Assembly (NCBI GenBank): GCA_964016885.1
Contig: OZ024755.1
Coordinates: forward strand, 22,568,001-22,632,000
Direction: 5' to 3'
Source: Eledone cirrhosa
Lineage: Eukaryota
Length of the DNA stretch: 64,000 nucleotides
A model generated the notes under the pieces. It did not search any database. It saw nothing but the letters and a program-made list of their open reading frames with translations, and was not told the DNA's origin. Made by a program: the position numbers and the translations under genes. Position 1 is the stretch's first letter. Every line of letters starts with the position of its first letter. Below, in pieces: positions 1 to 64,000 of the stretch.

Positions 1-36
<36 letters not shown>

Positions 37-172
37 TATATACACATATATATATAGAGAGATATGTATATATGTATATATATATATGTGTGTGTGTGTA
101 GATATATATATATATGTGTAGATTTATATATAAATGTAGATATATATATGTATATAGATATAGACATATATG

Positions 173-205
<33 letters not shown>

Positions 206-521
206 AGATATATATATATATATGTGTGTAGATATATATATATGTATATAGATATAGACATATATGTATATATATATATATAGACATATATGTATATATA
301 TATAGACATATATGTATATATATGTGTGTAGATATATATATATATGTAGATAGATATATATGCATATAGATATAGACATATATGTATATATATAGATATA
401 TAGATACATATATATATATGTATAGACATAGATATATAGATACATATATATGTATATATATAGATATATAGATACATATATATATATGTATAGACATAGA
501 TATATAGATACATATATATAT

Positions 522-571
<50 letters not shown>

Positions 572-585
572 TAAATATTGATATA

Positions 586-625
<40 letters not shown>

Positions 626-656
626 TAGATATTGATATATATTTATATATAGATAT

Positions 657-725
<69 letters not shown>
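1..725. repeat. Compound (TA)n microsatellite
   Basis: TA/TAGA/TGTA runs. Confidence 0.98.
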
Positions 726-727
726 GT

Positions 728-962
728 ATGGAGCAAGGGGGAGGAGAAATTGAAACTTGCCTCCGAGGAAAGGTGTGCTCGAAAAAAGAACTTCACTGTA
801 GCACTGGAGGTGAGCATCTACAAGTGCAGTCACTGTATACAAGACTGCCACTCCCATGTGGGCCTCTACAGTCACAGCACACACTGCACCACCATCAGCA
901 GCTAACATAAATTTCTCCAGGCGCAGATCCATTGTCTTTCGCGATCAATGGTTGCCTATAAT
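728..962 (+). mobile_element. 3' end of a BovB/AviRTE-like RTE LINE
   Basis: 813-905 reads [23 protein letters not shown]...stop, the terminal zinc-finger motif of this group, followed by a short 3' UTR. Confidence 0.7.
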
Positions 963-974
963 GTTAATAATAAT

Positions 975-1415
975 AATTATAATTTCTACTTTTGGCACAA
1001 GGCCAGCAATTTTGGGGAGAGGAATGTCAATTAAATCGACCCCAGACTATTACTGGTGCTTTATTTATCGACCCCCCTCCCCTAAATAATGAAAGGCAAA
1101 AGTAACCTCGGCGGGATTTGAACCCAGAGTGTAAAGGGCCGTAACTCGGTGCCGCTAAGCATGTTGTCCGGCGGTCTATCAATTTTACCAATCAACCGTC
1201 CTAAATAATAATAATAATAATAATAATTGTTTCTACATTTGGCACAACGCCAGCAATTACCCCAGTGCATTACTGGTGCTTTATTTTATCGACCCCGTAA
1301 GGATGAAAGGCAAAGTTAACCTCGGCGGGATTTGAACTATAATAATGGTTTCTTATATAGGCAGAAGGCCATCAATTTGGGGGGGGGGGAGTCGATTAAA
1401 ACGACCCAGTACATT
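975..1415 (-). mobile_element. Cluster of tRNA-derived SINEs with a Meta-like domain
   Basis: B-box GGTTCAAATCCC, domain GCCTTTCATCCTTACGGGGTCGATAAAATAAAGTACCAG, (ATT)n tails. Confidence 0.8.
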
Positions 1416-1419
1416 CCTT

Positions 1420-1718
1420 GGTTGTGAGTTCAATTCTCAGACTGGGTGATGTGTTGTTTCCTTGAGCAAGACACTTTATTTCACATTGCTCCAGTTTACT
1501 CAGCTGTAGAAATGAGATGATGGGGACTGGGGTCCCTATCATTTCACTGCAAAGTGGACATGTAGGTGCCACAGCAAAAAAAGCACCCAGCACTCACTGT
1601 AAATGAGGTTGGTGTTAGGAAGGGCATCCAGCTGTAGAAATCAAGCCAGAATCAGTTCCCGTCCCACCCTTGCAAGCAGGGAAAAAGCAGACGTAAAATG
1701 AAATGATGATGATGATGA
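1420..1718 (+). mobile_element. tRNA/CORE-type SINE with RTE tail, 5'-truncated
   Basis: B-box GAGTTCAATTC, CORE-like TCCTTGAGCAAGACACTT, RTE 3' tail and (ATG)n. Confidence 0.85.
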
Positions 1719-1842
1719 TATATATATATATATATCTGTGTGTGTGTGTGTTTGTGTATTACTGGTGAGTTAACACTGCTTTGTTTCAATGCTGTACTGT
1801 AAGTACAGATCATATCTATAGACTTTTAGCCAACATTATATA

Positions 1843-2025
1843 TGGATTGGCAGTATCGGTAGAGGGTCAGACACCATGCTTTGCAGCAAAGAGTTACGGC
1901 CCTTTATGGTCTGAGTTCAAATCCCGCCGAGGTTAACTTTGCCTTTCAACCTTACAGGGTCGATAAAATAAAGTACCAGTAATACACTGGGTAATTGCTG
2001 GCCTTGTACCAAAAGTAGAAACAAT
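1843..2025 (+). mobile_element. Meta-like SINE
   Basis: Same family as 975-1415. Confidence 0.8.
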
Positions 2026-2464
2026 GATATCTATAGACAGATATGGACATCTTGTATTTATGGACAGTATTTTTATAAACGAAACAAGTATGATATCCAG
2101 TCTATTTTCAATCTTGTCTGGGGATTTCATCAGCGACTGAGTCCGCTCTATCCATTCTAGGAACACTGCTAATAAAGCTATTATTACTAAAGGATAGGCT
2201 AATTTGCATGTATAACTAATTCGTAGTAGTTAATTTAGTTAATATATTATTGGTGCATTAACAGTGCTTTGTTTTAACTAACACTGTATGTAATAGACAG
2301 ATTTTAACACCTTGTCTTCATACTCACAATCTCCGTGAACAGAAAAAAAGGCATCAACCAGACAAGTTTCAATCCTGTGTTGGGATTTCTTCACAGACTA
2401 AGATCCTTCTTTATCTGCCCATATGAACACTCCTCATAAACCCACTAACACTAGGGGTCAAGTC

Positions 2465-2712
2465 TGTCTTGAGCTCTGAGGCTCATCGGGCTGGTGCTTG
2501 TCCCAGTTTCCATGGCATGAAGCAACTGAGAGTACAAGACTCTCCCTTGGACAGGACGCCAGTCCATTGCAGGATTAAACCCCCAATTATTGCTGGCATT
2601 CATTTTCAGCAGAGTATACTGGAGCAATGTGAAATGAAGTGTTTTACTCAAGAACACAACACACAACCCAGGAATCAAACCTATGACATTATGATTGTAA
2701 GTCCAATACATG
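2465..2712 (-). mobile_element. Diverged SINE with CORE-like and V-domain-like segments
   Basis: Minus strand TGTGTTGTGTTCTTGAGTAAAACACTT...TTGCTCCAGT, then CCTGCAATGGACTGGCGTCCTGTCCAAGGG. Confidence 0.6.
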
Positions 2713-2790
2713 GTAGCTAATTTAATTTTTAAATGACAAGTGTATTACTTAAGCTTTTGATAATAGGTTTATAATCAGTGTCTCTGTAGA

Positions 2791-3274
2791 CAGTCAACTA
2801 GGGAACTCGGTTTCTGATATAATCCCAGCACAGTCAATAAGGGAACTCGGTTTCTGATATAATCCCAGCACAGTCAACAAGGGAACTCGGTTTCTGATAT
2901 AATCCCAGCACAGTCAATAAGGGAACTCAGTTTCTGATATAATCCCATCACAGTCAATAAGGGAACTCGGTTTCTGATATAATCCCAGCACAGTCAATAA
3001 GGGAACTCAGTTTCTGATATAATCCCAGCACAGTCAATAAGGGAACTCAGTTTCTGATATAATCCCAGCACAGTCAATAAGGGAACTCAGTTTCTGATAT
3101 AATCCCATCACAGTCAATAAGGGAACTCGGTTTCTGATATAATCCCAGCACAGTCAATAAGGGAACTCAGTTTCTGATATAATCCCAGCACAGTCAATAA
3201 GGGAACTCAGTTTCTGATATAATCCCATCACAGTCAATAAGGGAACTCGGTTTCTGATATAATCCCAGCACAGT
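2791..3274. repeat. 40-bp minisatellite, 12 copies
   Basis: Unit CAGTCAATAAGGGAACTCRGTTTCTGATATAATCCCAKCA. Confidence 0.97.
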
Positions 3275-3554
3275 ATTGAATATTATTCAGGCTGATCTTT
3301 CTTTTTCTGTCCACAACGATATTGTATATAAAGAAGGGTGTTTACATAAGTCTATATATACAGTGTTAGCTAAAAATCTAGTACAGAAAACCATCACCAT
3401 CATTATCATCATCGTTGCCATTGTTTATATGCTTGTTTTTCCATGCTTGCATGAATTGGGCAGGTCCTTTTCAGCGCAACATCTCTCCACTTGTTGCATT
3501 CCTTCGTCATCTCTGTCAGTCTCAGTGATTTGACATATTTGTATATATATATAT

Positions 3555-3945
3555 GAAGGCACATGGCTTAGTGGTTAGAGCATTGGGTTTGCAATCGAAA
3601 GGTTGTGAGCTCAATCTCAGACCAGGGTGATGTGTTGTTTCCTTGAGAAAGACACTTTATTTCACATTGCTCCAGTTTACTCAGCTGTAGAAATGAGATG
3701 ATAGGGACTGGGGTCCCTATCATTCCACTGCAAAGTGGTCATGTAGGCGCCACGGCAAAAAAGCACCCAGCACTCACTGTAAATGAGGTTGGTGTTAGGA
3801 AGGGTATCCAGCTGTAGTAATCAAGCCAGAATCAGTTCCCATATGAGCAAGAGAAGGTCAGCTGACTGGACACTGCCCACAACAGGACAACCCGTCTAAC
3901 CCATGCTAGCGTGGAAGAACGGACGTAAAACGGTGATGATGATGA
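3555..3945 (+). mobile_element. CORE-type SINE with an alternative RTE tail
   Basis: A-box TGGCTTAGTGG and the same body up to 3840, then a different RTE-like 3' end. Confidence 0.85.
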
Positions 3946-3979
3946 TGATATATATATATATATGTGTGTGTGTTCCTAT

Positions 3980-4328
3980 CTGTTGCTGTGAACGACCCAG
4001 CATAAATGTGTTGAGAGAGAAACTGTGTCTGAGAGGGATAGAATGTAGTGTACGGGAGAGGAGACTGAGGTGGTATGGACATGTGATGCGCATGGAGGAT
4101 GACCGATGGGTGAAGAAGTGCCAGCAATTGCCAGTTGAAGGAAGACGTGGTAGAGGTAGACCACGAAAAACATGGGCGGAGGTGGTGAGAACAGACCTCA
4201 GATCATTGAAGCTCACGGTGGAGATGACGAGGGACCGTGACGAGTGGAGAGATGCTGTGCTGAATAAGACCCGTCCCACCCTTGCAAGCAGGGAAAAGCG
4301 GACGTAAAATGATGATGATGATGATGAT
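3980..4328 (+). mobile_element. 5'-truncated copy of the same RTE LINE
   Basis: RERRLRWYGHVMRMEDDRWVKKC...GRPRKTW plus (GAT)n tail; near-identical to the reverse complement of 29141-29480. Confidence 0.92.
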
Positions 4329-4344
4329 GTGTGTAGTAATACTA

Positions 4345-4640
4345 GATGGTGCCATACCAAATGATTGGCACAGCAGCATCATTGTCAACTGCTAAAAGAG
4401 TAAAGGAAATGCACTAGAGGAGACTATAGAGGCATGAAGTTGATGCATCAGGTCATGAAAATGACAGAAAGAATTATAACACAGCTGATTAGGGACTAGG
4501 TAAATTTAGATGAGATGCAGTTTGGATTTGTGCCAGGCAAGGGACCACAGATGCTCTCTTCCTGGTGAAGCTGTTGGGGGAAAAGTACCTAGCTAAAAGT
4601 AAGCCACTCTACCTGGAATTTGTTGATCTGGAAAAACCTT
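4345..4640 (+). mobile_element. Degenerate RTE reverse-transcriptase fragment
   Basis: Translates to KGNALE..YRGMKL...LDEMQFGFVPG...EKYLAKSKPLY.EFVDLEK. Confidence 0.8.
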
Positions 4641-4818
4641 TGTGTGTATATGTTTATGTTTTCGTATGTGTGATAGCAGGTGTGTGTGTGTGTGTGTATG
4701 ACTGTGTATGCATGAGTGTGTGTTTGTGTATTTGATAGTGCACGTATGTTTGTATGTTCGTGCACGTGTGTGTATGCTTATATGTGTATGTGTTTGTATG
4801 TACATGTATGTGTGAGTG

Positions 4819-5168
4819 CCCGCCGAGGTTAACTTTGCCTTTCATCCTTACGGGGTCGATAGAATAAAGTACCAGTAACCTACTGGGGTAATTGCTGGCC
4901 TTGTGCCAAATGTAGAAACAATTATTATTATTATTAAGGACGGTTGATTGGTAAAATTGATAGAGCGCCGGACAACATGCTTAGCGGCACCGAGTTACGG
5001 CCCTTTACATTCTGGGTTCAAATCCCGCCGAGGTTACCTTTGCCTTTTATTATTTGGAAGGGGGGGGGTCGATAAATAAAGCACCAGTAATAGTCTGGGG
5101 TCGATTTAATTGACATTCCCCTCCCCCAAAATTGCTGGCCTTGTGCCTAAAGTAGAAACAATTATTAT
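4819..5168 (+). mobile_element. Two tandem Meta-like SINEs
   Basis: Head-to-tail copies separated by (ATT)n. Confidence 0.8.
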
Positions 5169-5299
5169 CATCATTGTTGTTGTTGTTGTTGTCTTCCTCC
5201 CCATCACAATCAGCTGTGTTCTGTACATACCTCACAACTACTATGGAAGGGAAAAAATAAATCAGTGAATTTCCTCACTGCGAGTGAAGCATGCAACTA

Positions 5300-5870
5300 T
5301 TGCTGCTGTTGCTGTTACTGCTGCTTTGCTGCTGCTGCTGCTGCTGCTGTTGCTGTTACTGTTGCTTCTACTGCTGCTGCTGCTAGTAAATACGATGATG
5401 ATAATGATGATGATGACAGTGGTGGCAGTGGTCGTGGGTGGCAGCAGGTGATGATGATAATGTGATAATATTGGTGGTGGTGGTGGTGGTGGTTGTGGTG
5501 GTAATAGTGGTGGTGGTGGCGGTGGTATTAGTAGTGGTGGTGGTAATAGTGGTTGTGGTGGTGGTGGTGGTGGTGGTAATAGTGGTGGTGGTATAGTGGT
5601 GGTGGTGGTGGTAATAGTGGTGGTGGTGGTGGTGGTAAAAGTGGTGGTGTTAATAGTAGTGGTGGTAATAGTGGTGGTGGTATAGTGGTGGTGGTGGTAA
5701 TAGTGGTTGTGGTGGTGGTAATAGTGGTGGTGGTAATAGTGGTGGTGGTAATAGTAGTGGTGGTAATAGTGGTGGTAGTGGTGGTGGTAATAATGGTGGT
5801 GGTAATAGTAGTGGTGGTAATAGTTGTGGTGGTGGTAATAGTGGTGGTGGTAATAGTGGTGGTGGTATAA
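5300..5870. repeat. Trinucleotide repeats (GCT, GAT, GGT/AGT/AAT)
   Basis: Direct inspection. Confidence 0.95.
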
Positions 5871-6039
5871 TTCTGCCACTCACTATCAGCCAACAGATGG
5901 TATGGAAAGGCTACATGTTGTAGTGGTGTAATCTCCGCGACACCGAGAGACTGAGCATTGGTTCACTGAAGACAGAGTCAGGGGTAGTACCTACATACAT
6001 ACGTGCATGTTTGTGTGTGTGTGTACATAAATATATGTC

Positions 6040-6071
<32 letters not shown>

Positions 6072-6079
6072 CATATATA

Positions 6080-7386
6080 CAGGGTGTGGACGATATTTGT
6101 TCGCAGTTTTCAACTGCTAATTTTATGCAAATTTTTTTTATTTCCATTGTCACTCTTGTCTTCATAAAAACAGTGACTATATTTCCATTATTTATTTTCA
6201 GAATAATTGATTATGAATAATTTTGAACCTCCAAATTTGCGGAAGAGACACAGAGTTCTTCTTGGAATCCGCGCCGGGAGGACAAATAAGGACATTTCAG
6301 ACTTTCTTAGCGTCAGCAGGAGAATGGTGGAAAAGGTCAGAAAGGAATTGGAAGATTCAGGATTCGACTATGAAGCAACATCAGAGAGGAAAACACATGA
6401 TCGACGATCTGACGCCTTCGGAACGCCCGAGTTCATCGCTGAAGTTCAGGATATCATCAACAATGAACCTCGCAAGTCGATGCGTGCCATTGCAAGGGAG
6501 AAAGGCGTGGATGAAAAGCTCATTAGGCTGGTGGTACATGAAGACATTCGCTACATTTCATACAAGATGAGGAAAGGACAGTTTCTGTCAAAGGCAATGC
6601 AAGAAAAGCAACTGAAGCACGCAAAGAAGTTGATCAACAAGTTGAAACACCCACTGGAGCCAGACATGCTGTGGTTTTTCTCCGACAAGAAAAACTTCTG
6701 CCAAGACCAGAAGATCAACTCCCAGAACAACAGGTGGTTCGCTGTCTCATCCAAAGACGTGCCCAGAGTCATTCAGACAAAGTTTCCAGCGACAACATTG
6801 GTCTTAGGTGTCGTCAGCAGTCAAGGTGACGTCCTGCCACCTCACTTCCTCCCTGAGGGCCTCAAGCTGAACACCGATGGCTACATCCGTGTTCTGAGCG
6901 AGGTAGTAAAGTACTGGATCGACCAGGTAGCTGCAGGTAGGCCGTACGTGTGGCAGCAAGACTCAGCGCCCTGCCATATCAGGCGAAAGACCCAAGCCTG
7001 GCTGTCAGAGAACTTCGTCGACCACACTTCACCTGACATCTGGCCTCCCAGCTCGCCTGACTGCAACCCCCTCGACTTCTTTGTATGGGGCGCAGTGGAA
7101 CGAGACACCAACAGATCTAGCTGCAATATGAAAGACGATCTGAAGGCCAGGATCACAAGTGCCTTTAGGGGGCTAAGTCGGGGGACAGTGACGAAGGCCT
7201 GTAGTCGGTTCCGAGGCCGCCTTGTGGCCGTCATCAAAGCCAATGGCGGGTTTATCGAGTGAGATCGAAAGAACAAGTCATGAAGACAAACTGACCCAAG
7301 TTTGATAAATATATCTTAAAAAATAAAACTACTGTGTTATTTTTTCCAAGACAGTAATCTTGCGAACATATATCGTCTGCACCGTG
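6080..7386 (+). mobile_element. Full-length Tc1/mariner transposon, DD37D (maT-type)
   Basis: TIRs CAGGGTGTGGACGATATTTGTTCGCA / TGCGAACATATATCGTCTGCACCGTG, TA on both flanks, internal transposase ORF. Confidence 0.93.
6213..7262 (+). CDS. DD37D transposase, 349 aa, uninterrupted
   Basis: N-terminal HTH-like region; motifs FFSD, WQQDSAPCH and WPPSSPDCNPLDF, with 37 residues between the second and third D. Confidence 0.92.
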   Translation: MNNFEPPNLRKRHRVLLGIRAGRTNKDISDFLSVSRRMVEKVRKELEDSGFDYEATSERKTHDRRSDAFGTPEFIAEVQDIINNEPRKSMRAIAREKGVDEKLIRLVVHEDIRYISYKMRKGQFLSKAMQEKQLKHAKKLINKLKHPLEPDMLWFFSDKKNFCQDQKINSQNNRWFAVSSKDVPRVIQTKFPATTLVLGVVSSQGDVLPPHFLPEGLKLNTDGYIRVLSEVVKYWIDQVAAGRPYVWQQDSAPCHIRRKTQAWLSENFVDHTSPDIWPPSSPDCNPLDFFVWGAVERDTNRSSCNMKDDLKARITSAFRGLSRGTVTKACSRFRGRLVAVIKANGGFIE

Positions 7387-7533
7387 TATATGGACTAATA
7401 CATATCAATACATATGTATATATGGATGTCTTCATAAACACACATATGTATACTAACAGGAAGATTAATTTGATTTATATATATATATATATATATGTAT
7501 ATGTATATATTTGTATGTACATATATATATATA

Positions 7534-7587
<54 letters not shown>

Positions 7588-7672
7588 ATGTGTTTATATA
7601 TATATATATATCTATATATGTGTATGTATATATGTGTATGTATATATGTGTATATATATATGTGTATATATA

Positions 7673-7712
<40 letters not shown>

Positions 7713-7997
7713 ATGTAGGAGGTGAGTTTTATTGTAGTACAATAAAGATATGTTGATATATATATATATAATGTATATATGTTGATATATATATATATAT
7801 ATAATGTAGGAGGTGAGTTTTATTGTAGTACATAAGATATGTTGATTTAAAACTGCACTATCCACAAGTGTTTTTAGCCTTCATATCATGTTCTCCTGTT
7901 TTATCTGATGAAAACACAAATATTATTGCATGATGATGTTTGTTTTTGAAATGCGCATAATAAAATACATGGAACTCCTTTAACCATCTTTTGATCT

Positions 7998-8033
<36 letters not shown>

Positions 8034-8959
8034 AATATAGTTGAAAGTAAACCTAGCTGGAGACAGTTGACTTATTCCTTGTTATTTCATTGATAGAAAC
8101 TAGTCACCTCACACTTTCACGCACCAAAACCACCACCATTACTACTATTTTCTATTTTAGGCACATTGCTAGTAATTGGGGGTCAAATTCTATTATATCG
8201 ACTCAAGTATTTTATTTTATTGACCCAGTGAAGTTGAAAGGTAAAGTGGACCGTAGTGAAAATAATGTGTTGTCGATCTTTTCATCGCCCCTCTACTCTG
8301 ACCCCACCCCCCAAAATATGAATAGGAAATTCCATAGCTACTCTGAGATTCTCATTTTTGTATCTTCATTCAGGTATTCATTCATCTTTTGTGTCACCTG
8401 ATGGACTGCATATACATACATACATACATACATACATACATACATACATACATACATACATACATACATACATACTGCTTGCAAATTCAGAGTATTATAA
8501 TCGTTTGCCAGATTACAGAAAATGATGCACTTTTAGGCTACGGCCAGCCACACGAACCTGTAACAGATCTTGAACAAGCAATGCCTGGGCTTTGAAGGGT
8601 TTTTTTAAGTGAGGAAAGGTCTTGCACTCGACCAATCCCACTCTCTGAACATCGAAAACACTATCCGAAAAGGAGAACTGGTCAACATCATCGGATGCTT
8701 CCAAAGCTGCAGGTTTTTTTTCAGTGTTTCCCTGTCCTAGAAAAGTGTTGTGACAACAACTGGAGGCCTTTCACTCCCAGGTAAAAAAAAAAAAAAAGGG
8801 CTATTTGGATGTCTGTTGACTCTGCTGAGTTCCTCCACCCTTTGCTGGGTCTTGTATATCATCCCGCAGAGTGTCCAAATATCACCCTCCTCACCAAGCA
8901 AGTGGTGGGGTTGCCGGTTTAGTCGCCGACGACCCAACCTTGAGACAGGATGTACTGGG

Positions 8960-9015
<56 letters not shown>

Positions 9016-10072
9016 CTATCAACATCATTATATGGTGGAGTAATCTTATCTTCAGAAAGTATGTTACTGAACTAGTTACAGTTAAGTGAGATGGGGACAA
9101 ATGATAGCAAAAAGATGTATGGTTGTATGCCTTGAGGACAAAAAATATTTAACTTATTTTGCAGATGAATATTTTTTTCTTGGGCATACTAAAGGGGGAG
9201 TGGGTGATATGATCAGTAGAATATCAGATTAAATGTCTTGCAGTATTTAGCTACATCCCTTTAAATTTTGAGTTCAAATCCTATTGAAACCAACTTTACT
9301 GCTGAGAATTTTCGTTTTTTTTATTGGCTTGAAAGTTAATTTGATTTTCCTCTGTTGAGGAACCAGAGGAGAGATCAAGAAAATAAAGTCAAAAAATATT
9401 CTTCTCAACCTGGATTAATGGTATTTTATCTGATGGTTGTTAGAGAGAAAGGAACAAAAAAAAAAAAGAATCAAGCCACCACTTGGAGAAGTTATAAAAA
9501 GGACTTTCAGTGGGAGCCCTAACTAAAGAATCTTAGTGAGAAGAAAACATACCATATTTTTAGATAATTTAAGAGAGAGTCCTACTAATCTATAAGTAAC
9601 TGTCTTATTACGTTCAGTACAAGGACACAGCCAGGCAGTATAATATAATGGTGGGAATTCTAAAGAAGATAAGATAATAGGAAAAGATAAATATGTGAAG
9701 CTTGAAAGTTTGAATAAAATAGGGAGCAAGCAATCTTATTCAGATGCTAGACCCAAAGAAAAATAACTAAATAGTTACACAATAAATTTAGACAGGGAAA
9801 GGGTGAAATATATAAAGAGGGAGCAAGCAATCTTATTCAGAAGCTAGACCCCAAGAAAAATAACTAAATAGTTAAAAAGTAAAGTTTGACAGGGAAAGGA
9901 TGAAAGATATAATGGTCTTTTTTATTTTGTTTTGGTGTTTACTTATATTTCTTAAATTCCATTAACTAATCAGAATGTTAAATCAGTGAGGGGTAGAATG
10001 TTGAAACATTCAAGATTAGCAATAGTAAGCAGCAGAGAGGGAATTATGACTGACTAGAGAACAAGTATTTAA

Positions 10073-10292
10073 CCCTTTAGCATTTACATTACTCTCTATA
10101 TACTATTGCATGTTCACGGTAAAGGCTTTACCTCACATAATATCTCATATAATATCAAATCTATGAGATTTTGCTTTTATTTATTTTGAGAACAATACCT
10201 TAACATAAGTATGAGTGGCTAGTTACAGCCAGTTTGAACAGAAAATGGTGAGAGAATTCTGGCCAGTTACAGCTGGTTTAAATGCTAAAGGG
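10073..10292. mobile_element. TTAA-flanked MITE (piggyBac-like)
   Basis: TTAA-CCCTTTAGCATTTA...TAAATGCTAAAGGG-TTAA. Confidence 0.85.
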
Positions 10293-10874
10293 TTAACAGG
10301 GAACACTTGTATAGTATGATAAAAAAAAAGTCCTTAACTGAAAAAGGATTAGCCAATGTAGTCAGTGGAACATTGATGAACAAAGCAATGAAGGAAATGA
10401 AGACACTACAAACTACAGAGCTCTCAGTCAAAGTTAGGGATATGCTAAAAGTTTCAGGTCAGCTTTGAACAATTTCACCAAAAAGGATTAACAGGTCAAG
10501 CCATTCTAGAATGTGTTACCTCTTAGGAAGCTTAGCAGCGACTTCAATGGCTTCCAGACTTTTATGTCCTCTAATTAAACAGGTGTAACTACAAATTATG
10601 GGAAAAAGGGGTGGGGTGGAAGTCTTATAGCTAAAATAAAATGTATGATATATAGTGTTTGTATTTGTGCCAAGCCAAAGAACTACAATGAGAATGTTTT
10701 TAAGGAATGAATTATAAGAGAATTTAATCCTTTCAGAAACCATAGGAATTCATAGGGTCAGCACCTAAATTCTTGAACAGTAACTGATAATGTTTTGATT
10801 AAAGCAATGAAGACATATGACTATATTGAATATACATACAGTGAAAACTTATTGTATATATACATATATACACT

Positions 10875-11212
10875 GGAGGCACATGGCTTAGTGGTTAGAG
10901 CATCGGCCTTGCAATCGAAAGGTTGTGAGTTCAATTCTCAGACTGGGTGATGTGTTGTTTCCTTGAGCAAGACACTTTATTTCACATTGCTCCAGTTTAC
11001 TCAGCTGTAGAAATGAGATGATAGGGACTGGGGTCCATATCATTCCACTGCAAAGTGGTCGTGGAGGTGCCACAGCAAAAAAGCACCCAGCACTCACTGT
11101 AAATGAGGTTGGTGTTAGGAAGGGCATCCAGCTGTAGAAATCAAGCCAGCATCAGTTCCCGTCCCACCCTTGCAAGCAGGGAAAAAGCGGACGTAAAATG
11201 AAATGATGAATG
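10875..11212 (+). mobile_element. Full-length CORE-type SINE
   Basis: A and B boxes, CORE-like domain, RTE tail. Confidence 0.9.
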
Positions 11213-12049
11213 AATGACACTGAAAACATGCTGCTATATTGTTTATACATAGTGAAAACATTGTTATATACAAATATACACTGAAAACATGCTGCTATAT
11301 TGTTTATACATAGTGAAAACATTGAATTTATATACACTAAAAACATGTTACCATATTGAATATACATACATTCATAGTAAAAATTGGTGAAATGATCAAA
11401 CTGAAACATATTGGAATAGAATCAAAGACCTCTTCTAAACAGACAGTGATAGAATAGAAAGAAGAAGAATATACCATAGATAAGGCCTGTCAAACATGCG
11501 CCCTTTATGAGCACACCTGTTGCCCACACAAAGGTTTTTTTACAGCGGGAGCATTTTTTAGCTTCGTAATATATAATAAAAAAATTAGTTGTAATGTGCA
11601 CAATTAGTTGTCGCGTGTGGCCCTCAGACAGCACATATGTGAGCCATGTGGCCCTTGGGGGACCCTCAGCTTGTCTTTGCATTTCTTCCTGTGTGTATGA
11701 AATATAAATATTTATTTTTCCCTACTGGGATTGTTAGTCATTGATGTTAGATTAACTAAATAGTTGGTAGAAAAAGACTTCTTCTCTTTAAAGTACAAAC
11801 TAGAGTTGGTTGTTCAATGACAGGAGAAAACTATGAAGAAGGTAGATAAGAATCTAGTGCGGGAAGTAGTGGTGGTGGTGGTGGTGGTGGTAATAGCTGA
11901 AGAGTAAGCTGGTAATAGTGAGTAAACTAGTTGTAGTAGAAGTGGTGATAGGAGTAGAATTAGTAGTGGTAATAGTAACGGAGTAAGCTAGTAGTAGTAG
12001 TGGTAATAGTAAGGGAGTAAGCTAGTAGTAATAGTAGTGGTAATAGTAA

Positions 12050-12775
12050 TGTTTCTTCTTTTGGCACAAGGCCAGCAATTTCCCCAGTGTATTACTGGTG
12101 CTTTATTTTATCGACCCTGTAAGGATGAAAGGCAAATCTAACCTCAGTGGGATTTGACCTCAGAACGTAAAGGGCCAAAACTCTATGCTGCAAGCATGGT
12201 GTCTGATGCTCTACCGATACTGTCAAACTACCAATAACAAGGGAGCAAGCTAGTAGTGGTGGTGGTAATAGTAAGGGAGCAAGCTAGTCATAGTTGTAAT
12301 AGTAGTAGTGCTAGTGGTAGTAGTAGGAAAGTAAACTAAAACTTCAGCTAGAACACTTTAATAATATAGTATAGGCACAAGGCCAGCAATTTGGGGGGGA
12401 GGAGAAAGTCAATTAAATCGACCCCAGTATGTAACTGGTGCTTTATTTTATCAACCCTGTAAGGATGAAAGGTAAAGTTAACCTCGGCAGGATTTGAACT
12501 CAGACCGTAAAGGGCCGTAACTCTATGCTGCAAAGCATATTGTCTGACTCTCTACCGATACTGCCAATCCACCAAACACTTTAATAATAATTGTTTCTAC
12601 TTTAGGCACAAGGCCAACAATTACCCAGTACATTACTGGTGCTTTATTTTATCGACCCCGTAAGGATGAAAGGCAAAGTTAACCTCGACAGGATTTGAAC
12701 TCAGACCATAAAGGGACGTAACTATGCTAGAAAGCATGGCGTCCGACCCTCTACTGCCAATTCACCGCCCTTAAT
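12050..12775 (-). mobile_element. Three Meta-like SINEs
   Basis: Copies at about 12050-12232, 12372-12575 and 12590-12772. Confidence 0.8.
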
Positions 12776-12899
12776 AATAATAAAAGAGAGACATTGGTGT
12801 AAATGTAAAAAAATAAATTAAACTATAAAACTAGAAAGAAAACAATAACTGAGTAATGTGATCTAAGATTTATATTGGAAGAATAAGGTGGTAATAATG

Positions 12900-13285
12900 A
12901 AATTATTGTGTACAGCGCTCAGGTGCACTACAACTCATCAAAGGGGCATGTATAGTACATTGAATAATGTACAAATGTCAGGAAAGTGAACAGTGTATGT
13001 GTCATGATATACACACAGATACATGTGTGTGTATGGAGGGGGAATATCAGGTGTAGTGTTGGCGAATTTCGAGAAGTATTGAGGTTTTGAAGGATACAGG
13101 TAGTTTGTTCCATGCTCCAGCAACTCTGAGTGTGAAAAAATGTTTCTGAAAGTCATGGGAGCTGTGCTGATTTCTGACTTTGTGGGCATGCCCACGTGTG
13201 TCCACATGTCCACATGGAATTCAAAAAGGTACTTAGGGTTGTTGTTGGCAAGATAGTTAATAATTTTGTGGGTGTTTACCAAGTC
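12900..13285 (-). mobile_element. CR1-like LINE 3' fragment
   Basis: THKIIN...LFEF...TRGHA...RKHFFTLRVA.AWNKLP; same family as 21235-21392. Confidence 0.7.
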
Positions 13286-13290
13286 AGGTG

Positions 13291-13822
13291 GAGGTGAAGT
13301 AGATCCTGGTTTATATTGGAGGAATAAGGCGGGGGGAGGGTGAAGTAGGTTCTGGTTTATGTTGGAGGAATAAGGGAGGGGGTGAAGTAGGTTCTGGTTT
13401 ATGTTGGAGGAATAAGGCGGGGGGAGGGTGAAGTAGGTTCTGGTTTATGTTGGAGGAATAAGGGGGGATGAAGTAGGTTCTGGTTTATGTTGGAGGAATA
13501 AGGGGGGATGAAGTAGGTTCTGGTTTATGTTGGAAGAGTAAGGCGGGGGGAGGGTGAAGTAGGTTCTGGTTTATGTTGGAGGAATAAGGTGGGGGGAGGG
13601 TGAAGTAGGTTCTGGTTTATGTTGGAGGAATAAGGTGGGATGAAGTAGGTTCTGGTTTATGTTGGAGGAATAAGGGGGGATGAAGTAGGTTCTGGTTTAT
13701 GTTGGAGGAATAAGGGGGGGATGAAGTAGGTTCTGGTTTATGTTGGAGGAATAAGGGGGGATGAAGTAGGTTCTGGTTTATGTTGGAAGAATAAGGGGGT
13801 GTGGAAGTGAAGTAGGTTCTGA
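13291..13822. repeat. 40-46 bp G-rich minisatellite, about 13 copies
   Basis: Unit TGAAGTAGGTTCTGGTTTATGTTGGAGGAATAAGG(G)n. Confidence 0.95.
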
Positions 13823-14199
13823 TTTGAGATAAGAAATCTAAACAGCAGGAAGGAAATATTCAAAGCCAAATAGTAGATCAGCTGAAAATGTCATAATAAG
13901 AATTAACTTCCTTCAGTTTTCACCACATACACTTAGAATGGTGGAATTATAAACAAGTAATTTGCTTATCGGCCATTATATATATATATATATATATAAA
14001 TATGTATATACATCATGTGTTTGTGTGAGTGAGTGGGTGGGTTTTTTTTTATGAGTTGGTGAGATGGGGAAAGGCAATGCTGATGACCTTTGCAGACCTT
14101 TCCAGCTTAATGTAGTTGATTCTCTGTTTGAACAGTTGTAGGTTGACGTGTGCAGGAAAAAAAAAACATAGGAAGGGGCATTGGAGGGGAATTGCAGAC

Positions 14200-14700
14200 T
14201 GCTGCAGTTCCGGGAACCAATTAATGGGAAAACTGTTTGATGCAGGATCTAGGTGGGTGGGATTCAGGATTCATTAGGAGTGGGGGATGAAAGTAGAAGA
14301 GGCAAAAAAAATATGTTGAATAGAAGTGGGTAGAGGATGAGGTATACAGATAGTTAGTTCAAGGGACCAGAAGCTAAGGTGGTAGTGATGGAAGAGACAG
14401 AGAGATGAAATCACATGGCTATGAGACAGAAGTTGAAGTAGATTTTTGAGAGGATTTTTGTCAATTATCCAAATGGTTTTCCTTTGAATATCATCTCCAA
14501 TATTTATGTATGTAACAGTAACAGTATTACATATATGTGAGCAATACTTCAATATAGGTATTTGAGCTTTGTAAAAGGTCAGCAACTGGGGAGATTTGAA
14601 TTAATTCCTGGCCCTAGTCTTTGTAATGCAATAATAGCCATATCTTATATGTGAGATCCCCATAAGAGAACATTAGATGTTTTGAAGGCTGCTAACATTT
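14200..14700 (-). mobile_element. Old CR1/Jockey-type LINE RT C-terminal remnant
   Basis: LLTFYKAQI(R)PILKYCSHI...DDIQRKTIWII...SSLCLFHHYH. Confidence 0.6.
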
Positions 14701-16111
14701 GTAGCAACTTTTAAGGATTTAGATGTGTAGTTTGTGTGTTAGGGTGTGTAGTGTGATATTGTGTCTTATGTGTAATGAGAACATATTTGAGCTGTTAAAC
14801 TATGTTTTTGAATGCAGTGTATGTCGAATATTATGTGTTTAAGTTACACATAGATGGTTTCTGTGTCAAAGAGCAGTGGTGAGTGGTAGTATTATGTGTA
14901 TAGGATTGTATGTTGTCAGAAGTGACAGCAAGAAAGTTGATGTTCTTGAAGGAAGTAGCTTCATCCACGGACTTGATTAACCCTTAAACAAAATAAACAA
15001 AATGTTTAGGGCATCAATGAAAAGAGGATACCATTTCATTCAAATTAATTGTACTTGTTATTTCAAAACAAAATTTTGGGGCAGACTTTATATATGGCAG
15101 GGGGATAATCTTTTAAGTGCTTAGGGCTTCAAAAGGACTTAATCTGACCCTTTTTCATCACATATATAATGGAGTTGTCTGACAAGAAATGATCTTAGAT
15201 ATGAGAAAAGTTGTAGCCTATAGGCAGGAAAGTTAATTAAGATGTTCTCAAACTTGACCAAATCTAGTCAATAATTTTGTTGTTATTAAAAGCAAAAATA
15301 TTGTTTTTTTCTTCTGCTGAGGTGCTAAAGATCAAGAGGCCTTTGGCACATGATATAAGAGGGAAATGTTATATCTGAAAATCAAAGTTGACTTTGGCAG
15401 TATTTGAACTCAGAGCACAGGGATCCAGGACAAATACCACAATGTATTTTGTCCTACACTCTGACAACTCTGTCTGTTCACGCTTCCTAACCAATTCACC
15501 CCCTGCACAATTAAGATGTTAAGAAGAGGATAGTTAACTGCATCAAATAGTATACTGTTTACTACTTATGGGGGAGGGGTAAAGAACTATTTTAAGGTCA
15601 CTGCTGAAGAGACATACCAGAAACTGTGGGCTGGTAATTACAGTTTGTTTGGGGAGTAAATATTAGTAAACCAGTGAATAGTCTTGCTTTTTTTCTGTTA
15701 TATTAGCTCTAGAATTGCTATGGCTCTCCATTCTATTCATGGTGGGAAATATGGTTTACGAGGACTTGGTCCTGTTCTTGAGCTATTTGTAGTTTCACCA
15801 TTAGTTTACTGAGTGTGTGTACCAGCTTGCACCCTCCCAGATATGTAAGCAATCCTTTAGAATGGGTCACACTTCAAACCTAGCAAATAATAAGTTATAC
15901 CTATATAACAAGGGACCAGTCCTGTCACACATAGTGTTAACCTGAATATCCCTGAGGACTATGTTAAGGGTGCACGTATCTGTAGAATGCTCGGCCACTT
16001 GCACATTAATTTCATGAGCAGGCAATTTCATTGATTGAATCAAATGGAAATGACAGAGGTCCAACAGCAACATGTATGTATAGAAACTTTATTAACAGTC
16101 CTACTAGCTGT

Positions 16112-16624
16112 AATTGTTTCTACTTTTGGCACAAGGCCAGCAATTATCCCAGTGCATTACTGGTGCTCTATTTTATCGAGGTCGTATGGACGAAAGGCAA
16201 AGTTAACCTCGGCGGGATTGGAACTCAGAACGTAAAGGGCCGTAACTCTGTGCTGCAAAGCATGACGTCCAACCCTCTACCGATACTGCCAATCCACCGC
16301 CCTTTGCTGGCTGTTTAATAATTGTTTCTACTTTAGGCACAAGGCCAGCAATTACCCAGTACATTACTGGTACTTTATTTTATCGACCCCGTAAGGATGA
16401 CAGGCAAAGTTAACCTCGGCGGGATTTGAACTCAGACCATAAAGGGACGTAACTATGCTGGAAAGCATGGCGTCCGACTCTCTACCGATACTGCCAATCC
16501 ACTTAATAATAATTGTTTCTACTTTTGGCACAAGGCCAGCAATTACCCAGTACATTACTGGTACTTTATTTTATCGACCCCGTAAGGATGAAAGGCAAAG
16601 TTAACCTCGGCGGGATTTGAACTA
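16112..16624 (-). mobile_element. Three tandem Meta-like SINEs
   Basis: Same family, head-to-tail. Confidence 0.8.
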
Positions 16625-16939
16625 ATGCTTTCCTCTTTCGTCTTATAATTCAAGTATGTTCTTAGTAATCCTAAGAGCCTATTGAAAGCCTGGCACTAAA
16701 AAGACAAAAATAAATCCTTATTATTCATCCCCCATTGCTTCTTTCATAGTAACACTGTGTTTTATTGTATAGGATAATGCTCCTCCTTTATCTCACAATT
16801 TCCTTTCAAACTCATTCAGCTCTTAGTGTTATTTTGACCCATTCAAGCCTAAGAGTCTTATAGATTTTTTTTTTAAAAAGAAAATCCTCCTACATGGACT
16901 AAATATATAAAGTGAAATTAATATATAAATATATAAAAT

Positions 16940-18434
<1,495 letters not shown>

Positions 18435-18772
18435 GGAGGCACATGACTTAGTGGTTAGAGCATTGGCCTTGCAATCGAAAGGTTGTGAGTTCAATTCTCA
18501 GACCGGGTGATGTGTTGTTTCCTTGAGCAAGAGACTTTATTTCACATTGCTCCAGTTTACTCAGCTGTAGAAATGAGATGATAGGGACTGGGGTCTCTAT
18601 CATTCCACTGCAAAGTGGTCGTGGAGGTGCCACGGCAAAAAAGCACCCAGCACTCACTGTAAATGAGGTTGGTGTTAGGAAGGGCATCCAGCTGTAGAAA
18701 TCAAGCCAGAATCAGTTCCCGTCCCACCCTTGCAAGCAGGGAAAAACGGACGTAAAATGAAATGATGATGAT
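18435..18772 (+). mobile_element. Full-length CORE-type SINE
   Basis: Near-identical to 10875-11212. Confidence 0.9.
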
Positions 18773-18912
18773 ATGTATGTAAAAGGTAAACAGAAATAAC
18801 AACAGAATCGGTACAGTATATGGAAGGTATATATTAGGTTAACGCTTGATATAGCAGGAAGAGGGTCTTAACGTTTCGGACGCTAGACCTTCATCAGATA
18901 TATATATATATA

Positions 18913-19336
18913 CAGGGTGCGGACGATATATGTTCGCAAGAAGGAAAAAATAACCGTAGTTTTATTTTTTAAGATATATTTATCAAACTTGGGTCAGTTT
19001 GTCTTCATGACTTGTTCTTTCGATCTCACTCGATAAACTCGCCAACTTTGATGACGGCCTCAAGGCAGCCTCGGAACCGGCTACAGGCCTTCGCCACTGT
19101 CCCCCGACTTAGGCCCCTAAAGACACTTGTGATTCTGGCCTTCAGATTGTCTTTCGTATTGCAGCTAGATCTGTTGGTGTCTCGTTCCACTGCGCCCCAC
19201 ACAAAGAAGTCGAGGGGATTGCAGTCAGGCGAGCTGGGAGGCCAGATGTCAGGTGAAGTGTGGTCGACGAAGTTCTCTGACAGCCAGGCTTGGCTTTTTC
19301 GGCTGGTATGGCAGGGCGCTGAGTCTTGCTGGCACA
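18913..19336 (-). mobile_element. Truncated second copy (3' part) of the DD37D element
   Basis: TA followed by TIR CAGGGTGCGGACGATATATGTTCGCAAG; encodes QQDSAPCH...SPDCNPLDF...GEFIE, closely similar to 6950-7386. Confidence 0.92.
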
Positions 19337-19694
19337 TTTGTATGCAAATATACACAAATTTGCATACCTTTTGATGTCTATAGATATAAACGTGCCGACA
19401 CACACACATACATATACGCACACATGCATTGCACACTGATGGGCGCATACATATTTGTACACAAGTATTCCAATACGGCAAGGCCTAATGGATTCCCCTT
19501 GCAGTACGTACAATCTGGACACTCTCACACATACCTTGGTATTATGCCAATACTATATATCATTTCACACCTTTTATTATTAAGGTTTTTGATGTTCTAT
19601 TGAGAGAATCGTTTTTACTGAAAATATTGAATAATGTACAACATTTTTACCAGTATCACAAAAATACTGGTCCACCCACACACACACACACATT

Positions 19695-19731
<37 letters not shown>

Positions 19732-20059
19732 TCTCACACACACACACACATATATATATACACACACACACACACATACACACGCGTACATTAACATACA
19801 AAGAGACATATACACGCACACACACACACACACACACTTCTCCGTATAAGACAAGAGCTGAAAAATATCTTTTAACATGTTAAAATATCCCCCACACACG
19901 TACAGACACATTCCTACTGACCATCCCTCTACCACGAATTACTCTGCTACACACACACACAGAGGTGCCTACAGACTGTAGTAGGTTTCACTTTGTACTT
20001 AGGTAAGGCGGGTCTTCTGTATTACTGTGTAGCGCCAAAGATCTCAGTCCAGTGACATT

Positions 20060-20377
20060 GTCTTGGAGAGGTGTAAGAGTGTGAGGTCGGAATTTATCAA
20101 GCCATCCCAGGTTTTTCTGGGTCTGCCTACTCCATGGCTACCGTCTATTTTTAATTTTTATTGCCCTGCACTTTTTTATACAGTTGTCGTCTTTCATGCG
20201 CATCACGTGACCATACCAACGTAGTCTTCTCTCGAGTAAACAACATCTGATCCCTCTTATTTCTAATTTTTCCCTTAGTTCGTTTATGCTTTGCCGTTCA
20301 CGTATATTACTATTACACATCCAGCGGAGCATGCAACCTTCGTTTCTCTCCAGTCTGCGTATATCCGCTGCACACAA
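20060..20377 (-). mobile_element. RTE LINE 3' fragment (different subfamily)
   Basis: LERNEGCMLRWMC...RRLRWYGHVMRMKDDNCIKKC. Confidence 0.85.
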
Positions 20378-20383
20378 TGCCCA

Positions 20384-20495
<112 letters not shown>

Positions 20496-20950
20496 TATAT
20501 ACAGTCGAGTCCGTTTAAGAGTATATCGGATAAGAGTATAGTCCGCATAAGAGTATAGCATAATCAATTCCCGTTTATATATTTTCTATAATTTTCTATA
20601 ATTTAGTCCGAATAAGTGTATAATGAATACGGTAAAGTAAATTGGGCTTATGATGTAACATAACCATTTAAAAACAATTCAAAATGAAATGCGATGATGT
20701 CATTTATACAACCATTCTAAAAGCAATTTAAAGTTTAATATATGCAAATACAAAAATAATAATTCATTGTGTCATAAAAATGTCTTTGAAACGCTCTGAT
20801 TTATCCATTACTCAAAGGTTAGTATGTATTATTTTTATATTTATAATATGAATGTGCATAGGTACCTAACATAACTTTAATCATTTATCAATATTTTAGA
20901 TCTCTGGGAAAGAAGGAATAAATACTTTGTTCACTGTACGGTCCTATATG

Positions 20951-21122
20951 CAGGGCCATCTTAACGCATGGGCACGCTGGGCAGTTGCCCGGGGGGGGCA
21001 CGAGTATAGGGGGCCCATTTGTATTTTTATTCCTGTGAGTGGTTGTGTAGGTAAGGGGCCCCAGTGCCCTGCTTTGCCCGGAGAGAGGGGGGGGGGGCTA
21101 TTATGCTGTTAAGACGGCCCTG
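20951..21122. mobile_element. hAT-type MITE
   Basis: TIR CAGGGCCATCTTAAC / GTTAAGACGGCCCTG with a perfect 8-bp TSD, CCTATATG. Confidence 0.9.
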
Positions 21123-21234
21123 CCTATATGATGCAATCGTTTGAAAATTTTGAAAATTATACTCTGTCTGAGATCGAGGAATTGATTGAAAAAAAAATTG
21201 CGACCAATCGAGTGCAAAAAAAGCATTTTGGACT

Positions 21235-21392
21235 ATTTTTTCACGCTCAGAGTTGCTGAAGCATGGAAAAACTTCCTGCATCAGTTGTTAGCTGTCGAGA
21301 CACTGCATCCTTTAAGGCCTCCATGCTTCCTGAGATCCACCAACACTACACCTAATGTTCCCCCCTCCATACACATACAGACATGTATACCA
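21235..21392 (+). mobile_element. CR1-like 3' fragment inside the 20502-21737 element
   Basis: FFTLRVAEAW...; homologous to 13000-13140; flanked by a direct repeat of about 78 bp. Confidence 0.7.
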
Positions 21393-21785
21393 TCTGTCTG
21401 AGATCGAGGAATTGATTGAAAAAAAAATTGCGAGCAATTGAGTGCAAAAAAAGCATTTTGGACTATTTTTAGGAAATAAAAATTGCATACCAATATGTTG
21501 AAATATTGCTTAATTTATCTATAATTTGCAATAATTCTTGTTGAATTTTTTGGTGTAACTTTCAGTTTTTTTACATATAAATGCATTTTAAACGATAATA
21601 AAGCGATTTTTAATCCTTGAAAGACGCAAAATAATAATACTATGGAATATTTTTACTTAGTCCGCTTAAGAGTATAGTCCGCTTAAGAGTATACTATTTT
21701 TCATTCCCGAGGGTATACTCTTAAGCGGACTCGACTGTATATGTATATATATGTATGTGTATATATGTATATATAATCTGGCAGG

Positions 21786-21840
21786 AAGGTATACGTTGCT
21801 GACGATAGCTAATAAGCTTGAAACTAGTACAGCGTTCCTT
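21786..21840 (+). ncRNA. Minimal type I hammerhead ribozyme motif
   Basis: ACGTTG-CTGACGA-TAGCT AATA AGCTT-GAAA-CTAG-TA-CAGCGT: conserved core, 6-bp stem I extended by AAGG/CCTT, 4-bp stem II, palindromic stem III ACTAGT. Confidence 0.72.
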
Positions 21841-21959
21841 TGTCAGTGTTGAACAAACGAGCAACGATGGTTGCTAGACACTACGGCTTAATACGGGATG
21901 TTTGTTTACAAACACACCGAGCTTTATAATAAATGTTCGGTGAATCCATACGTACATAT

Positions 21960-23030
<1,071 letters not shown>

Positions 23031-24069
23031 ATTTGATGGACTTCACTTGTGAAGTATTCTGAAATAAAAGAATGGAAAGCAAAGGTGTTACAGTCAAAAT
23101 ATGTTGTATAAAGTAATGGCGGGTAATACAGAGAAGAGGTTTACTGTTGTTAGACAGGAATGTTAAATGAAGGGAACATATTGATTTCAATCTCTGTGAA
23201 TCATATTTCAATACTGATATCACAGATCAATATAGGAAAATAGAATGAAGCTTGTTTTAATAAATAAGCCAACACATACAATTTTAGATAAAATGCTTTA
23301 AGATGGGAAAAAAAGTAACAGCAGTAAGAATTGCCTGTTAGTTTTGTTTGTTTTTAACCTTGCTTAAAGAAGATAGTTATAATTGTGTGTGTGTCCATGT
23401 GTTTGTGTATCCCCATGTATGTGTATGTGTGTCCCCATGTGTGTGTTGGTCCGTGTGTGTGTCCATGTATATATCCATGTCTATGTATGCCTTAATGTGT
23501 ATAAAGACCGTATGCGATGTATTACCTCAAGACAATTTGGAGTAACCAAAAACACTATTGATTGTTTTATAACATTACTGGTACTTTATTTTATCAACCT
23601 TATAAGGAGGAAAGGCAAAGCTAACATCAGAGGGATTTGAACTCAGAACATAAAGGAACATAACTATATGCTGCAAAGCATGTTGTCCATAGCTCAACTT
23701 CTGGATTTGCCATACAGCTTTTGTTTGTGTTTTTTGGCAAGTGTCAGTTTGAGACAGTATTCCACCTGCTATCATGGAAATCTTTGATGTTGGATATTTG
23801 TACTTTCTTGAGAGATATAAAAATGTCTGCAACATAGAGATGTAATTGATGTTGACAGTAATTTTGTATCTGATTGCTTTTGTTTTCCTTTTTCATCAGA
23901 TAGGAAAAGATAGACAGAGAGAAAGAGTATGCCATCATCATCATAATCATTTTACATCTGGTTTTCCTTCTGACATGGGTTCAACAGTCAGAGTCAATTC
24001 GAGTCAGTTCATTTACTACCCAGAAGTGTTAAGGACTGTCTTTCACTCTTACATTCTATTATTGGAATG

Positions 24070-24720
24070 GTTTCTATGGCTGGATGTCCTTTCTAACACC
24101 AACCACTTTACAGAGTGTACTGGGAGCCTAGTTTCTATGGCTGGATGTCCTTTCTAACACCAACCACTTTACAGAGTGTACTGGGAGCATAGTTTCTATG
24201 GCTGGATGTCCTTCCTAACACCAACCACTTTACAGTGTGTACTGGGAGCCTAGTTTCTATGGCTAGATGTCCTAACACCAACCACTTTACAGAGTGTACT
24301 GGGAGCCTAGTTTCTATGGCTGGATGTCCTTCCTAACACCAACCACTTTACAGAGTGTACTGGGAGCATAGTTTCTATGGCTGCATGTCCTTTCTAACAC
24401 CAACCACTTTACAGAGTGTACTGGGAGCATAGTTTCTATGGCTGGATGCCCTTTCTAACACCAACCACTTTACAGAGTGTACTGGGAGCATAGTTTCTAT
24501 GGCTGCATGTCCTTTCTAACACCAACCACTTTACAGAGTGTACTGGGAGCATAGTTTCTATGGCTGCATGTCCTTTCTAACACCAACCACTTTACAGAGT
24601 GTACTGGGAGCCTAGTTTCTATGGCTGGATGTCCTTCCTAACACCAACCACTTTACAGTGTGTACTGGGAGTAGGGTTTCTATGGCTGGATGTCCTTCCT
24701 AATACCAACACTTTACTGGG
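24070..24720. repeat. 61-bp minisatellite, about 11 copies, derived from SINE/RTE 5' UTR sequence
   Basis: The unit contains GCTGGATGTCCTTCCTAACACCAACCACTTTACAG. Confidence 0.95.
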
Positions 24721-27700
24721 TACATTTTATTGTGGAACTTGCATTAGTAACTTTGCCTTGTCCTCCACAAAACTAAAGAGCTTTCAGTATTCTACACTGT
24801 TTCTGTGTGTATATGTATATATTTGTCTTTGTGTGCATAGAAACCTATATAGATATTGATGCAGTAAAACAAAACCAACTGTTCTTGTAATTTGTGTTCC
24901 TACCAAAGTTAACTCACTTAATACTAACTGGTCTACAACTGCCTATCCTAAAATGACCATATTTTAACTAAAATCTTATAATAAACATGAATGGTAATAT
25001 GAGATTTCAGTGGATCACCAACTTTAAATATTTTACAAAACTCACCAAAGTCTCTATGTTAAAAATTAATTGAGACACTTAGGCAGTCTACCCATTAAAT
25101 GAGAGACTAAGGCAGTTTTCCCATTAATTTAGACACTTAAGTAGTCTAGCCATTAATTTAGACACTTAAGTAGTCTAGCCATTAATTTAGACACTTAGGT
25201 AGTCTACCTATTAAAAAAGTCAATTTGGAAGTCCATGTGGAGTCATTTGGCCTACTAGAAATAGTAGTAAAACTTCCCTGAAATCACAATCCAACATACT
25301 AAAACAAAAAAAAGGACATATTGGATAATGTGATCCTAGATATACTGTGACAAAAGAAGATGGTTACAATTAGATTGGTTTTTCTTCCCCCCTCATTTTT
25401 TTTTAATCATAGGTCTGCTTGATTTAAGCTGATCTGGGACTAAAAACTAACCCCTTAGAAATCTAGTCATGAAAGTGTTAAAGGGTTTCTGGTTTTATAT
25501 TTTGTAGGATTTATATGTATGTAATTTGATAAAATAAATTCTTCATTGCACTTTTGAAGAAAAGTGCCTTTTAAAAACATTTTGGGAAATAATTATAATC
25601 ATTTATAAATAAATCAACTTTGGCAATCTTCGGTAATTTGATGAATAATTAATTATCATGGCATATAACTAATTAGATTGATATATAATTTTCAAATGAT
25701 GAACTTTTGAAATAGCAAGTAGATCAGAAAGTGTAATTTTTTGGAGACATTGTAGACAGGAGGTGAAAGTGATATTTAACTGACATGAATAATAAACTTA
25801 ATGACATGTAGAGCTTAATGATGCAGTGAATTGGAGTTGAGAACAAAATCAGCTGGTTGCTACTCCCTGAGGCAGTGTTTCCTACTATGTCTGTCTCATG
25901 CTCTGTTGCCTTCTGCAATAGACTTTTACTCTTTCTACTGACACTACTATAAAAACTGTTTTTATAGCAGTGTCAGTAAAGTGATTTTCAATTCTATCCC
26001 CCATACAGTGCAAAATCAGATGTAATAAAAATATGAGACTAGGATAGAAAAGTGTTCCAAAGAGGTCATTTTAATTGTGCTCACTAGAGATAAAAACTCA
26101 TTCAGCATAATCATATTATTCCTACCATAAAGAATTACCTTAAATATGTCCATCAATGTAATTGCTATTAACAAATACCAAAATATCTAACTAACATGCT
26201 ATGTAAAATATCGATTTCTTTCAATCTCATCTTTCCAAGTAAAATGTTTCTATAAAAAAAAAAGAAAGAAAATGTCTTTGTTTAACCCTTTGTGACTGTA
26301 TTACTAACAAAATACTTTCTATTTCGTTTCTACGATAGTAAGTTAACATATTGTTTTTATATAAAATTATGTTGGAAGATTTTGATTTATATAAGAACCC
26401 TTTAAAATGAATGATTTTGTTTCATAGAACCCGAGCTGGTTTTTGTTGGGTGGGTATCAAAAGGGTATCAACATGACTGTGAAAACATCCAGAATGTAGT
26501 ATCTAGCACTAATGGGGGGAAAATATTTTCTTTTTATGCATAGAAAAATAAATGATAATAATTCCTCAAAAAAATATATATTTATCAATGATAACTCACC
26601 TCAAAAATAAAATACAACAAACCCTGACTTAATTAATTCATTTTCAATTGCTGAAAACCATATTATGAAACTTCAACTAATTCTGTATTCTAGAAATATA
26701 AAGAATAAATTGAGGTTTTATAAATGTTTCCAGTTCTTTCTACTCTAAACCTCTAAATAGAGATGCATCATTAATGGCTTCCTTGTTGGTTAGACTCAAA
26801 AGAAATAAAATAAGAAAGAAAAACATCTAAGATGACTCATTGCTTTTTTTCTCCTTTTTTAAATATCTGAAGAATCTTTTCTGTTTTTTTTTTTGTTTTT
26901 TTCAGTTTATGACAGAACATTTTGGTTTATAAAAATATTTATGTATGGTTTATATATCATCAAAGACATTTGATGATTGTAAATGGTTGGTTTTCTTGTT
27001 GCTGTTGTTACTTTTTTTTTTTTTTATTTTGTTTTGCATGTTAACATATGAGAAAGAACACACACAGACAGACAGCTAAACAGAGAGACAGACAGACGTA
27101 GCCAGTTAATAAAATAACATGAACGTTTCTGGAAACAGCTTGAGCTTGGTTAAAGTTGAAGAAGACTGATACTGTATGAAGGTCACTGAGTATAAATCAA
27201 ATAGAGAATTGAAAAGAAAATATGTTGAGAGAGTTGAAGCTTGGAACATCTGGAGAAATAATTTCAGCTATCTACTACAGCAGTCCATTAGAAAAAATAA
27301 ATAGTAATCTTAAGAGATCAATACAGTGGCCCCATTATTGTCAACATGCACAGAAATAACAGAAGCTAAGACAGATGGCAATGAGTTGAATTATTTATTT
27401 TGAAGAAACATTCTAGAATAATTATTTATTATTACATTTACCAGAGGGAGAGCCATGAAAATCTCCCAAACAAAGCACGGCCATTGTTATTTTGCAGACA
27501 ATGAATAGGATTCACTAGACACATCATGAAAGCTAAATACCATTTTTAGTGCCATTCGCAAGAGAAAAGAAACCTGTTACCACCTGTCAGGAAATGCCAA
27601 CATAAAGTCTGATAGATTGATTATATAAGATATTTCATCTAATCCATGTCTATAGATACACACACACACATATATATAAATGGCACTTTAACACACATAC

Positions 27701-27724
27701 CTACATACATGGTACTTTAACATG

Positions 27725-27758
<34 letters not shown>

Positions 27759-27809
27759 CATGGCATATTAACATACACACACATTTATAACATCTTCGAT
27801 TTAAACCTC

Positions 27810-27848
<39 letters not shown>

Positions 27849-28463
27849 GTGTGTGTGTGTTAATAAATCATATATATATATATATATATATATGATTTAT
27901 TAACACACACCAACATAATTTCATACAATTGTCTCCCCAGCTCTGCTTTCTCTCCCTCTCTCTCTCACTCTCTACTAATTTAAACTCCACAAATGATTAT
28001 CTTTCGCAAATTATTGCTACTATCTCAATATTTATTTACCACCACCACCACTACTACTACTTCTATTACCACTACTACTGCTACAACTACTACTACTTAC
28101 AAAGGGTGAAATGACTGAGGAATTTATCAGTTCTCTATCACATTTAGCAACATGACATTTTAAATATATAAGTCAGAGAATATCGCTGCATTTGTTTCCT
28201 TAGCTGTCTCCTTTCCTGGGTCCTGCAATCGTTATATATATATATATATATATATATATCGTGGAAGATGAACATTAAACAATGATGATGATGATAATAT
28301 AAACAATATGTATATATATATTTAAACAATATACCCCCAATTTTTTTTTCTTTTTCATATATGAAGGTGAGAAATAACAAAAATTATGCTCTGAATTCAT
28401 TAGGCTTTCTTTGTTGAGTAACATAATCAATATATATTTATGTATAGATTAAACCTAATTATA

Positions 28464-28517
<54 letters not shown>

Positions 28518-28704
28518 TATGTCCCTATGTCTTCTTTGTTTATAGATTCCTCAATCATGTAGAGGGATAAGCCCTACCATACACATTCACAATTGCACAC
28601 AAACACATACATGTGCATGCACAAACACTCATACAAACACAGTATATTTAAAATGTTGCAAATACCTTAAGATATATTGAGTTCATCAGAATTGAGTCTT
28701 TTAA

Positions 28705-28905
28705 CCCTTTAGCATTTACATTATTCTATATTTACTATTATATTTTCATGGTAAAGGCTTTATCTCATAATATCAAATCTATGAGATTTTGATATTTATT
28801 TTGAGAACAATACCTTAATCAGTATGAGCAACTGGTTACAGCCAGTTTGAACAGTAAGAGGTGAGAGAATTCTGGCCGGATATGGTTGGTTTAAATGCTA
28901 AAGGG
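28705..28905. mobile_element. TTAA-flanked MITE, second copy
   Basis: Same TIRs, TTAA flanks and body as 10073-10292. Confidence 0.85.
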
Positions 28906-29140
28906 TTAAAGAGATTCATTCTTTGGTTTAAACTTTACAAACTTTGTACTAACATTTGTTAGTACAAAGTCTGTACAGGGAGTCAACTGTACAATATAAA
29001 GTAGTGTTTATAATCAAGTACTTCTGGCAAGATGCCTGAAATTGAGACAGAGATTGATTGAAGATCCTTATTCCAAATTGTAATGTTAGAAAATTTATCC
29101 ACTTCTTAGAATATATTTCACAGGTATTTGCAAGTATATA

Positions 29141-32050
29141 TCATCATCATCATCATCATCATTTTACGTCCGCTTTTCCCTGCTTGCAAGAGTGGGATGG
29201 GTCTTATTCAGCACAGCATCTCTCCACTCGTCACGGTCCTTCGTCATCTCCACCGTGAGCTTCAATGATCTGAGGTCTGTTCTCACCACCTCCGCCCATG
29301 TTTTTCGTGGTCTACCTCTACCATGTCTTCCTTCAACTGGCATTTCCTGGCACTTTTTCACCCATCGGTCATCCTCCATGCACATCACATGTCCATACCA
29401 CCTCAGTCTCCTTTCCCGTACACTACATTCTATCCCTCTCAGAGACAGTTTCTCTCTCAACACATTTATGCTGGGTCGTTCACACACATTTACACTACAC
29501 ATCCAATGGAGCATGCTTGCCTCATTTCTCTCCAGCCATCGCATATCCTCTGCAGTTGCTGCCCATGTCTCACTACCATGCAACATCTCACACAGGCATC
29601 ATATAACCGTCCTTTCGTGCGCAGGGAGAAACCCTTCTTTGTCAGCAGAGGAAGCAGCTCCCTAAGCTTCTTCCAACCCGTCCTTATTCTAGATACTATG
29701 GCCTCAGAACACCATCCTCCCATGCTAATCTGATCTCCTAGGTACCGGAAGCTATCCACCACTTCTATAGCGCCCTCCTGCATTTGAAAAATGTGTCTAT
29801 CAATGCGACTTCTACTGTTTAATTTCCCTGTACATCTACTGCATACAAATTTCTCCCTACCTGTTAGTTTGCCTGCTATCCCGCTACATCTCTTGTGTAC
29901 CCAGGATCTGCATTGTGTGCATTTTATAGAATTTATGCCAGTTCCTTTTCTGCATATCGAACATGGCCATTTCCCTGATGGAATCAGAGTTTTGTCCTCT
30001 TTTCTACTCATCAACACTTTTGTCTTAGCTAGGTTCACTCTCAGTCCTCTTGCTTCCAACTGCTGTTTCCATAGCCAGAATTTATTCTCTAGCTCCTCTA
30101 CTGATTCTGCTATAAGAACCAGATCATCAGCATAGAGAGGTTCCCATGGACAGCCAGTCTTAAACTCCTCTGTTATGGCTTGGAGGACTATAATGAACAA
30201 GAGCGGGCTGAGGACCGAACCTTGATGTACTCCTACTTGTATCTGGAATTCCTCACTAAACTCCATTCCTACCCTTACTTTACTGAGAGTACCTCTGTAC
30301 AAAGTTTGCACTGTCCTCACAAGCCATTCCTCAACACCTAGCTTCCTTAGGGACCACCAGATGACAGATCGGGGTACCCTATCAAAGGCCTTCTCTAGGT
30401 CAACAAAGGCTAAGTATAGTGCCTTCAGCATCTCAGCAACTATTCCCGATGGTCCAGCAGCCTTACCATTTTTCATTTCCTTAATCGCCTCTTGGACCCT
30501 ATATTCGTCAATCTCAATAGCTGGTCCCTCTGTCGGATCTACTAAGGGTAGTTTCTCTCTCTCCCATTCGTTCTCCACATTCATCAGTCTCTCATAATGA
30601 CATTTCCAGGCCTCCTTTTTCTGATCATTCGTGACACTAAGTACACCGGCATCATCCCAGATACATTTATCTCCAACAACATCCTGATTTGCATTGACAC
30701 ACTGCCTTGCAATGTGGAACACCGCACGCCTCTGATCTTTCCGTCGCAGAACATTGGCAAACCTCCTACTCTCCGCCTCCCTGCGTGCTAAGTACACCTG
30801 ACGTCTAGCTTCTCTCTTAGTGGCTGTATATTCTTCCCTACTCCCACCCTTTTTCCAAGCCTTCCATGCTAGTCTTTTGTCTCTAATGGCCTTATCTACT
30901 GTGTTGTTCCACCACCAGGTCACTCTCTGTCTGGTTGGAGCTCTGCTCCAGCCACAAGTTTCATCAGTAGCCTGCAGCAAGTTGTCACGTAAGAAATTCC
31001 AGTTATTATCTATGTCATACATCTCTAAATCTTCTTCTTTTTCATCATATACATCTTGAAGGGCTTTCCTAAATTTGTATTTTAGTGAAAGGTCTTTTAG
31101 CTTCCAGACCTTTCTTCTCCACACCTTCCTGTATGTCTCATTCCATCTCTTGTTTACTGAGATATCACTAACAACTAACCTATGCTGTGGAGTACATTCT
31201 TCCCCAGGGTATGCCTTGGTATTAGACACTATCTGCCTGTCCCGCTGCCTAACTAGTAAGAAGTCAATCTGGCTTATGTGCTCACCAGATTTGTAGGTTA
31301 TTAGATTTGTAGATTGGCAGGTTTCTGGAAGTCTGCGTTGCAAATAGTCAATGTACCTGCATCACAAAATTCAAGAAGTCTCACTCCTTCTGCATTTCTT
31401 GAACCGTAACCGTGCCCACCATGTACCCCAGTGTAATCATCCTGAAGCTGTCCAACATGACCATTGAAGTCTCCTGCTAGCATAACGATGTCTCCGTCCT
31501 CTGTCATTGTGGTTGTTTGTAAAAGTTGCTCGTAAAAGCAGTCTTTCTCATCTTTGCCTAGGCCTGCTTGGGGAGCATAGACCGAGATGATTGTCAGTAG
31601 TCTCCTGCCTACAACTAATCTAAGCGTAATTATTCGATTACTAACTCAAACTACCTCTATTGTCTTATTGATCCATTTCTCAGCCAGGAAAATGCCTACT
31701 CCCCCTAACCCATCATCCTTACCTACCCAGAATAGCTTATAGCTAAGACGCTTGCCTATGACTAGTCTCGCAGAGGCACCTCTCCATCTCACCTCTTGCA
31801 CGCAGCACACATCCACATGCCTTCTCTCCAGCATCTCCGCTATTTCAGCAGATCTACCTCTGAGAGTGCCAACGTTAAGTGTTGCAACTCTGAGATGCGA
31901 CGTCTTCATATTTTGTTGTTGTTCCTATTTGTTGCTGTGCTGATAAGCGTTTTGGCATTGATACACTGGTTGGATGCCCTTCCTAACACCAGCGCCACTT
32001 TACAGCATGGACTGGGTGCTTTTATTTGTGCCACCAGCACTAGAGAGGAT
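29141..32050 (-). mobile_element. Near full-length RTE-clade LINE (APE endonuclease + RT), disrupted
   Basis: ATG at 31909; APE motifs LNVGTL, CVQEVRW, GDFNGHVG and QIDF; RT motifs FVDLEKAFD, QGSVLSPLLF, YADDL and YLG; C-terminal RLRWYGHV...GRGRPRKTW; (ATG)n tail. One stop, frameshifts and an internal deletion. Confidence 0.95.
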
Positions 32051-32228
32051 GTCTTACTAGACTCAAGGGCCCTCTCTACCCCTCCATTTTACAGCATAGT
32101 CATTAAAAAAAAAAAAAAACTTATTGACAAGACACGACACACACACACACACTCACACACCAACACTCATGCATACAAACCACAAACACACACGCCACTC
32201 ACATACCAACACTCATTCATGCATACAA

Positions 32229-32260
<32 letters not shown>

Positions 32261-33028
32261 TACCGGCAGTAGTGATACAAAATCAAAATCATGTCAACTG
32301 TTGACTTTTCCCAGTCCAGTTCAGTTTATATATAATAATAATAATTGTTTCCACCCTAGGCACAAGGCCAGCAACTACCCAGTGCACCACTGGTACTTTA
32401 TTCCATTGACCCCGTAAGGATGAAAGGCAAAGTCAAATAATAATTGTTTGCTTTACGCTGGTAATGGTGGTGGTGGTGGTGGTGAATGGTGGTGGATAGT
32501 GTCAGTATGGTGATGGTGGTGGTGGTGGTGGTGGTGGTGGATGGTCAGTGATGGTGGTGGCAGTTGTTGCTGTAGTTGCTGTTGCTGTTGTTGTTGTTGC
32601 TGCTGTTGCTGTTGTTGTTGTTGCTGCTGCTGCTGCCGTTGTTGTTCTTCTTCATTTCACTGATGCTGCAGACAATGGTGTTGATGCTGTTATTGTAGTC
32701 GCATATATATAAATACATACATACACACACATTCAACACAGACAATGGTGTTGTTGCTGTTGTTGTTGTTGTGTATATATAATGAAGGACTACTGTCCAA
32801 AACATAAAGACTCTTTTTCCTACTATTTCAAGTGTTAAACTAATATATTTCTTCATTGTCTTATTTTGTTTGCTTTGTTGTTTCTGTTTACTTTTTGCTT
32901 ACATACATATATATGTGTGTGTGTGATTGTTCTTTAGGGATATAAGCAAGGTGTTTCTCTAATTTGTAATGTTTTTCAGCCAATTCGAAAGCCTTTCAGT
33001 CTCCTATTTATGTTCTCCTTTTCTACAG

Positions 33029-34614
33029 ATGATTACAACTTAGTTGTATGACATACAGCTAAAGTTATACAGGTGATTACAACTTAGTTGTATGACATAC
33101 AGCTAAAGTTATACAGATGATTACAACTTGGTTGTATGACATACAGCTAAAGGTGTACAGATGATTACAACTTAGTTGTATGACATACAGCTGAAGTTAT
33201 ACAGATGATTACAACTTAGTTGTATGACATACGGCTAAAGTTATACAGATGATTACAACTTAGTTGTATGACATACAGCTAAAGTTATACAGATGATTAC
33301 AACTTGGTTGTATGACATACGGCTAAAGTTATACAGATGATTACAACTTAGTTGTATGACATACAGCTAAAGTTATACAGATGATTACAACTTGGTTGTA
33401 TGACATACAGCTAAAGTTATACAGATGATTACAACTTGGTTGTATGACATACAGCTAAAGTTATACAGATGATTACAACTTAGTTGTATGACATACAGCT
33501 AAAGTTATACAGATGATTACAACTTGGTTGTATGACATACAGCTAAAGTTATACAGATGATTACAACTTAGTTGTATGACATACAGCTAAAGTTATACAG
33601 GTGATTACAACTTAGTTGTATGACATACAGCTAAAGTTATACAGATGATTACAACTTGGTTGTATGACATACAGCTAAAGTTATACAGATGATTACAACT
33701 TGGTTGTATGACATACAGCTAAAGTTATACAGATGATTACAACTTGGTTGTATGACATACAGCTAAAGTTATACAGATGATTACAACTTGGTTGTATGAC
33801 ATACAGCTAAAGTTATACAGATGATTACAACTTGGTTGTATGACATACAGCTAAAGTTATACAGATGATTACAACTTGGTTGTATGACATACAGCTAAAG
33901 TTATACAGGTGATTACAACTTGGTTGTATGACATACAGCTAAAGTTATACAGATGATTACAACTTGGTTGTATGACATACAGCTAAAGTTATACAGATGA
34001 TTACAACTTGGTTGTATGACATACAGCTAAAGTTATACAGATGATTACAACTTGGTTGTATGACATACAGCTAAAGTTATACAGATGATTACAACTTGGT
34101 TGTATGACATACAGCTAAAGTTATACAGATGATTACAACTTAGTTGTATGACATACAGCTAAAGGTGTACAGATGATTACAACTTGGTTGTATGACATAC
34201 AGCTAAAGTTATACAGATGATTACAACTTAGTTGTATGACATACAGCTAAAGTTATACAGATGATTACAACTTGGTTGTATGACATACAGCTAAAGTTAT
34301 ACAGATGATTACAACTTAGTTGTATGACATACAGCTAAAGTTATACAGATGATTACAACTTGGTTGTATGACATACAGCTAAAGTTATACAGGTGATTAC
34401 AACTTAGTTGTATGACATACAGCTAAAGTTATACAGATGATTACAACTTGGTTGTATGACATACAGCTAAAGTTATACAGGTGATTACAACTTAGTTGTA
34501 TGACATACAGCTAAAGTTATACAGATGATTACAACTTGGTTGTATGACATACAGCTAAAGTTATACAGGTGATTACAACTTAGTTGTACGAGATATACTG
34601 CTGAAGGTGTACAG
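33029..34614. repeat. 44-bp minisatellite, about 36 highly homogeneous copies
   Basis: Unit RTGATTACAACTTRGTTGTATGACATACAGCTAAAGTTATACAG. Confidence 0.98.
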
Positions 34615-35199
34615 GTTATCATGGATTATTGTTCTGAATGTTCTAAGACATTTAGACTCAGTATTAGCCATTGTCGCTGTTTTTATGTCACACTTACCAT
34701 GTTAGCATGGGTTAAATGAGACTTTGTGAGGTAGTTTTTCTATGGCCAGATAACCTTCCTGTGCTAACCTTTACTTTATAAGTATGGCATATGCTATTTA
34801 TCTTCATCAGAGGACTATGCTGTGGGACATATTGTTTACGCATGGCATAGACAAACAACACTGCTGCTTTAAACATTGTAAATACGAAGACGAATACTGT
34901 AAACTGACATGCATACACATGCACACATATACATATGTACACATACACATATACACACACACATATATTATCATCTTCATCATCATCATACGTCCACTTT
35001 TCCCTGCTTGCAAGGGTTTATATGCACATAATTCTACGTCTACTTTTCCATGCTGGCATAGGTTGGATGGGATTTTTTGAGGCAATACTTTATAGCTGGA
35101 TGCCCTTCCTGACAGCAAACTTAGCTACTTCTTTCAACAAACAGGGATACGGTGGAGCCATTCTAAACCAGATAGATATACATCAGTAGATATTTTCTC

Positions 35200-35865
35200 A
35201 TTCTCTGTCCTCTTTCTTAACATCATTCTTATTTGTCTCTATACCAGATGACCAGAAGTTCTCTCTGTCCTCTGTCCTATCATTGCTGCTATTTGTTTCA
35301 ATTCCAGATGACCAATAGGTCTCTGTCTTCTGTCCTATCATTGCTGTTATTTGTCTCAATTTCAAATGATCAATAGTTTTCTGTCCTATCATTGCTGTTA
35401 TCTGTCTCTATACCAGATGACCAGAAGTTCTCTCTGTCCTCTGTCCTATCATTGCTGCTATTTGCTTCAATTCCAGATGACCAATAGGTCTCTGTCTTCT
35501 GTCCTATCATTGCTGTTATTTGTCTCAATTTCAAATGACCAATAGTTTTCTGTCCTATCATTGCTGTTATCTGTCTCTATACCAGATGACCAGAAGTTCT
35601 CTCTGTCCTCTGTCCTATCATTGCTGCTATTTGTTTCAATTTCAGATGACCAATAGTTCTCTTTGTCCTCTGTCTTATCATTGCTGTTATTTGTCTCAAT
35701 TCCAGATGACCAATAGTTCTCTGTCCTATCATTGCTGTTATCTGTCTCAATTCCAGATGACCAATAGTTCTCTGTCCTATCATTGCTGTTATCTGTCTCA
35801 ATTTCAGATGACCAATAGTTCTCTGTCCTATCATTGCTGTTATTTGTCTCAATTCCAGATGACCA
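35200..35865. repeat. 51-60 bp minisatellite, 12 units, spanning an intron-exon junction
   Basis: Unit CTGTCCTATCATTGCTGTTATYTGTCTCAATTYCAGATGACCAATAGTT; spacings 60,58,51,60,58,51,60,60,51,51,51. Confidence 0.95.
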
Positions 35866-36100
35866 GTATGATGCGTAACCAGTCACCGACAACCAATGAA
35901 AACGATGTCCGCATGAGGAGCAATCGACCCAGCAAAGAGAACAATGAAACAAAAGAGCAGGCAGTCCAACAACAGACACCTCAGAACCAACCAGCAGAAG
36001 ATGTTGTTAGTCCACCAGGTTCCCCAACCCATTCACGAGAAAGACGATTCTCCACCACGTGTTGCTTCTGCTGGTGCTGCACTCCTCCTTGTTTCTCCAA
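35859..36100 (+). CDS. RGS17/19/20: Coding exon of a probable RZ-family regulator of G-protein signalling (cysteine-string exon)
   Basis: Acceptor tttgtctcaattccAG and donor AA|GTAAGC. Reads MTSMMRNQSP...RERRFSTTCCFCWCCTPPCFS; TCCFCWCC matches the RGS17/20 cysteine string. No RGS domain exon was found in the window. Confidence 0.68.
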
Positions 36101-36265
36101 GTAAGCAGCTTTTCCTCTGCCAACATTGTTGTTGTTGTTTTGGTTTTTACTGAGGGTTGTTGTTGTTGTTGTTGTTTCAGAAAGAGGTAGATTGGCTGAT
36201 GTAGGGAGGGGGAGGGGGGGGGGGGGGTAAGTGAGAGAGGCAGTTCTTTCTTAGCTCCACCTGTG

Positions 36266-36745
36266 CCACTACCACCACCACCAACAACACCAACACCAGT
36301 AACAATACCACTATCACTACCAGTAACATTACGACCAGTAATAAGGCCACCATCTCCACCACCACCACCACCAACAACAACACCATCACCACCAGTAACA
36401 CCAACACCACGTCAACCACCAATAACACCTCCACCACTACCAGTAAAACCAACACCACCACTACCAGTAATACCAACACCGCCACCAGTAACACCAGCAC
36501 CACCAACACCACCACTACCAGTAACACCAGCACCACCAACACCACCACTACCAGTAACACCAACACCGCCAATAACACCACTACCAGTAACACCGTCACC
36601 ACTACCACTGCCAGTAACATCACCAACACCATCACCACCAGTAACACCAACACGACCACCACTACCAGTAATACCAACACCAATACCACCACAACCACCA
36701 CTAGTAACACCAACATCATAATAACCATCACTACCAACATAAACA
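36266..36745. repeat. (ACC/ACA/AGT)n degenerate trinucleotide array in the intron
   Basis: Direct inspection. Confidence 0.93.
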
Positions 36746-36984
36746 ATCACAGTTATTTTCTCTTTACTTATGTTAGTCCAATCTTTACTGATCTTTTTCT
36801 TTTTAATATTGACTTGTTTGGTAACACAAAAAAAAACTTTTAGAAAGAGAAAAAAAAAAGAATAAGTCCAAAGAAAGAAAAAAAAGGTAAAGAGGCAAAA
36901 AGGACAAAAAGGGCAAAACAGACAGAAAAGTATAAGAAGTCAAAAAGTTAAGCCAGAAAAAAAAAAAACGGTAATGAAAGCTAT

Positions 36985-37160
36985 AATTGTTTCTACTTTT
37001 GGCACAAGGCCAGAAATTACCCAGTTCATTACTGGTACTTTATTTTATCGACCCCCGTAAGGATGAAAGGCAAAGTTAACCTCGGCGGGATTTGAACTCA
37101 GAATGACAAGGGCCGTAACTCTATGCGTCAGAGCATGGCGTCCGACCCTCTACCGATACT
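36985..37160 (-). mobile_element. Meta-like SINE
   Basis: Same family. Further fragments lie near 23575, 32342, 44230, 56789, 58470, 60310 and 60570. Confidence 0.8.
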
Positions 37161-37504
37161 ACCATAGTACTAGCAGTATTGGTTAGTTGTTTTCTAACAC
37201 ACCATGTTCCTGATTCTAACACTCATAATGAAGATTGTTAGACTTTGGTCTGGACATCTCAAACATCTCTGCCTAGTTCTAAAATTTAAAACACACACAC
37301 ATTCACACATGCTCACACAATACACATATTTGTTAAAAGCTGATAATTCAAAATTATCTTTTTGTTACCTGAAGGATCACACACATACAGTAAGAACACC
37401 TAGTAGTACCAGAGTGAACCATTAGCTTCAAATACTTAAATAAGCTGTACTACTTATATTGAGTACTCTTACACCAAATTCTCTCATTTGTCTATCTAAA
37501 TCTG

Positions 37505-37622
<118 letters not shown>

Positions 37623-37698
37623 CACACGCACATAGGGAAAGAGTCAGGACTCCGATTGAGTACTATGGTCCACCTGATATCTTACTACACTCTCTTTG

Positions 37699-37773
<75 letters not shown>

Positions 37774-38377
37774 TATAAGAATAAGATAATTAAATTACAT
37801 TAGATTATTTAATTGATTTACAAATGTTTCTATCAATACAGTAAGAATTGCATGTCCAAACATCTCCATTCCGGTTTGAAATGTATTTTATTACTGTATT
37901 GATAGAAACGTTTGTAAATCAATTTGATAATTCAATGTAATTTATTCCTGATTATTTTATTATTTTATATATGCTCTGTGATATTGTAAAACTATTGTAA
38001 TTGGAAATTTACCAATTGGATTAAACTCTGAACTGACTTTTACCTGTCTTGCTGTCGACTATAAAATCACTTTTGAGATTTGAATTATTCTTTGCCTTTA
38101 TATGGTTGTCTTATCAACTCATGTACACTAATATATATATATATAAATATATATATATATAGTAATAATAATAAATTTGAAGACTAAAATCCAAAGAGGG
38201 CTCGATAAGGATAAATATATATCAAATATATAAGAACCGTAGAGCAAATATTTATTAAAATAACAGATTAAAGTTTAAGCAAAGAATCGCTGCTTTCACC
38301 CTTAACGGGATCTTTCAGAAGATCCCGTTAAGGGTGGAAGCAGCGATTCTTTGCTTAAACTTTAATCTGTTATTTTA

Positions 38378-38422
<45 letters not shown>

Positions 38423-38899
38423 GATAATTACGAAGGCCAGATATAGAAATTCATAATTGCTTTATTCATTATCATACAGCTGGTTATAAATAAAGGAATT
38501 ATGAATATCTACATCTGGCCTTCACAATCATCATTATTGTACATATACCCCGTCATTGACTAACAAATTGCATTTGTAAGGATATACATGATGTTGGGTG
38601 TTTGAACTTAATAGCATCATCGTTCAATAATTGTTGAGTTGCATACACAACCCTGATTAGTAAACATCTTATAATATAAGTATATATCATCATTTCATTT
38701 TGATGATATATACTTATATTATAAGTATATATATATATATGTTTACAAACAAAAGTAAGAAGTCCTCAATATATGGTGTAGAGTTTATATGACTAGTGCA
38801 TTAAAGGGCAATAACTCCGCAGTGCTTGTTAGATCTGATGGTTGTACATTGGTATCGATAAACTTTGACCTTTCAGGCATTTGAAAACTGTCCATCGGC

Positions 38900-39965
38900 C
38901 ACTTCCTTTGTTGATAGTAATTAGATATTACTTCTGGTCTCCAGTGAAATCATATCACTAGCTGTTTTAAAATCTGAAACTTTTCAGTTAGACAAAGTTT
39001 ACAGTTTTGTGATCCCTCGAAGCATGGACTGGCTTTATTGACAATGCATCATTTTGTTAAAGAGAATTCAGATCCTTCATCTCTGAGTTTCCAGGTAAAT
39101 TTTAACATGAATGTAGAGTTTTACCTGTCTCTTGGCCTAGATATGTGGAGTTGGTGGTAGTAGATTTTGTAAATGATTACAGTGAATCACATGTAATTCC
39201 TTTTGTGTTATAGAATACTTCTCAATACATTACTGTTTTGGAAAGACAGGATCCCTTGTGTGGGAAGATAGAAGGTGTTCAACAGTTATAAGTTAGCTAT
39301 TTGGAGTGTAGCTGTGTGGGTGTACATTTTCAGCTGTAGTGTGGGGTTTGGGAAGCAATATTGTCCAGGCTGGAACAGCTGATCTTAATGTTATGACTGC
39401 TAAAATGTTTGTTGTTTGTGTCTGAGAAGTGTTGTCTTATTTCACTTAGAAAGTTCTTTCCTAATCTATGGTAAATCTTCTGTGGTGTGAGATACTGGCT
39501 TCTCAGTTAGACCTCTTCTAGCTAGTGTATGGTTATAGTAAAGACGTCATTGTCCAAGAACAGATTAGAGACTCTCCTAAGATTCCTAATTATGGTGGAA
39601 GGGGGTTGGAATTTTTATTGATATATATGGTGTTTGCATTTGGCTTTCTGTTGGGGTGGTGTTTCCACATGTTTAAATCTAGTGTTATGTTTAGTTGGTT
39701 ATTGTTAAGTGGATATGTCTAAGTCCTTAAATATTCCTAGTGGTTTTGATCATGTCTTTATGAATGCAAACTCTTTATTCAACATCTCCATAAAGAGCCA
39801 TGGTGGAGCAGAAAGTGCATTACACAGAGATGATGGTTTGGCAATCTCATACAATGTGAATGGCTCCACTAAGGGCATATTTAGAAAGGATTTAGTGGAA
39901 ATATTCAAAGAATTTGGCTTAAACACGACTATTAATACCAATTTAACAAGAGTCAACTTCTCTTG
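38900..39965 (-). mobile_element. Degenerate Penelope-like element (Neptune type), with an inverted RT segment
   Basis: Minus strand: STFMLKFTWKLRD...KASPCFEGSQNCKLCLTEKFQIL (GIY-YIG C-terminus) and KPNANTIYINKNSN. Plus strand 39800-39960: HRDDGLAI...KDLVEIFKEFGLNTTINTNLTRVNF. Confidence 0.75.
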
Positions 39966-40093
39966 TTTATTTCCTGCTGAAAGGGGTTCTATTTGTGTCC
40001 CTATAAAGGCAATCTCTTTCCAGAAACACAACTGTGTCCTCCTAATATATGTTTTAAATTAAATTTTAATCTAGTTTACATATTATATTAATA

Positions 40094-40139
<46 letters not shown>

Positions 40140-40170
<31 letters not shown>

Positions 40171-40488
40171 TTCATTTTATGTCCACTTTTTCCCTGCTTG
40201 CAAGGGTGGGACGGGAACTGATTCTGGCTTGATTTCTACAGCTGGATGCCCTTCCTAACACCAACCTCATTAACAGTGAGTGCTGGGTGCTTTTTTTTTT
40301 TTCTCCACAACCACTTTGCAGTGGAATAATAGGGACCCCAGTCCCTATCATCTCATTTCTACAGCTGAGTAAACTGGAGCAATGTGAAATAAAGTGTCTT
40401 GCTCAAGGAAACAACACATCACCCGGTCTGAGAATTGAACTCACAACCTTTCGATTGCAATGCTCTAATCACTAAGCCATGTGCCTCC
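40140..40488 (-). mobile_element. CORE-type SINE
   Basis: Same family, inserted in (TA)n. Confidence 0.9.
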
Positions 40489-40522
<34 letters not shown>

Positions 40523-40861
40523 CAGATTAAAATTTAAGAAAAAAAACCCTGCTTTCACCCTTCGAATGAATCAGTTCTAGTCGTGTAGAAGCCATTTCTA
40601 TATAAAATTTGTATATATATACACACACACACACACACACATACACACCACACAATATAGAGGGAACATACAGGCATTGCAGTAAAATTTGGTTTATGAC
40701 AAACTCTTGTCTATTATTCACCTTAATTATTGTCTTTGATTTCCAGTTCAGAAATTACCTGAGCTGTACTAACATTGAATTAACATTTTGTAATCGAATC
40801 CAGGTTTGTTTGAAAGGAGGCAAATTATCTTAAATTTGTTAACCTATAATAATAATTTGTT

Positions 40862-41075
40862 ACACCTTTAGCATTTACAATACTCTATATATACTATTAT
40901 ATTTTCTTGGTAAAGGCTTTATCTCACATAATATCGAATCTATGAGATTTTGATATTATTTATTCTGGGAACAATACCTTAACATTAGTATGAGTGGCCT
41001 GTTATAGCCGGTTTGAACAGTAAAAAGTGAGAAAAATCTGGCCGGATACAGCCAGTTTAAATGCTAAAGTATTAA
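40862..41075. mobile_element. TTAA MITE, third copy with decayed ends
   Basis: Same body; CCTTTAGCATTTA...TAAATGCTAAAG. Confidence 0.8.
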
Positions 41076-42419
41076 TTTATAATAATAATTTAATTATTAC
41101 AGTCATTTGTTAGTCTATAGTAATAATTTGTTAAGCTGTAATAATAATTTGTTAACCCAAAATGAAGGCAACTTTGTAGGTTTATTTTAGTTTCATTTAC
41201 CCATTTTATTATAGGTAATCAACTTCTTTTCTAACCTTCCATACAATGCTCTCACTCTCTCTCTCACACACACACACACATTGACACTTAAGTACACTTA
41301 AACACACTCACACACACACATTCATACACACACACAGTACTGCACCAAGAGAATAAACTCACTACTTTTCTCCATCTCCTACTCTTCTTCCTCCTCTTCA
41401 CCAAGACAATACTTCTCAATAAATCAATACACACTTTTCTCATTTAGCTTCTATCTAGTATTGCATTTGGTAAATAGATCTTTCTGGGGCTTTCCTTTGA
41501 TTCCCATTAAGATCTCCAATTAACACTTTTAATTCATAAAAAAAAAAATGTCACAGCTTATCCTCTCACCTGATCATAATTTCGGTTATTGTTCCTACAG
41601 CCAGCCATGTTGGTTCTATCTACTGACATCACTCTGACCTCTCACAACTTATCCTTGTAAGTTCTTGGCTATATCAACAAATATAGGCATCTTTTTTTTA
41701 TTATTCACTTATCTTATCAGTCCTTTATATTTTAGTTGTAGTGTTGGTGCCATGATAAAATGCACCCAGTACACCCTGTAAATGGTAGTGCTGATACCAT
41801 GATAAAATGCACCCAGTACACTTACTTTTCATATTATTTACTAAATCTGACATAACCTTGCCCCACTTTGTATTATTTTTAAACTGCTCCAATATTTGTA
41901 TAAATTTATATAAATGCTTTATTTTCATCATCATCATCATCATCATCATCGTGGTTAGCAATGGCAGCAGTATGACAACAATGATAATGATGATGATGAT
42001 CTCTGTTACATCATCATCGTCATCATCATTATCCAGGTGTGCTTATTGCACACATCGCCATGATTTATTTTCTCCAGTCTCTTTGGTCTGCCATTGCTTG
42101 TGGTAGGTATTTTTCAGTGTACCCAAGAAGACCTATGACAAGCATTTCTGTTACAGTCTCATTAATAAGTCTGAAAGCTACTGAAATTAACGTTTTCAGA
42201 GATTTTCTACCACAATCATTTATTTGGTGGTCTTACTTTCTGTTGTCCTTATTGTAAACCTGACTGAGAAGACAAATTATGATACGTGAACCTCTTTTAG
42301 TAAGGTGTGGGGGGAGGGGTCTATATAATTCTTGAGGAAAACTTAATGGACCAAAATCCCAAATCCAGAGCTTTCTCACTCCTGTTGGAGGAACTCCTCC
42401 CTGTTTGACCTCCACCACT

Positions 42420-42893
42420 TCCTATCTGTGGCCATATTGGGGCATGTGAGGCTCAGATATCGAGTCAGTTCATCACACCATCTTGCCTCTTGTTCTTCTC
42501 CACTGCCTTGACCACACTGTCACTCTAATATTCCACCTGTTGTCTCTGAGACGAGAGAAATGGCCAGGTGGCCAGGTGTCCACTCTGCCACTCTAATAGT
42601 CCACATGTTGTCTCTGAAATGAGAGACATGGCCAGGTGGCCAGGTGTCCACTCTGCCACTCTAATAGTCCACATGTTGTCTCTGAAATGAGAGACATGGC
42701 CAGGTGGCCAGGTGTCCACTCTGCCACTCTAATAGTCCACATGTTGTCTCTGAAATGAGAGATGTGGCCAAGCCTGGTGTCCACTCAGTCACTCTGATAG
42801 TCCACATGTTGTCTCTGAAATGAAATATGTGGCCAAGCCAGGTGTCCACTCAGTCACTCTGATAGTCCACCTGTTGTCTCTGAGACGAGAGAC
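42420..42893 (-). mobile_element. RTE-like C-terminal fragment with an internal 65-68 bp segment tandemly amplified about 6 times
   Basis: The unit encodes GHISHFRDNMWTIRVAEWTP and continues into RWCDELTRYL...ATDRKWW. Confidence 0.75.
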
Positions 42894-44311
42894 TTACAGT
42901 GGACCACAAACATTTAATATAGACTACTGGTAGTCTACCAGAACCACATAGTGGATCACTGGGCTAAGAATATGTTAACAACTTGCCCAAAGTAAATGCT
43001 TCTACTGACAAATTCAACTCTCGGTGAGATTTTTAAGTCCAACATCATTCATATTAATGACATTCCTGCAAACAATAGAATAATTAACTGAATCGAGTTG
43101 ATTTGTACAAATCAAGGCTTGAATATTTACCATAATTTCCTTTTGTTGTTGTTTTAGGATATTTTGTGGGGAGGGGTGTTTTATTGTTGTTTTTGAAGGG
43201 GGTTTTCAGGAATTTTTGTTGGTGTTTTAGGATATTTTTTTAGGGGGTTTAAAGGATTTTTGAGAAATGTTTTTTAGGGTGTTTTGACGGGTCTTTATAG
43301 TTTTTAAAGGGTTTTGTTGTTGTTTTTTGTTGTTTTTTATGGTTTTTAGTTTTTCTTTTTTTTTATTTTTGGTCTATTTTGTTTTGTTGTTGTCTTCTGT
43401 TCTTTTAGGTTAAACATTTTTATTCAATTTTTAAAATAACTTATTCAATAATTAAGACTGAGATAACAGCAAACAAATTCCTTTCAATTGTGTTTTATCA
43501 CCAGATTCTTTCCAAATAATAGTTGTACTGATCATCATCATCATCATCATCATCATCATGTTTATTACCAGAAGAGAAGCTAGGGAAACAAAATGATGTG
43601 AATAATGAAATAGATTTAATGTATCTTAGAAAATCTTTTAAAATATAATGTTTAAACAAAATATCACCTTCAATAATATGTCAAAATTATGTCAACTTAT
43701 ACTTCATGTAAGCAAGTAAGTTGAGCAGAAAATATAAGGAAATTGAGAAGTTTAAGCAAATTCACCAAATACAAACCAGAGAATTCAATAGATTTAATAT
43801 AATCAATGTTATCAATACAACCTTTTAGCAAAGTGTCAGATCCTAAAACCAACGGAGGAGCTGAAGCATAGCTTAGTTCTTTGATCTAGAATGAGATAAA
43901 ATGACATATTAGGAAATATCCTGCTGACTCAATCAGTATGTTTTTGGATAAGTTTAGCATTGCTGTCACTATTTATAAGCTAAGTTTACAGTGTCTTCTG
44001 AAAATATTTGTAGTTCACTAAATAAGTTGGCAAATTAAACAAAACTTTATTTGGAGAAAAGCAAGCAATCATTTTAATAAATATATTCTTATATTTATGA
44101 TAAAATAGATTTTTCACTTTTTTTTAATGAGTAAATTTGTTGAAAATGCTAGTTGTGTATCTAAGATTTTGTGATTTAGTATAAGTGGCATAAAATATCT
44201 AGACATAGATAATAATTGCATCAATAATAATTGTTTCTACTTTTGGCACAAGGCCATCAATTACCCAGTACATTACTGGTACTTTATTTAATAATAATAA
44301 TAATAATAATA

Positions 44312-44560
44312 ATAAACAATACCTATAATAATAGATGCTCTGGGAATGATAAAAAACACAGATAAATACATAACCAACACCCCAGGACTTTCAAATATAT
44401 ACAGCATACAAAAGATAGCACTACTAGGCACTGCACACATATTACAAAAAGTACTATCAATACAATAGAAACAACAGTAAAAACTATGCTGTTCATACCT
44501 AAGGCACACTAAGCTGTGCTCGGTAAAGCAGTAATGATGTGTAATAAAAATAATAATGGA
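44312..44560 (+). mobile_element. R4/Dong-type (RLE) LINE 3' end
   Basis: TIPIIIDALGMIKKNTDKYITNTPG...IQKIALLGTAHILQKVLS; flanked by (TAA)n. Confidence 0.75.
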
Positions 44561-44644
44561 AATAGTTACATTAATAATGATGATGATTATTTCATTTATT
44601 GGCCACAAGGGCTGACAATAATAATAATAATAATAATAATAATG

Positions 44645-45560
44645 TAGGGAGCCAATGCTCAAAATTGTACTGGAGGAGAAGACAATAGACCAGGGGATGT
44701 CCAAGGAGGAAGAGCAACCTTCATGAAAAATCCCTTCATAGCACCTTCTTTAAGAAAACGGAATTTAGAGATCCACAGACATGGAACTGGTTAAAAAGAG
44801 GAGACCTTAAAAAAGCTACAGAAGGAATGCTAATGGCTGCGCAAGAGCAAGCCCTCACAACGAAGTGGGTGAAACACCATATTGTCAAGGAGGAGGCTAG
44901 CTCATTGTGTAGGATCTGTGGAGAGACAGGAGACTGTGGCTCACATTGTATCCGAGTGTAAACACCTAGCCCAGACTCACTATAAAGGCTGGAGATATGA
45001 TGTGATAGGCAGGGTGATCCACTGGCATCTATGAAAAGTAAACAATTTACCACATTCTGAGAAGTGGTATGAGCATAAGCCAGAATCGGTGATAGAAAAC
45101 AATCAGGTGAAGGTGCTGTGGGATTTTAGGATACAGACGGACAAGAAATTAGAACACAATAGACCTGACCTGGTGGTTTTGGACAAGGAAAAAAGATTGT
45201 GCCTGAATGTAGATGTAGCCTGCCCATTTGACACGAGAATGCAAGAAAATGAGAGGGGGAAAATTAACTGATACCAGGATTTAAAGTGGGAGGTAAAAAG
45301 GATTTGGAACTGCCATGAAATCAAGGTCTTCCCGATTGTCATAGGCGCACTAGATACTATCTCAAAGAGTTTCCAAGGATGGTTAAAGAAGATTAGGCCA
45401 GCCCCACTTTTTGGAACACTTCAAAAGGCATGCTTGCTGGGAACAACAAGAACCCTCCGATACGTCCTGAATGTTCGAGGCTGCAGGTAGCGGCTTCATA
45501 TTCATTTCAACAAACTTTCCAGTTAAATAACATCAATGACTGAGACTCAAGGAACAATAA
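44645..45560 (+). mobile_element. R4/Dong-type LINE 3' fragment with zinc knuckle and restriction-like endonuclease
   Basis: TEGMLMAAQEQAL...CRICGE..ETVAHIVSEC...LWDFRIQTDKKLEHNRPDLVVLD...DVACP...PIVIGAL...LQKACLLGT; has stops and frameshifts; (TAA)n on both sides. Confidence 0.9.
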
Positions 45561-45574
45561 TAATAATAATAATA

Positions 45575-45866
45575 ATTGTTTCTACTTTTGGCACAATGCC
45601 AGCAATTACCCAGTGCATTACTGGTACTTTATTTCATTGACTCTGTAAGGATGAAAGGCAAAGTTAACCTCAGCGAGATTTGAACTCAGATCATAAAGGA
45701 CCATAACTCTATGCTGAAAAGCATGTCCGATGCCCTGCCAATCCGCTGCCCTTATAATAATAATAATAATAATTGTTTCTACTTTAGGCACAAGGCCAGC
45801 AAATACCCAGTGCATTACTGGTACTTTATTTCATTGACCCCGTAAGGATGAAAGGCAAAATTAACC
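45575..45866 (-). mobile_element. Two tandem Meta-like SINEs
   Basis: Same family, within (TAA)n. Confidence 0.8.
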
Positions 45867-46022
45867 CAGTCCCTATCATCTCATTTCTACAGCTGAGTAA
45901 ACTGGAGCAATGTGAAATAAAGTGTCTTGCTCAAGGAAACAACACATCACCCGGTCTGAGAATTGAACTCACAATCTTTCGAGTGCAAAGCCAATGCTCT
46001 AACCACTAAGCCATGTGCCTCC
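45867..46022 (-). mobile_element. 5' half of a CORE-type SINE
   Basis: Head and CORE-like region only. Confidence 0.85.
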
Positions 46023-46747
46023 ATGTATGTATATATATGTGCCTCCATATATATATATATATATATTAAAATGTGCTAAGTTGGTTGGGTGGAAAATTCT
46101 TTGAGGGCACATGATTGTATAAGTGTATGAAATGGTGTTGATGACACTTTCAGGTTAGAATATTTCAAGATTTTATGTACTGAGTTTGAAGTTTATGAGC
46201 TGTTGACATTCTGTAGCAGCTCATTAGTTCATTAACACCATCAGGTTTAACAGTTGAACACATGCTGTTGTTTTATCTGACATCAGCCATTTGAATTATC
46301 TTTCCTTGTTAGGCAGAACACATAGGGTTGAAGGAACTATCAGATGTTTACAATCTACCACGAAATTCAGACTCTGGTCATGGGTATTGATAAATGTTAA
46401 CAATTCTACAAATATTTCAAAGTGTGCTGTCGCTTAACCTTTTGAACACAGGCAGCCAAATTATTGATCACGATGTTGTGATGCCCACAATATGAACAGC
46501 ATTTCAATTTGAAGACAGGCAGACAAAGTATTGATCAGGATAAACAGCATTTCATATTGGTCACAATATGAACAGCATTTCAATTGAAGACATAAAGAGT
46601 CGGAACCAATGCCCCAAAGCATTTTATCTAAAACTCTAACAATTCTGCCAATCCACCACCCTCCTTACACTTAATATATTAAATCAATAATACCAATACT
46701 ACCATACTTTTAACAAACAGTAACTTTAGAAGAATTCAAAGTAAAAA

Positions 46748-47005
46748 GTATGGCTGTGTGGTTATACAGGTATGGCTGTGTGGTTATACAGGTATGGCTG
46801 TGTGGTTATACAGGTATGGATGTGTGGTTATACAGGTATGGATGTGTGGTTATGCAGGTATGGCTGTGTGGTTATACAGACATCGCTGTGTGGTTATGCA
46901 GGTATGGATGTGTGGTTATACAAGTATGGCTGTATGGTTATACAGACATCGCTGTGTGGTCATGCAGGTATGGATGTGTGGTTATACAGGTATGGATGTG
47001 TGGTT
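46748..47005. repeat. 22-bp tandem repeat, about 12 copies, of a SINE 5' end
   Basis: Unit CAGGTATGGMTGTGTGGTTATA, running directly into the SINE body. Confidence 0.9.
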
Positions 47006-47410
47006 AAGGAGCTCACTTTGCAACCACGTGGCTTCAGGTTCAGTCTCATTGCATGACACTTGGCCAGGTGTCTTCTACTATAGCTTCAGGTTGACCAATG
47101 CCTTGTGAGTGACATTGGATAGACAGAAATTGTGTCTGTGTAGGCGTCTGTCTGTCTGTGTCTGTGTGTGTCTATCTGTGTCTGTGTGTGTGTCTGTGTC
47201 TGTGTGTGTCTATCTGTGTCTGTGTGTGTGTCTGTGTCTGTGTGAGTCTGTGTGTCTGTGTGTGTGTGTGTGTGTATATTTTGTAACTTAGTGGCTCAAC
47301 AATAGTGATTAATAAAATATGTGCCAGACTTTATAAAATAAGAACTGGGGTCAATATGGCTGGTTAAATCCTTTGAAGGCAGAACGCCAGCTTGATTGCA
47401 GTCTAATTAC
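46985..47410 (+). mobile_element. Old tRNA-derived SINE of a third family with an internal (TG)/(TCTG) tract
   Basis: TGG..GTGTGGTTAAG head, GGTTCAGTC B-box, CORE-like CACTTGGCCAGGTGTCTTCTACTATAGC. Confidence 0.65.
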
Positions 47411-47767
47411 CAATCCAATCCAGGGCCTTCTCACCCCTGTTGGAGGAAGGAACCCCTCCCAGGTTGACCTCCACAGCTTTCTCTTTGGTTTTGGTCATGT
47501 CTTCATGGCTGTATCCATACTCACCATTGTTGGTGGGGATGGCAATTTACTCTGAGGAGTTCATCTGCCCTTTATAACAGCTTTTGTTTTTTGTGCTGCT
47601 AGGGTTCCACTTACCCTCCTCACCTGACCAGGTTTAGTTGCCGACCACTCAACCATGAAGCAGGGTGTACTGGGTTACATGGTACCAGTAGCAGGCAGAA
47701 GCCTGATCTGTCCATCTAATGACTAAACGCAGTAAAATATATGTACCTTTTGCAAGGACATGACTTT

Positions 47768-48282
47768 GATATCACCACATACACTCTACAATACTCTCTC
47801 TCTCTCTCATCTATGAAAATATAAGGAGATATCACACCACATACACTTTACAATACTCTGTCTACTATCTATGAAAATATAAGGAGATATCACACCACAT
47901 ACACTCTACAATACTCTCTCTACTATCTATGAAAATATAAGGAGATATCACACCACATACACTCTACAATACTCTCTCTACTATCTATGAAAATATAAGG
48001 AGATATCACACCACATACACTTTACAATACTCTGCCTACTATCTATGAAAATATAAGGAGATATCACACCACATACACTCTACAATACTCTGTCTACTAT
48101 CTATGAAAATATAAGGAGATATCACACCACATACACTCTACAATACTCTGTCTACTATCTATGAAAATATAAGGAGATATCACACCACATACACTTTACA
48201 ATACTCTGCCTACTATCTATGAAAATATAAGGAGATATCACACCACATACACTCTACAATACTCTCTCTTCTATGTATGAAA
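47768..48282. repeat. 58-bp minisatellite, about 9 copies
   Basis: Unit GATATCACACCACATACACTYTACAATACTCTSTCTACTATCTATGAAAATATAAGGA. Confidence 0.95.
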
Positions 48283-48565
48283 CTGTTAACATGCAAGACA
48301 TTATCAACTGATGCTATACACAACACCCACACAACAGACAGCTATACTAAAATATGACAGCCATAATCTATGCACGATTTGCCAACCACCCACAACAATG
48401 CAACATTATACAATACAAATATTTGATCTGTAAAAATTTAGTCAAATTTTTCCTTGCTTTTCTTTTATATTTTGTTTTTTTGTTTTGTGTCTAATATTTT
48501 TTGTTGCATTAGAAATATAAAACATGATACTATGTATGTGTAGGTAGCATTTGTATGATTTTATG

Positions 48566-48624
<59 letters not shown>

Positions 48625-48943
48625 TGTAGTGCTGAAACTGGGGAGACCACAAATTACGGGAGTATTGAATGCATGGAGAGATGCAGAGTGGGTATAGAGA
48701 GAGGTATGAGCCCGACCGCTCTATATCTCTCTTTCTCTCTCTCCATATATAGATATATAGATAGATAGATAGATAGATAGATTATGGTAATTCTGGTATA
48801 GATTAGTAAACACTTGTGTAAGCAAGATTGAGCACTCAACAGAGTATAGCTCTACCATTATGATATTTATCAGGTAGGTGTGTGTACAGCAGAGTGTTGG
48901 TATAGTATGTTTAAGTTTCACTATATTCTATTTATTACATAAT

Positions 48944-49005
48944 CAGTTTTACGTATTTCAATGGTATCTATTATGTAATACTAGATACGATCTCACCAGA
49001 GAGTT
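48944..49005 (-). ncRNA. Inverted, core-mutated copy of the same hammerhead
   Basis: Minus strand CTGGTGA-GATCGTATCTA...TAGATACCATT-GAAA-TACGTA. Confidence 0.5.
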
Positions 49006-49129
49006 TTTTTTTTATTTGCATATACATTAGTGATGTAAGTTTTTATCTGATGTACCAGCTGGGGAACTTAGGTGTTGTTTCTTCACTGCTCATGCTAGCT
49101 GAGTGGTGAAGAAACAACAAATAAAAAAA

Positions 49130-49192
49130 ACTGTCTGATGAGATTGTACATGCGTATTACATAACAGATGCCATCGAAATACATATAACAGT
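49130..49192 (+). ncRNA. Type I hammerhead ribozyme motif with a partly decayed stem II
   Basis: ACTGT-CTGATGA-GAT...ATC-GAAA-TACATA-TA-ACAGT; perfect 5-bp stem I. Confidence 0.62.
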
Positions 49193-49241
49193 GATTGTGT
49201 AATATATAGAATGTGGTGAAATTCGAACATACTGCCTTCTA

Positions 49242-49283
<42 letters not shown>

Positions 49284-50992
49284 CTGTGTATACATGTATG
49301 TATTGTCATCTTCAAAGAACTGTTTAAGAAAGGGCAGGACCTCTGTGTCAGATAATAGCACCAATACACCATTGAAGTATGTGATCAAGTCTATTTGATA
49401 TAACAACCAAGAAATATCTTTCCTTGGCTTTTTACCGGTATTTTCCAGTCTAAAGAAATGTTATAGCCATAAGTTTCCTCAGGCTCTACTATAGTTAAAA
49501 TACAGTTTTAGAAAGAATTTAGCAACTGTTGATATCATAGCAAGATATTTACTATGACAAACACCAGATTCTCTCTGACCCCTTGTTAAACTTGATATGA
49601 TATACACATAGTATTAAATCTGAATTGTTCAGAAAATGTTAGTTGTTAAATTTTCTTCATCCAATGTGAGTCACTTTCTATTCATACAAGAAAATATTGT
49701 GTGTGTTTTTTATTGAAATATTGTTTTTTACGATACAATGATACACTACCAAGCACATTCAGTCAATTTTATATTTTACTTTCAAGGATCTCTTTGTATG
49801 TGATTATGGGTGTCCATTTGACTGGGACTTGTGTATTGTGGGAAATTAAATTGTATGTGACTATGTACTGTGGGAAATTAAATTGTGTATGACTATGTAC
49901 TGTGGGAAATTAAATTGTGTGTGACTGCATTGTGGGAAATTCAATTGTGTGTGACTGCATTGTGGGAAATTCAATCCATTCCATAAACATCCTTACTGAG
50001 TAGGTTTCTTTTCTTTATTTCTTCACCCCAGATACTTAATACTTAACATAATTTGGGTATGTTTTATTCAAATGTTTAATAAATAGCAAGGTTAGGATTG
50101 CCTAGTTTTAAACACTTTTCAGTTTGGTTAGTGTCAGAGATAAACTTCATCAGGATATCATATAAGCTCTAAACACTATATTTTATATGTTTGCAAACCA
50201 CAGCATATGAATTTATCCAGATATGTCCACTCTAGTAACTGATTTTAGGTGAATCAGAACCTCCAATAATTTCTACAGATTCTGGTTTTTATTTGTTGTA
50301 TGATATAAGCCTAACAGATTAAGTTGAAGAATGTTTTGTAACCATCTCATAAGACATTGGTTATATCTTTTTGAGAAATTAACTTATTCTGCTAGAGAGG
50401 TAACATTTATCTCTCATAAAACATATATATTTCTCTATTGTAATTCACTAATTCCTTTATTCTGCTATAGAGGTAATATTTATGTCTCATATAAGATATA
50501 TAATTCTCCGTTGTAATTTACCGATTTCTTTATTCTGCTATAGAGGTAATATCTATCTCTCATATAAGATATATAATTCTCTGTTGTAATTCACTAATTC
50601 CTTTATTCTGCTATAGAGGTAATCTCTCTCTCTATCTCTCCCTCTCCCCCCTATCTCTCTCTCTCTCTCTCTCTTTCTCTCTTTCTCTTTGATATAAGAT
50701 ATATAATTCTCTGTTGTAATTTATTAATTCATAACATTGTTCTCTGAGGAAATATCTAATCAGATTATTGATTTGGTTTTAATCGCAACAAACTCAGTAG
50801 AACGATTTTTTTTCCTTTATTTAATTGCCTCATATGTACTGAATTTCTATTAACTGTTTAATTTTTTTTAAATTAACGCCACCTTTGCATAAAAGCTAAC
50901 TATGAATAATATCAATAAAAAAAAGAAAAAATCTTTTATATATGCAAATCATTTCAAGTTTGCTGTTTTTCTTTTTTTTATGGTTTTTTTAG

Positions 50993-51040
50993 CCTAGGTA
51001 GCGGAAGAAGTTCTAAGGGAGATAATTCCCCTATTTCAAA
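50993..51040 (+). CDS. Putative 48-nt symmetric (phase 2-2) exon of the same gene, (N)LGSGRSSKGDNSPIS
   Basis: Long T-rich tract followed by tAG, consensus donor AAA|GTAAGT. Open in exactly the frame required after the 35859-36100 exon. Confidence 0.55.
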
Positions 51041-51219
51041 GTAAGTATTAAGTGTGAAAAAACATCGACCCATTATGTCATTTGAAGTGATGTTTTTACA
51101 CTCAGACACATCCATGTATCCGTGTAGTTAATTATTTTATCTTTTTGGCTGTATATACGTGTCTTTGTGTCTGTATGTGTGGTGTGTATTACTGTGTGTC
51201 TGTGTGTGGGGCGTGTGAA

Positions 51220-56110
<4,891 letters not shown>

Positions 56111-56120
56111 TAGATATATA

Positions 56121-56973
56121 CCGTATTTTTCGAAATATAGGATGCGCTTATTTTCCCAAAAGTCGACCCACAAAATCACTATGCATCTTATAAGGCGAAG
56201 GTCAGGTTTGGGGTAATTACTGTATGTAACAATTTCATAATTAAAAAGTAGGAAACATTTAAATTTTTGTTTAAATGTTCGAATGTATACCTTCTTGTTT
56301 GAAACCAATTCCGTACACATACCGCTGAGAAACTATAAGGAGGGTAAAAATCTTAAACACTGAAATAGCTGTCATACCTGCTGGAATGACTTCTCAATTA
56401 CAAACTCTTGATGTTTCACTAAACAAGCCTTTTAAGACACACACGAGAGAGGAATAAGATAATTTGGATGAAGGACCAGCACCATGAACTGACACCGACA
56501 GAACCTATGAAGAGGCCTACATTTTCCTAGGTAAACGAGTGGGGTGAAAAACTCGTGGGATGCTGCGAAAACCGAGGCAGTTATAAAAGCTTCCAAAAAA
56601 TGTGACATCAGCAACGCCCCAGAAGGCACTGAAGATGATTTTCTGTATAATGATAGCGACACAAGTGATTCTGAAAACAGTGATGACCTCGAGGAATGCG
56701 AGGAAGAAGATGAATTTCAAGAAACTAGACGAGGGTGACAGCCAGGAAATCAATGAGGATGACAGTAGTCGTTATTTTATAAGATTTGTAAAATAAAGTA
56801 CCAGTAATGCACTGGGTAATTGCTGGCCTTGTGCCTAAAGTAGAAACAATTATTTTATAAGATTTGAAAATCATTAAAATTTTAATAGCCTTAATAGTGT
56901 TAATTCCCCTTAATTTTATTTTTCCTGGATAATATGTTAAATTGTGGTGTGTCTTATATTCCGAAAAATACAG
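56121..56973 (+). mobile_element. Internally deleted pogo/Tigger-type DNA transposon
   Basis: TA-CCGTATTTTTCG...CCGAAAAATACAG-TA termini; DDE fragment AVIPAGMTSQLQTLDVSLNKPFK and an acidic C-terminal tail. Confidence 0.85.
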
Positions 56974-57210
56974 TATATAAATATATATATATATAAACTC
57001 ACACTAAACTGGTGGTTTTATAGAGATGTAGTATGCCACATGTTTCATAGCCTGAATATTTAGACCATACTTCCATTTTCGTGCCATTTCGCTTCAGTGA
57101 ATGAATCTATTTTTTATTTCTTGTGAATGGCTGTACAAATATTTCAGTATTTTTGTTTCTACAAAATAGCTGGGCATGCTTCTTCTCCTCCTCCTCTTTC
57201 TTCTTCTTTC

Positions 57211-57241
<31 letters not shown>

Positions 57242-57833
57242 CTTCTCCTTCTCCTCCCCCTCCTCCTTCTTCTTCTTCTTCCTCCATTTATCACATTATT
57301 ACACTATTTCATCTGTACTTGCATGTTTTACTCTTTGTATGCTTGGACTGTCTTATATTCTCTGTTCATCTTCATTTAGAGGTATATGTCCCTTATTTAT
57401 TTAAAAACATTATTGTGTCATATATATATATTAATAAAAACAATGAATAAAAACAAAGAACAAGTTCCTTGTATTAAAAAATTCATCATTTTACGATCGT
57501 TTCTAGGATATATATATGTGTTGGTATGTATATCATATAGATCTATGTAAAAATATTACAAACTATCAGAGGAAATATACATACCTTCACATATATATGC
57601 TGTCTTCAGAAATGATATTCTTCATACGGATTGGACACTACCGTATATTTTGGTAGATTTATCTACTTATATATATATATATTAGAAATATAAGCTATCG
57701 TCGTATTTTCTCCGAGGGTTCTTAACCCCACTATCAGGCTAAATAATTTCTTTAATTTCTTTAGTCAAAATACGGCGATAGCTTACATTTCTAATTTCAA
57801 ACTCGCTCGCTGTTTCGAAAATATTCTTACTTG

Positions 57834-57876
<43 letters not shown>

Positions 57877-58919
57877 CATCTATATATACATATATAGATA
57901 TACACACATCTATATATACATATATAGTAGAAATAAAATACAGAGAACAAAATCCAGAGAGAACTCGATAAGGTGTGTGTGTATATATATATATATGTGT
58001 GTGTGTGTGTGCATATATATATATATATATGTAAAATATTTGTATGTATGTATGTATAAATATATGTGTCAGTTGAAAGTTGGTCATTCACTCTGTTATT
58101 TAGTGTTTTTCACTATATATAATCCTTCAGATGACATAGTTATGAGTACAACATATACAGACATACACACATACACATATGCATACACACACACATACAC
58201 ACATACATACATACATACATAGATACATACTTGATGGCTGCAACTCGATTTCAAGTAATGCCATTGCTTGATACTTAAGCATGAGCATCTTGGATGTGGC
58301 TTTTTAGTCCTGTTAGGAACTTGCCTATGACCAGCAATACCATGTATCACGAAAAATATCACATATCAAGTGATGCCTTAGCTTGAAGCTTTTCTAAACG
58401 TGGAAAGGCTTTGCACAGGGCCAATCTCACTTTCTGAACATCAAATTCATTTACCTAAAAAGAAGAACTGGTCTACTTGCCTTTCATCCTTACGGGGTCG
58501 ATAAAATAAAGTACCAGTAATGCACTGGGTATTTGCTGGCCTTGTGCCTAAAGTAGAAACAATTATTGGATGCAGCCCAGTATCATTGGCAACTAAACCA
58601 GCAACCCCACCGGGTGATTTTGGACACCCTGTGGGATGAAGGACAAAACCTGTCAAAGGGTGAAGGATCTCAGGAAGTGTTTTTTTTTTTGGAGGGGGGG
58701 GGGGGGGGGGGTGACTCCTTGTCTACATTAAGACATCTCTCTAGAAGTTCACTCTGATATAAAACACATACATGCGATGGCTGCAAACGCTACTAAAAGT
58801 ATTGCAATCGCTTGTCAGATTATAGAGTTTGGTGCACTTTTAGGCTACGGCCAGCCACACGAACCTCTAACATATCCTGAACAAGCAATGCCTGTGCTTT
58901 GAAGGTTTTTACATACAAT

Positions 58920-58953
<34 letters not shown>

Positions 58954-59424
58954 TATATATTTTCTGTTGCTTAAACCATTTTGTTTGTTTACCCTAGCGT
59001 CCCCTTTATTTACGTGTCCCAACGACTTTTTTTAGCCGTTGCTCGCACCACCAACCTGAGGTATATGGTCTTTAAAGCGATGAAATGCCTATGACGGTTG
59101 GAAGACCACTGATGAAGGACAAACTTTTTCATATGTAACCCATTTGCAACGCCGCAGCTCCATTATTATCATATTTTACATATATATATATATATATAGG
59201 AACCAGTAAGACCCCGACAGCTGAGCTCAAGCCGTTTCGACGGCTAATTCTGGACAGCTGAGCTCAAGCCGTTTCGACGGCTAATTCAGTCCAGAATTAG
59301 CCGTCGAAACGGCTTGAGCTCAGCTGTCGGGATCTTACTGGTTCCTATTACCCACTCTACTACCCCAAGTATTGAGTACTTTGGTGCGTTATGGTCCACC
59401 TGGTTCCTTACCACATTTCCTTCG

Positions 59425-59458
<34 letters not shown>

Positions 59459-60899
59459 ATAATTTCTCAGCTCTCATCAGATATAAGAATGAATATAATT
59501 GTGTTTTAAAGGTAGTTACTCTATTTTCTAATATTTTTCACACTTAGATTTGCTATCTATATAAACAAACAAACAAACAAATAAAGAAAGATATCTATAT
59601 AAATATTTAAACCAACTGTTTGCTTAGAAATTTCCTTCTAAAACATAAATCTGTGTATAAATAAGGTGAATAAAGTAGCTAGCTGAAGTTACAAGTGATA
59701 TTGGAATAATTAATTTTAGTTGTAAATTCTTATTGTTCAACACCAACATCTATTGACTTTCTACCACCATGCAAAACATTTGAGACACAGCCCCAAGAGA
59801 AGACACTTACTACCGCCAATTAGGAGGCATTGATCCACCACTGCAATACCCTGAACATAAAGATGTGTTTCTCCTTTGCACAGACTGCAAACTATGTTGC
59901 CTTCCAAAATACAACTAGGCTTTCTCTCTTGTAAAGAAGTTTCTACTAACTTAAAATATAGGTTTTAACTGCCACTTCTTAACTAAAATGTTTATGTAAA
60001 CACAGCCACATTTAGGCATTGGGGGCCCAGGGCAGTTTCGGTTTGGGGGAGCCCTGGGAAGTTTAAGTTTGGGAGGCTCAGAGCTGTTCCTAGAGGAGGC
60101 CTTGTTTGATAAGTGGTGCCCTGGACATTTGCTACCCTCTACCCCCTCTCCAAATAAATTCGCCCCCACACACTACTTTAATTGCTCCCTATTTTGAATC
60201 TGACTCTACAAAACATATACACAACACCACTTCTTACCTCCCCATACTCTCCATATTCAATTCACCTGTCTCACAACACCACATATTTATATAAATGTAT
60301 GGACATTTAAAGGAGGTGAATTGGCAGAATTGTTAGGATATCTGATAGAATGCTTTATATAATTCGTTCGGGCTCCTCTCTGCTCTCTGAGGTAGGAACC
60401 TGCCATAGTCAACTTCGTCTTTTATTCTTTAAAAGACAATAAATAAAGTACCAATCCAGTATTGTAGTTGGTTCTTCCTCTATGTCTCCTTGTCCGTCCC
60501 CTCATCTAGTCTGAATACAGATGATTTCTTCCAGAGAAGGAGAGAGAGAGTGGGGAGGAGAGGAATTTATCCCAGTACTAAACTGGTACTTTTTTTATTG
60601 ACCTTGAAAGGCTGAAAGACAACGTTGACCTTGGCAGGATTTGAACTCAGAGGGCTGAAATAAATGCTATCCAATGTTCTAACAACTCTGCCAATTCACC
60701 ACCTGATGAAACAGATAAAATGATCTAAATTAGCAAATTCAAAATATTGAAAGAAACATGTGTTTATGCTTTTAGAAACTGGTTTGCTTGATAGGAATCA
60801 GTTAGCTAAAGCAGAGTCTTCATATGATCAAAACTGTCTTGGTGAAATATTGCTATCGAAAAAGACATTGCTTGGAAGGAGAAATTACTCATATTTCTT

Positions 60900-62450
60900 A
60901 CTTCATGTATTTGATCTGGTAAACAGTTTAAAATGTATCAGCATTTTGATTTGTTTATACACATAACAAGGCATGTTCTGAATAGCAATTGAAAAGAAAG
61001 TGATTGGAAAATAATATTTCATAACAGTCAGGAATTCAAAGCAGACATGGCCTATTGGAATAGATATGAGCTTTTGCCAAACTTTATATTCCCTTTGATG
61101 TCAAAGTTTGAATTATTGAATTCAAGTTTCCAGATACGTGTAGACAAATATATATCAAGGCATTTAAGTTGATGACAAAAAGTTTAAGGATGTGGATAAT
61201 TTGATCCGGAAACTGTATTTGTTTCGGCAGCAGCACAGTAAAAGTTCCCTTCAGAAATACACCCATGGGTGAGTGGTCATTCATTCAGGCAGATGTCTGA
61301 TAAGATTTGGACTACAGTTTTAAAGACTTGGTGGTTGTATGGAGGATTGAACTACGTAATGTTTCTTTTTTTAGTGTTTACGGAATCTTTAGATGGTGAG
61401 TTTAATATATCATATTTTACAGAGAATCTCTTTCATTCTAATACATTGTTTAGTACTTTGAATCATCTGTGATTACAAGGAGATTACAAAAGAACAAAGA
61501 AATATTTCCAACTAGATGGTTTAAGACAATGTGTAGGTACTTAAAAAGTCTGTGTATGTAGTGGAGTGATTTGTTTAGCTTTCTATATGGAAGGAAATGT
61601 GAGTTGAGGTTACGAGTAGTGACATTGAAGTTGACAATCTTCAGGTTAGAAAAAAGAAAAGCATCGTCACCTGTTTCAACTCTATTACAAGGTTTTACAC
61701 TGGAACCCAAAATCTTTTTAATCCTTTTATTACCATATCGCTAATGAAAGACTCTACCTATGATTTTCAATTAATTTTGGAAATAACCAAGAATTTGGAG
61801 GGATTTAGTAATAAAATGTTTACCACCCACACCTCTTACTCTTTGCTGGGTTAATCAGCCTACATATAATGTCAGCTAGAAAGTTATCCTTGTGGTTTTT
61901 AAATATGATTTGGGATTTATATGATGCTAAGCATTTGGTTCAATCATCTATTTCATGTGTGATGGTTAATATACAGGCTTCTATATTAATTTCATATATA
62001 CTAGTGTATTTGTTTTTTTTTTCTGTATGTGATCTTAATACTATTTGAATGAGGTCTAAAATGTGTTGCTATGTCAAGCTCATAATTTTTGTTTGTTTGT
62101 TTTTGTAAGAGTGAACAAATATTTCCCAATAACTTTTGACGTTCATGTATCTCTCTTTCAATGTGCTTAAATGATGTAATTATATTTCGACTGAAATGCT
62201 TCAATAGTTTGTTATGTGCAGAACAATTTCTCGTTTCTTGTTCTAAAGCCATATCTTTTTATCAAAGCATTTTTAGAAGGAATAGAAATGTTCTTTAATG
62301 AATACTCATTTAGGTGTTGGTACATCCTTGGTCTTGAAGTTTCCTGGTTGTGTCGCTAATACAGTTTCATATGGTATTTAGAGTTGAACTTAAGGATAAC
62401 AATTATTACCAATGCCTATCTAATGATTCGTTTAGATATTAAACTGGGCT
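60900..62450 (-). mobile_element. Highly decayed Penelope-like element
   Basis: NLKIVNF.VT..NL...FLPYRKLNKSLHYIH (RT thumb) and QTNKNYELD...NSIKITYRK. Boundaries approximate. Confidence 0.55.
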
Positions 62451-62568
62451 TAAATAACGAAATTAAATGAAATATTTATGTATATGCATCAGCCTACTAT
62501 AACAATATCTTACAACAGAGGGATTTCCTTGAAGAAATACAATATATATCACATCATCATTGTGTTCC

Positions 62569-63036
62569 TGCAACTGGTGCAGCCAGTCGTTGGGGTGCCT
62601 CTCTATATGTGCAGCTGGTGCAGCCAGTCGTTGGGGTGCCTCTCTAGATGTGCAACTGGTGCAGCCAGTCGTTGGGGTGACTCTCTAGATGTGCAACTGG
62701 TGAAGCCAGTCGTTGGGGTGCCTCTCTAGATGTGCAACTGGTGAAGCCAGTCGTTGGGGTGCCTCTCTAGATGTGCAACTGGTGAAGCCAGTCGTTGGGG
62801 TGCCTCTCTAGATGTGCAACTGGTGCAGCCAGTCGTTGGGGTGCCTCTCTATATGTGCAGCTGGTGCAGCCAGTCGTTGGAGTGCCTCTCTAGATGTGCA
62901 ACTGGTGAAGCCAGTCGTTGGGGTGCCTCTCTAGATGTGCAACTGGTGCAGCCAGTTGTTGGGATGCTATTCTAGATGTGGAGATGGTGCAGCTAGTCAT
63001 TGAAGTGCCACTCTAGATGTGCAACTGGTGCAGTCA
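62569..63036. repeat. 41-bp GC-rich minisatellite, about 11 copies
   Basis: Unit GATGTGCAACTGGTGMAGCCAGTCGTTGGGGTGCCTCTCTA. Confidence 0.95.
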
Positions 63037-63039
63037 GTC

Positions 63040-63350
63040 ATTGCCATTGGTCTCTGTTCTCTGTCATGTGTAGAAGAGTCTCAGTGTTGTGACCAGTCCA
63101 GCCTTTGAGGTTGTCGGACCACGATTTTCTTTGTCTTTTCTTTGCTCTCTCCTGGTTTAATTCTCCCTGTAGCCAAGGTGTAGCATTTAATATCACCAAA
63201 ACCTTCTTGACACTAATACAGAGGTTCTTCTCAATTCTTAAGTCTAATGCGCAGGACCTTCTCAATACATACCACATGATATTTAACAAGAACTCTTTGA
63301 AACATAGTCATAGCTATAATAAAAGTATCATGAATTTGGTTTCTGGCATC
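63040..63350 (-). mobile_element. Degenerate RTE-like LINE 3' fragment
   Basis: LQG...RQRKSWSDNLKGWTG...ENRDQW. Confidence 0.7.
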
Positions 63351-64000
63351 AACAGAAAAAATTAGTAGCAGCTTTGTCAGTTAGCCACCACCAGTGTAAT
63401 TGTGCCATCATCATCTCATGCCCACTTGAATGTAAATGCCAGAGCAATGAGTTATTATGCTGTACTAAAACGAAATTGGCAAACCATAGTGAACAAGTTT
63501 AACAGAAAATACTTTTAAGAACAGATACACGCAGCAAACATTTATTTAGGCGCCTTTAGAAAAGATATACCATCTATCTTTCACAGCATGTCTAGATACT
63601 GAAAGCTGAAAGCGCTGCAAACTTCAAGATACTGTGGCTTGTGGTGCAATTTGCCAAACCATATTCTGAAGGACCTGAATTTTGCTTCTTGTGTAGCTAT
63701 GAAGTTTTGTTTTATATTGACCTTTCAGCTTGTTAAATTCTATGAATAAACTAATTTTAAAATGTCATCACTAAAATATGTTTATTTTGTGAAACTTTAT
63801 TCTAACTACAATTGTATAGGAGGAATTATTTCATTATAGTTATATAAATATCCTATCTTATGAGTATTTAGAGTTCCCCTTGTTAATTTGTATTCTGTGT
63901 CAAAGATTCTAATAAGTAAGTGTTGTTGAAAAATATTTCGCAGGAGAATGATAACTATTAGAAAACTAACTTCTATTTTTTTTTTCTATTGAATATTGTG

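Follow-up and report, generated by a model that had tools for sequence, protein, structure and literature searches.

A tandem array that repeats the splice acceptor of an RGS17-like exon in the octopod Eledone cirrhosa is probably a boundary-spanning "mirage" minisatellite whose extra units leave with the intron

Tandem repeats whose units cross an exon boundary have been described in amphioxus and human genes. In the amphioxus BflGb6 globin and Adh3 genes, so-called mirages repeat in tandem the 3' end of an intron together with the start of the next exon, and the available part of the report (PMC3087553) describes them as unstable in length and as leaving splicing undisturbed. Their units are 81-100% identical, the unit at the boundary itself lies outside the homogenization, and a difference in length between haplotypes was shown (PMC3087553, same part); the Adh3 mirage is considered here as it is cited in that source. 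In human CBS, the variant c.844_845ins68 duplicates the last 52 intron bases and the first 16 exon bases, and according to the accessible portion of the source (PMC7490669) splicing goes to the downstream acceptor and removes the upstream copy. Boundary minisatellites on the donor side are represented in humans by F7 IVS7, 6-16, CBS IVS13, lamin B2, and PDGF. In these, as far as the excerpted source goes (PMC1557585), the exon-proximal site is used, joined in 6-16 and CBS IVS13 by the next one or two. A literature search of limited coverage returned no report on the locus described here or on cephalopod mirages.

The window, which is the whole stretch of DNA analyzed, comprises 64,000 nt of Eledone cirrhosa (GCA_964016885.1, contig OZ024755.1, positions 22,568,001 to 22,632,000, forward strand). 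At 35248-35866, 12 tandem units with a repeat length of 51-60 nt span the intron-exon boundary of an RGS17-like gene, each joining about 43-52 intron bases to the first 7-8 exon bases. The units start at 35248, 35308, 35366, 35417, 35477, 35535, 35586, 35646, 35706, 35757, 35808, and 35859, with consecutive spacings of 60, 58, 51, 60, 58, 51, 60, 60, 51, 51, and 51 nt. The array sequence has a single match genome-wide (in a search that skips very common words), which points to local derivation rather than to a dispersed repeat. Being tandem, local, and composed of boundary-crossing units, the array is a boundary-spanning, or mirage, minisatellite. CAG precedes 10 of the 12 unit starts, the native one included, and CAA stands before 35366 and 35535; many of the extra copies, 9 of 11, have therefore retained the AG, and the count of ten in twelve made by an earlier sequence-only reading is correct. 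The same reading had every unit copying ATGACCA, the first bases of the exon. This is so in general, with the corrections that one unit reads ATGATCA and three units copy 8 bases. Every unit carries a start ATG.

Tandem Repeats Finder (TRF) resolves the array as a 51-nt period with 11.9 copies (35202-35865) and as a higher-order period of 169 nt with 3.9 copies, the higher-order blocks being 98-100% identical to one another. On the forward strand, a diverged outermost unit that ends in CAG (35188-35247) precedes six distal units forming two 169-nt higher-order repeats of 60, 58, and 51 nt (35248-35585); within these, the AG is kept before 35248, 35308, 35417, and 35477 and lost at the two CAA positions. 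Five proximal units of 60, 60, 51, 51, and 51 nt follow (35586-35858), each preceded by CAG, and they lead to the native acceptor AG at 35857-35858. Inner units are 78-100% identical, the last three 96-98%, and the outermost one is 58-65% identical to the others, a pattern of concerted evolution; homogeneity is greatest among the in-frame units adjoining the exon. The reading frame is open from 35535 into the exon and encodes one Cys-Cys per unit. Translation bears out the earlier statement on the five extra acceptors nearest the exon: all keep the frame, none meets a stop, and each would add 17-20 amino acids (aa) with a Cys-Cys. The offset of the distal units by 58-nt units is likewise real, two such units breaking the frame inside the array. 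The four distal AG copies lie 5' of one or two of these 58-nt units, and reading through them from an in-frame ATG upstream meets a stop.

The exon that adjoins the array (35859-36100, forward strand) is 242 nt long, has the start ATG at its first base, and encodes a cysteine string. Its donor GT at 36101 was inferred from ortholog phase and from a donor score of 7.0; the earlier identification of the exon thus stands, and its extent is corrected to end at 36100. The 81-aa product is 81% identical to Octopus bimaculoides RGS17 (two clusters among seven candidates). The next coding exon, of 48 nt (50993-51040, forward strand), is absent from 3 of 11 proteins of the ortholog cluster, and further exons, including those for the RGS domain, continue past the end of the window and are 92-100% identical to orthologs. 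An N-terminal cysteine string and a C-terminal RGS domain therefore belong to one gene, as is characteristic of the RZ subfamily, and the proposal of a cysteine-string RGS exon is confirmed by these downstream exons and by RGS17-like orthologs in O. bimaculoides, O. vulgaris, O. sinensis, and Argonauta hians. The cysteine string is identical between this exon and the octopod orthologs; in RZ-family RGS proteins, such strings are palmitoylation sites. The exon is present in 11 of 12 retrieved ortholog proteins, five of which begin at its ATG and six of which have other short leaders (that of O. sinensis ends in FQ), and the repeat peptide is absent from all 12. A search of the region upstream for the leaders of orthologs P0012 and P0011 gave no convincing match, and no Pfam family scores above cut-off in the frame that contains the repeats.

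Evidence on splicing comes from assembled contigs of sequencing runs. Four runs contain the exon, none of them on record as RNA, and one (X4) was taken as RNA because its contig is spliced. This contig, of 370 nt and depth 3.8, aligns from exactly 35859, covers the exon over 35859-36095, and has a loose end of 133 nt. The last 30 letters of the contig have a unique match in the genome, in an exon that ends at G000:C15:22520971 and is followed by GT. The junction spans an intron of 82,887 nt, from an upstream exon 82.9 kb away to the native AG. Among acceptors, only 35859 was seen (one contig, one run, depth 3.8). Because contigs lose rare variants, minor isoforms are invisible in them; X4 has no cover over 35750-35853 or the distal acceptor of the upstream exon, gaps that carry no weight here, since a contig can attest presence but not absence. 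By the standard that the sequence-only reading had set for its own refutation, the one junction seen speaks against the use of extra acceptors, with the weight of one contig at depth 3.8.

The upstream exon, at G000:C15:22520862-22520971, is 110 nt long and contains an in-frame ATG in good context, so any units included in the transcript would be translated. Its own acceptor is duplicated, with two copies 69 nt apart (L007:1309-1354 and 1379-1423; on G000:C15, about 47 kb before the window) that score 10.1 (distal) and 9.3 (proximal). The X4 contig, matched here by its length and depth, aligns only from the proximal AG, and its first 21 letters do not align to the preceding genomic DNA. At both duplicated acceptors of this RGS17-like gene, then, the exon-proximal copy is the one seen in a transcript, as represented by one shallow contig. 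A candidate exon ending in AG at G000:C15:22502549 (L202) encodes the three-residue leader of O. bimaculoides RGS17 isoform X1 and may supply the 21 unaligned letters. Joined to the 110-nt exon, this candidate would give a short upstream open reading frame; joined directly to the cysteine-string exon, it would be in frame.

Taken together, these observations are best explained by a 12-unit tandem copy of the acceptor whose extra units are spliced out with the intron, a probably near-neutral mirage, and we hold this reading with good confidence. The junction in the one spliced contig falls on the copy next to the exon, which makes it likely that the extra copies are removed with the intron. The array would have arisen by one local tandem duplication across the junction, after which slippage or unequal exchange may have multiplied the copies, in a genome rich in minisatellites. 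Its open frame and Cys-Cys pairs probably follow from nothing more than units whose length is a multiple of three and a TGCTGT in the pyrimidine tract. When junction duplications were simulated, 74 of 157 acceptors gave stop-free units at 51 nt and 60 of 157 at 60 nt, and half of the complex arrays (38 of 76) have periods divisible by 3. Cys-Cys is uncommon among the simulated open units (5/74 at 51 nt and 3/60 at 60 nt). Cys-Cys, frame, and openness occur jointly at roughly 1%, a figure judged after the fact, and this modestly favors the functional proposal of the sequence-only reading.

How the native acceptor is chosen is not explained by site strength. With a matrix trained on acceptors of the same genome, the nine extra AG copies score 6.2-10.4, bracketing the native site at 9.7, and 35808 and 35757 score 8.0-8.2. 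Strength does not set the native AG apart from the others, and exon definition is therefore the likely basis of the choice. Nor would branch-point scanning offer an explanation, since every unit appears to bring a pyrimidine tract of its own and, as judged by eye, a possible branch site. Under exon definition, the native AG would be favored because it and the donor at 36101 would pair across the smallest distance, an exon of 242 nt as against 293-853 nt for the extra AGs (293 nt from 35808 and 344 nt from 35757). Among surveyed exons, a set biased to short ones, the median length is 167 nt, 10 of 120 are at least 293 nt, and 3 of 120 are at least 395 nt. A microexon within the array was considered and rejected, as no GT in the array scores above 0.8, compared with 7.0 for the native donor.

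Searches for RGS, Ras, and kinase exons gave 265 matches, and we surveyed other splice sites of the genome through 221 of them (60 top matches plus 161 chosen by eye), the matches omitted being mostly long-frame or adjacent ones; confident sites numbered 157 of 216 picks for acceptors and 163 of 219 for donors. A fixed test, which recovers 9 copies at the focal acceptor yet missed two cases seen by eye, detected local junction copies at 3 of 320 surveyed sites; with those two added, the count is 5 of 321. Such copies were commoner at random intronic AG or GT sites (217 of 3169) than at surveyed splice sites, and at least 3 copies were present at 1 of 321 sites (95% interval 0.008-1.7%) versus 114 of 3169 random ones. 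The corresponding Fisher P values (1.5e-6, 3.4e-5, and 3.9e-4) are overstated, as up to ten control sites were taken per exon. That controls are richer in copies than splice sites is what would be expected of a mutational process filtered by selection. Junction arrays are thus uncommon and depleted at splice sites, where they look disfavored, yet recurrent in the E. cirrhosa genome, and by extrapolation hundreds per genome are plausible.

Several loci from this survey deserve description in their own right. A donor-side mirror of the focal array is a minisatellite of 58 nt x 5.4 copies (L156, G000:C2:271967612-271967767, minus strand) that starts within a Ras-family (Rab-like) exon and multiplies the probable donor of that exon, copy two being identical to copy one. 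A two-copy donor was found by eye at L076 (C22:16484492). Single local copies occur at this locus and at L072 (C22:284716), L100 (C1:322458984), and L083 (C3:140516517), in small GTPase and kinase genes. The donor copies lie about 59, 362, and 367 nt inside the intron, the acceptor copy 278 nt upstream. Near G000:C23:7240887 (L117), an array of 22 nt x 21 copies consists of pyrimidine-rich TAG decoys; it stops about 35 nt before the acceptor of a kinase exon and copies no exon bases. A related 48-nt minisatellite unit recurs at the unlinked loci L153, L197, L134, L195, and L005, often ending 40-60 nt before an acceptor. Finally, two similar pieces of a Ras-family exon lie 140 nt apart at G000:C4:285790402-285790667 (L111), possibly as a duplicated or mutually exclusive exon.

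The introns of the RGS17-like gene itself hold other repetitive elements. Additional complex minisatellites with periods of 40-68 nt lie at 2790-3274, 13295-13825, 24070-24716, 33024-34595, 42512-42893, 47773-48282, and 62569-63043, so that such arrays are common here. An intronic open frame of 351 codons (6207-7259, forward strand), whose N-terminal part matches HTH_23 weakly and below cut-off, resembles what we take to be a Tc1/mariner-type transposase. Another, of 623 codons on the reverse strand (29493-31361), matches RVT_1 and a PHD finger and is likely an intronic non-LTR retrotransposon.

It is possible, but in our view unlikely, that splicing is leaky and unselected, a minority of transcripts using the one or two extra acceptors closest to the exon (35808 and 35757). 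Such use would lengthen the protein by 17 or 34 aa or bring in an upstream ATG, and the open frame would keep the leak harmless, so that the array persists. The scores of these two sites, not far below that of the native one, the lengths of their exons, which fall within the surveyed range, and the in-frame position of all five proximal units are compatible with a leak, as is the use of the nearest pseudosites in human 6-16 and CBS IVS13 (PMC1557585, in the part available). Against it, the sole junction seen is the native one, and the sources, in the parts we cite, report that the authentic site only is used in F7, lamin B2, and PDGF (PMC1557585) and in the amphioxus mirages (PMC3087553). If minor in-frame use were real and dependent on the allele, repeat length would be linked directly to the N terminus of a signaling protein.

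The sequence-only reading had gone further and proposed that the array tunes N-terminal length, lipidation, start-codon choice, or nonsense-mediated decay. We found no positive support for this: the X4 contig uses 35859, and orthologs are without the peptide. That copy number and acceptor choice have been selected to set the number of N-terminal Cys-Cys pairs, palmitoylation, and the start codon is very improbable. Its appeal lies in the open frame, in the Cys-Cys of each unit beside an adjoining cysteine string, in the upstream in-frame ATG, in the rarity of Cys-Cys among simulated units, and in contig depths that hint at a longer allele, by about two proximal units. On the other side stand the failure to find any transcript or protein with a unit, the frame-breaking 58-nt units inside the array, the ortholog proteins that lack the repeat peptide, and the similar junction copies carried by unrelated genes of the same genome. 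We also consider it improbable that some tissues use the nearest extra acceptors appreciably, with allele-dependent 17-aa Cys-Cys units preceding the cysteine string. If this were true, a boundary minisatellite in an octopod would be an inherited regulator of how heavily RGS17 is lipidated and of which start codon is used.

The array and its copy number can be followed in short DNA contigs from three runs of one sample (X1-X3), which is possibly the source of the assembly itself. Compared over the portion from 35750 onward, these contigs reproduce the variants among units and the lengths of pieces found in the assembled array, and among the X1 records shown, 5 of 8 (39, 41, 50, 39, and 41 nt) match the lengths of de Bruijn pieces of the assembly. 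Relative to a single-copy piece, depth is about 4.8-5.4 where three copies are assembled, 2.9-3.3 where two are assembled, and 2.4-2.8 where one is assembled (a 57-mer), the three runs of the one sample being alike. One contig begins at 35778, a point without a branch in the assembly. Such depths, and this branch, hint at a second allele that is longer by some two proximal units or at a slightly collapsed assembly, so that the variation between individuals implied by the earlier term VNTR is hinted at rather than proved. That the array is an artefact, or its copy number badly misassembled, is scarcely credible: several contigs are deeper than the assembled copy number, so the assembled count may be low, but the DNA contigs agree with the assembly in unit variants and piece lengths, and the differences among units follow a structured pattern. 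We therefore regard the array as real.

Read as we think most likely, as a mirage whose extra units leave with the intron, the locus extends mirage minisatellites to cephalopods; within this genome, boundary arrays are found again, next to donors as well as acceptors. With ten acceptors of nearly equal strength at the end of an 83-kb intron, it is also a natural test case for how one of them is selected. Gene predictors may be misled by it and could add a false Cys-rich N terminus at this exon.

Comparison with the known systems places the array with the amphioxus mirages, although with differences. The human minisatellites of PMC1557585, in the part of that source at hand, lie on the donor side, and their polymorphism and mechanism were tested, whereas the present array is on the acceptor side. 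Boundary-spanning tandem copies, many but not all of them with the AG, and a high identity among units are common to the amphioxus mirages and to this locus (PMC3087553, available part). By the same partial account, the units of BflGb6 are 150-160 nt long; those of this mollusc are 51-60 nt. In contrast to the amphioxus mirages as described there (PMC3087553), just 7-8 exon bases are copied here, each unit has a start ATG, and the proximal frame is open; where a length difference was shown for amphioxus haplotypes, contig depths hint at one here. CBS 844ins68 is a single polymorphic two-copy insertion, compared with the 12 units of E. cirrhosa, and, within the accessible portion of PMC7490669, the two cases have in common that the exon-proximal acceptor is the one used, as seen here in one contig.
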